This document shows, piece after piece, positions 1 to 64,000 of a DNA stretch of 64,000 bases (position 1 is the stretch's first letter; each line of letters starts with the position of its first letter). Source of the DNA: Nitrosopumilus sp. (GTDB lineage: Archaea; Thermoproteota; Nitrososphaeria; Nitrososphaerales; Nitrosopumilaceae). The translations under genes and the position numbers were made by a program. The notes below the pieces were generated by a model. That model was not told where the DNA came from. It ran no database searches and saw only the letters and a list, made by a program, of their open reading frames with translations. Location: positions 2,208,001 to 2,272,000 of the forward strand of contig OZ243974.1 of NCBI GenBank assembly GCA_965214775.1, in the 5' to 3' direction.

Positions 1-196
1 TAAGCTCGTCAAACAAGTCACCGCCGTTTGGATATTCGATAAAGACGGTCTTTAGGTAACTTACCTTAAATGGGGATGACTCGTTGTTTGGATTGATTCT
101 GGCATCTAATTGGGCTCCCCATGCAGAAGAAAAGGAACTGCCGCTAATGGCAACAAGACTTGCAAGTAAAACTGTTAACAGAATGGCCCTAGACAC
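1..196 (-). CDS. Exported hypothetical protein, 5' part (runs off the window)
   Basis: GTG at 196; manual translation MSRAILLTVLLASLVAISGSSFSSAWGAQLDARINP... has a signal peptide and stays open to the edge. Confidence 0.7.
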   Translation of the reverse strand, partial: MSRAILLTVLLASLVAISGSSFSSAWGAQLDARINPNNESSPFKVSYLKTVFIEYPNGGDLFDEL

Positions 197-296
197 GTGT
201 AAAATCCGCAAAAAGGAGTAATAAACTTATCCTAATTGGAGTTTGTTGCATAACTCGATTTTTTTTGCTTGAATTCGTCCTAAATGGTAAATCCAG

Positions 297-433
297 GGAG
301 GTGATCCGAAACTAGAAACCGTGCAAATTTTTCGAATAATTTCGCAGATAATTCGTATTTTGCTGATGTTTCAGACTGGCTTGTGCGGTCTCGCTCACAC
401 ATAATCAGAATCTGCTAACTTTGGATCAATTCC
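297..433 (+). mobile_element. MITE family 1 copy (137 bp)
   Basis: Imperfect TIRs ggaggtgatccgaaactag / ctaactttggatcaattcc; colinear with 2566-2702 and 53601-53735. Confidence 0.8.
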
Positions 434-569
434 CTGCATGCATGGTCAAAACAGCGCATGATTTGAGATAGAGCCTTGGTCTGACTAACATATAATCTAG
501 ATCGGGATATTTTTGAAAAAGTAATATGTGGAGTGATGCAAGTAGATTGCAGTTTTAGGGGAAAATGGC

Positions 570-1493
570 ATGATGATTACAGTATTAGCAGGGGGGACAG
601 GTTCGGTCAAACTCGTCAGAGGCCTAGTCTCCCAGGAATCCAAAGTAAACGTGATTAGCAATGTCGGAGACAATTACTGGCTGTATGGCCTGTACATCTG
701 CCCGGATATCGATACTATCGTGTACGGGTTGGCAGACTTGCTTGATCAGGAGAGAGGATGGGGAATCAAAAAAGACACCTTCAACTTTTTACGTCAAATG
801 GAAGTCTTTGGAGAGGATACGTGGTTTGGAATTGGGGACAGAGATGCCGCAACCCATTTGATCAGAACCAACATGCTGAAGAACGGGAGAAACCTAAGCG
901 ATATTACGCAATGGATGTGTGAAAAGTTTGCAGTAAGTACAAGTATCATTCCGGTTACGGACAACAGCATTGAGACAAGAATCATCACAAACAAAGGAGA
1001 ATTACACTTACAAGAATATTGGGTCAAACACAGAGGAAGAGATCCGGTAGAGGGAATCCAATACATCGGAGCTGACAAGGCTCGTCCAAATCCAGAAGCA
1101 GTAAGCGCAATTCATGACGCAGATATGGTAATCTTGGCACCGGGCAACCCGTTGACCTCGATTGGTCCAATGTTGCAAATCAAGGGAATCCGAAAGGAAC
1201 TATCAAAAACAAAGAAAAAAGTTGTGGCTGTAAGCCCGTTAATCGGAGACAAATCAATCAGCGGCCCTGCAGACAAATACATGCAGGCAGCAGGAATAGA
1301 ATCAAATGCATACGGATTGGCAAAGATGTATTCGGATGTGTGTTCCAACATTGTTGTAGACACCAAAGACAGAATGCTATCTAAGAAAATTCAGAGTTTG
1401 GACATGAAAGTGTTTGAAACCAAAATCACGATGAAAAACAAAGTGGCCGAAGACGCTCTAGCAAATTTCATTTTGAAACAAGTGCATGTATAA
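570..1493 (+). CDS. cofD: 2-phospho-L-lactate transferase (F420 biosynthesis)
   Basis: LAGGTG, NVGDN, CPDIDT, GDRD, PGNPLTSIGP motifs. Confidence 0.93.
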   Translation: MMITVLAGGTGSVKLVRGLVSQESKVNVISNVGDNYWLYGLYICPDIDTIVYGLADLLDQERGWGIKKDTFNFLRQMEVFGEDTWFGIGDRDAATHLIRTNMLKNGRNLSDITQWMCEKFAVSTSIIPVTDNSIETRIITNKGELHLQEYWVKHRGRDPVEGIQYIGADKARPNPEAVSAIHDADMVILAPGNPLTSIGPMLQIKGIRKELSKTKKKVVAVSPLIGDKSISGPADKYMQAAGIESNAYGLAKMYSDVCSNIVVDTKDRMLSKKIQSLDMKVFETKITMKNKVAEDALANFILKQVHV

Positions 1494-2133
1494 CTTGAAA
1501 ATATCTGCAATCATTCCTGTAAAGACCTTTTCAAACGCCAAAACACGTTTAGACTTGCCATCCGAAAAAAAAGAAAAGATGTGTGAAATTATGTTAGAAG
1601 AGATTGTTCATACAGTCTCAATTTCACCCCAGATAGAAAAAACCATCATTGTAACAAAAGAGGAAAAGGCAGTAGAGATTGGAAAAAGGCATAACGCAGA
1701 GATCATAATTGATGAAAAAGAAGAGAGTGTCAACAGCGCAGTCTCTCTTGCAGACAAGTATTTGCTAGAAAACAATTTTCATGCATCAATTGTTTTCCCG
1801 CAGGACATCCCGTACATCAAAACACAGGACATTGATTTTATGATGAATTACAAAATGCATCCAAACTTTGCAATCGTTGTGCCGTCACGAAGATTTGACG
1901 GGACAAACGCACTTGTCAGGATGCCCGTAGACCTGATGGAGACCCATTATGACGAAGACAGCTATAAAATTCACATGAATGCTGCAAAAAAAAAGACGCT
2001 CAATGTTGCCATGGTCTTTGTTAGAAGAATCATGTGGGATGTCGATACCTCAAAGGATCTGGAATTTCTGCTAGAGCAGCCAGAGAAACCGGACTTTGCT
2101 AAAAAAGTAAAGAAAATTTTGGAATCAGGGTAG
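1486..2133 (+). CDS. cofC: 2-phospho-L-lactate/PEP guanylyltransferase
   Basis: IPVK..AKTRL, QDIP, DGTNAL, DVDT motifs; overlaps cofD. Confidence 0.92.
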   Translation: MYNLKISAIIPVKTFSNAKTRLDLPSEKKEKMCEIMLEEIVHTVSISPQIEKTIIVTKEEKAVEIGKRHNAEIIIDEKEESVNSAVSLADKYLLENNFHASIVFPQDIPYIKTQDIDFMMNYKMHPNFAIVVPSRRFDGTNALVRMPVDLMETHYDEDSYKIHMNAAKKKTLNVAMVFVRRIMWDVDTSKDLEFLLEQPEKPDFAKKVKKILESG

Positions 2134-2565
2134 AAAAATCGCAAAAAAGAGATCAAAAGCAGCGTTTTTCGCACCTGTTGGTTCCAAAAAAAAAAACAAC
2201 TTCATATGCAAAGTAGACCAAAGCAGGCCGGCACGCCTTTTCTTCTCTGCCTTTCTATGTGTCGGAGCGACTTTTCCTCCGGTCTTTTCTTCATATTTTT
2301 TGATTGATCCGGTCTGAAATAATCCTTCAAAATACGCCTTAGTTGGAATTAATTTTACTACAATACACAACTCCGGTTTCCCTCCAAACCGTTATTTGTC
2401 TGACGGGCCGAGGATAATCAATGCTTGGCCTCGGACATGCCACCTTTTGTACGGGGCGCCTCCTGTCGGCAAGACACGGGCATCTCTTCCTACTTGTGGT
2501 CATACTGGCGCTTTCTGCGTATGTTCATCTGTGGAACCCGGCAGGATTTCCGACGTGGCACGCAG

Positions 2566-2702
2566 AGAGATGATCCGAAATTAGAAGCCGTGCGAATTTT
2601 TCAAGTAATTTCACAGATAACTTGTATTTTGTTGGTGTTTTGAGCCGTTTTATGCAAATTCGTCCACAAATAATCAGAGTCTGCTAATTTCGAATCAACT
2701 CT
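2566..2702 (+). mobile_element. MITE family 1 copy (137 bp)
   Basis: TIRs agagatgatccgaaattag / ctaatttcgaatcaactct; abuts a 5'-truncated transposase. Confidence 0.85.
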
Positions 2703-3477
2703 CTGGGACGAACCCATACCGGATCACAGCACCCTTGGAAAGTTCATGCAAAAGATTCCCCACAAGTGGCTGGAGGAGATTGTGGCAGAAGCCGCGCGAA
2801 GGTGCCTTGCCGGATATGACCCGTCGACGCTCATGCTTGCAGCCGACAGCATCGGCGTCGTTACAGACAGAAACGACAAGGCCAAAAAGAGGAAGGATCT
2901 GGTGCCCAAGACCGGCAAAAAGGCCGAAATTACGCACGAATCGGGTGCAAAAAAGGCCGAAAGAAAGAGAAAGGCCAAGCCCTACAAACAGTACCTAAAG
3001 TGGCATGTGGCATCCGTACTGGGCCTGCAGGTAATCCTGGCATGCCAGATTACCTCAGACAGAATGGCAGACACTACCATCCTAAGATCACTCTTGCAGA
3101 GAATTGGAAAGATCGGACTAGGATTCTCCGGCATCTTCAACGCCGACAGGGGATACGATTCAGATGAGAACGTAAGGCTCCTCAAGGAATCTGGAATGAA
3201 ACCAAACATCAAACTAAGGGCCAATGCAGTCCACACCAAAAAGAAACACAGAAAGGAAGCTTCCAAGATGTTTGATCCGGAATCCTACAAGATGCGCGCA
3301 ACAATAGAGGGAATCTTTGGTGCAGAGGAGGCAGAGAACCACAGGCTGATGTGCAGGTTCAGAAAGGCATCTACCCGCCGAAGGTTCGGTTTGTGCAAGG
3401 CAATAGGGTGGAACCTTGAGGTGCTAAACAGACTCAAGTGTGCCGCAAATCTCGGGATACCGGTGGAGGCAGCATGA
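2703..3477 (+). pseudogene. IS5/IS1182-like DDE transposase, 5'-truncated at the MITE; element right end near 3497
   Basis: Frame is open upstream of ATG 2746 (PDHSTL motif); AADSIG, ADRGYDS, R..IEGIFG; end gaattaggaaacaaccc. Confidence 0.8.
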
Positions 3478-3499
3478 AGTGAATTAGGAAACAACCCCG

Positions 3500-4213
3500 G
3501 TGCTGGCAGTATCTGTCACAAGTGATGCAATCGGCGACAGCACGGAACTGCCTGCACTGCTTGAGGATGCAGTCAAGAACATCAAGGAAGAAGAGGAGCA
3601 GAACCGCACCGACAGCGCGGATGCAGTCAAGAACATCAAGGAAGAAGAGGAGCAGAACCGCACCGACAGCGCGGATGCAGTCAAGAACATCAAGGAAGAA
3701 GAGGAGCAGAACCGCACCGACAGCGCGGATGCAATCAAGATCCCCAACATGCTTGCCGACGGGACATCGCCGCTGGCTGTACTCGACACCGGCGCGAATC
3801 CAGATATACCGGGAAAGATCCTGCTTGCAGACGGCGGATACGGCTCAAGGAAAAACGTAGCCGAGTGTCACAGGCGCGGCATAAAACCGCTCATACGGCT
3901 TTTGACAAGTTGCAATGCAAAGGGCAAGGGCACCGGCGACAAGTGGGGCCGGCTGGTGCGATGGCAGCTCGGGGGCGGCCCCGAGGTGCCTGTGGGTGAT
4001 CTCTCAAAGGAGGAAAGACAGGAGAACCTGCGGTACTGGAAGAGCACGGTAGGCTTTGGCAGCAGATGGATCGTCGAGATCGTGATATCGGCCATAAAGC
4101 GTATGTTCGGCGAGTGCGTAATGGCCCTCAAGTGGTCCAATATAGTGCAGGAAGTAAAGCTGAGGATATGGCTGTACAACAAGTGGATTGCAGAGGCGGT
4201 GGCTGCCGTGTAG
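3500..4213 (+). pseudogene. IS5-family (IS903-like) transposase, C-terminal half; right TIR near 4261-4279
   Basis: LADGGY and RWIVEIVISAIKRMFG; first catalytic Asp region missing; end tttgcaacaaactac resembles IS903-group TIRs. Confidence 0.8.
3565..3733 (+). repeat. Perfect 54-bp tandem repeat, 3 copies plus a partial, in frame (DAVKNIKEEEEQNRTDSA)
   Basis: Units start at 3565, 3619, 3673; partial at 3727. Confidence 0.97.
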
Positions 4214-4339
4214 GAACCGGGCGCCGGTCATGATCCGGGCGGACTGACTTGGCTCTAGTCGGAGTTTGCAACAAACTACGATCATCGGCAGACTTATATA
4301 TGATGATTTAGAAAATGTTAAATATTATCATAAAAGGTT

Positions 4340-5263
4340 TTGGGAGATATAAAGATGGTTAAAGGAAGAAATCCAAAGGAAAGGTGTCCAAGATGTGGAC
4401 AAGGCACCCTAGTTACAGATGCCAACACCGGGGAAAACTTTTGTGGAAAATGTGGCTTTGTAATTACGGACAAGGTTGAAGAGTCGGGGCCAGAATGGCG
4501 CTCATTTTCAAACGAAGGCGAAAACAAGAGCAGGGCAGGGGTTCCAACATCGCTTGCAATGCACGACATGGGACTAGCTACGGTGATCAATCCCCAGAAC
4601 AGGGATGCGACAGGCAAGCCACTTACTGCATCAATGAAAAGTACGATTGAGAGACTCAGAACTTGGGACAGCAGAAGCCAGGTTCACGAGCCAGTTGACA
4701 GAAACTTTAGACAGGCATTCAGTGAGTTAGACAGACTAAAAGACAAACTTGCAGTCGGCGATGCAGTCATTGAAAAGGCAGCCTACATTTACAGAAAGGC
4801 GTTGGAAAAAGGACTGGTCAGGGGACGCTCGATTTCTGCCTTGATTGCATCTGCGCTGTATGCAGCGTGCAGGGATACGGAAACCCCAAGAACGCTAAAA
4901 GACATAGGACAGGCAAGCAACATCAAAAGAAAAGACATTGCAAGATGCTATCGTTTATTGCTAAGAGAATTGAGTTTGAAAATGCCAGTCGTTGATCCGA
5001 TAAAATGCATCTCAAGAATTGCAAGCAAAGCTGGGCTGTCAGAGAAGACAAAAAGAAAGGCGACAAAAATTCTACAAACAGCAGAAGAGAACAAAATTTC
5101 GGCAGGAAAAGATCCCATGGGACTGGCAGCGGCTGCACTTTATGTTGCATGCGTGACTAACGGCGAAAACAAGACGCAGAGAGACGTTGCAGAGGCCGCA
5201 GGAGTTACCGAAGTTACAATCCGAAACAGATACAAGGGATTGAAAGTTGCGCTAAACCTCTAA
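4340..5263 (+). CDS. tfb: Transcription initiation factor IIB
   Basis: Zn ribbon CPRC...CGKCG, GPEWRSF, two cyclin folds, GVTEVTIRNRY. Confidence 0.97.
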   Translation: MGDIKMVKGRNPKERCPRCGQGTLVTDANTGENFCGKCGFVITDKVEESGPEWRSFSNEGENKSRAGVPTSLAMHDMGLATVINPQNRDATGKPLTASMKSTIERLRTWDSRSQVHEPVDRNFRQAFSELDRLKDKLAVGDAVIEKAAYIYRKALEKGLVRGRSISALIASALYAACRDTETPRTLKDIGQASNIKRKDIARCYRLLLRELSLKMPVVDPIKCISRIASKAGLSEKTKRKATKILQTAEENKISAGKDPMGLAAAALYVACVTNGENKTQRDVAEAAGVTEVTIRNRYKGLKVALNL

Positions 5264-6256
5264 CTCAGACTTCCTTTTGGAATAAAACCTGCCTGCCAGC
5301 AAGACAGCAAGGGAGATTCCGCCGGAGACCAGCAACAACAATTCCAATGAGGACATTAGGGAATGGGCAAACGCATTCTCAATCGAAATGGAATTTGTCT
5401 GCGAAACAAAGTTTGCATATGCAAAAATAAAGTAGTTTGTAGCCCAATGAATCAAAAGAGAGGCCACAAATCCATACCTGAGATAGGCCCATCCCAAAAT
5501 GACTCCGCCAATTGAGGCCTGGGCAAATTTTCCTTCGCTCCAAGAAGACTCTCCAAAGGCAACATGTGCAAATCCAAACAGTACGCCAACAAACACAATC
5601 AACAAGATTGCTTTTTTTGAGTCAACGATGTCAAGTTTTGACGGATTCCACAAGATCCCCGCAAAAAATCTCAGGGAAGTGCGTCTAGAATACATCATAA
5701 AGAGGGGGATTCCAATCAGCAGGATCCTAAATCCAAGTTCTTCAATCAGGGGAGCCAGACTGACATAAAAAAACTGCACCAAGTCATTGTCTGCCGAAGG
5801 AGGAGGAGGGATAGTCGAAATCCCAAACCAATCCTGAACAAAAGTTACAATTGCAGATGCAAAAACGAGTATTGAGAACCATTTGGTAATTCCAAGCATA
5901 TAGTTTGAGGAATCTATCTGTCCGTGAGAAATTATCGGAGAAAGGGATTCCAGAAAATTATGTCTTGGGCCTAGAATGGAAATTACAAAAATAATGACAT
6001 AAAATGTCCACAACACGACAAACGCATCTCCAACACTCACATCTATTGGAGATTGGTAAAAGCCAGTACCCTCAAAAAGCTCCAGGTAAGATACAGGAAA
6101 TTCATAGTTGATGTCGCTGCCAATATCGCTCTCAAACACAACAAAAACCCCCATTGGCAATGAAACCAAGAGCAATCCAAAGACCACAGATAATATTGCA
6201 GAGTAGGGAATGCCAAGGGCCTGAAGTACTTTGTTGGATGATGATGACGGTTCCAA
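5252..6256 (-). CDS. CPBP (Abi/CAAX) family intramembrane protease
   Basis: EELGFR, FGFAH, HWATN motifs; multiple TM helices. Confidence 0.85.
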   Translation of the reverse strand: MEPSSSSNKVLQALGIPYSAILSVVFGLLLVSLPMGVFVVFESDIGSDINYEFPVSYLELFEGTGFYQSPIDVSVGDAFVVLWTFYVIIFVISILGPRHNFLESLSPIISHGQIDSSNYMLGITKWFSILVFASAIVTFVQDWFGISTIPPPPSADNDLVQFFYVSLAPLIEELGFRILLIGIPLFMMYSRRTSLRFFAGILWNPSKLDIVDSKKAILLIVFVGVLFGFAHVAFGESSWSEGKFAQASIGGVILGWAYLRYGFVASLLIHWATNYFIFAYANFVSQTNSISIENAFAHSLMSSLELLLLVSGGISLAVLLAGRFYSKRKSELEV

Positions 6257-6264
6257 TTTGAAAA

Positions 6265-6573
6265 CTAGTGCAACTCTATGCTTTCCTCCGGAAAGCCCAG
6301 ACCAATCAAAGTGTCCTTGATTGTATCTCGATGATCGCCTTGCAAGAAAATGTAGCCTTCCTTGGCAGTACCGCCGCAGGCGTACTTGTTTTTTAGCTCC
6401 TTTGCAACGCTTTCTAAATTGTTCAGTTTAGGATCCAACCCCTCAATCATGGTTCCTTTCTTCTTAAACCGCCTAGTCTCTAATCTGATAATGATTTTAG
6501 TACTATCTTTGGCAAGCTCGCCACAAGCACAAAGGTCGTCGGGAAGACCACAAGTATTACAAATTACCGCCAT
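6265..6573 (-). CDS. Translation initiation factor aIF-1 (SUI1)
   Basis: CNTCGLP..LC, ELKNKYACGGT, LQGDHR. Confidence 0.93.
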   Translation of the reverse strand: MAVICNTCGLPDDLCACGELAKDSTKIIIRLETRRFKKKGTMIEGLDPKLNNLESVAKELKNKYACGGTAKEGYIFLQGDHRDTIKDTLIGLGFPEESIELH

Positions 6574-7018
6574 GCGTTCGAATACAATTCAATTATTCAC
6601 ACTATTAAGCCTTGTTTGATATCTGGCCTTTCCAGACGTACACGGTATGAGGTCACGTCCCCTTACTGGCTAGGCGTGGAAATCATAATTGTGCATACCA
6701 ATTCGTGCTTGATTGGTGGGGATAGGTGACCACATACCGTACACGACTCGTGGAAGTTGAGACGGCAACATGCAGATTTGCAGGCAGCTTGGTCTGGGCT
6801 GTTTGACGGTTTGGAGTTGCTTTTAGGCTGTTTTTGGGAAGACTGCAGGCCAGCCAGGTGAAACGTGCTGAAAAAATCTAGCAAAAACAGAATCTAGGCA
6901 AGAAACACGATTCCTGGCATGCCTAACAACAAGACAGAAACGAATATTCTGACTCGCATTTTGCTTGACTGATCAAAACAATTGTGTTTTTTAGGCAGAT
7001 AGCAGAGTGAAGATCATC

Positions 7019-7366
7019 ATGTCTGAGGATCTGACAAAAAAGGCAGCAGAAATGCTGCTCAAAGGGGCCACGCTGCTGAGTGAACCGTGCCCCTACTGCA
7101 AGGGAGTCAGAGTCATGAAAGGGGGGCATGCATTGTGCATTAGCTGTGGAAGAGAACCTGAACAAAAAAAAGTTCCAGGGGCAGAAGAAGAAAAGGGGGC
7201 AGACAAGCCAAAGTCACAGCTAGAGATCACGCTTGAAAAGAAGATGGAATCCTTGTCAAAAGATCTAGAAAACGAATCTGATCACCAAAGACAGCATGAA
7301 ATTCTAAGACTGATCAACTCAACGTTAGAAACTCTGGAGAAGCTCAAAAGCAAACAACAACAATAA
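7019..7366 (+). CDS. UPF0148 / Sjogren autoantigen-like Zn-ribbon protein
   Basis: AEMLLKGATLLSEPCPYC...CISC. Confidence 0.8.
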   Translation: MSEDLTKKAAEMLLKGATLLSEPCPYCKGVRVMKGGHALCISCGREPEQKKVPGAEEEKGADKPKSQLEITLEKKMESLSKDLENESDHQRQHEILRLINSTLETLEKLKSKQQQ

Positions 7367-7401
7367 AGTTTTTATGTCAAAATCCTTGCTTTCGAATTGT
7401 A

Positions 7402-7569
7402 ATGAGTAGCAAAAAGAAATCAGCGCCACTTCCGGCATCAAGTGGAGGTCTCATGAGGTTCTTTGAAGATGAGACAAAAGGGTTCAGAATTGATCCACGT
7501 ATTGTGGTGTCAATACCAATCAGTTTAATCGCAGTCTCATGGGTTATCGATATATTTCTGGCTCCGTGA
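7402..7569 (+). CDS. Preprotein translocase subunit Sec61beta (not in the ORF track)
   Basis: Manual translation MSSKKKSAPLPASSGGLMRFFEDETKGFRIDPRIVVSIPISLIAVSWVIDIFLAP; GL.RFF..E motif plus one TM helix. Confidence 0.9.
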   Translation: MSSKKKSAPLPASSGGLMRFFEDETKGFRIDPRIVVSIPISLIAVSWVIDIFLAP

Positions 7570-7574
7570 AGGCC

Positions 7575-9323
7575 ATGGAAAACCAGCCAGATGACGTTTC
7601 AAACATACATAACAGGTTCTCCCTTACACTAATCAACCCGTCGTCGCATTATTTCTCACTAGTGGCATCATTGGTCATAGTGGCAGCAATCACGCTTACA
7701 GCATACTTTGCATATTTGCCAGACTTGGATTTTGATCAGGCTTGGCACAGGCTTCCGGCAGTTGCCGCGGTCTTGGTTTTGACCCAATTGCTGGATACCA
7801 GATTTACAAAGAAAAAAGAGTATTCAAAATCCCTCCATTCCTCACTGTTTGCAAACATGCTGTGGATTGCAACAATGCTGTTTGGACTGCTTGCAAGCGT
7901 GGTACTGGTCAAAGATACATCCTTGTTTTTCATCACTCTTGGAATGTTTCTTTTTGCAAGTTTTAGGATTGGAATCTACACCACAACGCTGGGTGCAAGC
8001 TTGAAGAAGGCCTGGGCCATCTGTTTTGTCCAGCCAATGGCGATGTTTCTGGCATTACTCCCGCAGGATCTGTGGATTCCAATGCTAAGCGACCCCCTTG
8101 CGCTGGGATACGGTATCTCGTTTTTGATTCTGGCAAGCGTGTGGTCTTTTATGACAGACAGGGCCGGCAGGCCAGGAATGCAAAGCACGCACAAAACAAT
8201 CCAGGCATATCTTGCATCACAGGGAAACGACTTTACAGATGCCGAAGAAATCATGGAAGACCGCTCTAGTGATGCCAGAGTATCAACGTCACAAATCAGG
8301 CTGTCCACGCCAAAAGGAGACAGGGAATTCAGGATGGTACTCCCTGAAATCCACCCCGGCCCATACCATCCTGTAGGCGGAAGCAACATTCCATATTTGA
8401 TATACAAAAACTTGGCATCATCTGCCATGGTCATGCACAGCATCTCTGATCATGCGCTAAATCTGCCATCAAGAAACGAGGTTGAAAATTATCTTAAAAG
8501 TTTGGAAAACAGCAAAATCAAGGAGGAAGGCCTGCAGTGCACAGAGCCAGTTACCGTTCAGATAAACAAATCCCGTGTGATTGGATTGCTGTTTGGAAAC
8601 AATCCCTTGCTCTTTTTGTCGCTGTCACCGCACGGAATGGAGGACATTCCAAGTTACATGAAAAACGAGATTGAGCAGTATGCAGAAAACAGAAATTACA
8701 AAAAGACAATGATCGTAGACTGTCATAATGCAATGGGCGAGGAGATCTCAAAAGAAGACGGCCAAGACATGCTAAAGGCGGCCAAATCCTGTCTGGACAC
8801 CCTGATTTCAAAGGAGATCTTCCCAATAGAATACGGATATGCAAATTCAGATGACATGGATGTCTGGACAGAAGATCTTGGAATGGGGGGACTGGGAGTC
8901 GTATGCCTGAAAATCAACAATAAAAAATACTTTTTTGGTTGGGCAGATGCCAACAACATGGAAAACGGGGTTCGAGAAAAAATCGTTGAAAACTTTGCAA
9001 AAAGGGACTGCCAACTACTAGAAATCTGCACGTCTGATACTCACTATCAGCCAGTCAAAGCCAGAAACAAGAACGGGTATTACCAACTCGGACTGATCAC
9101 GGGGGCAGACAAACTTTCAAAGTGGTTCTTGGAGATTGCAAGGAATGCAGAGTCCGGTGCGGCCACTGCAAAGTACGAAATCTTGGAAAATGAAACAAGC
9201 GTAAAAGTCATGGGCAAAGGAATTTTTGAAGACTATTCAAAGGCACTGGATAACTCGTTGAAGATCACAAAAGGTTTTGCCATTGGCGGATGTGTGTTGT
9301 TTGCAACTAGTCTTTTTCTATAG
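7575..9323 (+). CDS. DUF2070 family membrane protein
   Basis: N-terminal TM bundle; HPGP, VDCHN, DANN, TSDTH motifs. Confidence 0.85.
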   Translation: MENQPDDVSNIHNRFSLTLINPSSHYFSLVASLVIVAAITLTAYFAYLPDLDFDQAWHRLPAVAAVLVLTQLLDTRFTKKKEYSKSLHSSLFANMLWIATMLFGLLASVVLVKDTSLFFITLGMFLFASFRIGIYTTTLGASLKKAWAICFVQPMAMFLALLPQDLWIPMLSDPLALGYGISFLILASVWSFMTDRAGRPGMQSTHKTIQAYLASQGNDFTDAEEIMEDRSSDARVSTSQIRLSTPKGDREFRMVLPEIHPGPYHPVGGSNIPYLIYKNLASSAMVMHSISDHALNLPSRNEVENYLKSLENSKIKEEGLQCTEPVTVQINKSRVIGLLFGNNPLLFLSLSPHGMEDIPSYMKNEIEQYAENRNYKKTMIVDCHNAMGEEISKEDGQDMLKAAKSCLDTLISKEIFPIEYGYANSDDMDVWTEDLGMGGLGVVCLKINNKKYFFGWADANNMENGVREKIVENFAKRDCQLLEICTSDTHYQPVKARNKNGYYQLGLITGADKLSKWFLEIARNAESGAATAKYEILENETSVKVMGKGIFEDYSKALDNSLKITKGFAIGGCVLFATSLFL

Positions 9324-9942
9324 TCTGCATCTGGTCAATATTCCCATAAAACTCGTCAACAAACGAAGAAAACTGGAAAATCGGAACTATTGGGACTCTG
9401 TCTATAAAATCAATCTTGTCCTGATACAATGTCACGATTACAGGCACGGCAACGGCGCCTTCGGTCTTGGCAACATACTGCTTGGTTCGCCTGATCTGCT
9501 TGGATACAACGGTGGCAAGCGATGAGGGGCTGTGTCTCTTCCAGTGTTTGCAGTCAATCAGCATTGCGATGCCCAATCTGATTCCAACAACATCAATTTC
9601 CATGCGAGGCTTTGTCATCCTCATATTTTTTATCACGGCAAAGTTCTTGGATGAGAGTATCTCGCCGGTCAGCCCCTCAAAATCCCTCCAATCCAGGGAC
9701 TCGGAGATTTCGTCTATGGGAAACCCGTTTTCCAGCATGCTCAGCGAAATCTTTAGCCTTGCACCGGATTCAAAAAAATAAAACGAGTTTTCAAGCGAGC
9801 AAAAGCCATTCTCTGCAAGCATGTCCAGGATTGTCTCGCAATCAGGTTCAGGCAAGGACGTGGCAGCTGAGAAATCCTCGACAGTCACGCCGTCTTGAAT
9901 GATTCCCTTCAGCCCCAAAACCATCTTAGAGTGAAACTTCAT
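9307..9942 (-). CDS. wHTH plus PD-(D/E)XK restriction-endonuclease-like protein
   Basis: WRDFE, EIDVV, IDCKHW. Confidence 0.75.
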   Translation of the reverse strand: MKFHSKMVLGLKGIIQDGVTVEDFSAATSLPEPDCETILDMLAENGFCSLENSFYFFESGARLKISLSMLENGFPIDEISESLDWRDFEGLTGEILSSKNFAVIKNMRMTKPRMEIDVVGIRLGIAMLIDCKHWKRHSPSSLATVVSKQIRRTKQYVAKTEGAVAVPVIVTLYQDKIDFIDRVPIVPIFQFSSFVDEFYGNIDQMQTIEKD

Positions 9943-10043
9943 CTGATCAATATCGCCTACGGGACGATATAGGTTTTAGGAGGTGCCAAAGTCGGGGGGG
10001 AATCATAAAATAGATTTTATTACAAGCAAAACAAGCTGGGAAT

Positions 10044-12575
10044 ATGAAAAAAATGCTAGTGGTAATGACACTAGCTCTTCTGGCAGGCGGAGCCGTCTTT
10101 GAAGATTCCTTTTCGTCAGGTAAAAACTCTTTTTTTGACTCGGTGAAGTTCATCCAATATGTGGATGAAAACACGGCGCTTGAAGAAGTAAGAAACGGAA
10201 ATCTGGATTTGTACTATTATAGAATTTCTTCAGACAGGTTGGAGAATCGGCATGCACGGGACGGCTTGAATGTGTTTGACTCGACAGGGGGGTCATACAG
10301 CATTCTGGTCAACCCGGCCGAATCAGAAAAATTCAACCCGTTCTCAATCAGGGATGTCCGATTTGCGTTAAACTATCTGGTTGACAGGAAATTAATCGTC
10401 AATGAGCTGATGGGAGGGTATGGCTCGCCAATATCCTCGTATTATACTCCTGCAGATCCGGAGTTCCTGACGATTATCGGGGTACTCGAACAGTTCAATT
10501 TCAGATACAACCCAACACTTGCAAATGAAATGATTGAAGGGTCGTTGTCCAAGATAGGGGCGACAAAAGATGGCGGCATCTGGGAAATCAATTCAAAACC
10601 CATAGAAATTACTATGTTTATACGAAGCGATGACGCTGTAAGAAAGTCTATTGGGGAGTTGCTGTCAGCAGAACTAGAAAGATCCGGGTTTGTTGTCAAA
10701 AAGGAATTTGGCGATTTGAACAAGGCATTTGTCGTGGTTTATGGTTCAAATCCGGCTGATGTAAAATGGAACCTTTACACCGAGGGATGGGGCCGCTCGG
10801 CATTTGTAAAGTATGATTCGGTAGGACTGGGACAGATGTATTCCCCGTGGTTCTCTGCCATGCCGGGATTCAATGACCAGACATACTGGAATTATCAAAA
10901 TGAGAGGCTAGACTCGCTTACGCAAAAAATTTACACGGGAAATTTCAGCTCAGCCAAAGAAAGAACCCAGTTGATTCAAGAAGCGGTTTATGAGGGAGTC
11001 GGCGAGTCAGTAAGGGTGTTTTTGGCAAGTAAAATCGATCAGTATGTGGCAAACGAGGAAATTTCAGGGGTGGTAAATGATTTTGGGGCGGGAGTTCCAA
11101 GTCGATTTACGCCAATTAACGCCCAGGGAGGAGGAGGCAGCGGCAATCAGGAATTGACAATTGGCGTCAAGCAAATCTATCAGGGTGCATGGAATCCTGT
11201 GATGGGCCTGACAGACAGCTACAGTAACCACATATGGGGAATAGTATCAGATCCTGGAACGTTCAAGCATCCGTTTACCGGAGAAACAATCCCGATTAGA
11301 GCCGGCTGGGTTGTAGAGTCGGCAGGACCAAATGAAAAGCTAGAGATCCCCCCGGATGCAGAAATGTGGAACCCCGCATTGCAGAGCTGGGAAAAAGTCA
11401 GAGAAGGCAGCAAAGCTATTAGCAAGGTCACATTTGACTTTGAATTCGGAAATTGGCACAATGGCGTGGCAATGGACATCAATGACATCCTGCATTCGTT
11501 GTATTTTACAGTAGAGTGGGGGACTCAAACTGACGAGAATGACAAAACGTTTGACACCGAATTTACCCCAAGGGCGACGCAAAGCATCCAGACGATTAAA
11601 GGAATCAACCAGGTCGACGAGGACACAATAGAAGTTTTTGTGGACTATTGGCATTTTGATGAGGGGGAAATAGCTGACTGGGCAGTATTGTGGAGTACTG
11701 TTCCCTTGGAGATAACTGCCGCCATGGAAAAAGCAGTGATAGAAGGGAAAACCTCCTTCTCAAGATCCGGGGCTACAAGCAAAAACATCAGCTGGCTTTC
11801 ACTGATCATCCCAAACGACGCATATCTGATAAAAAACAACCTGGACGAATTTGCAAAAAACAGCCACGTTCCCAAAGCCTTTGAGAACAAGGATGTGGAT
11901 TCGGCGTATCTCCACAACAGGTATGACGCATCAAGCAAGTGGATAGAAAAAAACAATCACGCCGTAATTAGCAACGGTCCATTTTATCTAAAGTCTTATT
12001 CTCCGGAATCTAGGACCATTCTTGTTCAGGCATTTTCAGACGAGTCATACCCGTTTAGTGCAGGAAGGTGGTCAAATTTTGAAAAACCGGATTTTCCCAT
12101 TATAGAAGGCGTCGATTCCAAGGACATCCTCAATCAGGATTCAGAGTCGGTGATAACTGTCAAAACGTCAAATTCGGATTCGATTTTATATTTTCTGACA
12201 AATGGTCGGGGGGAGCTAGTCACGTCCAATCATATTAAGAATATCGACAAGGAAACAACCATCAAACTAAGTGCAGAGGAGATAAAAAGCTTGGATGTTG
12301 GTGCCAACAGCATCAAAATTTTTGCGATTTCAAACTCTGTTCTCAAGCCAGATTTTTACGAAACAAGCTTCATCTTGTCGTCTTCAGAAACAGAGTTGCC
12401 TGAAAATACGGCTTTAGAAACCAGTGAGACAGTTGAGAGTCAGGACCATGCATTTCTGGCAGGAGCAGCAGCAGCAACAGTAGTAGTAGTAATGGCAATA
12501 ATGGTTCTGGGCATCATAATTGCCGGAATGGCAATCCGCATGAGGAAGAATAAAAAAAATCACGCCAAACCATAG
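10044..12575 (+). CDS. ABC transporter substrate-binding protein (family 5, peptide-type) with C-terminal membrane anchor
   Basis: Signal peptide, NPFS..VRFALNY..DR, WHNG, SNGPFYL, C-terminal TM helix. Confidence 0.85.
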   Translation: MKKMLVVMTLALLAGGAVFEDSFSSGKNSFFDSVKFIQYVDENTALEEVRNGNLDLYYYRISSDRLENRHARDGLNVFDSTGGSYSILVNPAESEKFNPFSIRDVRFALNYLVDRKLIVNELMGGYGSPISSYYTPADPEFLTIIGVLEQFNFRYNPTLANEMIEGSLSKIGATKDGGIWEINSKPIEITMFIRSDDAVRKSIGELLSAELERSGFVVKKEFGDLNKAFVVVYGSNPADVKWNLYTEGWGRSAFVKYDSVGLGQMYSPWFSAMPGFNDQTYWNYQNERLDSLTQKIYTGNFSSAKERTQLIQEAVYEGVGESVRVFLASKIDQYVANEEISGVVNDFGAGVPSRFTPINAQGGGGSGNQELTIGVKQIYQGAWNPVMGLTDSYSNHIWGIVSDPGTFKHPFTGETIPIRAGWVVESAGPNEKLEIPPDAEMWNPALQSWEKVREGSKAISKVTFDFEFGNWHNGVAMDINDILHSLYFTVEWGTQTDENDKTFDTEFTPRATQSIQTIKGINQVDEDTIEVFVDYWHFDEGEIADWAVLWSTVPLEITAAMEKAVIEGKTSFSRSGATSKNISWLSLIIPNDAYLIKNNLDEFAKNSHVPKAFENKDVDSAYLHNRYDASSKWIEKNNHAVISNGPFYLKSYSPESRTILVQAFSDESYPFSAGRWSNFEKPDFPIIEGVDSKDILNQDSESVITVKTSNSDSILYFLTNGRGELVTSNHIKNIDKETTIKLSAEEIKSLDVGANSIKIFAISNSVLKPDFYETSFILSSSETELPENTALETSETVESQDHAFLAGAAAATVVVVMAIMVLGIIIAGMAIRMRKNKKNHAKP

Positions 12576-13051
12576 TCGCGTAAAATGCGTTCAACGTCGC
12601 CTTCTTTTTTGGCACTGGCATAGTCGCGCAAGAGATTCTGGTTTAATTCATAAAAAGTATGCCCCCACTTGAATTTGTCAAGCAGTTTGAGACTTTGCCG
12701 TGCAAATCCAAGAATAAACAAGCTGGCAGAAATGGCCTCCACGGTTGTCAGTCTGTCGAGCTTTGCGTAATTTACGGGGTTTCCGGCAAGAAGGGGAGGC
12801 AGTCTGCGTCTGACTCCGTTAAATTTTTTTGAAAATGCCCGTTCTGCAAGCCTCCAAGAACAGTCAATTCCGACAATTGAGGATGCGGAGTTTCTGTCCT
12901 GAGGCAAGAGGCATCTCTCTGAAAAAGGATCCAAAACCAAGCTCTTGCTGCCGATTTTTTTAATGCCTTGTACGAGTCCAAATTTTACCATTTTGGCGGC
13001 CGTACATTTTTTTGGATCATCCTGATAAAACATCAGAACTTGCAGTCTCAT
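12560..13051 (-). CDS. tsr3: 16S rRNA aminocarboxypropyltransferase (DUF367)
   Basis: DPKKCTA, IDCSW, LPPLLAGNPVNY, FKWGHTF. Confidence 0.93.
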   Translation of the reverse strand: MRLQVLMFYQDDPKKCTAAKMVKFGLVQGIKKIGSKSLVLDPFSERCLLPQDRNSASSIVGIDCSWRLAERAFSKKFNGVRRRLPPLLAGNPVNYAKLDRLTTVEAISASLFILGFARQSLKLLDKFKWGHTFYELNQNLLRDYASAKKEGDVERILRDYGLA

Positions 13052-13156
13052 GTTCTCTGGGAAAATCAGAGGGTATTTTGCAGTTACTCTGGGGATTTGC
13101 AGGTGGTCTTGCGGCAGATGCATGGTCTCCCGGGGCGGTTTGACTATGTCAGGAGG

Positions 13157-16100
13157 CTACTCTGTGGATTTGTATGTGATCTTGTAGTAAAATCTAGAGA
13201 CTTGATCTTCTTCTTCTTTGATTATCTCGACATTCCACTCTGCATCAGGCAGGAATGCGATGGTGGATTCTGGCAGTATGCTGAACTTCTCTAGGCGTGT
13301 ATCCGGACCGCTATACCTGACATTGAGACTCATCCCGTCAACTTTTACAACGTCATAGATTTGTCCCGGCTTTCTGGTGGATTCACGAACAAGACACTCG
13401 GCGTCAGGCCCTATGAGGCAGACCCCTGAAGCAGTGGAAACCTTGAGATTTACGCCATCTGAGTCATTTCTGTCAGGGGTAATCAAGGAACCAGAAACAA
13501 CCCTGGGTGCAATACTGTTGAAATCAACGATTTTTTCTTCGGCAAGTATGTGAACGGTACTTTCGGAGATCCTGTTTTGCTTTTCAATTATCGTGTCTAA
13601 TTTTGGGACTGCCGGCCTTTCTACGACATCAAACTGTATTGACTTGGCACCAAAACCCGCACCAACTATTATTTCATAGGGGCCGATTGATGACGGGGAA
13701 TCGTCAATCATCAGCTCATGAACAAATGAGCCAGACGGACTGGGCAAAATTGATGTGACTGGCCCGACATTCTCCCCGCAATAAAACGAGTCGCATGTAG
13801 TAAAGTCCTCTGGCTGCTGAATTAAGCTTAGATCAAACTTCTCCAGATAAACCAGCTTTGAAGGCTTTCCTGTGACAATGACGGTATCGCCGGGATGATA
13901 TTCGGACTTGTCAGTGGACAGTAATAACTCCAGTTGAACATCAGATCCAAAGAGAAAATCATTTACCACGCTAAATGTGGATTGGGCAGAAGCTGATTGG
14001 TAGCTTGCTTTTACGGTATACTTGCCTTCGGGGAAGATGGTTGCAGGCAGTTCAAAGAAGCTGGCAAAATCTCCTCCCTGGTCTGGATAGACCTGGGATT
14101 CGTGAATTTGCCTGTATGGGAATGTTCCGTCTAGTACCTTGAGAGTGACTCGATGAGGTACTTTGATTCCTTCATCGCTCTGCTCTACAACCATTACGTT
14201 TCCTGTTACGAGAAGCCTTTCACCGACTTTGTAGATGGATTTTTCAGTTTCCACAACAATTGGTTCTTGAGGCAGTGAGTAGTTTGCAGGATCCTCTGAA
14301 ACCTTGAAGAAAATGTTTTTGCTGTATGAATCAGCAGAGACTAGAATTCTGTAAACGCCAAAGTTAGAGGTGTTTCCTTCTCTGCCCTCGTCAGATTTGA
14401 TGTTTTGGTATTTTTCTGATATTGGGGTGGTCCATGACCAAGTAAATCGCTGATTATCGACAGATGCGCCAGAATTTGTCCTGGTGCCGTCGGGTCGAAT
14501 AAGCGAGATGTCGACGGAGCGCTCACCGGCAGGCGGAATAATTCCAGTCAAAGTGACCTGCTCGCCCAACCCGTAAACTTCCTTGTCAGTAGAAATCAAC
14601 GCGCCGCCATCAAGATTTAGGGAGTCAGCAACTGCAAAGGAAGCAGTCGCAACATGTTCTTGGTATTCAGATTTTACAACATAGTTTCCTTCGGGGAAAA
14701 TATTTTGTGTGATTCCAATGGATGCCGAATAACTTCCCGAGGCTTCGGGAATTGCGGTAAAATCATACCCGATAACTACCCCGTCAGAACGCAGTGACCG
14801 CTCACCCTTGCCCAATCCGATGATTTCCAGCGGGGTTCCGTCTTCATGAGTAACTGTAATTTCGACAAAAGCGCCTGTAGAATAGCTGGAATTTCCAAAC
14901 GGATCCTTTACAAAGCCGCTCACAACGATTTCATCGCCTATATCGTAAAGCTGGCTGTCAGTTTGAACAGTTATTGGATCAGCGGATGCTACAAAAGCGC
15001 CTGGATCCTCCACTGCTGAAACGATTGCTGTTGCTGCGCCAACGTCTTTGGAGACCGTTATCTTGTAATCGCCATACCTGCCTGGGTTGTCTGGAATTAC
15101 AAACGAATATTCAAACGTCCCGTCACCATTGATTTGAAGCCCGTCTAAAATTTTGAAGCTAGAGTCACTTGTAGCAGAAATCGAGGTTTGTTTGGTTTGG
15201 ACGACTTCTAAATCAAGCGTGCTAATCCAGACATCGTTTAACCTGCCTGTGATTTGAACGGTGTCCCCCAAGGCATATGCAGGACTGTCAGTCCACAATG
15301 AAATCGGGACGTCCTCTTTGAAATCCTCAACTACTTCAAACGTGCTTGAGGTGGATTGGCCATGGTACTGTGCGTTAATCGTATATTCGCCAAAGCTGGG
15401 ATTGACAGTCGTTACAAAGAGTCTGGTCTTAAATTCACCATCGACTGGAAACAACGTGCCCTGAGAAACCAGTTCTCCGGCACCGTCAGTTACGGTAAAA
15501 GACATTCCCTCAAATGGAATAATATCAGTTGCAAAGCCGGTAATAGTTACAGACTCGCCTGGAATGTACTGGGATTTATCAGAAACCATTCCCAATTCAG
15601 AATCTTCTGGTTCTTCGGTTTCAGCTGTTTCAAAGCCGACATTAAACGATGCCGATGCGTCTGCTCCTGCATAAGATGCAGTCACGTCATATGTTCCCTC
15701 GTTAATTCCAAGAACCTGGTGAAGGGTCAACGTTGCCTCGTAACTAAGATTTAGATCAGGATAGAGAGTCAAAACGTCATTGTAGTTTGGGCCGGATATT
15801 GCCAGAGTGATGGACTCTGGTTTGAAAAACGGCTTTTCGACAAAAACCTTTTCTGATACGGAACCAAAAATAACGGCAGTCTCTCCAAACAAGTAAGAAG
15901 GTTTTTCAGCATCAAGAGTTATCGTAATCCCCTCTGATTTTTGCGTTTCAACTAACTTTCCATTAGAAGAACCAGCTGTTGATGTGGCAAACTTCCAACC
16001 ATCTGCACCATCAAGATCAAAACCGTCGTAGATTCTTTGCCATGATGAAAGATCGTTTTGACTATCGGCAACTAGGGGGGTCTTGTCAATTACAACCCCG

Positions 16101-16441
16101 CTTTCATCACGCAGCTCTACTGATTCGTTTGAATCTGTGAACCATAAATTTTGATAGGAATAAGTCAGAAACTGTCCCGGTTCAATCATCGTTCCCTCGG
16201 GAACCGTCATTGTCTTCTTTAAGACAGTCGTTGATGCAATCTGCCATCCGCCTAAATCAATTGCAGAATCAGTCGGATTGTACAGCTCGACCCATTCGGA
16301 GACAGTCGTGGCATCGTCCCCTGGAGGATTTGTATCCACTTCGTTAATTACGACATTGTCTGAGGACTGGGCAAATGCAGGAGGAACCGTCAATCCTGCA
16401 GCTAGCAACAGTAATGAAAGTATGGCACACATGTTTTTCAT
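13157..16441 (-). CDS. Secreted lamin-tail-domain protein with repeated Ig/MG2-like modules
   Basis: Signal peptide, VVINEV...EWVELYN...DLGGWQI, repeated (T/S)DK..Y..G(E/D). Confidence 0.85.
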   Translation of the reverse strand: MKNMCAILSLLLLAAGLTVPPAFAQSSDNVVINEVDTNPPGDDATTVSEWVELYNPTDSAIDLGGWQIASTTVLKKTMTVPEGTMIEPGQFLTYSYQNLWFTDSNESVELRDESGVVIDKTPLVADSQNDLSSWQRIYDGFDLDGADGWKFATSTAGSSNGKLVETQKSEGITITLDAEKPSYLFGETAVIFGSVSEKVFVEKPFFKPESITLAISGPNYNDVLTLYPDLNLSYEATLTLHQVLGINEGTYDVTASYAGADASASFNVGFETAETEEPEDSELGMVSDKSQYIPGESVTITGFATDIIPFEGMSFTVTDGAGELVSQGTLFPVDGEFKTRLFVTTVNPSFGEYTINAQYHGQSTSSTFEVVEDFKEDVPISLWTDSPAYALGDTVQITGRLNDVWISTLDLEVVQTKQTSISATSDSSFKILDGLQINGDGTFEYSFVIPDNPGRYGDYKITVSKDVGAATAIVSAVEDPGAFVASADPITVQTDSQLYDIGDEIVVSGFVKDPFGNSSYSTGAFVEITVTHEDGTPLEIIGLGKGERSLRSDGVVIGYDFTAIPEASGSYSASIGITQNIFPEGNYVVKSEYQEHVATASFAVADSLNLDGGALISTDKEVYGLGEQVTLTGIIPPAGERSVDISLIRPDGTRTNSGASVDNQRFTWSWTTPISEKYQNIKSDEGREGNTSNFGVYRILVSADSYSKNIFFKVSEDPANYSLPQEPIVVETEKSIYKVGERLLVTGNVMVVEQSDEGIKVPHRVTLKVLDGTFPYRQIHESQVYPDQGGDFASFFELPATIFPEGKYTVKASYQSASAQSTFSVVNDFLFGSDVQLELLLSTDKSEYHPGDTVIVTGKPSKLVYLEKFDLSLIQQPEDFTTCDSFYCGENVGPVTSILPSPSGSFVHELMIDDSPSSIGPYEIIVGAGFGAKSIQFDVVERPAVPKLDTIIEKQNRISESTVHILAEEKIVDFNSIAPRVVSGSLITPDRNDSDGVNLKVSTASGVCLIGPDAECLVRESTRKPGQIYDVVKVDGMSLNVRYSGPDTRLEKFSILPESTIAFLPDAEWNVEIIKEEEDQVSRFYYKITYKSTE

Positions 16442-16581
16442 TGCGATCTCCTGATTTTTCTGCCTAAAAGACCCATTTTAGAATGGGATTGAGGAAAAGT
16501 TGAGCTTGTTGTTAAAGTCCTATATCTCAAGTTCATGTATATTTTTGGATTTTTTACGTTTTAAAAAGCCGTGCGTAGAAA

Positions 16582-16827
16582 TCATTCCTGCGAACCGCAA
16601 TTTGGGCATTTTTTATTCCGTACAGGGCCCCCACACTCCATACAGAGTCCCTCCTTGCCGACATGTTTTTCAATAGATTGCTTGCGCTTTTCAACATAGA
16701 ATTTGATTCCAAAATACATCAATGAGACAATAACTGCGGCATAAAACGGGGACATGAACGGAATCAATCCGATCATAAAAAGCAGCAATCCTGCAACTAG
16801 AACTGCGTCACGTCTTTCAAATTTCAC
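16582..16827 (-). CDS. Small membrane protein with C-terminal Zn ribbon
   Basis: Two TM helices, CMECGG...CPNCG. Confidence 0.7.
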   Translation of the reverse strand: MKFERRDAVLVAGLLLFMIGLIPFMSPFYAAVIVSLMYFGIKFYVEKRKQSIEKHVGKEGLCMECGGPVRNKKCPNCGSQE

Positions 16828-16970
16828 TAGATCAGGGATGTTTCAGAATTGATAAAAACGTGCCGGAGCTCAGAGCCAATTGGTTGTTACTTCATATGGT
16901 AGTCATCACTCTAACTCTTCTTCATTGCTCGGCATGTAAAATAGGGGATAATTCGATAATAAGATGGTGG

Positions 16971-17047
16971 TGGTGGGACCGGCGAGATTTGAACGCGCGA
17001 CCTCTGCGTCCCAAACGCAGAATCATACCAAGCTAGACTACGATCCC
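16971..17047 (-). tRNA. tRNA-Pro (TGG), CCA encoded
   Basis: Acceptor GGGATCG/CGGTCCC, anticodon arm CTGCG-TTTGGGA-CGCAG, T loop TTCAAAT. Confidence 0.95.
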
Positions 17048-17186
17048 AGTAAACCCAAAGAATAGTCCAATTTAAGCCTCACAGATTTTTAAAAATACGG
17101 CAAAAATCATTAAATTTCAAGATCAAGAATACTCCAAAACAACTCTTGGAATTCTTTGCTTCAGACATCATCATCAACGTGCCAGG

Positions 17187-17280
17187 TCGGACTCTGGGAG
17201 CTCAGGCATGAATTTTGCTGCCAGCAAATACCGATCAAAGAAAATCTGTGGCCAAAATCAGAAACGACTTTCAGACACCA
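17187..17280 (+). mobile_element. MITE family 2 copy (degenerate)
   Basis: Colinear with 29945-30039. Confidence 0.7.
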
Positions 17281-17863
17281 GCCTGTTACTCAAACTCCGA
17301 CTGGTGTCTCTTCAACAGGTTTTTCATTTGCATCATCATAAAAGCAGCAACAGTAGGACTTGGCCCAACCGGCCAAATTCGTTGAATGTAACCATTCCAG
17401 ATTCCGGTTTGGGGTACAACGTCAGATCCACCGTAAAATCAGGCGCAAACAGGAATCGGATAAATGTTTTACGACTAAAAAATTGAGGAGCTGACATTGT
17501 ACAGTTTGGGCATTAAAAACATCTGAAAAAAAAAATCCGATTTTTTCCATATGTCAAAAAAGCGCAAATTCTACAGTTGCACTGTCTCCGGTAATTAGAA
17601 CCGGAGTGCTGCTGGAAAATCTAATAACCCATGACTGCAAATATGACATGCACAGGAATGCGGCGCGAGGGACATGGCAATCAAGATCCCGGCAGGCAGT
17701 GCCGCCTAGGGGCAAACCATTCCTCATTATTGGGGACTTGCGTTAATACGTGGCATTACTTGTACAAATCGAACAGACGCCAGGTTTCCCCAAGCCATCT
17801 CGGGAAAGGAACCGGACCGATGATCAGATAATCATTTTAAAGGCAAGAAAATTATTCAAAAAC

Positions 17864-18760
17864 GTGCAAATAGAAGACTATCAAAAGGCCGGAAAGGTTG
17901 CAGGCGAGGTCCGTGAAATGGCCAGATCAAAAGATTGGATTGGAAAAACGGTTTACGAAATTTGTGAGGAAATCGAATCGGAAATTCAAAAACGGGGAGC
18001 TAAATGCGCATTTCCAGTAAATACCAGCATCAACGAGGTTGCCGCACACTATACGGCAGAACCCGGTGATCCCTTGACGATAAAAGATTCAGATCTGCTA
18101 AAAATCGATCTGGGCGCACAGGTTAACGGACACATTGCAGATACTGCCGTCACTGTTTGCTATGATGTGCAATTTGACGGACTGGTTCAGGCAGCAGAAG
18201 AATCTCTTAGAAACGCAATGTCCATGATAAAATCAGGAGTCAAGGCAAGTGACATCGGCAGGAAAATTGAAACCACGATTAAGCAAATGGGATTCAAACC
18301 TATTGCAAATCTTAGCGGACATTCTCTGGACCAATACACCATTCACGCCGGAAAATCAATTCCAAACGTATGGTCCATTGGGGGGTTTTCCTTGTCAGGC
18401 AATTCTGCGTATGCATGTGAGCCGTTTGTAACTACCTCTGAAGGGGGAGGATTTGTAAGAAATGGACAGATAAAGAACATCTTTGCCTTAAACTCTAGAA
18501 AGAAAACAAAGGATTCTGAAGCAGATGAATTGTTGGATTTCATTTGGGAGAATTTCAACATGCTTCCATTTGCATTAAGATGGATTACAAGGAAATACGA
18601 ATTCAAAAAGGCAAAGGAACTTTTGGATTTCCTGGTAAAGAAGAAAGCTGTCAAGGCATATCCGATCCTACTCGAAATAAACGGGCAGAGGGTTGCTCAG
18701 GCAGAACACACGTTCATTCCTAATGAGAATGGGGTCACAGTTACAACTGCAGCCCCATGA
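17864..18760 (+). CDS. map: Methionine aminopeptidase type II
   Basis: AAHYT, KIDLG, IADTA, LSGH, ACEPF, QAEHT; probable GTG start at 17864. Confidence 0.95.
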   Translation: MQIEDYQKAGKVAGEVREMARSKDWIGKTVYEICEEIESEIQKRGAKCAFPVNTSINEVAAHYTAEPGDPLTIKDSDLLKIDLGAQVNGHIADTAVTVCYDVQFDGLVQAAEESLRNAMSMIKSGVKASDIGRKIETTIKQMGFKPIANLSGHSLDQYTIHAGKSIPNVWSIGGFSLSGNSAYACEPFVTTSEGGGFVRNGQIKNIFALNSRKKTKDSEADELLDFIWENFNMLPFALRWITRKYEFKKAKELLDFLVKKKAVKAYPILLEINGQRVAQAEHTFIPNENGVTVTTAAP

Positions 18761-19131
18761 TGATCAATTAGAGAAAAGATGGGTGAAGAAATTAGGCCAT
18801 GCCCAAATGCAGGGATTGACGTTTTTCAGTCAGCGTGAAGGGGAAGAAGAAGAGCAGGAACAGTATGAAGACATCACTTGGTTTTGTCTTTTGCGCGATA
18901 TAAAATTCAATGCAGAATGGCCGTTGTTACCATTGCTACCGTTACCATCACTATTGCTCGAGTGTCTGACCATAGATTTTCTCTATCAACATTGTTCCCT
19001 CGCAGGACAAACAACCAGAGGACTCTGAAAATAAAATATCGCCTTTGGCGAACTCTCGTTTTTTTACTGTCTCACATTTGGGGCATTTCTCAACCGTATA
19101 TGCAATTGTGATTTTTTTCTTGGAGAACATG

Positions 19132-20253
19132 CTATTGGGGAACTCCCACGGTGTTTCCTACCCCGATTACTAATACTGATTGGCCGGGTTTGGTGTTGTC
19201 TCTGATCATCTCATAAACCTGAAAAGTCACAGCCTCTGCCTGATCAGCTATTTGTTTTGTCATCAGAGTTATGGCTTCTTTTACAGACTGTTTTACAACA
19301 ATCGAGAATACGGGAATGCTTGATCTTGTCGCAATCTCTTCAATTTGGAACCTCTCAGTTCCAATGCCGCCTATTGCGGCACCAAAACCCTGTGCAACAG
19401 ACGCCGAATCCTCGCCTTCCATCTTCAAAGCCGCATCAATCATGATTATCGCATCCAAATGACTCTTTGAAATTAAATTTTCCAGTCCGTCTGCAGGTCT
19501 TCCTACAGCAGAACCTGGACCCTCTGCCTTTAATAAGAAAAGTTTTCTGGATTCAAATTCTGTTCGAGCAAGGACAGTCTGAAACGAAATTGTTTCCTTT
19601 GGATGGCTTAGCATCATTTTTCCAACAATCATGGGACCAATTCCATCCCCTACGGGCTGACCTGCCTTAAAGGCAGGAATAGCTTCCTTCATCGCCTCTG
19701 CCTGCTCCATTATAAAAGGAAGAAGCATCTGAAGTGGCAAAATTAACGGATAATTGTTTTGTTTTTTTGCAGTTAGATACATGTGATTGATGATCTTGTG
19801 GATCATCTGTAATGAGGATGCTATCTCTAATAGCGTCTGGGCCCTGTTTAATTCAACCTTGCTGATTTCTGGGCAAAGCAGACAGATGTGTTTGCGGGTG
19901 TGGTCTTCACGGGATCTTACGGTATGTCTTACCTTGTCTACAATTCCGTTAGGATCCATGTCCACAGGCATTATTGTAAAGTATTCCAAAAATCGGTCAA
20001 TTTTTTCTGTCGGATTATTCTTTGGACTCAGATTTTTTCTGACATAATCGATCAATTCGGTTCTTGACTCTGCCCGAAAAGAATCCAGTTTTTTAATCCC
20101 CTTTTTGATTTCGCCTGAAGTGATATAAAGCTGGATACGCTGGCCGTAAAAAACGAAAACGATTATCGGGATAATCCAGATCAACATCATAATCGGATTC
20201 GCATCATCACCCATTCCAAACAACTGATCAAAGTCAAGGTTTGTAAAATTCAC
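19132..20253 (-). CDS. DUF1512 family protein
   Basis: PVDMDPNG, GDGIGP, IDAALKMEGE, IGVGNTVG. Confidence 0.85.
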   Translation of the reverse strand: MNFTNLDFDQLFGMGDDANPIMMLIWIIPIIVFVFYGQRIQLYITSGEIKKGIKKLDSFRAESRTELIDYVRKNLSPKNNPTEKIDRFLEYFTIMPVDMDPNGIVDKVRHTVRSREDHTRKHICLLCPEISKVELNRAQTLLEIASSLQMIHKIINHMYLTAKKQNNYPLILPLQMLLPFIMEQAEAMKEAIPAFKAGQPVGDGIGPMIVGKMMLSHPKETISFQTVLARTEFESRKLFLLKAEGPGSAVGRPADGLENLISKSHLDAIIMIDAALKMEGEDSASVAQGFGAAIGGIGTERFQIEEIATRSSIPVFSIVVKQSVKEAITLMTKQIADQAEAVTFQVYEMIRDNTKPGQSVLVIGVGNTVGVPQ

Positions 20254-20394
20254 TAGACTCAGCGATCGTCGGATGTAAATTAAATGATTCGACGGATCCG
20301 GTCCTAAAAAACGCCAAAAAATGCCAAAAAACTGTTCCAGAGCACAAAAAATGGCGAGTCCTTTTATTACAGTTAAAATACAAAAAAGCCGAAT

Positions 20395-20955
20395 ATGCCA
20401 CAAACGAAACCTATCGTAAGCGTGGAAAACGTTGTAGCGTCAGCTTCTGTAGATCAGAAGATGGACTTGAACGAAATAACAAAAACATTTCCAGATGTGG
20501 AATATCATCCTGATCAATTTCCAGGGCTTGTTTTCAGACTAAAGAGTCCAAAGACTGCCACGTTGATTTTCACTTCAGGTAAAATGGTGTGTACGGGCTC
20601 CAAATCAGAAGAAATGGCAAGAAAGGCTGTAAAGACAGTTGTCCAGAAACTCCGGAAGGGCGGAATCAAAGTTAAGAAAGACGCAGTTGTCGAAATTCAA
20701 AATATTGTTGCGTCAATCAACCTTGGCGGAAAAATCCACTTGGAACAGGCTGCAAGAACATTGCCAAGAAGCATGTACGAACCAGAACAGTTTCCGGGAC
20801 TAATCCACAGAATGCTTGATCCAAAAACAGTCATTTTGTTGTTTTCATCGGGAAAACTTGTATGTACCGGAGCTAAAAAAGAACCGGATGTTTACAGATC
20901 AGTAAACAACTTGCATGCATTACTTGAGGAAAAAGAACTTATGATTTATAACTAG
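20395..20955 (+). CDS. tbp: TATA-box-binding protein
   Basis: Two repeats of NVVAS...Y.P.QFPGL...LIF.SGK.VCTG. Confidence 0.98.
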   Translation: MPQTKPIVSVENVVASASVDQKMDLNEITKTFPDVEYHPDQFPGLVFRLKSPKTATLIFTSGKMVCTGSKSEEMARKAVKTVVQKLRKGGIKVKKDAVVEIQNIVASINLGGKIHLEQAARTLPRSMYEPEQFPGLIHRMLDPKTVILLFSSGKLVCTGAKKEPDVYRSVNNLHALLEEKELMIYN

Positions 20956-21019
20956 TCATAGCTCGAACTTTTTTTAATTCATTTTCAAAGATGGTTTTGG
21001 TGCCGTATTTGGCCCGTTA

Positions 21020-21093
21020 GGCCTTGTGCGTAGTCGGTTGGGATCTGGGTTACTACAAACAAACTCCCCTCATTCAGGCCGATTACACACAAT
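21020..21093 (+). mobile_element. MITE family 5 copy (~75 bp)
   Basis: IR ttgtgcgtagtcgg / ccgattacacacaa; colinear with 25620-25699. Confidence 0.7.
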
Positions 21094-21492
21094 GTTGGGT
21101 GTGTTTTTTTGTTTGATCATGTACATTTGTGGGGGATGGGAGAGAGAGGGAAGGAGGGATCTGTCTCCTTATTTGTCAGAACTTCTGAAAACAGCTGGGT
21201 TGCCATGTGGGCTAGGCGTGCAAAAGGGCGGAAGTTCAGAAACGCGTGCAGATTGAGCCAAATCATCAATTATGTGACAACCCCTGCCGATGGAATCTAC
21301 AAGGTAACGGTTCCAAGGCATTCATAGACTGCAAGGGAATCATGCTATACATATCGTACAATCAGGGTTGGGCAGGGAGACTTTTTTGAGATAACGACGG
21401 ATTTTCAGGATCAGTCACGAGGCCCAACAATGACAAAACCACCGCACAGATCGATTTTTTATATGATAAACTGCTATTTACTGCGAAATCAG

Positions 21493-21753
21493 ATGCTAGA
21501 AAAACAATTCAATCCAGACATGCTGTATAACCGAATCGTTCATTTTTATATTGACAAGAAGGGGTACCCCAAAGAAAAGGCAAACGAGATAGCCCAATCA
21601 GTCGTACAAAAAGAGGCCCGGCGAAGAATTTGCAAAAACGAGAACTGCAAGCATTTTTCCCATGATCATATAAGAAATTCAGAAACGTGTCTTGTTGAAA
21701 ACTGTGATTGCAAGGGGTTTTCAAGTAAAACCATCCAACGAACTCTCAAGTAA
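21493..21753 (+). CDS. Hypothetical Cys/His metal-binding protein
   Basis: C..C.H..H..C..C.C pattern; start uncertain. Confidence 0.6.
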   Translation: MLEKQFNPDMLYNRIVHFYIDKKGYPKEKANEIAQSVVQKEARRRICKNENCKHFSHDHIRNSETCLVENCDCKGFSSKTIQRTLK

Positions 21754-22683
21754 TGGCCTGGCAGCGATTCCCAACTTTCGCAAATGCCGGGCAAACTCGT
21801 CAACAAAACCATGAACAGTGTAAACTTGTTCTGCACCAGACTGCACAACCATGTCGACTAGTTCTCCAAAGTCGCAATGATCACTCATTGGAATTGAATA
21901 GTCTGTCCTTCTTCCAAATGAAAACTTTGATGACTGTGCCCATCCGCTAAATCCGATTGTTACTGCTCCGTGCCTTGACTTCATCTCTTGAACAAACCTG
22001 TTTTTGGGAGACAGCATAGGTGCCACCATGACCCATGGCTTTTTGTCAAGCAAACCACTTTTTTCAGCCTCAGAATGACCGATTCCGTGTCTGAGAGGCA
22101 CTTTGAACCTTTGATGCAGGTTATTCATTTCCTTGACAGAGTCATGAAGGTAGAGAGGGCCCCAGTGGCCGAACATCTGGGTAATTGTCTGAGCCTTTCC
22201 AAGCTGGTATCCCATCAAAATCACCGGGATTCCCTTGCCATAAAGCTCGGAGATCAACTCATTGGCCTGTTTTTGGACTTGCTCGGTCTTTGGAAAAACA
22301 AACTCAGGCAGTCCAAACGTGCATTCGGTGATCAGAGTCCTGCATCTTGGAATTTTTGCACCGTGCAAAAATCCCCTGTTTCGAGTGCAAATATCCCCCG
22401 TATAGAATATGTCCTCAAGAAGCAGGCCCTTGGCTCCAAGTATGTGCCCGCTATCTACCAGAGAAAAACCATCAAGCGACTCTACATGATTTTCCATCTT
22501 GAATCCGCGAAGATCTGCAATCTTGCTTGTCTCGACAGAAGACAGAATGGTCCCTCCGTTTTTTGAAGGCAGATGATCTGCATGTGCATGTGAAACGAAA
22601 TTAACGCCAGTCAGATCGGCATTTTTTGGATCCATATAGACGCGTTTGTCATTTACCTCGCACAGGATTCCGTTTTTTGTCAT
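21721..22683 (-). CDS. MBL-fold/beta-CASP nuclease
   Basis: SHAHADH, GHILG, YTGD, ECTFG, SDHCD, VHG. Confidence 0.88.
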   Translation of the reverse strand: MTKNGILCEVNDKRVYMDPKNADLTGVNFVSHAHADHLPSKNGGTILSSVETSKIADLRGFKMENHVESLDGFSLVDSGHILGAKGLLLEDIFYTGDICTRNRGFLHGAKIPRCRTLITECTFGLPEFVFPKTEQVQKQANELISELYGKGIPVILMGYQLGKAQTITQMFGHWGPLYLHDSVKEMNNLHQRFKVPLRHGIGHSEAEKSGLLDKKPWVMVAPMLSPKNRFVQEMKSRHGAVTIGFSGWAQSSKFSFGRRTDYSIPMSDHCDFGELVDMVVQSGAEQVYTVHGFVDEFARHLRKLGIAARPLLESSLDGFT

Positions 22684-22759
22684 CCTGACTTTTCTGGGCA
22701 ACATGATAACCGGCAAATAGATTTGATATAAATTGCAGGTTTGACTCATAGCTGACTAG

Positions 22760-23377
22760 TTGCTAAATCTAGGAATTCTGATATCCGGCCGCGGGAGCAA
22801 CATGGAGTCCATACTAAAGACGATTAAGAAAAAAAGGATCCCGATCAATCCGGCAATCGTAATTTCAAACAGGCCGGATGCAAAAGGCCTCCAAGTTGCT
22901 GAAAAACTCGGCGTAAACACACTGGTTGTCAAAAGCAAGGGATTCAAGGGCAGCAGATGGCAGTATGACAAGAAAATTGTTGCGGCGCTCTCAGAAAACG
23001 GGGTAACCCCGAGAAACGGACTGGTCTGTCTTGCAGGATTTATGAGAATTGTCAGTCCGGAATTTGTAAAAAAATACAAGAACAGGATTCTCAACATACA
23101 TCCTGCATTGCTGCCTGCATTTCCTGGGCTGGGCTCCCAAAGACAGGCCCTGGATTACGGTTCAAAGTATTCCGGATGCACCGTTCATTTTGTCGACGCT
23201 GGAACAGACACGGGGCCAATCATAATCCAATCAGTCGTAAAAATCAAGCAGGACGATACCGAAGAGACGCTCTCAAAGCGAATTCTTACAGAGGAACACA
23301 AAATATACCCTAAAGCCGTAAACCTGTTTGCAAGAAAAAAGATCAGAGTCTCTGGAAGAAGGGTGCTGATTTCCTAG
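22760..23377 (+). CDS. purN: Phosphoribosylglycinamide formyltransferase
   Basis: ISGRGSNM, LAGFMRI, NIHPALLP, GCTVHFV. Confidence 0.96.
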   Translation: MLNLGILISGRGSNMESILKTIKKKRIPINPAIVISNRPDAKGLQVAEKLGVNTLVVKSKGFKGSRWQYDKKIVAALSENGVTPRNGLVCLAGFMRIVSPEFVKKYKNRILNIHPALLPAFPGLGSQRQALDYGSKYSGCTVHFVDAGTDTGPIIIQSVVKIKQDDTEETLSKRILTEEHKIYPKAVNLFARKKIRVSGRRVLIS

Positions 23378-23706
23378 GAGTCAGGCCCGCCAAAAAAATA
23401 CAATACTTTTAGTTCCTTTGTATTTCCGTGAAAATGATGCCTGAGATCCTTTGCAACAAAAAACAGCTTGTCTTTTGAGAGTTTGTAGTCTTTGTTGCTG
23501 ATTTTCAAAAAACCATCGCCGGACAGAATCAAATAAACCTCGTCATTGTCATGTGGCTCCTGCGTGTCTTTCTCTCCGGGCTGCAAGACTAGGACGCCTG
23601 CTGCCAAGCTTTGTTTGTTGATAAAGGTGTGAAAATAAGACTGGCTGTTTCTTACTTTTCCAACATATGCGTCTATGTTATATTCGAGTTTCAATTTATT
23701 TAACAA
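23374..23706 (-). CDS. Cupin domain protein
   Basis: PH..DEVY....G.G and H.F motifs; start uncertain. Confidence 0.8.
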   Translation of the reverse strand: MLNKLKLEYNIDAYVGKVRNSQSYFHTFINKQSLAAGVLVLQPGEKDTQEPHDNDEVYLILSGDGFLKISNKDYKLSKDKLFFVAKDLRHHFHGNTKELKVLYFFGGPDS

Positions 23707-23986
23707 CTGCCAAGAAGGTTTTTCGTACCGGGTCTGCGCTCATAAAGGAGTGACCTACCGGATGTATCTTTTCGTGTTCTGGACTGTTGTGCATTTTGAT
23801 AAAACTCTCCTTGCTTTCATGCTCTACAATGATTCTATAACTGCTGCTGCCATCGTGGGCCCTTAGAAGTCTTCTGGAGACAAATCCTGGAAAACTAGAC
23901 AAAACCCTGTTTGATTCAGAAAACCATCTTTCAAAGTCTTTTTCTGTGCCGTCTTTTAGCTGAATATCGGCCATCATTACAAACAT
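23696..23986 (-). CDS. Antibiotic biosynthesis monooxygenase family protein
   Basis: FE.WF...PGFVSRRLL...ES.E.F...SPEH. Confidence 0.8.
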   Translation of the reverse strand: MFVMMADIQLKDGTEKDFERWFSESNRVLSSFPGFVSRRLLRAHDGSSSYRIIVEHESKESFIKMHNSPEHEKIHPVGHSFMSADPVRKTFLAVVK

Positions 23987-24085
23987 GAAAAAAGTAAGGC
24001 ATGGCCATTTAATTTCCTTTCCCAAACCCCAAAGCCGGATTCCAAGAATTAAATACCGACATGGCAGTAGCACATCATCATCATC

Positions 24086-25003
24086 ATGACAGGAGGAAAG
24101 GCAGCCGCAGAAGAACGTGGATCAAAAGGAGTAGCAGTATCAACAACAGGCGTCAAAATTGACGGCAAGATCATTGCTCAGTCAGTCAAGGACAGGGTAA
24201 GACAGGCAGCAGACGAACTCAAAAAACAGAACATCAACCCGTGCTTGGCAACTGTTCTTGTAGGTGATAATGCGGCTTCGGCCACATATGTTAGAAACAA
24301 GCACAAGGCATGTGAGGAGGCAGGCATTGCCACCAAAGACTGCAAACTAGACGCAAACATCACCCAGCCAGAACTAGGCAAAATTATCGACGAGTTGAAT
24401 TCAGACAAATCAGTTCATGGAATTTTGGTTCAGCTGCCGTTGCCAGATCAGCTGGATGAATTTGCAACCATCTCAAGAATATCTCCTCTCAAGGATGTAG
24501 ACGGATTGACGCCACACAATGCAGGCTTGCTTGCAATGAACAAGGCGGTACTTGTTGCATGTACGCCATCAGGAGTAATGGAGATGTTTGATTATCACAA
24601 CATAGATCTGAAAGGAAAAAACGTCGTCTTGATTAACAGAAGCAACCTGGTTGGAAAGCCGCTGTGTCATTTGCTGCTGGAAAAAAATGCGACGGTTTTG
24701 ATATGCCATTCTGGAACAAGGAATTTGACAGAACAATGCAAGAATGCAGATGTCGTAATTACTGCAGTCGGCAACAGGGACAAGTTTACACTAACACAAG
24801 ACATGATCAAAGAGGGGGCAATAGTGATTGACGTTGCAATTTCCCGCCACAATGGAAAGCTTGCAGGCGATGCAGACTATGAAGACATAATACAAAAGGC
24901 ATCCTTTGCAACCCCTGTTCCGGGAGGAGTGGGACCTATGACTGTCGCAATGCTGCTAAAAAACACGATTACTGCAGCATCACTGAGTAGCCAAATTGGA
25001 TGA
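24086..25003 (+). CDS. folD: Methylene-THF dehydrogenase/cyclohydrolase
   Basis: YVRNK, GILVQLPLP, KDVDG, TPVPGGVGPMT. Confidence 0.96.
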   Translation: MTGGKAAAEERGSKGVAVSTTGVKIDGKIIAQSVKDRVRQAADELKKQNINPCLATVLVGDNAASATYVRNKHKACEEAGIATKDCKLDANITQPELGKIIDELNSDKSVHGILVQLPLPDQLDEFATISRISPLKDVDGLTPHNAGLLAMNKAVLVACTPSGVMEMFDYHNIDLKGKNVVLINRSNLVGKPLCHLLLEKNATVLICHSGTRNLTEQCKNADVVITAVGNRDKFTLTQDMIKEGAIVIDVAISRHNGKLAGDADYEDIIQKASFATPVPGGVGPMTVAMLLKNTITAASLSSQIG

Positions 25004-25601
25004 CAGTTCGGCAAAAAAATCACTCCGAGAACTTTTGCTAGAAAAAAGGGACAATACGTCATTTGACTATCTGAAAATCGCAAGTGAGAAGATTCATCAA
25101 AAAGTCAAAGGAATGAAAAACTTTAGGGATGCAGAAAAAATCGGTGCATACTATCCGATTGGAAGCGAGATTCTAACTCAGGACATCATCCAAGAGCTGC
25201 TATACGTTAGAAAAGAGGTGTTTATGCCCAAGGTGGCAGGCAAGGCCACCGCCTCTGCCACCGCCACTGTTACTGCGACTACCAACACGATGGAATTTAG
25301 AAGGATTGAGGATTTTTCGAGCCTAGAGAAGGGAAATTTCGGCATTATGGAGCCAAAAGAGGGATGTCCCAAAGACAACGACTTGGATTTGATTTTGGTT
25401 CCGACTGTGGGAATTTCTCCTGCAGGAGTCAGACTGGGATACGGCCATGGGTTTTATGACCGGTTTCTGGCAGAAAACAAGACAACCACAATCTCGTTGG
25501 TTTTGGAAAAACAAGTAATCAAAAACATACCCAAATCGGAGAATGACATTCTGATTGATTGGATAGTTACCGAGGACAAAATTCTTGAAACACAAGGGTG
25601 A
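24996..25601 (+). CDS. 5-formyltetrahydrofolate cyclo-ligase
   Basis: K..LR, FGIMEP, RLGYGHGFYDRFL, IVTE. Confidence 0.93.
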   Translation: MDDSSAKKSLRELLLEKRDNTSFDYLKIASEKIHQKVKGMKNFRDAEKIGAYYPIGSEILTQDIIQELLYVRKEVFMPKVAGKATASATATVTATTNTMEFRRIEDFSSLEKGNFGIMEPKEGCPKDNDLDLILVPTVGISPAGVRLGYGHGFYDRFLAENKTTTISLVLEKQVIKNIPKSENDILIDWIVTEDKILETQG

Positions 25602-25619
25602 TGCCCCCTTTCTGCCAGT

Positions 25620-25699
25620 AGACCTTATGCGTAATCGGTTCAGATCTGGGATTATTACGAACAAATTTGCCTCATTCAGGTCGATTACGCATAAAGTCT
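25620..25699 (+). mobile_element. MITE family 5 copy (80 bp)
   Basis: TIRs agaccttatgcgtaatcg / cgattacgcataaagtct. Confidence 0.8.
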
Positions 25700-26044
25700 A
25701 GTGTCCTTTCTGCAGAATTTGTGACTTGAGAGATTTTTTTAGCAGATGCAATGCACTGCATTTGAAACTGCCAAATGCAAGGCATCGCCCAACCAGGAGA
25801 TCTAGTTTGAAATTGGCAATCTGATCGTCGTGTATAGACGAATCTGGCATCAAACAGGCCAAAATACCTGCAAACTGCTCGGTGATGATGAAAAAGATGA
25901 AGATGAAGATGAAGATACTGACGGCAAACTGCCTTCCCGAGGAACAGCTTTTGACTCAAAACGACATCTTGCTGCCGTCAATTGATTTTGCATTTGTGGC
26001 AGTCTTTTAGAAGTTTAAATTTGCCACTAAAATACCAAGATCCA

Positions 26045-29000
26045 ATGGAACTGTACCCGAAATTCGACGCAAAGAAGATAGAACACGCTGCCAGAGAATA
26101 CATCAAGTCAATTGACTTGGAAAAGCAAATTTTTGAATCAGACAAGCCTGAAAAGATCCGGTTCATCGAGGGCCCGCCTACAATGAACGGCACTCCTCAC
26201 GCAGGGCACCTGAGGGGCAGAGTCATCAAGGATCTGTGGTACAGATTCAACACGCTACAAGGCAAAAAAATCGAGTTTAACGGCGGATGGGATGCCCAGG
26301 GGCTTCCGGTGGAACTGCAGGCCGAAAAAGAGCTGGGGGTAACCGGCGGCAAAACCGAGGCAGTCAGGCAATTTGGAATCAAGAGAATAGTCTCTGAATG
26401 CAGAAAGGTAGTTGAGAAATACAACAAGGACTGGGTCGATGTCGATGAAAAACTAGGAATGTCGTTTAATCACGACAAGGCATACTGGACATTGAGAGAC
26501 GGGTTTATCGAACGGGAATGGCAGGTCCTCAAAAAAGCACACGAGAATAAAATCCTGGAGGAGGACTTTACAGTTGTCGCGTACTGTCCCAGCTGCCAAA
26601 CCTCGCTCAGCCATGCCGAGGTCAACCAGGGGTACGAGGAAGTCAAGGATCCGTCATTATTTTACAAGGCAAAGCTAGTCGATGAGGATGCATACCTGAT
26701 TGTATGGACTACGATGCCATTTACGCTGGTGACTGATGCAATGGTGGGATTGCAGCCTGAAGAGGATTATGTGTACGTCAAAGTGGAAGCAGAGACGTGG
26801 GTTGTCGGCAAAACCAGACTGGAAGATTTCATGGCAGAAGTAAAGATCGAGAAGTGGGAAGTTGTCAAGACTGTCAAGGGACACGAGTTTGAAGGAAAAA
26901 AATACATACACCCGCTACTTGACGAGATTCCTGCTCTGGCCGAGTGTGCAAAGGCAGGCAATTTCCATGTTGCAGTCTCCGAACCGTTTGTTGATGCAAG
27001 CACGGGCAGTGGACTGGTCCACCTGTCGCCTGCAAACGGCGAGGAAGACATCAAAATTGCAAACAAGAGAAACGTCAAAATTTTCAACCCGATCGATGAT
27101 CAGGTGAAATTCACACCGCAGGCAGGAAGAAGATACCAGGGCATGTTTGTAAGGGACGCAGACAGGACAATTGTCGAGGATCTAAAGGAAAAAAATGCCC
27201 TGGTCCGGATTGGCAAAATCAGACACAAGTATCCGCTGTGCTGGAGGTCTGGCCATCCGATCGTATGGCTTGCAAGAAAAGGCTGGTTTTACAAGCTGGA
27301 TAGGCTGGATGACAAGGCAATTGATGCGGCCAAAAGCGTGGAATACTTTTTTGAGCAGCCAAAAAACAGGTTCCTTGGAATAATCAAGGAGAGACATCCG
27401 TGGTGCATATCAAGGGAAAGAATTTGGGGATGCCCGCTTCCCGTATGGACATGCCAGGAATGCGGAGAGAGAAACTGGATGTTCTCAAGGCAGGAGATCA
27501 TTGATGCGGCTGAGAATCTGCCTGACGGCCCTGAGTTTGAGCTGCACAGGCCGTGGATTGACAACATCACAATAAGATGCAAAAAATGCAACGGCACGAA
27601 AACAAAAAGAGAAGAGTATGTTTTGGATACCTGGCACAACAGCGGTTCGGCGCCGTTTTCATCACTAAGTGACAAAGAATACCGTGACGAGATTCCTGTG
27701 CCGTTTCTGACTGAGGGAATTGATCAAACCAGAGGATGGGCCTATACATTGCTTGTTGAAAACGTGATTCTAAACAACGGACCGATTCCACCATACAGGT
27801 CGTTTCTGTTCCAGGGACACGTCCTGGACGAAGGGGGCAGAAAGATGAGCAAGAGCAAGGGAAACGTGCTGCAAGGGGCAGATCTGCTGGAAAAGTATCC
27901 TGCAGACCTGGTCAGATTCTACTTTATGTGGAAGGCAAATCCTATTGAGCCGCTCAGTTTCAGCACGGACGAGATGATGTCAAGACCGTACCAGGTAATC
28001 AGCACGCTGTTTAACCTGCATCTTTACTTTAGGCAAAACAGCCAGTATGACGGTTTTGATGCATCAAAAAAGACAGTCATATGGGCAAAGAAGAACAACC
28101 TGCTTGCACCGCCTGATGTATGGCTGCTATCAAAGATTCAAAAGCTGATACACAGGGTTACAGACAGAAACCAGTCCTGCAAATTCCACGAAAGTGCAAA
28201 GGCAATTGAGGACTATATCATAAACAGCCTGAGCCAGGTTTACATTCCTATTACCAGGGGTGAGCTTTGGGACGACGAAGACGATGAAAAGAAAGACAGA
28301 AGACTTGCAATTTATGCTGTTTTGAGCAAGGTTCTCAGGACGCTGGACATCTTGATTCATCCGTTCTGTCCGTTTACAAGCGAGTATCTCTGCCAGGCAG
28401 TCTTTGAGGAACGGCAGAGCAGCATACTGCTTGAGAACTGGCCTGCCTATGACCGGGAACTGGTCGACGAAGAGATTGAGGAATCATTTGACGTTATGAA
28501 GGATGTGATATCCGTTTCTTCGGCTGCCAGAATGAAAGGAAAGCTAAAGCGGAGATGGCCGTTAAACGAGGCCCTGATTTGCGTAAAGAAAGGACAAAAG
28601 CAGATACTCGAACCGCTCTCAGAACTGTTGCAATCCCAGCTCAACGTTGAGAATCTATGCGTCTTTGAGACAACACAAAAAGAGTCGGGCCTGGCACGGA
28701 TTTCAGAATTCAAAAGATTGGGACTTCCAGTAAGGGCCGTAGTGGAGCTGGACAGGAAAAAAATCGGGCCAAAGGCAAAACAGCACATGGGGCAGCTCGT
28801 CGCAAAGTTCGGAGAAACCGATCATGAAGAGATTGTGGCCTCTTTGCTGCAAGGCAGTTCAAAGTATGATTTTTATGTTGATGGCAAAAAGATTTCGCTT
28901 GATTCAGAAGACTTTGTAGTCGGTTTTGATGCCCAAGAAGACTATGCGGTCTCAACCCGGGACAATTACACCGTCTTTATCTCGACTGCAAGAAACAAGG

Positions 29001-29260
29001 AGATGATGGCAAAGGGATTGGTCAAAGATGTTGCAAGAAGGCTGCAGACATTAAGAAAAGAAAGAGGACACAATCCAACTGACGTCTTGAATGTCGCGTC
29101 AATCTTGGGCCTGGATGAGGAGTCCCTTGGGATGATTCGAGAAAAATCCGGGGACCTGGCATTTCTGGTCAGAGTCAAAAAAGTAAACTTTGAGCCTACT
29201 TGCAAGGAATACCAGGACGGCGACATTGACGGACAGAAGATCAGAATCTCTGTGGAGTAG
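26045..29260 (+). CDS. ileS: Isoleucyl-tRNA synthetase
   Basis: GPP...HAGH, GWD..GLPVE, WTTMP, WCISR, EGIDQTRGW, KMSKS. Confidence 0.97.
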   Translation: MELYPKFDAKKIEHAAREYIKSIDLEKQIFESDKPEKIRFIEGPPTMNGTPHAGHLRGRVIKDLWYRFNTLQGKKIEFNGGWDAQGLPVELQAEKELGVTGGKTEAVRQFGIKRIVSECRKVVEKYNKDWVDVDEKLGMSFNHDKAYWTLRDGFIEREWQVLKKAHENKILEEDFTVVAYCPSCQTSLSHAEVNQGYEEVKDPSLFYKAKLVDEDAYLIVWTTMPFTLVTDAMVGLQPEEDYVYVKVEAETWVVGKTRLEDFMAEVKIEKWEVVKTVKGHEFEGKKYIHPLLDEIPALAECAKAGNFHVAVSEPFVDASTGSGLVHLSPANGEEDIKIANKRNVKIFNPIDDQVKFTPQAGRRYQGMFVRDADRTIVEDLKEKNALVRIGKIRHKYPLCWRSGHPIVWLARKGWFYKLDRLDDKAIDAAKSVEYFFEQPKNRFLGIIKERHPWCISRERIWGCPLPVWTCQECGERNWMFSRQEIIDAAENLPDGPEFELHRPWIDNITIRCKKCNGTKTKREEYVLDTWHNSGSAPFSSLSDKEYRDEIPVPFLTEGIDQTRGWAYTLLVENVILNNGPIPPYRSFLFQGHVLDEGGRKMSKSKGNVLQGADLLEKYPADLVRFYFMWKANPIEPLSFSTDEMMSRPYQVISTLFNLHLYFRQNSQYDGFDASKKTVIWAKKNNLLAPPDVWLLSKIQKLIHRVTDRNQSCKFHESAKAIEDYIINSLSQVYIPITRGELWDDEDDEKKDRRLAIYAVLSKVLRTLDILIHPFCPFTSEYLCQAVFEERQSSILLENWPAYDRELVDEEIEESFDVMKDVISVSSAARMKGKLKRRWPLNEALICVKKGQKQILEPLSELLQSQLNVENLCVFETTQKESGLARISEFKRLGLPVRAVVELDRKKIGPKAKQHMGQLVAKFGETDHEEIVASLLQGSSKYDFYVDGKKISLDSEDFVVGFDAQEDYAVSTRDNYTVFISTARNKEMMAKGLVKDVARRLQTLRKERGHNPTDVLNVASILGLDEESLGMIREKSGDLAFLVRVKKVNFEPTCKEYQDGDIDGQKIRISVE

Positions 29261-29314
29261 TCTGGGATTGCTTATTGTAAATATTTTTATTGGAATCAAG
29301 GATTGAAAAAGGAA

Positions 29315-29902
29315 ATGTCCGAATCAAAGGAACCCAACGTAGTCGGGATTAACATCCTAAGACAGAATGGCGTGGATGTCGACGAATTGGTAAACGAGCT
29401 AGTCAAAAACGCAGCCGTGGAATTTACTGCATACTATTACTTTACCAACCTTAGAGCACACTGCACAGGCATGCAAGGCGAAGGACTCAAGGGAATCATC
29501 GAGGATGCAAGGCTGGAGGACCTCAGCCATTTTGAATCGTGCGTTGAGAGAATCTATCAGTTAGGCGGTTCGCTTCCAGACGATGCAACCGAATTTGTCA
29601 AAATTTCAGGATGTGAGTTTTTGCAGCTTCCGCCAAATCCGACTGATCACATGGCGATTCTGGAGAAATGTCTCAAGGCAGAACAGGGCGCAATTGTCAA
29701 CTGGAATAAAATTTGCAAGATGACACATGGAAAGGATCCGACAACATATGATATTGCAAAAGACATTCTGGCCGAAGAGATTGAACACGAGTCGTGGTTC
29801 CTGGAGTTGATCTATGGAAGACCGTCAGGACACATGAGAAGAAAGCATGCCGGTGAGAGGCCGCATACTAGAAAACACTCTAGGGCACTTGACATGGGTT
29901 AG
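29315..29902 (+). CDS. DPS-like (DPSL) ferritin-family protein
   Basis: EFTAYYY, EDARLED..HFE, EEIEHE.WF, PSGH. Confidence 0.9.
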   Translation: MSESKEPNVVGINILRQNGVDVDELVNELVKNAAVEFTAYYYFTNLRAHCTGMQGEGLKGIIEDARLEDLSHFESCVERIYQLGGSLPDDATEFVKISGCEFLQLPPNPTDHMAILEKCLKAEQGAIVNWNKICKMTHGKDPTTYDIAKDILAEEIEHESWFLELIYGRPSGHMRRKHAGERPHTRKHSRALDMG

Positions 29903-29944
29903 GCCAGATCACCACCATCATACGCCTTATTTGTAGATAATAGG

Positions 29945-30039
29945 TCGGGCTCTGGAAGTTCAGGCATGAATTTTGTCATCAATGAATGCTGATCAAATAG
30001 GATTTGTACCTAAAACAAGAAACAGCTTCCAGAACCCGC
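29945..30039 (+). mobile_element. MITE family 2 copy
   Basis: TIRs tcgggctctggaag / cttccagaacccg. Confidence 0.85.
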
Positions 30040-30498
30040 TCAGCTACCATGTCTCTTGGTAAATTCAAAGCCACTCAATCCGTTAGTCGCATATGCAGAT
30101 GGCAGCCAAAATGACTGAGTTGATACTTCTTCATCCGAGCCGTCATCTGTTGGCGTGATTACGACATTTACGTATCTGTCGCCTGCGTGTTCTTTTAACT
30201 CTTCTAGTTTTTCTTCTAGCTGCCTTTCTAATTCCGGCTTGTCATCAGTTGCTTGCTGAAGCTGCTCACTTAGAACAATAACGTCCTTAAAGTCTTCCAA
30301 TCCTGCAATCTTTTTTGTTATCTCAGAGTCAGCAGCCATGCCTGGTTTGTCTAGTTTTTCTTGTAATGTCTTTATCATCTCGTCTATCTTTTCTTTTACT
30401 TGGATTTCTATGTCTACCTCATTTATTGCATTAGCAGTTAATATCGGAATCATCACTGCCACTGCCAAAACAGATATCAAGAAAATGATTTTCCGCAT
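30040..30498 (-). pseudogene. Secreted protein N-terminal fragment ending at the MITE boundary
   Basis: Signal peptide and coiled coil; stop codon lies at the MITE junction. Confidence 0.6.
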
Positions 30499-30591
30499 TG
30501 TTTAGACATGTGTTAACCCGTATAAAAAACCAGAAATCGTTGCAGTCTGCTGCATAACCCTGCTTAAAATCCGAAACTGGCCCGTAAAAGA

Positions 30592-30685
30592 TCGGGCTCT
30601 AGAAGCCGTTCCTGATTTCAGGCACGAATATGTCCGGGAAACCCTCTGGGGTGGCAAAACTCACATCTGAACTTCCAGATCCCGA
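30592..30685 (-). mobile_element. MITE family 2 copy, inverted relative to 29945
   Basis: TIRs tcgggctctagaag / cttccagatcccga; interior matches the reverse complement of 29945-30039. Confidence 0.85.
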
Positions 30686-30689
30686 ACTG

Positions 30690-30788
30690 TTACATCGATT
30701 TTGAATTGTTTCTTTTCAGGAATTTGAACGGAACATCTTTGCGGTGATTAATCACATGTTTTTTCCCAATCCAGTTTAAAATGGGCAT
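30690..30788 (-). pseudogene. N-terminal fragment of a type III R-M Mod-like methyltransferase
   Basis: MPILNWIGKKHVINHRKDVPF resembles Mod N-termini; GGAGG upstream; cut at the MITE. Confidence 0.65.
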
Positions 30789-30812
30789 GTCATCTTCCTC
30801 CGAATATGATGT

Positions 30813-30965
30813 TTTACCTTGTATTTGGAATGTCTGTTCGGGGGCATGCCATCCCAGAAATCCGTCAGGTTGAGGCCAGACGAGTTGATCTTTTTTCTGT
30901 GCCCTCCACAGTCCTTTAGTTCGCCGCCACAATGCCTGCAAACCTGTATCGGTGTGCGTAGGCGA
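30813..30965 (-). pseudogene. Internal fragment of an N4/N6 DNA methyltransferase
   Basis: Manual translation RLRTPIQVCRHCGGELKDCGGHRKKINSSGLNLTDFWDGMPPNRHSKYK. Confidence 0.6.
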
Positions 30966-31026
30966 TTGCCTCAGAAAGGCGATTGTTCTACCAGGAACAT
31001 CGTGGGTTCGAATTCCACACCCACCG
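30964..31026 (+). pseudogene. tRNA-Ser-like 3' fragment (possible att-site remnant)
   Basis: Long variable arm TGTTCT-ACCA-GGAACA, T arm GTGGG-TTCGAAT-TCCAC, ACCCACC-G end; no D arm; distorted anticodon loop. Confidence 0.7.
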
Positions 31027-31061
31027 TCTCCCTTTGTCGTATATTGAGTTTCGATGATGGC

Positions 31062-31182
31062 CAGTCTTCCCAGAAGTACCGCATCAAATCATCCCAGGCT
31101 CGAAACAATTCAGATGAGGATGCCTGCAGATCCGCATGTCACCTACTGCACCGCCGTGAGTCGGTTACTTCTGGGAAGACTG
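31062..31182. mobile_element. MITE family 3 (ISH3-like ends), 121 bp
   Basis: Perfect 17-bp TIR cagtcttcccagaagta; 5-bp TSD atggc. Confidence 0.85.
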
Positions 31183-31189
31183 ATGGCCG

Positions 31190-31288
31190 GGGTTGTCCAA
31201 AAAACTTTCCATGGACTGCCACAAACTGCCAGTCTGCCCCCATATGCGGGCAGATTCAGACGGAGAGCGGGACATTTTCGGCCAACCA
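31190..31288. mobile_element. MITE family 4 (IS5-like ends)
   Basis: Imperfect TIR ggttgtccaaaaa / ttttcggccaacc. Confidence 0.5.
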
Positions 31289-31330
31289 TGCGCAAAAGAC
31301 AACGCAAATATCCGTGCGGGCCATACCTTA

Positions 31331-31422
31331 CGTAGTGCGCACATCAAAAAAACGGACCGTAATTTTGACACATCGTGCCTACTTTGATAAAAAATGTTCG
31401 ATTTTCAACTATGCGCACTATG
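31331..31422 (+). mobile_element. MITE family 7
   Basis: TIR tagtgcgca / tgcgcacta; second degenerate copy near 53445-53535. Confidence 0.7.
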
Positions 31423-31655
31423 AACTTTGATGATGATACTGATTACGGCATTACGACATTTTCCAACCTTTCCGTTTTTGGGATTTTACTCTTCAAACAC
31501 AGCGTCTGCTTGAAATTCTTCAGGCAATATGAGCCGCTATGTTTGGAATAACTTTATGACATCTTCTTGAGAAGATCCAATCTTGCTGGCAGATCTGATG
31601 CTGATGTTTCTAAAATCTTCAAAGTAACCATCTGACAAAACATGAAGGCAAAATT

Positions 31656-32138
31656 CTATTCTTTCTCATATTTGAACTCTGATGCTGTGGATTCGTTTCT
31701 AATTTTTATCACGATTGTATCTCCTAGTTTGTTGAAACATCTTTGTCGGTGTTCATTTGTGAGAATCCAGCCCAGTATGACATCTAATGGCAACAGGAAT
31801 GTCTTGCCAAAACTGCTAAGCAATACCCCCTTTAAAGTCGGAGTATCTCCCTCCATGTTTGTCACTCTTAGATTCAGCACTTTTTTCCCAATCGTTTGAC
31901 CTGTTTTGAATTCTAGTATTGTCCAATATGAAAAAAACATGATGCCCGATGGGATGTATGTGATGTTTTCTGCCCAAAACCGCTCGTCATTAAAATCATG
32001 ATCTATGATTCCTAACGATGCAAAAACCACTATGGGTGATGTGACTATGGAAATTATGAGAAAATCAACCAACCACGCCAAAAACCTCTCTGTCCATTTA
32101 GCAAGTGTGATTTTTGATGGCAGATCGGGTTCTGTCAT
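31656..32138 (-). CDS. RDD family membrane protein
   Basis: RFLAWLVD, GQTIGK..L.LRV, QR..D..V. Confidence 0.9.
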   Translation of the reverse strand: MTEPDLPSKITLAKWTERFLAWLVDFLIISIVTSPIVVFASLGIIDHDFNDERFWAENITYIPSGIMFFSYWTILEFKTGQTIGKKVLNLRVTNMEGDTPTLKGVLLSSFGKTFLLPLDVILGWILTNEHRQRCFNKLGDTIVIKIRNESTASEFKYEKE

Positions 32139-32235
32139 AATGATGTTGTAAACTTCAAATAATTAAAACATGCTAATCAACAGTCAACCCCTCTTCGATC
32201 AAAGAAATTTTATCACTAATCAGACAACGCTCCAT

Positions 32236-32367
32236 ATGAAGGCAAAGTTTGCAACAGTATGTATTTCATGTGGAGAACAAATTCGGCCCGGAAAGGAAAT
32301 CTCAAAAAACCAGGACGAAAAATGGGTTCACAAACACTGTGCAGAGGATTCTGAGGGCCTACCTTAG
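32236..32367 (+). CDS. Small Zn-binding protein
   Basis: MKAKF..C..CG..I..G..I...WVH..C. Confidence 0.7.
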   Translation: MKAKFATVCISCGEQIRPGKEISKNQDEKWVHKHCAEDSEGLP

Positions 32368-32397
32368 GGATTAATAGTCTCTGCATCTTAGATTATT

Positions 32398-33243
32398 TTG
32401 AAAATATTTTTGATCTCGATTAACCCACTTGATGTTTTACTATGGACCCTTCGTCGGAATGAAAAAGACGTAATCAATCTTTACAGTACCATGTCTCCTA
32501 TGATGCAAATTGCAACCGGTGGAGGTGGGATGTTAAATTTTGGCTATTGGGATGATGATCATAAAACCCCGATATCGGCACAAGAAAACCTTTGTGATTA
32601 TTTTGGAATTCTTTCTGAATTGGAAACTGCAAAATACGTGGCAGATGTCGGAAGTGGTCTGTCTGCCCCCGCAAAATATTGGAAAAAACAGTATGACAAC
32701 TTGTCGCTGTACTGTGTTAACACAAATTACTCCCAACTTCGTTCTGGAAAATCATCAGACCACGATTCTTTGAATTCGTCATCTACGCTGATGCCGTTTT
32801 CAGACAAGTCAGTCGATAGGGTTTTGGCTTTGGAGTCATCGCAACATTTCAAACCTTATTCCGATTTTCTTTCAGAATCTAAAAGAATTCTTTCTGATGA
32901 CGGTTTGCTGGCGCTGTCTGTACCGGTAACTGTCAACTCCCATTCTGCAAACAATCTTGGAATCTTAAAATTCACCTGGGCCTCGGAGCATTATTCCATA
33001 AAACAAATTCGTGATTTTTTAACTGATGCCGGTTTTTTAATTTCAGAAGAAAGATTTATCGGTCCCTCCGTATATGATCCGCTGGCAGATTATTATGTTG
33101 CAAACAGGGAAAACCTCCGAAAGTTGCTTTTAAAAGAATACTCCCCGTTAATTGAAAAAATACTGTTCAAATCAATTCAAAAGATGAAACAGGCATCTGA
33201 ATCTAGAGTCATCGATTATGTCTTGTTAAAGTGCCATCTGTGA
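32398..33243 (+). CDS. Class I SAM-dependent methyltransferase
   Basis: LNFGYW, DVGSG, ALESSQHF. Confidence 0.88.
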   Translation: MKIFLISINPLDVLLWTLRRNEKDVINLYSTMSPMMQIATGGGGMLNFGYWDDDHKTPISAQENLCDYFGILSELETAKYVADVGSGLSAPAKYWKKQYDNLSLYCVNTNYSQLRSGKSSDHDSLNSSSTLMPFSDKSVDRVLALESSQHFKPYSDFLSESKRILSDDGLLALSVPVTVNSHSANNLGILKFTWASEHYSIKQIRDFLTDAGFLISEERFIGPSVYDPLADYYVANRENLRKLLLKEYSPLIEKILFKSIQKMKQASESRVIDYVLLKCHL

Positions 33244-33293
33244 CACACGTGATTCTAGGCTAGGTTTTTATTTTTGATGTATTGATTTGATAT

Positions 33294-33677
33294 ATGTCAA
33301 GTTCGGATGCTGAAATGAAACTGTATGGTGATAAATGCACTCAGTTACAAAAAGAACCTGAAATACGATTTGCCGGCATTGTTGGCAAGGAAGGACAGCT
33401 CATGGCAGGCGGCTTTAAGGAAGGACTGACTCCGCATGAGGGTGACGAAACTAGGCTGCAGGCTTTCTTGGAATTTGTCTCCAAGGCCTCAATCCGAAAA
33501 GAGTACGACGAAAGTCTTGGACCGATAAACTATCTTGCTGCCAGACGCGACAAAGCCGTATTGGTCAGCTTTCCATTCCCCATTACGCAAATTTTGCTTC
33601 TTATTTCTGCAGAACCCACTGCCAACATTGAAGATCTGGCAAAAAAAGTCGTTGAAATATTTACTAATGTCAACTAA
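33294..33677 (+). CDS. DUF6659-like (roadblock/profilin-like) protein
   Basis: IRFAGIV...G.L.AGG; paralogue of 47553-47945. Confidence 0.7.
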   Translation: MSSSDAEMKLYGDKCTQLQKEPEIRFAGIVGKEGQLMAGGFKEGLTPHEGDETRLQAFLEFVSKASIRKEYDESLGPINYLAARRDKAVLVSFPFPITQILLLISAEPTANIEDLAKKVVEIFTNVN

Positions 33678-33734
33678 ACCTGTCTGAACAGCATGGCGAA
33701 TTCTTTAATTATACTCAAAGTTAGTTTTTAACTT

Positions 33735-34865
33735 GTGATATGCCATCTTGCTGTTTTAACTCTGTTCTTGATTCCTGTGCTGATTCCAAATTCTTTTGGC
33801 CTGGTTTATGATTTTGATACCAATCAATCACTATTTCACAAAGATGACAGTCTGATCGTAAGCGGAAGCGTTTTGTATGATGCCGAAATTCCATTTGTAA
33901 CCGTACAGATTTTCGTTCCAGGAAAATCCAACTTTGCTGATTTTAATACCGTGATGGTAAATCCTGATGGAAGTTTTTCTGTGGCATTTCATGTAGGTGG
34001 CCCAACTTGGACCGGTGATGGGACTTACCCGATCAAGGTAACTTATGATGGAAGTTTGGAAAAAACCATTCAATACAGGGAATCAGCCAAGCCAGACCCA
34101 GACCCAGAACCTGAACCTGAACCAGAACCAGAACCTGAACCGACTTTCAATGCCCCCGAGCCCCGCGCGCTAAACGATGGGGATCGCGCATCCTCATCAG
34201 CCGACCCAGAACCGGAACCTGCTCCTCGTGCATCCGAACCGTCTCTGGAATCTGCGCTGCCCAAACCGCAACAGACTGAATTTAAAACTTTGAAATTTAT
34301 TGTTCCAAACTTTCCAGCACTAGACAAATCCCCCCGGCACTATATTGACAGGTACAACAATGAGCCCTTGTACAAGTCATGGTTTGACTCGCAATTTCCA
34401 ACTTATTCCATTGCCGATGTTGCAGGGTACTCTCAAACCCATGTTCCAAACTTTCCAGCACTAGACAAATCCCCCCGGCACTATATTGACAGGTACAACA
34501 ATGAGCCCTTGTACAAGTCATGGTTTGACTCGCAATTTCCAAACCAGTCTATTTACAACGTTCTTGGCTATGCTGACCCGGTATCTGTGCCTGATTGGAT
34601 AAGAGACAATGCAGAGGGTTGGGCAGTTGGAAAAGTTGACGATTCTGCATTTGTAACCGGAATAGAATTTATGATTGAAAACAACATCATCATGATTTCA
34701 AACGTGCATTCTTCTCCTGCTGCTACTGTAAACGTTTCAGATGATCAGGTTCCTAGCTGGATAAGAAATCTGGCTCATTGGTGGTCTCAGGATCTGATTT
34801 CTGAAGACGAATTTGTGGAATCCTTGAAATTTCTAATTCGTGAGGGAATCATAATTATAAAATAA
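33735..34865 (+). CDS. Secreted protein with Ig-like domain, PE linker, duplicated YIDRYNNE module and P.WIR..A.WW modules
   Basis: Signal peptide, PEPEPE linker, repeated modules typical of nitrosopumilid surface proteins. Confidence 0.8.
   Translation: MICHLAVLTLFLIPVLIPNSFGLVYDFDTNQSLFHKDDSLIVSGSVLYDAEIPFVTVQIFVPGKSNFADFNTVMVNPDGSFSVAFHVGGPTWTGDGTYPIKVTYDGSLEKTIQYRESAKPDPDPEPEPEPEPEPEPTFNAPEPRALNDGDRASSSADPEPEPAPRASEPSLESALPKPQQTEFKTLKFIVPNFPALDKSPRHYIDRYNNEPLYKSWFDSQFPTYSIADVAGYSQTHVPNFPALDKSPRHYIDRYNNEPLYKSWFDSQFPNQSIYNVLGYADPVSVPDWIRDNAEGWAVGKVDDSAFVTGIEFMIENNIIMISNVHSSPAATVNVSDDQVPSWIRNLAHWWSQDLISEDEFVESLKFLIREGIIIIK
34301..34542 (+). repeat. Two identical 101-bp intragenic repeats, period 141 bp
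   Basis: 34301-34401 equals 34442-34542. Confidence 0.95.
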
Positions 34866-34907
34866 CTAGAATGATTTTTAATTTGGCCTGTTTCATGTTT
34901 AATTGAC

Positions 34908-35366
34908 TTGAAGGCTACGCTTGGTGCAGGATGCTTTTGGCATGTTGAGGATTTATTCAGCAAAACAAAAGGAGTAAAATCTACAAGGGTGGGATATACG
35001 GGAGGCCGGTTGCCAAACCCTACATACGAGCAAGTCTGCACTGACAGAACCGGCCATGCCGAGGCAGTTGAAGTGGAATTTGATCCTGAGGAAATCTCTT
35101 TTGAAGAACTGCTGGACATATTTTGGAACAATCACAATCCTACGACCCTGAATCGCCAAGGGCCTGATGTTGGGGTTCAGTACCGCTCTGCAATTTTTTA
35201 CCACGATGAAAAACAAAAAGAGATTGCAGAAAAATCCAAACTGTCCCTGTCTGAATCAGGAAGATATGGCAATACTCCCATCGTGACAGAGATTGTTCCG
35301 GCACCGGCATTTTATGACGCTGAGGATTACCATCAAAAATATTTTAAAAAACACGGATTGTCATAG
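34908..35366 (+). CDS. msrA: Peptide-methionine (S)-S-oxide reductase
   Basis: [30 protein letters not shown]. Confidence 0.96.
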
Positions 35367-35384
35367 TCATCATCCTCATCATCA

Positions 35385-35816
35385 TCATTTTACGACAACC
35401 ACCGGAATTTTTGCAGCGTGTATTACATAATTTGAAACGCTTCCAAAGAACATTTCTTTTGCCGCACTCCTTCCTCTGGATCCGATAACTATCATGTCAA
35501 ACTTGTCTTTTCCCTGGGCTAGCTTCACAATGTTGTATCCGACATCTCCGCTCATTTTTCTCTCTTTGAAGACAATTCCGTTTTGTGCTGCCAAAACCTT
35601 GGCATTCTTTAGAATTTTTTCAACTTCCTTGTTGAGCTTCTCGGTAACCTCTCCCACGCCTTTAAATTCCGAGTGTGATTGGGTGTTAATTGAGTATACC
35701 CCTGTGATTGTGGCTCCGCATTGTCTGGCCAAGGTTATTGCCATCTCCAACCCCCTTTGAGCGTTTTTTGAGCCGTCCAGCGGAACAAGAATCTTTGAGA
35801 GTTTCTTCTTAATCAT
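35385..35816 (-). CDS. Universal stress protein
   Basis: ILVPLDGS, IVIGSRG, GSVS..V. Confidence 0.93.
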   Translation of the reverse strand: MIKKKLSKILVPLDGSKNAQRGLEMAITLARQCGATITGVYSINTQSHSEFKGVGEVTEKLNKEVEKILKNAKVLAAQNGIVFKERKMSGDVGYNIVKLAQGKDKFDMIVIGSRGRSAAKEMFFGSVSNYVIHAAKIPVVVVK

Positions 35817-35881
35817 GCTAGACCCACTGCTTTGATACTAAAAAGTGTAATTGCCTGGCGGTTTGATCTGTATAGCAACGG

Positions 35882-36916
35882 TCATAAGTAATTGAGGGCT
35901 TTGACCGGCGATCTGTAATTGTACTTGTACATGCAAAGGTGGGCAAACGACACCGTCCTGTAGTACTCGGATATGGCATGCCGCAGCTCGCTGATTTTCC
36001 TGTACACTATCCCCCTGAAAACAAAATGCTTGCCCAGGTTCCAGCATTCTTCCACGATATTGAGGTACGGCGATCCTTTCGGGATCATTATCAGTTTGAC
36101 ATAGGGATGGTCGACCAGATATTTTGCGACATCAGTAGATCTGTGCACACTCCACCTGTCGCAAAAGACGGCAACCTTACCAAACTTGGCGCGCAGCGCC
36201 TCCAGACATTCTATGAACTGCACCGACGTAAACGATCCCGTAAACGTCCTGAACAGCCTTCTGCCGTCTTCTGCGATGCTTCCAAACACGGCCACCTTTG
36301 TGTGGTCTCCAGAGTACGATGCCACGCTTCTGGTGCCGACCGGACTCCACACGTATCTGTCATATGCGCCCTGCACGAAGAACGCCTCATCAGATGACAC
36401 CAGCGTAAAACCGTCGTTTTTCAGGCACGGAATACGCACGTTTTCAAGATACCACTGCCACGAGTATACCGAGCTTGGGGTGGCATGGCTGGCATGTATG
36501 TTTTGCACCTTGCGGCGCGACAGGCCATGCTGGCGCATCATTCTCCGGACATGTTCTATGCTGTATTCTGTCCCGGTGGCATCCCTTATGTCATCGCGCA
36601 CCGTCATGACATCGGTACTTTTGCATGCAGTGGACAGGTCCATTATGGCTGCAATACTTTTCCTGTCCACCTTTGGCCTGCATCCGGAACGGGGAAGATC
36701 CCGGAGAGCCTTCATGCTGCCCTCCTCAAAGCGCGTCGTCCATTTGCATACCCAGCCGACTGACTGCATGAGGCGTTCTGCCGTATTTGCATAGCCGTCA
36801 CCGTGTATGAATACCATGTTTACTGCGGCTATTCTGACCTTTACCTGCGGATCCTTTTCATTCTTGTATGCCTCCTTCAGGTCTGCCACGCATATTTCCG
36901 CCATGTGTCTTGTCAT
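35882..36916 (-). CDS. IS630-family transposase (element ~35871-36982, TA-flanked)
   Basis: HTH..D.PRSG, SSDEAFF, FCDRWSVH, SPYLNIVEECW. Confidence 0.9.
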   Translation of the reverse strand: MTRHMAEICVADLKEAYKNEKDPQVKVRIAAVNMVFIHGDGYANTAERLMQSVGWVCKWTTRFEEGSMKALRDLPRSGCRPKVDRKSIAAIMDLSTACKSTDVMTVRDDIRDATGTEYSIEHVRRMMRQHGLSRRKVQNIHASHATPSSVYSWQWYLENVRIPCLKNDGFTLVSSDEAFFVQGAYDRYVWSPVGTRSVASYSGDHTKVAVFGSIAEDGRRLFRTFTGSFTSVQFIECLEALRAKFGKVAVFCDRWSVHRSTDVAKYLVDHPYVKLIMIPKGSPYLNIVEECWNLGKHFVFRGIVYRKISELRHAISEYYRTVSFAHLCMYKYNYRSPVKALNYL

Positions 36917-37023
36917 ACATGGCGATCAAAATACGTTTCGGTTCGGCGGGTTTATTTTCACGAACTTTTGTTTCACACTATAGATCAGTTTGAGATACAG
37001 AAGATAGCCGAGGGCAGGTACTT

Positions 37024-38527
37024 CAGTAGTTCCCAGATGTACTTTTGAAGGCACGATAATTACGTAATTTGCCGAGATTTTTTGACCATTACGATCTTAG
37101 ATCAGAAGGTGTGTCAAACATCATCATGATGATACCAACACAAAACGATGTGTTTGCACACCAGTATGACATAGCATCACGACAGTTTAAAACATTGCGA
37201 CGGCGGTTCCACAAGCTCGAAATGGCAGTCTCAAAGAGTCACAACGCGGTGTACGGCCATGCCGACGTACTGCGCGTGCTAAGCCTCATGTCTGATAGGA
37301 AGATGTTTTTCAGGTCTGCCGTGACGCATCTTCGCAGGAAGGCCTCAAAATACCGCAGGCAGCAGCAGCATGACGGCGGGACTACTACTACTACTACTGC
37401 TGCTACCTTCTCCAAGAAGGGCGGCGCATACAGCTCCCGTACGCCCCACCCGGAGTGGATCTTAAAGACCATCCGGAGCGTCAGCCCGGATCGGATGCAA
37501 AGGTGGTGCAACTCCATGCTACAGCACACGGTAAGAAACGGCCGCAGGTCCGGCATGTTACACAACACGGACGTAGTGGCAGTGGATGTCACCGACGTCG
37601 AATACTATGGCAAGGGCCTAAAGGACGTCGCCAGAAAGTCAAAGCCCAAGAACGGCACGTCTACTTTTCTCTCGCACATTACCGTGCACGGAGTAGGATC
37701 AGATGACGGCTCAGACCTCGTGCTTTCCTCGCTGCAGCTTCCAAAAGATGCAAAACTGGCCGATTTCGTGCCTAAAATGATCCGCAAAGCGTCCAGATCA
37801 GGGACGAAGATCAGGATGTTCCTGTATGACCGGGGATTCTTTAATGTCAACTGCATGGTGGCTGCAGGCAAAAGCCAGGGCTTCTACGTCATGCCTGCCG
37901 CCAAGAACAAGAGGATAAAGGCGGCAATAGAGGAGCACCACCATAAAAAGCGCGACGCGATATCTGACTATACCATGACTAACAAGGAGGGCAAAAACGT
38001 CACGTTCAGGCTGGTCATTGTAAAAAAGGAGGAGGAAGACGAAAATGAAAATGAAAATGAAAACAATGACACAGCAAAAGAGGAATGCACAGAAAAAAAG
38101 AAGGAAAAGAAAAAAGAAACGGCAGACGAATACCTGGTCTTTGCCACCAACATGCCTGCCAAAAGCGTAGAGGACGTCATAGCTCAGATACCAGAAGAGT
38201 ACCGCATGCGGTGGGGAATCGAGACCGGGTTCAGGGTGATCAAGGGAGTAATGGGCAAGACATGCAGTAATTCGCCGGTCGTCAGGATGTTGTTATTCTA
38301 CATGCCCCTCATACTGTACAATCTCTGGAGGACTGCCATATTCATTGATGTGGAATCCAAGTGGGACGGATTTGCGGGAGGCAAGGATTTTACCATGATG
38401 TTGTTTGCCGCGTGCATTACAGATGCAGCTGACTCGTTTGTAAACGATCGCGGAAAGTAGTAGTAGTAGCGGCGGCAGTGGTGCCGTGTCAGGAGGCAGT
38501 CTGCAAAAGTACACCTAGGAACTACTG
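37024..38527 (+). mobile_element. ISH3-family IS (1504 bp); transposase at 37069-38460
   Basis: 24-bp TIR cagtagttcc(c/t)ag(a/g)tgtacttttg, TSD actt; AVDVT, YDRGFF, YRMRWGIETGFR. Confidence 0.92.
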
Positions 38528-38727
38528 ACTTGATTAAACTGAGCAAGAGCGGGTTTGCCTGTTGAACGCATTACTCGGCAGTTAACAGAACCCCCATTGC
38601 CATAATTTCCAGATACCGACGCTTTCTAGGAGAAATCAGATCCCTCTAGCTTACCAGTTCCGCTTGATCGCTATTTTTTTATTTGCCTGCGAACGCACAA
38701 AATGCATTGATATTTGACAGAGGTCAT

Positions 38728-41178
38728 ATGTTCATCGTTCTTGCAGTGATGCCTGCCATGCTGCCGCTGGCGGCGGCATATGAGCAGACGGCAAACGAGG
38801 ACTTTCCGGAGCCTGATGTCCCAGTGGACATAATTCCGGTGCTGTCTCCGGGACCCGTGGGAATAGTAGACGAGTTGCGCAAGGCGCACAGCACAGTAAC
38901 TGACATCATGATACACACGCAGCAGGCCATTGCCAATGAAGGCTATGCCGATGAGGAGATCTACTTTGAGGCAGTCTGGGTCGATGAAAAGACCGACGAG
39001 CTTGTGATTATCCTAGATCCGGCACAGGCGTTCTTTGATCCCATTGATGCTCAAGACATGCAGGAGGAGCTTGGCACAACAGCCCCGATCCGCATAGCGT
39101 ACGGCATATTCACGCCGGAGGCCTCCCTGTCCGAGGCAACCTCGTGTCCTGCCGACGAGGGATCCTCGATATGCTATTACTGGGATCGGTACATCACAAG
39201 ATGCCTGCCGGAAACAACCACCAGCAGGTGCAATACATACGCCGCAATCATCACTGGCGCAGGCTATCCATTGCCGACAATAACAGGTAGCACCGCCCCG
39301 GTCGACACCGACGGTGATGGAATAAACGACGACGTCGATCAGTGTGATGACCAGCCTGAAACCGTGAACGGATACCAGGATCAGGATGGCTGTCCAGATA
39401 CTCCGCCGACCACAGGATCAGACACGGTATTCTCCGATGACTTTGAGGACGGGTTCTCAAAGTGGACGCGGACAGGACAGTTGGAGTGGGAGATAGGTGC
39501 GCTGGATGAGCGCGTCTACATCGACGGCGATGCGACAAATAACGTCGCAAAGGCAGACGATTGTGACGACGAGGCCTGCATAATCACCTCGCAGTCATTT
39601 GATCTGACTGGCTACTCTGATGCCACGCTGGAGTTTCACCGGTTTGTTGACAGATCGCTGGATTCAGGAGAATATCTGGAGGTCCGGATTGGAAGCGGCG
39701 GAACATACTCACGGATATTTTACTGGACTGACGGTGACGGCAATGACGACCTGTGGCACCGGGAGACCTACAATCTAGACAGCTACCTGACATCAAGCGA
39801 CGTCACCATACGGTTCCTGACAGAGGAGTCGTCCGCGGCCGAGGATGTCGGCATTGACAATGTCCTGGTTACAGGCACCGCAGACGATGCGGCATGCGTG
39901 CTTGATGTCACGGCCACGCTGAGGGACGACGGCGACATACAGATATCCTGGAACGACTGTGGTGATGATATAAGGCGCTACAAGGTATACTATGCTGGGG
40001 ACGACGGCATCAGGCGTCTCATCACCAGCGTCTACGGCAGCACGGGTCACCTCTGGTCGGGGGCAAGTGACGGCAGCACCTACACGTTTTCGGTAAAGGC
40101 GCAGTACGACGATTACACGTACACGGATTACTTTGAAAGCGGTGCGGTAGAGGTGCCGGAATCTGACACGATTCCGCCGAGGATCGCTGTTCCAGAATCA
40201 CTGGAGCTTGCGGCCCAGTCGTCCAACGGCACCGTAGTCACGTTTAATGCCACAGGTCATGATCTTGCGGATGGCCAGGTGCAGGTTGCATGCGTGCCTC
40301 CCTCAGGTAGCCTGTTTGCGGCAGGAACCAACACCACGGTCACATGTACTGCGGCGGATGCCGCAGGAAATACCGCGACTGCAAGCTTTAACGTGGCCAT
40401 AGCCGGAGCACAGTCTGATTCGGACAGTGACGGCGAAGTCCCGCCGACTGCCGTTCGGCACGAACTGCGCGGCGGAATGCCTATCAGAATGTTCAGCAAC
40501 AACCCCTTCTGGGATCCTGCTTTCGGCGGAGCTGCTACTGCCGGCCTGGTAATGGAATACGACAACAAAACAGCCCTTTTGATATCATCCCATGCAATAA
40601 ATGGATTGCATGCCTACAGAACGACAAGCCTTGACATTAATCCTGCTTCTGTGATATTGCCAGAGATAGGCAGTACTGTTTTGGCCGATTCCAACGTCGG
40701 ACTGGATTCCGTAACAAAATCCGATGCTGCACTCATAGAGGTGACTGGTCAAGACATCGAGTCAAGGATGAATGAAATCCAAAGCGGTGATCAAGTCATT
40801 CGGATAATTGGGTTTGGCGGCGTTAACAGCCTGCCGGATAATGCCACGATTGAGGTATCGGCAAGACACAACCAGGGCACTGGCCACATATGGTACACGA
40901 ATGTGACTGCCTCGATTACAATACTGGACGGAGTATACACTGTAACAGAACACGCAGCCGGAAACTATACGTCCCAGAGGGGCGATAGCGGGGGGCCGAT
41001 ATACAAGAATCATGGAAATGGCACTGCAACCATGCTGGGCATTGTGACAGCAGGTTCGTGTATAATCGATACAGACGGCCGGCGCCTAGTTGAGCTAGAT
41101 GACTATGGCAACTGTATTGAAGTGTTCAAAATATTCAGTACTTGGGAAAACATCGCCGACGAGCTAAACATGCGTTGA
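38728..41178 (+). CDS. Secreted multidomain S1 (chymotrypsin-clan) serine protease with TSP3-like, MAM/ConA-like, FN3-like and HYR modules
   Basis: Triad motifs SSHA, SDAAL, GDSGGP; DTDGDG..D..DQC..DGCPD; FSDDFE; PPSGS.F..G.TTVTCTA.D.AGN. Confidence 0.85.
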   Translation: MFIVLAVMPAMLPLAAAYEQTANEDFPEPDVPVDIIPVLSPGPVGIVDELRKAHSTVTDIMIHTQQAIANEGYADEEIYFEAVWVDEKTDELVIILDPAQAFFDPIDAQDMQEELGTTAPIRIAYGIFTPEASLSEATSCPADEGSSICYYWDRYITRCLPETTTSRCNTYAAIITGAGYPLPTITGSTAPVDTDGDGINDDVDQCDDQPETVNGYQDQDGCPDTPPTTGSDTVFSDDFEDGFSKWTRTGQLEWEIGALDERVYIDGDATNNVAKADDCDDEACIITSQSFDLTGYSDATLEFHRFVDRSLDSGEYLEVRIGSGGTYSRIFYWTDGDGNDDLWHRETYNLDSYLTSSDVTIRFLTEESSAAEDVGIDNVLVTGTADDAACVLDVTATLRDDGDIQISWNDCGDDIRRYKVYYAGDDGIRRLITSVYGSTGHLWSGASDGSTYTFSVKAQYDDYTYTDYFESGAVEVPESDTIPPRIAVPESLELAAQSSNGTVVTFNATGHDLADGQVQVACVPPSGSLFAAGTNTTVTCTAADAAGNTATASFNVAIAGAQSDSDSDGEVPPTAVRHELRGGMPIRMFSNNPFWDPAFGGAATAGLVMEYDNKTALLISSHAINGLHAYRTTSLDINPASVILPEIGSTVLADSNVGLDSVTKSDAALIEVTGQDIESRMNEIQSGDQVIRIIGFGGVNSLPDNATIEVSARHNQGTGHIWYTNVTASITILDGVYTVTEHAAGNYTSQRGDSGGPIYKNHGNGTATMLGIVTAGSCIIDTDGRRLVELDDYGNCIEVFKIFSTWENIADELNMR

Positions 41179-41429
41179 AGTTTTCTTCAACGTTTTTTGT
41201 GATTGCAAGCCTGGCATTTTCGCTTGCTTTTTTTATTACTGTCATAATAAATGCGCAGCACACACCGGAAGTCTGCTTTTACCCAGCATGGAGTACGCAT
41301 GCCGATTTTAGTAACTGCTGGAAAAATGTCCCGTTTAAGGTTATGGTGCTTTTAGTCCTTCCCGGGTATGGCATTTTTGCCCTAGTTGTCTGGATCAGAC
41401 ACAGGACTAAAAAATCAAAAAAAATGTAA
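41175..41429 (+). CDS. Small two-TM protein overlapping the protease stop codon
   Basis: TTG start overlaps TGA; two hydrophobic helices, a two-Cys loop and a basic tail. Confidence 0.6.
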   Translation: MKFSSTFFVIASLAFSLAFFITVIINAQHTPEVCFYPAWSTHADFSNCWKNVPFKVMVLLVLPGYGIFALVVWIRHRTKKSKKM

Positions 41430-41602
41430 CTGCGGGACGGTTCAAACAAATGGATGAAGAATGGTGTTGAGGGAGATCCTCGTATAGATGAATGTCCGAC
41501 CTTCATTTTGGAATTGTCAGGAAAGACCACCCCCAGCCAAGGCCATGCCTCACAACGCCGTTGCGCGTGGAATCCTTATAAACCCGACACATAGATAACA
41601 GC

Positions 41603-41621
41603 TCGGGCTCTGGAAGTTCAG
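41603..41621 (+). mobile_element. Isolated left end of MITE family 2
   Basis: tcgggctctggaagttcag is identical to 29945-29963. Confidence 0.75.
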
Positions 41622-41626
41622 TGTAG

Positions 41627-42746
41627 TATATGAAAAGTCGGTTCGCTAGTCATCTGCGTCCCTCTCCATCCATTTTGCGTCCTTCTTCCTGATCGCTTCC
41701 GTTGCCTCCTTGCTTCTAAACGCCAGAAGCGGCGTCTCACAGTTGGCAATGTCAAGCGAAAAGTGAAGCCTTCTCTCGTTGTAATAGTCCACGTACTGCC
41801 TCAGGCCGTCATAATGCCCTATCTCCTCCTCGATGGTGCGATGGTTTTTGCCTCGCAAGACAGCCAAAAGACGGGCAGGTCATAATGCCCTATCTCCTCC
41901 TCGATGGTGCGATGGAGCCTCTCCAGCTTGCCGTTGGTCTGCGGGTGATATGGCCTGGTGTTTATCAGGATGATGTCCCGTGTAAGCAGCTCCTCTTCAA
42001 AGAGCGTGGGCTGCCACGTCCCCATGCCGGTGCCGCCTTTGGAGGCCGCCTTTTTTCTGCCGTTCTGTCCTACAAAGCACGAGCCATTGTCAGACAGTAT
42101 GGATGCAGGCGTGCCAAACCTCTCGATCGCCAGCCTGAGTGTCATTACGGCGTTCTCAGAGGTGGCATGCTCAAATAGTGCGGCCCCCGTAATGCACCTT
42201 GAGGCATCGTCAAGATACGTGACTAGGTTGAGTCCCTTTAGGCGCGGATCCTTCATTTCATGCCAGTCCACATGCCACATCGCGTTGGAGTATTTGCGCT
42301 CAAAGCGGACGTATCCCCTCTTTTTTGATTTTGCCGCAGACGGAATCACCAGGCCGTTCTTCTTCATTATGCGGTATACTGCACGGTAGCTTGTATTGTG
42401 ATTGTGCCTCAGCCTGCCTGCGGTGCGCAGTACGCCTGTCGGTTCGCCCTCGTGCGTCCCGGTCACCAGACGTATCTGGGCTGCCGTGACCGGGACATGC
42501 GGCCTGCCCATTTTCACGCGCGTCGTACCTGTTGCCTGGAACCTGGCCCACAGCCTCCTTACATGCCTTGCCGTGATGTTCAGATCCTTGGCTATCTTGG
42601 AGGACGCGACGCCTTTCTTGCACTGTCTTACTAGGTACTGCCGTGACTCTTCTGTCAGTATTTTTTTCATGGTTTTTCGTGATCGGTACAGCCTAAAATA
42701 GTCCGCTATTGTCCTCCTGATCCTAGGCGGACCGACTTTTCGTACA
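41627..42746 (-). mobile_element. IS481-family IS; transposase 42670-41646 frameshifted by a 71-bp insertion
   Basis: 20-bp TIR TGTACGAAAAGTCGGTCCGC / TATATGAAAAGTCGGTTCGC; WHVD, LDDASR, SDNG, PQTNGKLER, YN..R.H.SL. Confidence 0.92.
41808..41915. repeat. 37-bp repeat / 34-bp unique insert / 37-bp repeat
   Basis: GTCATAATGCCCTATCTCCTCCTCGATGGTGCGATGG at 41808-41844 and 41879-41915. Confidence 0.95.
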
Positions 42747-42782
42747 ATAGAGCTGGCGGTTTGATCGTTTGAAAACCAAGAA

Positions 42783-44065
42783 GGCGTTGTCCGGAATTTT
42801 TCCAGAAATCTACCGATAAGCTTATAGATCATAAGCGCAGGATGCGACAACCTTATGGATCATAGGATCGACGTCCCCGTATCAATGAAATCAAAGACCA
42901 ACAAGAAGGAATCCAAGAAGGAATCCAAGAAGGAATCCAAGAAGGAATCCAAGAAGGAATCCAGCAAGACCAGCAAGAAAAAAAAGTCAGAGTACACGAG
43001 ACCTCCGGAATACTATGCCGAGTACGAGAAAAAAAGGAGAGAGGACAGCAAGAGGTGCGGCATCGGAATCAAAAAGATCCGCAAGATCCTCCTGTCCCTC
43101 CTCCATAACACAGAGCAAGAGGATGAAATTCCCTATCTTCTGTGCGTACTCGACATGGAGTACCGCGGAAACTCGTATCGCAGACACGTCGAATACATGG
43201 AGTCGAATCCTGGTTCAACTAACATGTACGGGCTCAAAAAGGTTCCGGCCAAGTCGACACTGCATGATGCAGCCGTAAGGATAGCTGCCTGGGACAAGTC
43301 GGTGCTAAGATCGGTACTCTCAGAACAGGCAGGCGCAGACGCCAGGGGAACGTTGCTTGGCGACTCTAGCGGTTTCTCCATAATGAGATACCACACATGG
43401 GAGGACGCAAAGAAGGGCGTCATATCCAGGCAGATGTTTGCCAAGCTGCACATACTGTTGGCCCCGCACGGCAAGATTGCCGCCTGCGAGGTGACGCCGG
43501 GCGAATTCCATGATTCCCCGGTGTTCCGTAACGAGCTGCTGCCGCAGGTTCCCAACGGCACAGGACACGTGATCCTGGATGCCGCATACGACTCGTATGA
43601 GAACTGCAGGGTCATAGCCGACGGAGGCAGAACCCCAGTGATATGTCCGCGTACAGGATATACGGTTCACGGGTTCAACGCCCGCTCCAAGATGCTAAGA
43701 TGGCACAAAAAGGACCCCGAGGGATTCGAGAAGACGTACCACCAGCGCAGCCTCGTTGAGTCGGCCTTCTCGTCGATAAAGGCAAGGTTTGACTCCACGG
43801 TGCGCGCCATGTCGCTTCCGATGCAGTCGCTCAGGCTTACCCTCAAGGTATTCTGCTACAATCTGGTCAGCTAGGATCCATAATGCCGGTACGGTGGAAT
43901 CGTCCGGCTAGCGGATGCTATGCAGTATGACGTCAAAACACGGGCCATAACTGCACAATGCGGGCCGGAGTGCGGATTCGTCTCTATGTTTGCAGTCATT
44001 GCGCCATGATTTTGTACAAATCTCCCCGGAAATCACGTCCTAAAATCACGATTCCGGACAACGCC
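42783..44065 (+). mobile_element. Intact IS5-family IS (1283 bp); transposase at 42855-43874
   Basis: 15-bp perfect TIR ggcgttgtccggaat, 9-bp TSD aaccaagaa; GDSSG, KLH, LDAAYDS, RSLVESAFS. Confidence 0.95.
42903..42962 (+). repeat. 12-bp tandem repeat, 5 copies (KKES)
   Basis: aagaaggaatcc x5. Confidence 0.95.
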
Positions 44066-44144
44066 AACCAAGAAAAAAACCATAAATACACCTGATCGCT
44101 AATTTGACTAAAACTTATCTAGTCAGTATAATTGACGCAAAACG

Positions 44145-44936
44145 GTGGAAGAAAAATTCCTTCAAATTGACGGCAACAGGATTCGATATCTAGAGTCAGG
44201 CACTTCAAATAACACACTTGTCCTGATTCATGGTCTGGGGGCCTCGGCTGAGAGATGGAACCAGGTAATTCCATTGTTTGAAGAGGACTTCAAAGTCGTT
44301 GCCCCTGATCTTGTTGGATTTGGATACAGTGACAAGCCCCTAGCTGACTATACTCCGGAGTTTTTCGCTGATTTTTTAGAAAAATTTTTTGATGCCTCAA
44401 ATCTTAAAAGGCCAAACATTATCGGTTCGTCACTGGGAGGTCAAATTGCAGCAGAATTTGCAGCATCACACTCAAGGCATGTCAAAAAACTAATCCTTGT
44501 CTCCCCTGCAGGCACAATGAAGCAGTCGACTCCGGCCCTTGATGCATACATTATGGCTGCAATGTATCCTAATGAGGAAAGTGCAAGAAATGCATTTGAA
44601 ATGATGGAGGGGGGCTCTGGCAAGAGTGTCAACGAAAACATCGTCAATGGCTTCGTTGAGCGAATGCGCCTGCCTAATGCAAAGCTGGCATTCATGTCCA
44701 CCCTTCTTGGATTAAAAAATTCTGAAACAATCACTTCAAAACTACAAACAATTTTTGCCCCTACCATGATAGTGTGGGGGTCAAATGACCCTGTAATTCC
44801 AATCACTCATGCAGACAGCTTTGTTTCATCCATTCAAGACTGCAGGCTTTACCGCATGGATGGATCCGGACATACTCCATATGTTCAGTATCCTTATGCC
44901 TTTGCCAGAAGAGTCCTTGAATTCCTCCATGACTGA
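44145..44936 (+). CDS. Alpha/beta hydrolase (candidate PHA depolymerase)
   Basis: HGLG, D..GFG.S, GSSLG, GSND, GHTP; context next to the pha genes. Confidence 0.85.
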   Translation: MEEKFLQIDGNRIRYLESGTSNNTLVLIHGLGASAERWNQVIPLFEEDFKVVAPDLVGFGYSDKPLADYTPEFFADFLEKFFDASNLKRPNIIGSSLGGQIAAEFAASHSRHVKKLILVSPAGTMKQSTPALDAYIMAAMYPNEESARNAFEMMEGGSGKSVNENIVNGFVERMRLPNAKLAFMSTLLGLKNSETITSKLQTIFAPTMIVWGSNDPVIPITHADSFVSSIQDCRLYRMDGSGHTPYVQYPYAFARRVLEFLHD

Positions 44937-44979
44937 CATTTGGATGCATTTAAATACCCCTAATCGACATTGATTACCA

Positions 44980-45414
44980 ATGAGTGGTATTAATAACCAA
45001 TATGATCCTTCTGCAATGTTCAAAGATTGGATTCAAAAGAGCGGTCAAGCTCAAGCTGAATTTATGAAAAATTTTGGAGCATTGATGGGCAGCCGATCAA
45101 GTCAGACCTTCAACCCGTTAGAAACTCTAAGGGAAGTCTCTGACAGTCTCAGGGAAGATCAATCATATTTGGTAAAAAACATCTCCTCTATGCAAAACAG
45201 AGGCATGGATGCAATGCTCAACATGGGACAAATGCTTTTGTCTTTTATGAATTGGGGTGCATACAAAACCACCGTTGGCAGCAATGGACGAATCTCCATT
45301 CCCGAGGCTGAGCGAAATGCGCTTGGCCTGGACGAGGGGGATCTGGTTCAAGTCATTATCCTGCCAATCGAAAAGAAAAAATCAAATAAAAAAAGTAAGG
45401 AGGTGAAAAATTGA
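44980..45414 (+). CDS. AbrB-domain protein, haloarchaeal PhaR-like
   Basis: C-terminal YKTTVGSNGRISIPEAERNALGLDEGDLVQV. Confidence 0.8.
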   Translation: MSGINNQYDPSAMFKDWIQKSGQAQAEFMKNFGALMGSRSSQTFNPLETLREVSDSLREDQSYLVKNISSMQNRGMDAMLNMGQMLLSFMNWGAYKTTVGSNGRISIPEAERNALGLDEGDLVQVIILPIEKKKSNKKSKEVKN

Positions 45415-45839
45415 GTGAGAACAAAGTAACACAGGGAAATTCCAAGGATGTATTTTCTGTATGCCAAGAGAATGTAGACAAATTCTTTGATGGCATTAAA
45501 CAGTCAGTACCACAGTATCACCAGTCTGTCACAAATGTACAACATGAATACCTGCAAGCATTTGAAAACGTAGTGGATTCATCCATATCATTGCAAAAAC
45601 AATTTGCAAAGAAAACCGGCATTGCAACAAACATTCCTGAGGCAGCATTAAAAGTGGTGCGCGACATAGCAGAGGAATGCGTAAAAGCAGCATCATTGCA
45701 AAACCAAATCACACTGGCAACAATTGATGCAACACAACAAAACATCAAGACGTTCAACGACAACGCAAAATCTTTTGCTGATTTGAACAGAAACATTCTA
45801 CAATCCTGGATTTCTGCATTCACAAACAAAAACAACTAG
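45411..45839 (+). CDS. Phasin-like amphipathic helical protein
   Basis: 142 aa, Gln/Ala-rich, predicted helical; overlaps the AbrB gene. Confidence 0.65.
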   Translation: MSENKVTQGNSKDVFSVCQENVDKFFDGIKQSVPQYHQSVTNVQHEYLQAFENVVDSSISLQKQFAKKTGIATNIPEAALKVVRDIAEECVKAASLQNQITLATIDATQQNIKTFNDNAKSFADLNRNILQSWISAFTNKNN

Positions 45840-45866
45840 GTGATTTTTTTACCTCGTTTTTCTTTT

Positions 45867-46931
45867 TTACGATCTTTTGGCCAGCCACTGGCCCAGTTCT
45901 GGCAGTACCTTCTTTTGTGATAATCTGCTGGCAATCATGCCTACGTGTCCAGTCGGGTACATGCGCAGCGTCTTGTCTTTGCTTCCTATGGCATAGTGCA
46001 ACGGCATGCTGCATTCTGGGGATACCAGGTGATCTCCCACTGCAACCTGCGTAAATACCGGCATGTCTATCTTTTTCAAGTCAACATGCTTTCCTTCAAT
46101 GTGCATCTTGTTCTGAATCAGCAGGTTGTCTTGATAGATGTCCTTTATCCATTGCCTGAACAACTCTCCGGGAACAGGCGGGGTGTCCCCCAGCCACTTT
46201 TCCACCCGAAGGAAATTGTCAACAAATCTCTTGTTGTCGATATTTTTGAAGAAATTCACATATTTTTCGATTCCTTGCTCAAACGGCTTTAGAACTGAAA
46301 AGCAGTAATACATGAATTCTGGAGGCATGTTTCCGATAATTTCTACCATCTTATCCACGTCCATGTGCTTGGCAAGATTGCTGATCACAGTGGTGTCCCT
46401 CCGCCCGTCAATTACCGGTGCAGTTGCAATGTAGTTTTTCACACTCTCTGAATGCAATGAAGCGTATGCCGTTGCAATTGTTGCGCCGGTACAATACCCC
46501 TGCAGTGAAATTTTTTCATTAGATGACTCGTTTTTGACATACTCTACATATGCGTCAAGGTACCCGTTGACATAGTCGTCAAAATCCAGATACTTGTCCA
46601 TGCTAGTCGGTGTCCCCCAGTCTAACATGTATACGTCAAATCCCTGTTCGAGTAAATTTCGAACCCAGCTCTTTTCTGGGTGGATGTCTAAAATGTGAAA
46701 CCTGTTAATCAGCGCATACGAAATCAACAGCGGCGTCTTTTTCTGCTTTTCAGTCAACGGGCGGTAATGCAGCAGTCTTGTCTTGTCGATCTCTTGAACT
46801 ACGTCATGCGGCGTTACCTCCAGACTGATCTCGTCTGGCGCGGAAACTAATTTTGGCGCATCAATTACATTTTTGCTAAATTTTAAAACTTCCTCGATAA
46901 TTTTCGGGTCTACTCTTGACTCACTTTGCAT
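45867..46931 (-). CDS. phaC: Class III PHA synthase subunit C
   Basis: PLLI.YALIN, GYCTG lipase box, RVEKWLGD PhaC box, DHLV, GHVG. Confidence 0.95.
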   Translation of the reverse strand: MQSESRVDPKIIEEVLKFSKNVIDAPKLVSAPDEISLEVTPHDVVQEIDKTRLLHYRPLTEKQKKTPLLISYALINRFHILDIHPEKSWVRNLLEQGFDVYMLDWGTPTSMDKYLDFDDYVNGYLDAYVEYVKNESSNEKISLQGYCTGATIATAYASLHSESVKNYIATAPVIDGRRDTTVISNLAKHMDVDKMVEIIGNMPPEFMYYCFSVLKPFEQGIEKYVNFFKNIDNKRFVDNFLRVEKWLGDTPPVPGELFRQWIKDIYQDNLLIQNKMHIEGKHVDLKKIDMPVFTQVAVGDHLVSPECSMPLHYAIGSKDKTLRMYPTGHVGMIASRLSQKKVLPELGQWLAKRS

Positions 46932-47499
46932 TTTTCCTCAACTCTTGCTTCCTTGACTGCAGTTCTAGCTTTCCGACCCGTTTTTTCAAGGAATGAATTT
47001 CCCTGTAAACCTCGTCAATTTCCTCCTTGCTTGGAAGGTTTGCCGATTGCAAAATGACGTTTGTAATGTTGTTCCAATGCCTTGTCAGCTCTAGTTCTTT
47101 TGAGACCAGCTTTCCATAGTTTTCTCCAAATTTTTCAGAATCAAACAGTTCTGTAAAGTCATTGTCAAAGATATCGATCCAAATTCTTTTGAATGCCTCC
47201 ATCTGTTCAATATCTTGAGGAACCTCTGGGGCCTTTAGATTGACTTTCTTTTGGGCTGCCGTCCATGTCTCAGTCAACTGCCTGTAATATTCGGCAAGAT
47301 GCCGGTTGAACTCCATCATGATCTGATTAATCTCAATCATTTCAGTTGAGATCTTCTTTGAGTTTGCAGCAAATGCCCTCATTGGGCCAACTGAGGCAAG
47401 TGCCTGAGGCTTACTAGACATCAGATGGATGATATCTGTCCAAAACAGGGCCAGGTGCTTGTACTGGTCGGTGATTTCTTTGGGGGATTTTGATTGCAC
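46921..47499 (-). CDS. phaE: Class III PHA synthase subunit E
   Basis: C-terminal LPSKEEIDEV...I..LKKRV PhaE box; overlaps phaC. Confidence 0.9.
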   Translation of the reverse strand: MQSKSPKEITDQYKHLALFWTDIIHLMSSKPQALASVGPMRAFAANSKKISTEMIEINQIMMEFNRHLAEYYRQLTETWTAAQKKVNLKAPEVPQDIEQMEAFKRIWIDIFDNDFTELFDSEKFGENYGKLVSKELELTRHWNNITNVILQSANLPSKEEIDEVYREIHSLKKRVGKLELQSRKQELRKNAK

Positions 47500-47552
47500 A
47501 GATATCTATTTGTACGGATTGCAATAAATAGATCGCTTGTCAAATTAGACTG

Positions 47553-47945
47553 ATGGACGATGTTGAGGATCTTGAGAAAATGTGCCGGGATGTCATTGCC
47601 CTTGATTCAAAAATGCGCTCTGCAAGACTGATCAACAGCCGGGGCCATCTGATTGCAGGTGGGATGAAGGAGGGACTTTTGTCATTAGAGGCGCAAAAAC
47701 AAGACGAAATGATGTTCATGGAACTTGCCTTGCGCGTAAGAATGCGCCGCGAATTTGACAACGAACTTGGCGAGGTTCATTTTTCAATGTCTTACAGGGA
47801 GAAAGTCATTGTGATGAGCTTTCCTCTGACAAATGATGATGTTGTTTTGGTTTCATGCGAAAAGGACGCTGATTTTGGAAAAATCCCGTTTGAGATTCTA
47901 AAAATTATTGCCCCCTTGAAATCAACTCCGATGAAAACTTTTTGA
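47553..47945 (+). CDS. DUF6659-like protein
   Basis: MRSARLIN..G.LIAGG, MRREFD..LG. Confidence 0.7.
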   Translation: MDDVEDLEKMCRDVIALDSKMRSARLINSRGHLIAGGMKEGLLSLEAQKQDEMMFMELALRVRMRREFDNELGEVHFSMSYREKVIVMSFPLTNDDVVLVSCEKDADFGKIPFEILKIIAPLKSTPMKTF

Positions 47946-48391
47946 TTCGAGTTTCAAGGATGAATCCAATGAAATCCCGAGACGCTGATTATTGGAGCAA
48001 ATCTAAATCTGGCCTCAGCACTGGCAAAAAACCTCAAAAAAAATTGCCTGGAATTTTTTTGTAGTGCTGCAGTTGTCAGGGGCAGGGGCAGATTAATTTC
48101 TGTAAGACTAGCTGCAGACAAACCAGGAATCAAAAAAAAAATTCATGTCTATGAAAAAAATTTCCCATGCCTCTTGATTGCAGACGATGTTTTTGGTTCT
48201 GAGAAAGAAGTTTGAGAAAATAGTTTTCTGCGTAGGCAATCCTTCTATTTTTGTGTTGTTTGCTGTATTACTTGCGCGATGTGAAAAAAACATCCTTGAC
48301 GGCTATTGTTGTTGCTGCCGGTATGTTCTAAAAAATTACAGATTACAACTATCTGGTTTTTCCTTGGGATAAACGATCTTCTAAACGCCGC

Positions 48392-49303
48392 TTATTCTGT
48401 CAGTATTTTTCTCAGTCCCACACACCTGTTTCTGATTGTCACTTCGGTGACTCCTGATGCAATGGATATGTCTTTTTGTGATTTCACTTCTCCCGTACTG
48501 ATACATGCAAGATAAAGTGCGGCAGCCGCAATCCCCATGGGATCTTTTCCTGCAACCATGCCTAATTTTTTGGCCTTGTCTAAAATCTTGATGGCCTTTC
48601 TTTTGCTCTTTTCACCAAGTCCCGCAATGCTGGCAATTCTAGATACACCCTTGACAGGATCAACTACGGGCATCTTTAGTTCCAACTCTCTGAAAATCAG
48701 CCTGTAACATCTTGCAACGTCTTTTCTTCTGATGTTGATGCCCTTGGCAATATCGTCTAATGTCCGGGGCGTTTCCGTATTTCTACACGAAGCATAGAGA
48801 CATGCTGCAACCAGTCCCTGGATGGAGCGTCCTCTGACAAGTTTTTTCTCCATTGCTTTTCTGTAGATGTAGGCTGCTTTTTCAATGACTGCATCAGTCA
48901 ATGCAAGCTTGTCTTTTAGTTTGTCCATCTCGTTTAGCGCCTGTCTGAGATTTCTGTCCGTTGACGAATGGGCCTGTGTTCTGCTGTCCCACGTTCTCAA
49001 CCTTTCTATGGAGCTTTTTACACTTGCTGAAAGCGGTTTGCCCGTGGAGTCCTTGTTGACTGAGCCAATTACTGTGGATAGTCCCATGTCGTGCATTGTA
49101 AGTGACGTGCCTGCGCCGACCCTGGTTCGGTTTGTCTCATCATTGGAAAACGATCGCCACTCTGCCCCGGTGTCTGCAATCTTGTCTGTTACAACAAATC
49201 CGCATTTTCCACAAAACAGTTCTCCCGTATTTTCATCAGTGACCATTCTTTTGTCACCGCATGCAGGACACTTTGGCCCTGACATCATCGAGTTTTTGAG
49301 CAT
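48392..49303 (-). CDS. tfb: Transcription initiation factor IIB (second paralogue)
   Basis: CPAC..CGKCG, AEWRSF, GVTEVTIRNR. Confidence 0.97.
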   Translation of the reverse strand: MLKNSMMSGPKCPACGDKRMVTDENTGELFCGKCGFVVTDKIADTGAEWRSFSNDETNRTRVGAGTSLTMHDMGLSTVIGSVNKDSTGKPLSASVKSSIERLRTWDSRTQAHSSTDRNLRQALNEMDKLKDKLALTDAVIEKAAYIYRKAMEKKLVRGRSIQGLVAACLYASCRNTETPRTLDDIAKGINIRRKDVARCYRLIFRELELKMPVVDPVKGVSRIASIAGLGEKSKRKAIKILDKAKKLGMVAGKDPMGIAAAALYLACISTGEVKSQKDISIASGVTEVTIRNRCVGLRKILTE

Positions 49304-49416
49304 GACTGAGTAGGTTTTCTTATTTGCCTTATTATCCGTTTTACCAAATTTCTGAAGGTTAATCGTGTGTAGGTTGAGCTAAGTCTCATTCCCGTTTCTT
49401 GGAATATGTTTTGGCT

Positions 49417-50850
49417 TCATCCAAGCAGGCAGTATGCGTATGATGGCGCATATGACGGATACATTATGCTTGTTTTATCGTTATGTTCATGTCGCAGTCC
49501 GATTGAATGGCCTAGCTCATGCGTCATGATTGTCTCTACACTGCTGACATCATACAATTGAAAACTCCCGTCACAACTGTAGTCTCCTAGTGTTACCTCC
49601 ACTATTCCCTTGCCCAAGTGCGCATGACCTAAAACGCCGTCTCCTATGTCTCTGACAACCCACGTGACCCAGACATTTGCCTCGTGTTTTAAATTTGTGA
49701 CTTTGAACTTTACTTTGGCTTTTTGATTATTTGTGATGAGGTCTTGTGACTCCCAAAATTCAAACGAATTGTGCAAGGTACCGACATGATCCAAGGGCAG
49801 GCCTGTTGGCTGTTCGTTAACGTATACTTTGTAATAGATGACGTATTTGTCCCCAACGATTTCATAGGTTGGATCTGGAAAGTCTTTTGAAGCTTTTTTT
49901 GCTTCCTCTTCGAAATTCCATTTCGCGTAATCCCTGAGGAATTTTTTGATTACGTCTTTGCTGGGATTTGGAAATTCAATGTATCTTTTTTCTTTGGAGA
50001 TGTTATTTGCAATGTCCCTCAAATACATGTCAAAATAGCGGCTTTCCCGGTCCAACTCTTCTTGGGTTTTTTGAACCGGCTGGACACTAATCTCTACAAA
50101 ACCATTGTCCACTAGCCACTGAATGCTTTTGAAAAATTCCTCATCCGGCAAAAGTCTTTCTGCCCACCATCCTGCATTGTTTTTTAACCATGACGGCATT
50201 TCTGGATCTGATGAAGCCCCTTTGGAACCCCCATCGTATGGGACATCTATGATGTTGCTTGCAATGAGGTATTCGATCCCCCTTGCAAAGTCCTCATCTG
50301 TAATTTGAGATGACGCCCACCAGCCTGCAGAATTACGTATCCAGTCTGGGACTGGCCTTGCCTCCGGACCTGACAATTCCCGGGGCTTTTCTGTTGGCGT
50401 ATACGGGTATTTTGAGATGACATTTTCCACAAATTTCTTGTAGTTGGCAAGAACATTGCTGCTTGGTCTTTGCTCTATTGCCTTTTCAAAATATTTTTTC
50501 GACTCTTCATATTCGCCTAGGTTGCCAAACCCTAGTCCCATCCCGGACAGTGCAATGACATCATCTGGCATATGCTGCAATATTGCAAAAAACTGTTTAA
50601 GCGATTTTTGATGCTCGTTGATGTTGCTCTGGGCAATTCCCTTCATTTTTAGAGTGGATATGTTGTTTGGAGAGATCTCTAAAATATCGTCATAAATCCT
50701 TATTGCCTCGTCATAATCCCCCCTGACAAAATGCGCGTTAGCCTGGTTGAACATCTCCTCGGATTCCTCTTTTTCTGCTTGCCCATAAACCGAACCAGTC
50801 AAGACTGATGCGCCACACAAAAGAACCAGCAAAATCTGAATTCCGTGCAT
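49417..50850 (-). CDS. Secreted TPR protein with matrixin-type (M10-like) metalloprotease domain
   Basis: Signal peptide, TPRs, P.WI.N.AGWW modules, HELGHSIGLRH, Met-turn SIMYP. Confidence 0.88.
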   Translation of the reverse strand: MHGIQILLVLLCGASVLTGSVYGQAEKEESEEMFNQANAHFVRGDYDEAIRIYDDILEISPNNISTLKMKGIAQSNINEHQKSLKQFFAILQHMPDDVIALSGMGLGFGNLGEYEESKKYFEKAIEQRPSSNVLANYKKFVENVISKYPYTPTEKPRELSGPEARPVPDWIRNSAGWWASSQITDEDFARGIEYLIASNIIDVPYDGGSKGASSDPEMPSWLKNNAGWWAERLLPDEEFFKSIQWLVDNGFVEISVQPVQKTQEELDRESRYFDMYLRDIANNISKEKRYIEFPNPSKDVIKKFLRDYAKWNFEEEAKKASKDFPDPTYEIVGDKYVIYYKVYVNEQPTGLPLDHVGTLHNSFEFWESQDLITNNQKAKVKFKVTNLKHEANVWVTWVVRDIGDGVLGHAHLGKGIVEVTLGDYSCDGSFQLYDVSSVETIMTHELGHSIGLRHEHNDKTSIMYPSYAPSYAYCLLG

Positions 50851-50979
50851 GATACGTTTTTGCCCGCTTATTTTAGATATACTTTGTTTCTGTTTTCTTC
50901 TACTGTCTTGCGCGCAGCGCTTGCGGTTTAAGTCATTTTAGAAAATCTTTAATTCGTTCATGATGGGGAGTTTTATGTA

Positions 50980-51315
50980 ATGACGAATATTGGCGCCGGT
51001 GAAGTTGTCTATGAGCTGCAAAAGAGAATCCAACGAATCCGGAATGAATTAGACGAACTTGGCCTGCCATCTGAAATCCCGGAACTGATCACCTCTGCCA
51101 ACCTACTTCGTTCAAACGAGTATCTGTCAAAATCCAATGAAAAGAAGACCGAGCTTCTTGAAGCATATGATCAATATTCTCGCGCCTTGGAAGAACTGCT
51201 ATCCTCCGTACTTGAAATTCAGCACGATCTTAAGGAAATTCTAAAAGAACAATCCTCCATGATTGCAGATGCAAGACCTGGAAAAACTAGAGCAAGATCC
51301 AAAACTAGAAAATAG
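50980..51315 (+). CDS. Hypothetical coiled-coil protein
   Basis: 111-aa ORF with ATG start in the intergenic space. Confidence 0.7.
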   Translation: MTNIGAGEVVYELQKRIQRIRNELDELGLPSEIPELITSANLLRSNEYLSKSNEKKTELLEAYDQYSRALEELLSSVLEIQHDLKEILKEQSSMIADARPGKTRARSKTRK

Positions 51316-52332
51316 TCACTCTGCTGCCAGATGGATTAGATCGCCTGCAATTACTCTTAAACTGCCCTTTTTATTAGAAATGACCAGACTGCCGTCATCA
51401 TCAATTCTTTGTGCCCTGCCCCTGACTCTTCCATTGTTTGGGGTGTTGATTTCTACCTCTTTTCCTATGGTTGATGATCTTTTTGTCCATTCTGAAATGA
51501 TCATCCCTGTTCTTTGTTCATGAAGCAAATTATAGATTTTCTCCAATTCTTGAAGAAATTCTCGGACTAGCTGTACGGGTTTTATTTTTTTATCCAAATC
51601 CCCAAGTGCGGCAACACCGTAAAAATTTGGCGTGTCCATGAGATTTTTCTCAATCTGTTTGGCAGCATCTGCATCAAAATTAATCCCTACCCCTAACACT
51701 AGATTCTCTATTTTATTTGATTGCAAGGATGCATCTACCAGCATTCCTGCTACTTTTTTGTCTTTGATTGTAAGATCATTTGGCCACTTTAGTTCTGGAG
51801 TTTTTCTGAAGACCTTTTCAATTGCATATGATAGTGCAAGTGACGATGCAATTGGAAATAACGTTGTAACGGAGACGTCAAATTTCGGGTGAAGGATTAC
51901 TGACATCCAAATTCCGCCTTTTGGGGAAACCCATTTTCTTCCGGAGCGCCCCCTTCCTTCGGTTTGCCTTCCGGCAATAATTATGGCGCCGTTATTCTTT
52001 GCGTCTTTGGCCATTTTGAGCGCCTGGTTCTGAGTCGAATCAGTACTGTCAAAATAAAACGCTCTTTGGCCTATGATTTTGGTTTTTAATTCAGAGGTAA
52101 CCTCCCATGGAAGCGGCACTTGCGAATTTGAGGTCAGTCTGTAGCCTGACTTTTGCTTTGATTCAACTGTGTATCCTAATTCCTGAATTTTCTTGATGTG
52201 TTTCCATACGGCTACCCTGCTAATGTGCAAAACGTCGCTCAAATCTTGTCCTGAAAGGTATTCTGTGTTGTGTGCTTGAAGAAATGTTAGAACTTTGACT
52301 AATCCTGGCTTGTCAAATGAATTATAAATCAA
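51316..52332 (-). CDS. birA: Bifunctional biotin ligase/repressor
   Basis: HTH SGQDL..ISRVAVWK, DSTQ, GRGRSGRKW, KWPND, KVAG. Confidence 0.95.
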   Translation of the reverse strand: MIYNSFDKPGLVKVLTFLQAHNTEYLSGQDLSDVLHISRVAVWKHIKKIQELGYTVESKQKSGYRLTSNSQVPLPWEVTSELKTKIIGQRAFYFDSTDSTQNQALKMAKDAKNNGAIIIAGRQTEGRGRSGRKWVSPKGGIWMSVILHPKFDVSVTTLFPIASSLALSYAIEKVFRKTPELKWPNDLTIKDKKVAGMLVDASLQSNKIENLVLGVGINFDADAAKQIEKNLMDTPNFYGVAALGDLDKKIKPVQLVREFLQELEKIYNLLHEQRTGMIISEWTKRSSTIGKEVEINTPNNGRVRGRAQRIDDDGSLVISNKKGSLRVIAGDLIHLAAE

Positions 52333-52373
52333 CTATTATCTTTGCCGTTATCTGTCAAAGTATAAAACATGCT

Positions 52374-52883
52374 CTAGAATCCAATATCAAAGTCAAATCC
52401 GTCGCCACCGCCATCATCAAATGTCTCGCCATCAGCCCCGGCAGGAATATTGTCTGCCGCTGGTACATAATCGCCCATGGACGCACCCATCATTGAAAAC
52501 ATCATTGAAAACATCATCATATCCATGACTCCGAAGAACATCATCATTGGCAGAAATGATCTGTTGTTTTCCATCATGTCTTTCATCTTTTCCTTGTCTC
52601 CTGTTTTGTAAACTGCGGACATTTGATTCCATCGGGTTTGTAATTCGTGAACCTTCTTGTCTACTTCCTGGTTTCCCTTTTCAGTGGACCTTATCTCAAT
52701 TTTCTTGCCCATCCATCCCTTTTTCTCCTCAACTTTGATGAACTCTCTTTCTTCTAATTTTTCTAAAATTTCGTCCAGTTCTCTTGGATCTATATGGGTG
52801 ACTTTTTGAATCTTATCAAACTTTTTAACTCCGTTTTTGATAGCGCCTAAAACAATCAGCTCCTTTGGCTCTTTTTCTTCCAT
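52374..52883 (-). CDS. Winged-helix protein with Met-rich and acidic tail
   Basis: L..LE....I.....G wHTH pattern; MMMFFGVMDMMMFSMM. Confidence 0.7.
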   Translation of the reverse strand: MEEKEPKELIVLGAIKNGVKKFDKIQKVTHIDPRELDEILEKLEEREFIKVEEKKGWMGKKIEIRSTEKGNQEVDKKVHELQTRWNQMSAVYKTGDKEKMKDMMENNRSFLPMMMFFGVMDMMMFSMMFSMMGASMGDYVPAADNIPAGADGETFDDGGGDGFDFDIGF

Positions 52884-53044
52884 AAGGTCTATCACAATCA
52901 ATTCCTAAAATATGCTTTGCTATGTTCCGTCCTCAGTCCGTACGGGTTTATCCCTTAGGCGTTACTGCTGTCTGAAGCCTTTATGATCACGCCTGCCACG
53001 CCGTATCTCAGGCGAGGGGTAACTCCTACTTCAATCCGCTTTAT

Positions 53045-53860
53045 TGTACGAAAAGCCAGTCTGCCTAGGATCAGGAGAACAGTAGCAGACTAAGGCCGTA
53101 CCGATCACAAAAAACTGTCAAAAGAATGCTGACAGAAGAGTCACTGCAGTACCTGGCAAGACAGCACAAGAAAGGCGTCACGCCCTCCAAGGCAGCAAGT
53201 GATTTGAGCATCACGGCAAGGCATGCAGGCAGGCTGAGGCACAGTCATAATATGTACTTCCGTGCAGCATGTCGCATAATGAAAAAGAACGGCTTGGTGT
53301 CCCTGTCTGCGGTAAAACCAAAGAATAGGAGATGCGTCCACTACGAGTGCAAATACGCTGATGCAATGTGGCACATGAACTGGTACGAGCTGAAGGATCC
53401 ACGCCCAAAGGGGCTCAACCCAGTCACGCTTTTGGATGATTCCTCCATGACACACATCAAAAGTTGGAAGATAATTTTGAGATACTGTGCCTATTTTGGG
53501 ACAAAAACATTTGATTTTCAACCGTACGTACTGCTGGTGCATAGTGGCTGTGATGCGGACGCTTGCCCTGACCACATCCGAGAACGTGGTTGCCCCTCAG
53601 AGAGTTGATTCGAAATTGACAAACTCATTATTTGTGGACGAATTTGCACAGAACGGCTCAAAACGCCAACAAAATGCAAGTTATCTGTGAAATTACATGA
53701 AAAATTCGCACGGTTTCTAATTTCGGATCACCTCTCAGGGAGACCGTGGACAAATTTACCACGCCGGATATCCTGCTGTCTTACAACGGCAGTACTTCAA
53801 TGGAGGCTGCAGCAGTAAGAACATGCCACATGGGACGCGGTGGCCGACTCACTTTGTGGC
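53045..53860 (+). pseudogene. Decayed IS481 copy interrupted by MITE 7 (~53445-53535) and MITE 1 (53601-53735)
   Basis: End tgtacgaaaag; colinear with 42746-42000; residual WHMNW, LDDS, TSENV, LSYNG. Confidence 0.85.
53601..53735 (-). mobile_element. MITE family 1 copy with 3-bp TSD (CAG)
   Basis: Reverse complement of 2566-2702; cag at 53598-53600 and 53736-53738. Confidence 0.88.
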
Positions 53861-53875
53861 CTATCTGTTATACGG

Positions 53876-54032
53876 AGGGTTGATTCGAAATTAGCAGGTT
53901 TGGTTCATGTATAAACAAATTATTTGCATTAAATCGATTAAAACGCCTGCAGATGACGTTACCTGTATGTAAGTTACTTGACAGGTGTACAAAAAAACAC
54001 GGGAATCTGCAGTTCCTATCTTCGAATCCTCT
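53876..54032 (+). mobile_element. MITE family 1 variant (longer interior)
   Basis: End agggttgattcgaaattag; right half matches 60866-60948. Confidence 0.7.
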
Positions 54033-54176
54033 CCAAGTGCAGGTGGCAACAACATCCGGCGGATCTACTGCAGGCGATCTGTTGGAATTGCTTGTAACTT
54101 GGAGTCGGTTTGTGCGGAACTTTTGGAATACTTGCAATTCTTCAAAAATTATATTCTTCGTATTCTCATTTCATTC

Positions 54177-54590
54177 ATGGAAAACGATCCTCACCTGGAT
54201 GAAGAAATTCAAAAAATTCTAAACTTAAAAAAAATTGCAGTTGTGGGCATGTCAAAAAACTCCTCAAAGGCTGCCCAATATGTTCCAAAATACCTCTCAG
54301 AGAATGGCTATGACATCATGCCTGTAAACCCCACGGCAGATGAAATCTTGGGCAAAAAATCCTATTCATCGGTTTCAGAGATCGATGAGGAGATTGACAT
54401 TGTCAATGTCTTTCGGCCCTCAGATCAGGTATTGCCTGTAATTGAAGAGGCGATAAAAAAAAGACCCAAAGTAATCTGGCTTCAAGAAGGCATCCACAAC
54501 CCAGAAGCAGAGGAACTGGCAAAGAAGGCCGGAATTGGGGTTGTTTTTAACCGATGCATGCTAGCAGAACACCAGAGACTGGCAGGATAA
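54177..54590 (+). CDS. CoA-binding protein (YccU-like)
   Basis: IAVVG.S, PVNP, DIVNVFRP, WLQEG, NRC. Confidence 0.92.
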   Translation: MENDPHLDEEIQKILNLKKIAVVGMSKNSSKAAQYVPKYLSENGYDIMPVNPTADEILGKKSYSSVSEIDEEIDIVNVFRPSDQVLPVIEEAIKKRPKVIWLQEGIHNPEAEELAKKAGIGVVFNRCMLAEHQRLAG

Positions 54591-54595
54591 CGACG

Positions 54596-54961
54596 ATGAT
54601 GATGACTGAGTTTGAAAAATTTTATCAGGAACTAGTCGAGTTGGCTGCAAAATTTGAAAAGTCAAACCTTCCGCTAAAAATTGAAAAAGATCTTGATAAT
54701 GACATTGTCAAAATTTTTGGAGAAAAAATCACATCTTTGGCAAGAGCACAAAACGGATTAAACGACATGACTGAACTGGCCTATACTGCAGCTGAACATC
54801 ATCCGTACTGGAACTTGCTGTATAACATCTCAGAAATTGCATCTGTCGTGTTGGATAAATGGAGGGGGGGCTCTCTTTCTGAAGACGAGATTGGGGATAT
54901 TGACTGGGCAATACAAAAAATCAACCAAGCCCTGGAAAAAATCAAATCTGAAAATTCCTAG
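54596..54961 (+). CDS. Hypothetical protein
   Basis: Operon-like position; AEHHPYW. Confidence 0.7.
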   Translation: MMMTEFEKFYQELVELAAKFEKSNLPLKIEKDLDNDIVKIFGEKITSLARAQNGLNDMTELAYTAAEHHPYWNLLYNISEIASVVLDKWRGGSLSEDEIGDIDWAIQKINQALEKIKSENS

Positions 54962-54995
54962 GCAGAGATAAATATTCTACACGGACATCCCCATT

Positions 54996-56210
54996 ATGCC
55001 AATCAGGCTTGGATTAATTGGAAAAACCAATACGGGAAAAACGACATTCTACAATTCAGCCACGCTGTCCTCCGAAGAAATCTCATCATATCCCTTTACT
55101 ACTAAATCTGCTGTATCTGGAACAGCTCATGCAATTACGCTTTGTGTTCATCCGGAATTCAAAATTCAAGACAATCCAAACAACTCAAAATGCGTTGAAG
55201 GGTGGAGATACATTCCAATTGAATTGATTGATTTGCCCGGCTTGATTAAAGACGCGTGGAGGGGAAAGGGTCTTGGAAATCAATTCTTGTCCACTGCTGC
55301 CCAATCTGATGCCCTGTTACACGTCGTTGATGCATCGGGAGGAATAGATTCTGCGGGGAAAATAACCGAAACTGGAACCGGCGATCCCATATCTGATTTT
55401 GCAGATATCGAAGAAGAATTAATCATGTGGTATCACAAAATCCTGGAAGGGAACAGAGACAAGGTTTCAAAATTGATCCGTAGCGGCTCTGATATGGTTG
55501 ATGCAATAACTGACCTTTATCGTGGCATCGGTGTTGATAAAAATCATGTTAAGGAAACCCTTGCTACAACAAGTCTTGAAGGGAAAAATTTTGATGATTA
55601 TGACACGGTTGACAGCAAAAAATTTGCGTCTTGTTTGAGAAAAATTTCAAAACCAACGCTGATTGTCGCAAACAAGATTGATGTTCAAGGGGCTGACAAG
55701 AATTTTGCCAGATTAAGGGAACAACACAATGATTCCATTGTAATTCCTGTCAGCGGTGATAGCGAGTTTAGCCTGAGACGAGCAGAACAGAAAGGATTGA
55801 TTAAATATTCTCTGGGATCCGAACAGTTTGAAATTATAAAACCAGAAGAACTCAATGAAAAACAGGTTCAGGCCTTGGAGTTTATCAAAAAGGGAATAAT
55901 GGGCGAATACATGAGAACCGGCGTTCAATTTGCAATCAATGCGGCAGTTTTCAAACTGTTGAAAATGAACTCGATCTATCCGGTGGCCGATGAAGATAAT
56001 TTGGCTGACAAAAAGGGGCGAATTTTGCCTGATTTAATATTGCTCAAAGATGGCGCTACAATCAATGATCTTGCAAAAGAGATCCACACTGACTTGACAA
56101 GGGGACTGCTGTATGGCAAGGACTTGAGGTATAATCTTAGGCTGCCTGTTGACTACCGGCTAAGAGACAGGGATGTGATATCTCTTGTCAGTGCTTCCAA
56201 AAATAGCTAG
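54996..56210 (+). CDS. ychF: Obg-family YchF-like NTPase
   Basis: GKTNTGKTT, YPFTT, DLPGL, GLGNQFL, NKID, C-terminal TGS domain. Confidence 0.9.
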   Translation: MPIRLGLIGKTNTGKTTFYNSATLSSEEISSYPFTTKSAVSGTAHAITLCVHPEFKIQDNPNNSKCVEGWRYIPIELIDLPGLIKDAWRGKGLGNQFLSTAAQSDALLHVVDASGGIDSAGKITETGTGDPISDFADIEEELIMWYHKILEGNRDKVSKLIRSGSDMVDAITDLYRGIGVDKNHVKETLATTSLEGKNFDDYDTVDSKKFASCLRKISKPTLIVANKIDVQGADKNFARLREQHNDSIVIPVSGDSEFSLRRAEQKGLIKYSLGSEQFEIIKPEELNEKQVQALEFIKKGIMGEYMRTGVQFAINAAVFKLLKMNSIYPVADEDNLADKKGRILPDLILLKDGATINDLAKEIHTDLTRGLLYGKDLRYNLRLPVDYRLRDRDVISLVSASKNS

Positions 56211-56413
56211 GCCTTCTTTTTGCTTCTTGCCTTTGTTCTAAGCACTGCCCTGCAACACATGCATCTTGAATCGCATGTTGAGATGAAAATTCCGCAGAAT
56301 GTGCATCTTTTTTGCCCAATTTCATACCTGATTTTGTTAGGAACCGGCTCTGCCTTGTGCATCTGGCAAATTCCTTTACATGTTCTACCCAATAATCTCA
56401 CCTCCCATTTCAT
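56207..56413 (-). CDS. Small Cys-rich Zn-binding protein
   Basis: CKGIC...KRCTFC...RCMCC..LRTK. Confidence 0.7.
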   Translation of the reverse strand: MKWEVRLLGRTCKGICQMHKAEPVPNKIRYEIGQKRCTFCGIFISTCDSRCMCCRAVLRTKARSKKKA

Positions 56414-56458
56414 ACCTGATTTCCATTGTTCTGTACCTGATCGTGACTGCACTGATTC

Positions 56459-57310
56459 CTATGCTTTTCGTAAGAGTTTTGGGACCTCCTCTAACCCTAC
56501 ATTCACAACTGTTGTTCCCTCAAACTTGGCGGGTTTTTCAATCTGTATGGCATGTCCTCCTACCAACACCAAAGCCTGGCACTCTGACTTGATTTTACGT
56601 ACCAATCGCTGCCCTGCACCAATGTTGTCTGGCAATGTAATTGAAATTAAAATTACGTCTGGTTTGTTATTGTTGATGAAACTCAAAATATCTTCAGTGG
56701 GAACCGACGTTCCCATATTGTACACCGTGAATCCCTTAATTGACAGGTATGTTTCTAAAACATCGCATCCTAAATGATGTTCTTCTCCTAGCGGGACGCA
56801 AATCAAAACTTTCTTCTTCTTCATCTTTTTGCCTGTTCCTGCAACTTGATCCATGATTATTTTAACTAAAGTTTGCGCGACATTACTTGCAACATGTTCT
56901 GTGGCAATACTGATTTTTTGGCTTGCCCAATCGTCTCCAATCTTGTACATTGTTGGTTTTAGAATTTTATCAAAGAAGCTGGAGGCACTAAACAACCTGA
57001 CATATTCCTCATAAATTTTAATGCATTCTTGAATATTTCCGCCGGTTAGTTTTTTGTATAATTGCTGTCTTGATTTTTTCATTACACCCTCCTTCCTTTT
57101 GACGTCTTTTGGATTGTATGACGCTAAAACCGATGTTACTTTTGAATCGTTTCTGTATTCTTCTGGTATGTCCTCTTTTATTACTTGGGAAGCTTTTCCT
57201 AAATATTTGATAATTTCCTGCTTTGACGTGCTCTTTTTTGAATCCCAGACACTTTTAACTAAATAGAGATACTGGTCAGACTTTACTTTTTTAGCACGGA
57301 TGTAGACCAT
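56459..57310 (-). CDS. Cobalamin-binding domain protein (CarH-like cap and Rossmann domain) with basic N-terminal domain
   Basis: W-x9-EH (WASQKISIATEH), E-x-H-x-x-G (EEHHLG), ISIT, VGG. Confidence 0.88.
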   Translation of the reverse strand: MVYIRAKKVKSDQYLYLVKSVWDSKKSTSKQEIIKYLGKASQVIKEDIPEEYRNDSKVTSVLASYNPKDVKRKEGVMKKSRQQLYKKLTGGNIQECIKIYEEYVRLFSASSFFDKILKPTMYKIGDDWASQKISIATEHVASNVAQTLVKIIMDQVAGTGKKMKKKKVLICVPLGEEHHLGCDVLETYLSIKGFTVYNMGTSVPTEDILSFINNNKPDVILISITLPDNIGAGQRLVRKIKSECQALVLVGGHAIQIEKPAKFEGTTVVNVGLEEVPKLLRKA

Positions 57311-57632
57311 GCAATTTTTCTCTCTCATATGATATATAACTAATGCTAACTTTCTACTCTAGTGCTAAATTCGGCATAGCTTTGCTTGTCTGTATATCTG
57401 CCTACCTGCATGCCACCAGACAGTAAATTCATCGCCGGCCAGATAACATGGCTGAAAAACTATGCTCATGACGCAAACCAAAACGGAACTTTTCTATGTT
57501 TGCCTATCTGTTTGGCACTTGTTGCTGGCACTACGGAATTTGTTGGATATGGATCAGTTTCCTCCAGACGGGTTTTCCTCTACCGGCGATGTCGCAACTT
57601 TGTCTGCCTGCACGAGTTTGCATGCAACATGT

Positions 57633-57715
57633 TATAGCAACGCTCACAAATAATTGAGGTCTCTCACGGGCAATCTGACCCTGTTTTGACTCAAAGACTT
57701 CTGCTAGTTGCTATA
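57633..57715. mobile_element. MITE family 6 derived from the IS630 end
   Basis: TIR tatagcaac / gttgctata; first ~45 bp match 35871-35915. Confidence 0.8.
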
Positions 57716-57844
57716 TGCCGACGATCCAATCGGTGCGGTGACTCAAACGTGCAGTCTGCAACAGCTGATAAGCCACAATTTCAATATTGGCCATATTTTG
57801 TAACAAAAACTGTTCACTTTTAACTGGAGATGCCATGTGTCTGA

Positions 57845-57937
57845 TCAGATCTGGAATCTGTTTCTGATTTTAGGCACAGATTCTATCTTGATCGGCATTC
57901 ACTAGTACCAAAATTCCTGTCTGATCTTCCAGCGTGA
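57845..57937 (-). mobile_element. MITE family 2 copy (degenerate)
   Basis: Reverse complement is colinear with 29945-30039. Confidence 0.75.
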
Positions 57938-58197
57938 CCTGTTATGATGCTGTCTGCCTGTGTGTCTGCAGGCTCTAAAGGATAAAAACTCCAACAGCAT
58001 CTTGGTAAATTTTCTTCTAGAATACAACTAATCTATAAATTCACTGTCGTCAAAATCATAATCATCTTCATCAAAATATTCGATGAAATCAAACTCTTCA
58101 AATTTCATAATCTCTCTTTTCAAACAATGCACTTAGATCTTGGGTTGACGAAATACTGATGCCTATGATGTCTATAGAGACTATTCTGATTTTAGGC

Positions 58198-60065
58198 TCA
58201 GCCGTACATTGATTTTTCAGATGTTTCTTCTGATGGATTAGCTGTTGTAGACAACCCGCTAAAATTAGAGCGAAGAATTTTTTGAACATGTCCTGAAACT
58301 CTTGCAACATTATCCCACGTGTCATGAAATGAAATCCTGTCTACTCTCTGCTCGTCAACATGTGAAAAAATCGCCAAGCCTATTATCAGTAGACGGAAAT
58401 GTACCCCCTTTAAATACGTCTGACAGACGACAGCGTAAAAAAATCTACCAAAAATGTAAACAAATCTAGATCACACAGATCAACTGTAAGGCGCCCCTAC
58501 CCGCTATAGTGATTGGACAAAATAGCGGGCAAAAGCACCGCATCAACATGGGCAACAGGGTGCTTAATACCTTGGCAAACATCATAGGCGGCGGGGGCGA
58601 GATCAAGTTCTCCAAGCAGCATAACGCGCTATACGGACTGTCACAGTTTGTGATGATCCTGGCATCCATGTGCAAATCAGGCCAGACTGCAACAGAGAGC
58701 GTGATAGAGTTTGAAGACAGCGAGAACCTGCCCACTGCCAGGTGGTTTCACGGAATGGTCCGAACCGCAGGCCTTGACGGAATAAGACAGATTTGCGATG
58801 ACCTGATGGATATTGCAATCAAGGCCGCCAAAAAGGGCGGCATTCACAGTAACGGCCCCGTCATGATTGCAATAGACAAGCACGAGATACCGCGGTATGA
58901 CAAGGACAACATGAAGTATCTGATAAGATCAAAGCCCAAAAAGGGAACAAGCAAGTTCGAGGCGTATGCGACCATGCAGGCAGTCGACTCCCCTGTCAAT
59001 GCCACGCTCGGATGCATTCCGCTCACAAGGGAGGACTTTGACGCCGATTTCGTGCGTAAATTTGTGAATATTCTCAGGAAATCAAACATAATGTACCGGC
59101 TCTTTCTGCTGGACCGGGAGTTCTACTCAGTTGACATAATGACAGAGATGTATCGTGCAGGAAAAAAGTTCCTGATGCCTGCAATCAAGAATGCCACAGT
59201 AAAGAATGCAATAGAGGCGGCACACGCAGCAGGCAAGACAAAGGGGAGCTGCGTGTCTGATTTTACCATTACAAACCGCAAAGGCAAGACCGCATCATTT
59301 AACCTGGTCATCGTGCCGTCTGCCATGCACGGGCAGGAGGGCAAGACAGTAGTGGAACAGTACGTGGCATTTGCCACCAACCTCCCGTTCTCCAACGCAC
59401 TGCACGAGATCGATACTGCCTCACCGGACTACCGGAAGAGGTGGGGCATAGAGACAGGATACAGGCAGATAGAGCAGATACGGGCCAAGACCATAAGCAG
59501 GAACCAGGACATCAGGCTGCTTGTATTTTTTGTGTCTGTCTTTGTGTACAACATGTGGGCCATCGAGCGCAACAGGGACGACATATGGTGTGCGAGAAGG
59601 GATCTTACGTTATTGCGGGTTTCATGCGCGCTTCTCATGGCTGCTAGAAGGAATCTTGCAGAATACGGGTTTGCCGGCCCGCCACTGCCGCCGTAGGGTC
59701 GAGGTGGCCTTTGGGGGGTTACATTTCCGTCTACTGATTATACTCTCTTTGTCTTTAACCCACTGATGGCCTACTGAGCAAATTGTACAAATTTCACTTA
59801 TCTCCATTATTGCCTTGGAAAACGAAGGGTTTCCCACAACCAGTAATTTTGTATCTTTGGGAGTGAATCTCATATTTACATTCAAGTGAATCCTGTCACT
59901 CCTGTTTGCATTTTTGCTGACAATCACATTTGTTCCTACACGAAATTGCCATTCAACCACGTCACTTTTTTCTTTAACTTTGTCTGTCTGATCTTGATAA
60001 TTTATTCCGGTAACTTTGATGAATTCTTCTACAAGTTGTTTCATTTCTTCAGACGATTTTACCAT
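58198..60065 (-). pseudogene. DUF2299-like gene split by an ISH3-family IS
   Basis: Removing the IS and one TSD restores ...KDKESI-IGLAIFSHVD...KSMYG stop. Confidence 0.8.
58387..59736 (+). mobile_element. Intact ISH3-family IS (1350 bp); transposase at 58509-59696
   Basis: 17-bp perfect TIR cagtagacggaaatgta, 5-bp TSD attat; AIDKH, LDREFY, YRKRWGIETGYR. Confidence 0.95.
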
Positions 60066-60118
60066 GTATCAAAGTTAGAATGCCTACATATATTCATCAT
60101 GATTAAAGCAAAAGTTTG

Positions 60119-60253
60119 TTAGCAATGACCGCAACCACAAGAATCCTGTCCTGCACTGCCTGGGGATTCTTTTCCTGCACATCTGGAGCATTTGTCTTCT
60201 CCTCTTGGTGAGAAGAAACCGATACCACATGATACGCATTTTTGATTTGCCAT
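60119..60253 (-). CDS. 44-aa Cys-rich peptide (not in the ORF track)
   Basis: MANQKCVSCGIGFFSPRGEDKCSRCAGKESPGSAGQDSCGCGHC. Confidence 0.7.
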   Translation of the reverse strand: MANQKCVSCGIGFFSPRGEDKCSRCAGKESPGSAGQDSCGCGHC

Positions 60254-60321
60254 GAATCCCTCTCCAAGTTCGAGTATTTAATGAATTCGTCTTTTTGATG
60301 AAAAAGAAAGTTTTTTCTGAA

Positions 60322-60642
60322 TCATTCTTTTTTCTGAAAAACTCTGTACTCTCCAATGACTGAATTGCACTTGTGACATGTGTATTGGCCTCTCTCTACG
60401 AGTACCAGTCTGTCTGCAACATCTTCATTTGTCGCCTCCTCAACCTGAATTCTGGCAGGCCCGTCAAATTCTGAGTTGCATTCTTTGCAAAAATGTTTGA
60501 GCATCTTTGAGGCATCTATCTTTCCAAGTGATGCGAGAAAATGCTTGTCGATATTTGGCACGAGTTTTGATTTTACGACCTCCTCATCTGTAAGTTCTAC
60601 GTTTATCCAGCCTCCAGAGCCTACCAGTTGAATTTCTGTCAT
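60322..60642 (-). CDS. Hypothetical Zn-ribbon protein
   Basis: CKEC...CHKC. Confidence 0.75.
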   Translation of the reverse strand: MTEIQLVGSGGWINVELTDEEVVKSKLVPNIDKHFLASLGKIDASKMLKHFCKECNSEFDGPARIQVEEATNEDVADRLVLVERGQYTCHKCNSVIGEYRVFQKKE

Positions 60643-60865
60643 TATGCTGATTCCTTATGCTTGGCATTAAAATACCGTTGGCTTGGTTTATTCGCTACTG
60701 GGAAGTGATTTGAGATTGGCAAAACTTGATCATACATAATGACAAATTTACGTTATTATGGTGACGAGTGAATCTTTGATCGTCAAAAGGCGTCTTCCTG
60801 CGTAGTTTATGCCCATGTGTGCTCAAGAACTTTTAATCGCCGCTATAGATCGATCAGAATGCCCA

Positions 60866-60948
60866 CAAATGACAAGTTATCTGCATGTACTTGGCAAACG
60901 TACAAAAAAACCCGGGCATTTGCAGTTTCTAATTCCGGGTCAACCCCT
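60866..60948 (+). mobile_element. Partial MITE family 1 variant
   Basis: Matches 53950-54032; end ctaattccgggtcaacccc. Confidence 0.6.
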
Positions 60949-61175
60949 TGGGCATACATGTGCTGACTGGCCTATCCGGGCAGCGGGATCCCATCTGGCG
61001 CCGCAAGACGTCTCTGGCTCAACGATACAACATACAGGCACTTGTGAGAAAAAAATCAGAATCAAGGATAGTCCCTTTTGGGGTGAACTTCCAAACGTCC
61101 AATCAGAAAGTTTGATTCCTAATATGGAATTTTGCCTACCCGTAGATTTTTATCTAATTTCCATTGGATTTTTCC

Positions 61176-62021
61176 ATGGATAAAATCAAGCAGAATTCCC
61201 CGGTGTTGTTTTACTTTAACAACTCTAAAAAATGGCTTGTCAAGGTTTCAAGGAAGGAATCCCTTCACACTCACATCGGCGTTATAAAACATTCTGATGC
61301 TATTGGAAAAGAGTATGGATCTAGGCTGGTCACAAACAAGGACAAGTATGTCTATCTTCTCAAACCAACAATGTATGACTATGTCATGAAAATTCAGCAC
61401 GGTACCCAGATTGTTTATCCAAAGGATCTGGGATACATTGTTGCCAGAGCTGGGATTGGAAGCGGGCAAAAGATTTTAGAAATAGGCACCGGAAGTGGCT
61501 CCTTGACCTCCTTTGTCGCAAGTATTGTAAAGCCAAGAGGTCACGTATACACATTTGACGTAGATGAAAAATTTATGAAAATTGCTGAAAAAAACATCGA
61601 AAAAGCCAGGGTCTCAAAATATGTAACCCAGCATAATCTTGATCTGAAGACTGCAAAGAAAATGCCGCTAAGCGACATGGATGCTGCATTGGTTGATTTG
61701 GGCGATCCCTGGGAGGTAGTTCCGCAAGTGCGTAAGATGCTAAAGGGCAGCGGCGCAATTTTTGCAGTTTGCCCTACGATGAACCAGCTAGAAAAACTGA
61801 CTGCGGCTTTGGTAGAAAACGAGTTTACTGATATTGAATCCACAGAACACATTCTGAGAACCATCGAAGCTCGTGAAGGCAAAACACGGCATTCTTTCCA
61901 AGGAATTGGCCATACTGCATACCTCTGTTTTGCAAGAAAAGCTTTCTTTGAGCGCAACAGTTCTGAAAAATCCGCAAAAAAACCCGGCGCCAAAACAGCA
62001 AAAAAGACCTCAAAACCCTAG
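61176..62021 (+). CDS. trmI: tRNA (adenine-N1)-methyltransferase
   Basis: TQIVYPKD, EIGTGSG, DLGDPW, GHTAYL. Confidence 0.93.
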   Translation: MDKIKQNSPVLFYFNNSKKWLVKVSRKESLHTHIGVIKHSDAIGKEYGSRLVTNKDKYVYLLKPTMYDYVMKIQHGTQIVYPKDLGYIVARAGIGSGQKILEIGTGSGSLTSFVASIVKPRGHVYTFDVDEKFMKIAEKNIEKARVSKYVTQHNLDLKTAKKMPLSDMDAALVDLGDPWEVVPQVRKMLKGSGAIFAVCPTMNQLEKLTAALVENEFTDIESTEHILRTIEAREGKTRHSFQGIGHTAYLCFARKAFFERNSSEKSAKKPGAKTAKKTSKP

Positions 62022-62068
62022 TTTTAAAACAAGATTTATCCGTCTGGTTTTTAGTCAAACAGTAGGAA

Positions 62069-62932
62069 TTGGCCAGAAAGAACCTCACCTCGTCAATTGT
62101 TAAAAAAATGATTCCTGCCCGAAAGGCCGGATCTAGAAAGGGTGATAACGGAACAGTTCTGGTTGTCGGAGGCAGCTACATTTATCATGGCGCCCCTGTA
62201 CTGTCTTCGATTGCGGCCCTGAGATGCGGAACCGATCTGGTCTATACTTCGGTTCCAAAAATCAACGTATCTTCAACTCGTTCAGTTTCTCCAAATCTGA
62301 TCGTATTGCCTCTAGTTGATCAAAAACTTACCCGGGGCGCAGTCACCAAACTGCTTGGAACATTGCCCAGAAACCTTGATTCTGCAGCGATCGGAATGGG
62401 CTTGGCTGTTCAAGAAAAAAACGCGTTGCTGCATATGGTCAAATCCCTGCTGGACGGGGATGTCCGTTTATCCCTGGATGCCAGTGCATTGATTCCCGAA
62501 GTCTTGCCATTGCTTGCAAACAAAAATGTTGTTGTCACTCCTCATGCAGGCGAATTCAAACGGTTGTTTGGCGTTTCCCCCCCAAATTCCAAAGAAGAGC
62601 GAACCATACTTGTCGAAAAAATGGCAAAGGAATTTGGAGTTACGATTTTGCTTAAAGGACCAGCCGATGTCATTTCCAATGGGCAGACTACCTATCTTTA
62701 TGAAAAAAAAACTCCCGGAATGACCGTGGGCGGAACCGGGGATGTCCTGTCCGGCCTGGTTGCAGGAATGCTTTCCAGAAATAGAAATGCCGTAGAGTCT
62801 GCAGCGTCTGCTGCCTTTATTAACGGCCTTGCAGGAAAAGCGGTTCAAAAGAAATTCGGCTTGCATATGACTTCGATGGACTTGCTTGATGAGCTTCCAT
62901 TTGTCATGAAGGCATTTGATAGGATCGTGTGA
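62069..62932 (+). CDS. nnrD: ADP-dependent NAD(P)HX dehydratase
   Basis: KGDNG.VLVVGGS, DA.AL, TPHAGEF, GGTGDVL. Confidence 0.93.
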   Translation: MARKNLTSSIVKKMIPARKAGSRKGDNGTVLVVGGSYIYHGAPVLSSIAALRCGTDLVYTSVPKINVSSTRSVSPNLIVLPLVDQKLTRGAVTKLLGTLPRNLDSAAIGMGLAVQEKNALLHMVKSLLDGDVRLSLDASALIPEVLPLLANKNVVVTPHAGEFKRLFGVSPPNSKEERTILVEKMAKEFGVTILLKGPADVISNGQTTYLYEKKTPGMTVGGTGDVLSGLVAGMLSRNRNAVESAASAAFINGLAGKAVQKKFGLHMTSMDLLDELPFVMKAFDRIV

Positions 62933-62937
62933 GAAAA

Positions 62938-64000
62938 ATGGATCCCTCAAGGTATGTCGACTCTCATATGGATGAGTTGATCTCTGATCTGCAGAGATTA
63001 ATTCAGCAGCCAAGCGTTTCTGCAAAAAACCAGGGAATTGAAGAGTGTGCCGTATTGGTACAAAAAATGCTGCAAAAAGCCGGAGTGAAATCTGAATTAC
63101 TTCGATTAAAGAAAGGCATATCTCCGATTGTTTTTGGGGAAATTAAATCGAAAAACAATCCGTCTAAAACCCTGCTGTTTTACAATCATTATGACGTTCA
63201 GCCTGCAGAACCATTTGATTTGTGGGATGACCCTCCTTTCAGCGGAAAAAGAAAGGGAAACAAAATTTTTGGAAGAGGTGCGACTGATGACAAAGGCGAG
63301 CTAATTACAAGAATCAGGGCAGTGGAATCCTGTCTGAAAACTACCGGCGATGTTCCTTGTAACGTCAAATTTGTCATTGAGGGTGAGGAAGAAACAGGAA
63401 GTGCCCACATTGAACAATATCTGAAAAAATACAAAAAAAAATTTGCCTGTGATGGTGTAGTCTGGGAGTTTGGATACGTTGATGCAAAGAATCGGCCAAT
63501 AATCGGACTTGGAATGAAAGGACTGCTCTTCGTTGAGTTGTCCGTTACAGAATCGACCCGTGATGCCCATTCTAGTTTGGCCGTTCTGATAAAAAACCCT
63601 GCATGGAGGCTGATGCAAGCTGTAAGAACCATTCGAGACGACGATGGCAAGATTTTGATCAAGGATTGGTACAAGGAGGTCGTTCCTCTGTCAAAAAAGG
63701 ATCTTGAGTTAATCAAAGATGAGCCATTTGATGAAAAATCCTTCCAAAAAGAGTTTGGAATCACGTCTTTTGTAGGAAACAAGAGGGGAATCGAAGCTAA
63801 AAAGGCACTTGTTGCAGGCGCCACTTGTAATGTTGCAGGATTTGTTTCCGGATACACCGGTCAAGGGGCAAAAACCGTTCTTCCTGGAGATGCATTGGCA
63901 AAAATTGACTTTAGACTGGTTCCAAAAATGGATCCTCAAAAGCAAGTAATGCGGTTAAAAAAACACTTGAAGTCAAAAGGATTCCCTGATGTCAGGATCA
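62938..64000 (+). CDS. M20-family peptidase/deacylase (runs off the window)
   Basis: Manual translation: PSVSA, YNHYDVQP, GRGATDDKG, EGEEE, DAHSS. Confidence 0.9.
   Translation, partial: MDPSRYVDSHMDELISDLQRLIQQPSVSAKNQGIEECAVLVQKMLQKAGVKSELLRLKKGISPIVFGEIKSKNNPSKTLLFYNHYDVQPAEPFDLWDDPPFSGKRKGNKIFGRGATDDKGELITRIRAVESCLKTTGDVPCNVKFVIEGEEETGSAHIEQYLKKYKKKFACDGVVWEFGYVDAKNRPIIGLGMKGLLFVELSVTESTRDAHSSLAVLIKNPAWRLMQAVRTIRDDDGKILIKDWYKEVVPLSKKDLELIKDEPFDEKSFQKEFGITSFVGNKRGIEAKKALVAGATCNVAGFVSGYTGQGAKTVLPGDALAKIDFRLVPKMDPQKQVMRLKKHLKSKGFPDVRI

Follow-up and report, generated by a model that had tools for sequence, protein, structure and literature searches.

A transposase gene in the chromosome of a Nitrosopumilus sp. 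is interrupted by 71 bp of DNA that give it the anatomy of a single CRISPR repeat–spacer–repeat unit, with a perfectly duplicated 37-bp stretch of coding sequence on either side of a unique 34-bp insert. This unit is best read, with a probability of about 0.87, as the product of a CRISPR spacer integration that occurred naturally at an ectopic site and inactivated a copy of an insertion sequence (IS). An off-target acquisition inactivating a transposon had been proposed in the initial annotation, and the proposal gained support from the presence of Cas1 and Cas2 in the genome, from the agreement in size with a CRISPR array, from empty sites in other copies of the IS, from a family of similar units and from the resemblance of the target to a leader–repeat junction.

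Anatomy of the interrupted insertion sequence

The genome consists of a single contig of 2,833,656 bp, and the whole stretch of DNA that was analysed (64,000 nucleotides, referred to here as the window) corresponds to genome positions 2208001–2272000. The unit and the IS in which it lies comprise the following features (window positions).

41622..42752, minus strand: whole IS copy of ~1.13 kb (about 1060 bp without the insert), delimited by where its homology to three further copies ends
41624–41646 and 42727–42749: imperfect terminal inverted repeats of 23 nt, 83 % complementary
41646..42670, minus strand: IS481-like transposase gene, recognized from its ORFs and rve domain and interrupted by the 71-bp insertion immediately after ...NGKLERLHRTIEEEIGHYD
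41808..41844, plus strand: pseudo-repeat 1, the first copy of the target (37 bp of transposase coding DNA), a perfect direct repeat that is single in other copies of the IS
41845..41878, plus strand: putative ectopic spacer, a 34-bp insert of spacer-like length that is unique in the window and in the genome
41879..41915, plus strand: pseudo-repeat 2, the second copy of the target, identical to 41808–41844

The perfect duplication around the insert was verified at these coordinates. The two 37-mers start 71 bp apart, and the two matches compare with none expected in 100 shuffles. The claim that excision of the 71 bp restores an open reading frame of 317 aa was reproduced: removal in silico gave 954 nt (317 aa plus a stop codon) without an internal stop, and the restored transposase was identical to that of an intact IS copy at 315 of 318 positions. 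As it stands, the insertion frameshifts the transposase, whose interrupted ORF is cut short at 283 aa.

The transposase contains an rve core domain (47.1, cut-off 32.6), and its best match among the NCBIfam models was to IS481, with 167.3 bits for the intact copy and 156.9 bits for the focal copy. Since both scores lie below the model cut-off of 224, the element is named ‘IS481-like’ in this work. Several full and partial copies of the IS, 95–99 % identical, are present in the genome. Alignment of the focal copy with three of these, a comparison that the initial annotation had called for, showed one clean gap of 71 bp, with the 37-mer occurring once in each of the other copies, and 17 paralogous empty sites of the focal unit were identified across the genome. 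The empty-site paralogues and the alignment gap establish that the 71-bp insertion is the derived state.

The 34-mer occurs once in the window, as had been noted before, and once in the 2.83-Mb genome, where the longest other match to it is just 14 nt; the insert is therefore neither locally templated nor an IS end. A source was sought more widely, and no match was obtained with an exact search of viral contigs, with an exact search of metagenome contigs for the 24-mer core, in a search of 300 further genomes from the order that tolerated up to three mismatches, or at E values up to 1 in phage and plasmid collections. These blank searches do not show that the insert is of foreign origin.

The cas operon, the CRISPR arrays and the target site

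No cas genes were found in the window, in agreement with the earlier statement, and the recommended search for cas1 and cas2 located both elsewhere in the genome. The sole Cas1 and the sole Cas2 are encoded in one operon at 2.425–2.433 Mb, ~176 kb away, in the order 591-aa protein, cas7/Csh2, cas5h, cas3, cas6b, cas1, cas2 and cas4. Cas1 (336 aa, 218.6 bits), Cas2 (44.1 bits) and Cas4 (85.6 bits) all scored above their cut-offs; the 591-aa protein had no profile match and was assigned to cas8b by position alone. The operon has a type I-B layout, and it is followed by archaeal ribosomal protein genes, which identifies the host as an archaeon. No trace of an additional Cas1 or Cas2, or of a Cas4/1 fusion, was detected in the genome; with the Cas4/Cas1 fusion of a relative as query, the same Cas1 was again the only match. 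Two arrays were identified (genome positions).

2420114–2425007: array A, 68 repeats of 37 nt and 67 spacers, directly downstream of the cas operon
1977219–1978062: array B (orphan), 12 repeats of 36 nt and 11 spacers of 36–39 nt

The comparison of unit sizes suggested at the outset proved informative for the array next to the cas genes. The 37 bp duplicated at the focal target equal the 37-nt repeat length of array A, and the 34-bp length of the insert is that of 16 of the 67 array-A spacers (33 nt, n = 3; 34 nt, n = 16; 35 nt, n = 25; 36 nt, n = 12; 37 nt, n = 5). Array B has no cas genes next to it, and none of its 11 spacers is shorter than 36 nt. Read on the minus strand, the array-A repeat ends in ATTGAAAC, and the only variant repeat lies at the far end; together with the position of the cas genes at the 2425007 end, this placed the leader of array A at that end, under an orientation rule that we take to be valid here.

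The target in the transposase gene resembles the junction between this leader and the first repeat (the slash marks the junction).

41802..41818 (window), plus strand: 17-nt mimic of the array-A leader–repeat junction, CAGGCC/GTCATAATGCC compared with CAGGCT/GTCGTAATGAC

Fourteen of the 17 positions match, in a junction window that was picked after looking at the site. A score of 14 or more was reached at 30 of 5,667,280 genome positions (both strands), comprising 12 in array A itself, eight that represent the same site in copies of the focal IS, and 10 elsewhere. With other choices of junction window (−5..+5, −10..+10 and −10..+15), 2734, 1246 and 351 positions, respectively, scored as high, corresponding to fractions of 6e-5 to 5e-4. 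The null distribution of the array-A junction score had a mean of 5.3 (sd 1.6), and the focal unit was the best array-A junction mimic among the 32 core units described below, the next scoring 11, 10, 9 and 9. The same site matched the array-B junction at only 6 of 17 positions. An allocation of every unit in the genome to array A or array B by junction similarity was dropped, as the focal unit alone was decisive.

With the left junction taken as leader-like, the plus strand of the 34-bp insert would be in the crRNA-sense orientation. The focal unit is probably inert as a source of crRNA. Cas6b requires the 3′ handle of the repeat. The focal pseudo-repeat agrees with the true array-A repeat at only 17 of 37 positions and ends in ...GCGATGG, without the 3′ ATTGAAAC, so that processing by Cas6b would not be expected. 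For the same reasons, and with one spacer only, the earlier suggestion that this unit captures the birth of an array was not upheld.

A genome-wide family of units and its counterpart in a relative

A scan for further duplications of this kind, which had also been advised, revealed dozens of similarly sized units. When perfect direct repeats (non-tandem, ≥25 bp) were collected at spacings of 30–300, the 70–79 bin held 52 of them. The four preceding bins held 3, 12 (at 40–49), 3 and 5, and the three following ones 4, 0 and 3; another 11 at 150–159 were unrelated repeats. A mismatch-tolerant scan found 60 units at spacings of 66–78, of which 50 were single-copy and were kept. The 10 that were set aside comprised about seven from an eight-copy family internal to an element, two or three tandem repeats with a negative insert length, and one from a locus with three repeats. 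Among the 50 single-copy units (spacing 67–76), the duplication was most often 36 bp (n = 14) or 37 bp (n = 10), followed by 35 and 38 bp (n = 5 each), and the spacing was 72 in 13, 73 in 15 and 74 in 11 units. The modal class thus combines a 36-bp duplication with inserts of 36–38 bp. The inserts differ in sequence from unit to unit. Nearly all of the repeats are perfect, which precise loss of units through recombination between their direct repeats would account for. Relatives within the genus are only 68–79 % identical in DNA, which makes them useless for detecting empty sites across species, and paralogues within the genome were used instead; these provided empty sites for at least 13 of the 50 units (e.g. 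unit 10462). At one locus (genome positions 1266835–1267015), three repeats enclose two inserts.

Duplication length and insert length were inversely related across units (r = −0.92). A mechanism with a constant sum, considered on the basis of this correlation, was dropped, because the outliers could be explained by repeats, edge changes and microhomology. Outliers with short duplications were partly in-frame protein repeats within long ORFs (spacing 72 or 69) and in other cases reflected mutations or indels at one edge of a repeat, whilst in those with long duplications 2–5 nt of microhomology displaces the apparent border. As the outliers include such in-frame protein repeats and blurred borders, statistics were based on a core set of 32 units with duplications of 35–38 bp and at most one mismatch, from which one collagen-like repeat had been dropped; the inserts in this set measure 33–39 bp.

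Both ends of each core unit were read inward, giving 64 half-sites that share a common motif. Four positions passed Bonferroni correction, namely −3 (G in 29), −2 (G or C in 47), +1 (G in 27, T in 7) and +2 (T in 26, G in 6), and a nominal bias only was seen at −4, −1, +4, +6 (A in 30), +7 (A in 29) and +11. The array-A junction, GGCT/GTCGTAA, fits this motif at −3, −2, −1, +1, +2, +4, +6 and +7, and the other end of array A, read as the reverse complement GTTTCAAT, fits it at +1, +2, +4, +6 and +7. In the focal unit, agreement with the motif is only partial at the right-hand half-site. According to the passages on off-target sites in PMC6698737, Cas1–Cas2 of Pyrococcus furiosus integrates in vitro at non-CRISPR sites with G1, T2, (T3), A6 and C at −3, with C/G at −3/−2 of the flank, the sites being only ~40 % identical to the repeat; as far as those passages go, the motif of the present family agrees with this preference.

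The inserts differ from the spacers of the true arrays in their relation to the rest of the genome. Matches elsewhere in the genome (E ≤0.001) were found for the inserts of 20 of the 50 units, including 13 of the 32 core units, and five inserts are 100 % identical over their full length to single distant loci, while some others match IS-like repeats. By contrast, none of the 78 spacers in the arrays (67 in array A and 11 in array B) matches elsewhere in the genome. Ectopic inserts would thus behave as unselected spacers, self-targeting spacers being purged from arrays that are expressed and being harmless where no Cas6-competent repeats adjoin them. Neither a source nor a PAM was found for the 34-mer, both of which had been recommended as objects of search, and no consistent motif flanked the self-derived protospacers in this genome or in the relative G009. 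The trinucleotide TTT lay upstream of three of about nine self-derived protospacers in the present genome and was rejected as evidence of a PAM.

The whole genome of G009, a member of the same genus (2.19 Mb, 37 % G+C), contains 29 direct repeats at a spacing of 70–79, compared with none to three in nearby bins and four at 140–149. The duplications in these units are of 36 bp (n = 9), 37 bp (n = 6), 38 bp (n = 4) and 33 bp (n = 4), the units being mostly 36/36, and their half-site motif is similar to that of the present genome. G009 carries an array with 30-nt repeats beside a type I-B Cas1b–Cas2–Cas4 module. Another of its arrays (array b), whose 36-nt repeats belong to the array-B family, adjoins Cas2 and a Cas4g/Cas1g fusion (713 bits against a cut-off of 560). 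In that genome, 11 of 27 inserts have a match elsewhere, eight of them within 748–808 kb, and a single protospacer was sampled by two units, once on each strand. Over 36 nt, an ectopic insert of G009 has exactly the sequence of a spacer from that genome's 36-nt-repeat array, which links these units directly to CRISPR adaptation. In G002, a relative without Cas1, the 396 kb scanned (18 % of the genome) yielded no unit with a duplication of 33–40 bp and one atypical repeat at a spacing of 72 (duplication 30, insert 42), whilst equal-sized slices of the present genome contain four to nine repeats at a spacing of 70–79.

Candidate agents, rival explanations and significance

The analysis shows the anatomy, the empty sites, the agreement in size, the mimicry of the junction, the family of units across the genome and the target motif that they share. 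We infer Cas1–Cas2 as the agent, together with the module to which it belonged and the order of the two attacks, from the traces left in the DNA. The Cas1–Cas2 integrase, here with Cas4 and loaded with a 34-bp prespacer, would have made two staggered strand-transfer attacks, 37 bp apart and on opposite strands, in the IS481-like transposase gene and not in the leader-proximal repeat. Gap filling would then have duplicated the 37 bp on both sides of the spacer, with the frameshift of the transposase as its consequence. The site in the IS may have been chosen because it resembles the leader–repeat junction of the resident type I-B array, and the 37-bp stagger, being equal to the array-A repeat length, would have been set by the integrase's own ruler.

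The resident type I-B Cas1–Cas2–Cas4 module is most likely the agent, by some three to one over a second module that has since been lost. Such a module, an I-G-like one with a Cas4/Cas1 fusion and Cas2 that would have been the partner of the orphan array B, is a variant of ectopic CRISPR integration and falls within the probability given above; we consider it unlikely for the focal unit, with a real if minor share of that probability. It would account well for the modal unit, in which a 36-bp duplication and inserts of 36–38 bp resemble array B, for the absence of cas neighbours from array B and for the situation in G009, where an array of the same repeat family adjoins a Cas4g/Cas1g fusion and Cas2 and the units are mostly 36/36. 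The focal unit, however, is 37/34 with a spacing of 71, whereas array B has no spacers below 36 nt and, in array b of G009, 35-nt spacers account for 7 of 130 and 34-nt spacers for none. Its site also matches the array-A junction far better than that of array B, and the genome yielded no trace of another Cas1 or Cas2. The 37/34 size and the specific mimicry of the junction therefore favour the resident module for the focal unit. The majority 36-bp class fits array B better than array A, so that part of the family may lie beyond what the resident module explains; the 36-bp units stem either from the resident I-B integrase, working with a default stagger of 36 bp, or from an I-G-type module since lost. 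In the type I-B system of Haloarcula hispanica (PMC4872114), disturbance or loss of the repeat anchor motifs alters the duplication by plus or minus 1–3 bp, and this shift in size matches the 35–38 bp spread seen here at sites without anchor motifs.

A short tandem duplication with filler DNA that is unrelated to Cas proteins, arising by replication slippage, template switching or end joining, can create direct repeats around inserted DNA, and no enzyme was observed directly. These processes would not be expected to give a sharp peak of spacings at 71–74 with duplications of 35–38 bp, a junction motif equal to that of a CRISPR leader–repeat junction, intact inserts from distant loci, or, as in G009, an insert that recurs as a spacer of a true array, and the focal insert is not locally templated; this origin is accordingly very improbable.

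An artefact of assembly or sequencing at a multi-copy IS is conceivable, given that short reads cannot bridge its many near-identical copies and that one contig from public run X8 skips exactly the 71 bp. That join is as expected from the other IS copies and gives no verdict on polymorphism. In the public runs X1, X3 and X4, each from a different study and available as contigs only, the depth of the bin holding the insert was 21.6, 26.7 and 21.5, near that of the single-copy flanks (15.3, 9.67 and 12.4). This bin depth, taken by itself, suggests that the insert is present in all three; among the contig pieces listed from the public runs, none spans it. With dozens of units built alike, each of a different sequence and many of them in unique DNA, an artefact becomes a marginal explanation. 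The footprint or insertion of a tiny mobile element of unknown kind that makes a 37-bp target-site duplication is just as hard to credit, for although a duplication around an insert is a transposon-like architecture, the insert differs in every unit, the 34-mer is single-copy and does not recur at several sites with terminal repeats, and no transposase is known to us that makes duplications of 36–37 bp.

Ectopic spacer integration, the reading preferred here, has precedents in the laboratory. In E. coli, off-target integration of spacers by Cas1–Cas2 produced neo-CRISPR loci (Nivala, Shipman & Church 2018, Nat Microbiol, as cited in 10.1101/148544, PMC7054753 and PMC6698737), and the citing passages describe a type I-E system with over-produced Cas1–Cas2 and supplied oligonucleotides; for natural cases, the passage in 10.1101/148544 refers only to ‘circumstantial evidence’ in two other species. 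As characterized in those passages, the E. coli loci share with the present units a spacer-sized insert within a repeat-length duplication at a non-CRISPR, leader–repeat-like site, and they too were proposed as a route to new arrays. The present units differ in having become fixed in the genomes of wild archaea that carry type I-B and I-G modules, in numbering tens per genome, in including many self-derived inserts and in extending to one locus with three repeats. The P. furiosus enzyme, in the off-target passages of PMC6698737, likewise makes paired attacks one repeat length apart, with G at the attack site, T2 and A6, but did so in vitro, on plasmids and at a 30-bp spacing, whereas the units described here arose in vivo, at 36–37 bp, and are fixed insertions. 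The H. hispanica work (PMC4872114) shares the type I-B system and concerned a 30-bp repeat in a true array of engineered strains, unlike the off-array sites studied here. Ectopic acquisition in Streptococcus thermophilus, as outlined in extracts of PMC7999890 and PMC5338259, also places a spacer away from the leader-proximal repeat, but inside the array and at a true repeat, whilst the target here is unrelated coding DNA. A search of the main texts of openly accessible papers returned no description of ectopic spacers that occur naturally across an archaeal genome.

The mechanism of integration is thus already known from the laboratory, and the interest of the present units lies in their natural scale, in the contrast between self and non-self and in their replication in a second species. 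Off-target integration by Cas1–Cas2 has so far been studied with over-produced E. coli proteins and in vitro, which left its natural rate, its cost to the genome and the seeding of arrays as questions. The signature is found here about 30 times in a wild archaeal chromosome, with empty-site controls, a motif, a self contrast and a two-spacer proto-array, and again in a second species. We would give even odds to the broader proposition that off-array integration is a major and ongoing outcome of CRISPR adaptation in this genus. On that proposition, the ectopic spacers fixed in the chromosomes of the two species (~30 each) would make up roughly a tenth to a third of the spacers retained. They would break IS elements and genes, would derive largely from host DNA or resident proviruses, there being no selection against such inserts away from an array, and would occasionally gain a second spacer to form three-repeat proto-arrays. 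Were it true, these genomes would constitute an unselected natural record of the DNA that Cas1–Cas2(–Cas4) takes up and of the sites it attacks, and the seeding of new arrays could be read from them directly. The site preference intrinsic to the integrase and its ruler in vivo, the share of self DNA captured before selection, and the pace at which proto-arrays are born and lost can now be addressed by sequence data alone.

CRISPR arrays and an array-like locus

Array A of the Nitrosopumilus genome (G000), a 37-nt-repeat array beside a type I-B cas operon, contained four spacers of aberrant length (57, 29, 30 and 50 nt) in its leader-proximal part outside the window (G000:C1:2424477-2424825). 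All four belonged to the first seven units counted from the leader; the remainder of the array was regular. The 57-mer included a degenerate repeat fragment. These spacers may be sloppy recent acquisitions at the leader end.

The second array of this genome, array B, was flanked by no cas genes within approximately 9 kb on either side, and its last repeat was degenerate (six mismatches). The same repeat family was also found in G009, a second species of the genus, where it adjoins a Cas4g/Cas1g fusion.

G000:C1:1977219-1978062 (outside the window), array B, 36-nt repeat with CCCCATTGAAGC at its end, 12 copies

At another site outside the window (G000:C1:1266835-1267015), one 36-bp local sequence was present three times, its copies being set apart by two unique inserts, one 36 bp and the other 37 bp long (periods of 72 and 73); the 5' end of the first copy deviated from the others. 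This locus looks like a proto-array, i.e. an ectopic site that has taken up two spacers.

Sources and distribution of ectopic inserts

For the ectopic units of G000 (target duplications around spacer-sized inserts outside arrays), approximately 15 self-protospacers had a unique position in the genome, and six of them were located approximately 200 kb or less from the CRISPR-cas locus at 2.42 Mb, the interval of 2.36-2.62 Mb having been picked post hoc and the clustering being a lead only.

G000, self-protospacers within 2.36-2.62 Mb: 2358344, 2405741, 2445016, 2516412, 2575684 and 2615427

Of the 11 ectopic inserts in G009 with a self match, eight were derived from a single region of 60 kb, probably a provirus or an integrated element of another type. 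Four units of this genome, with a 33-bp duplication around inserts of 38-40 bp, were all confined to the first 190 kb of contig C1; their duplications matched neither of the G009 arrays, whose repeats are 30 and 36 nt.

G009 contig C1, 748-808 kb, insert-source region, loci L039-L058 and L063-L153
G009 contig C1, 5187, 34477, 41414 and 186739, units with 33-bp duplications

Insertion sequences

With 2.83 Mb, G000 exceeded in size every other listed genome of the genus (0.7-2.4 Mb). It is dense in IS copies, within which many of the ectopic units were located. A transposase ORF in the window, neighbouring the IS481-like element, begins with a KKES run that is encoded by a 12-bp tandem repeat (about six copies of CAAGAAGGAATC); the repeat was present at several further sites in the genome and therefore belongs to another multi-copy IS.

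Window 42855-43874, DDE_Tnp_1 transposase ORF with the KKES run
Window 42890-42985, CAAGAAGGAATC tandem repeat

Part of the duplicated 37-mer of the IS481-like element (window 41818-41835) gave an 18-nt exact match (E about 9e-4) to a spacer, starting at G009 2002283, of the G009 36-nt-repeat array. A related IS may have been a CRISPR target in the G009 species.
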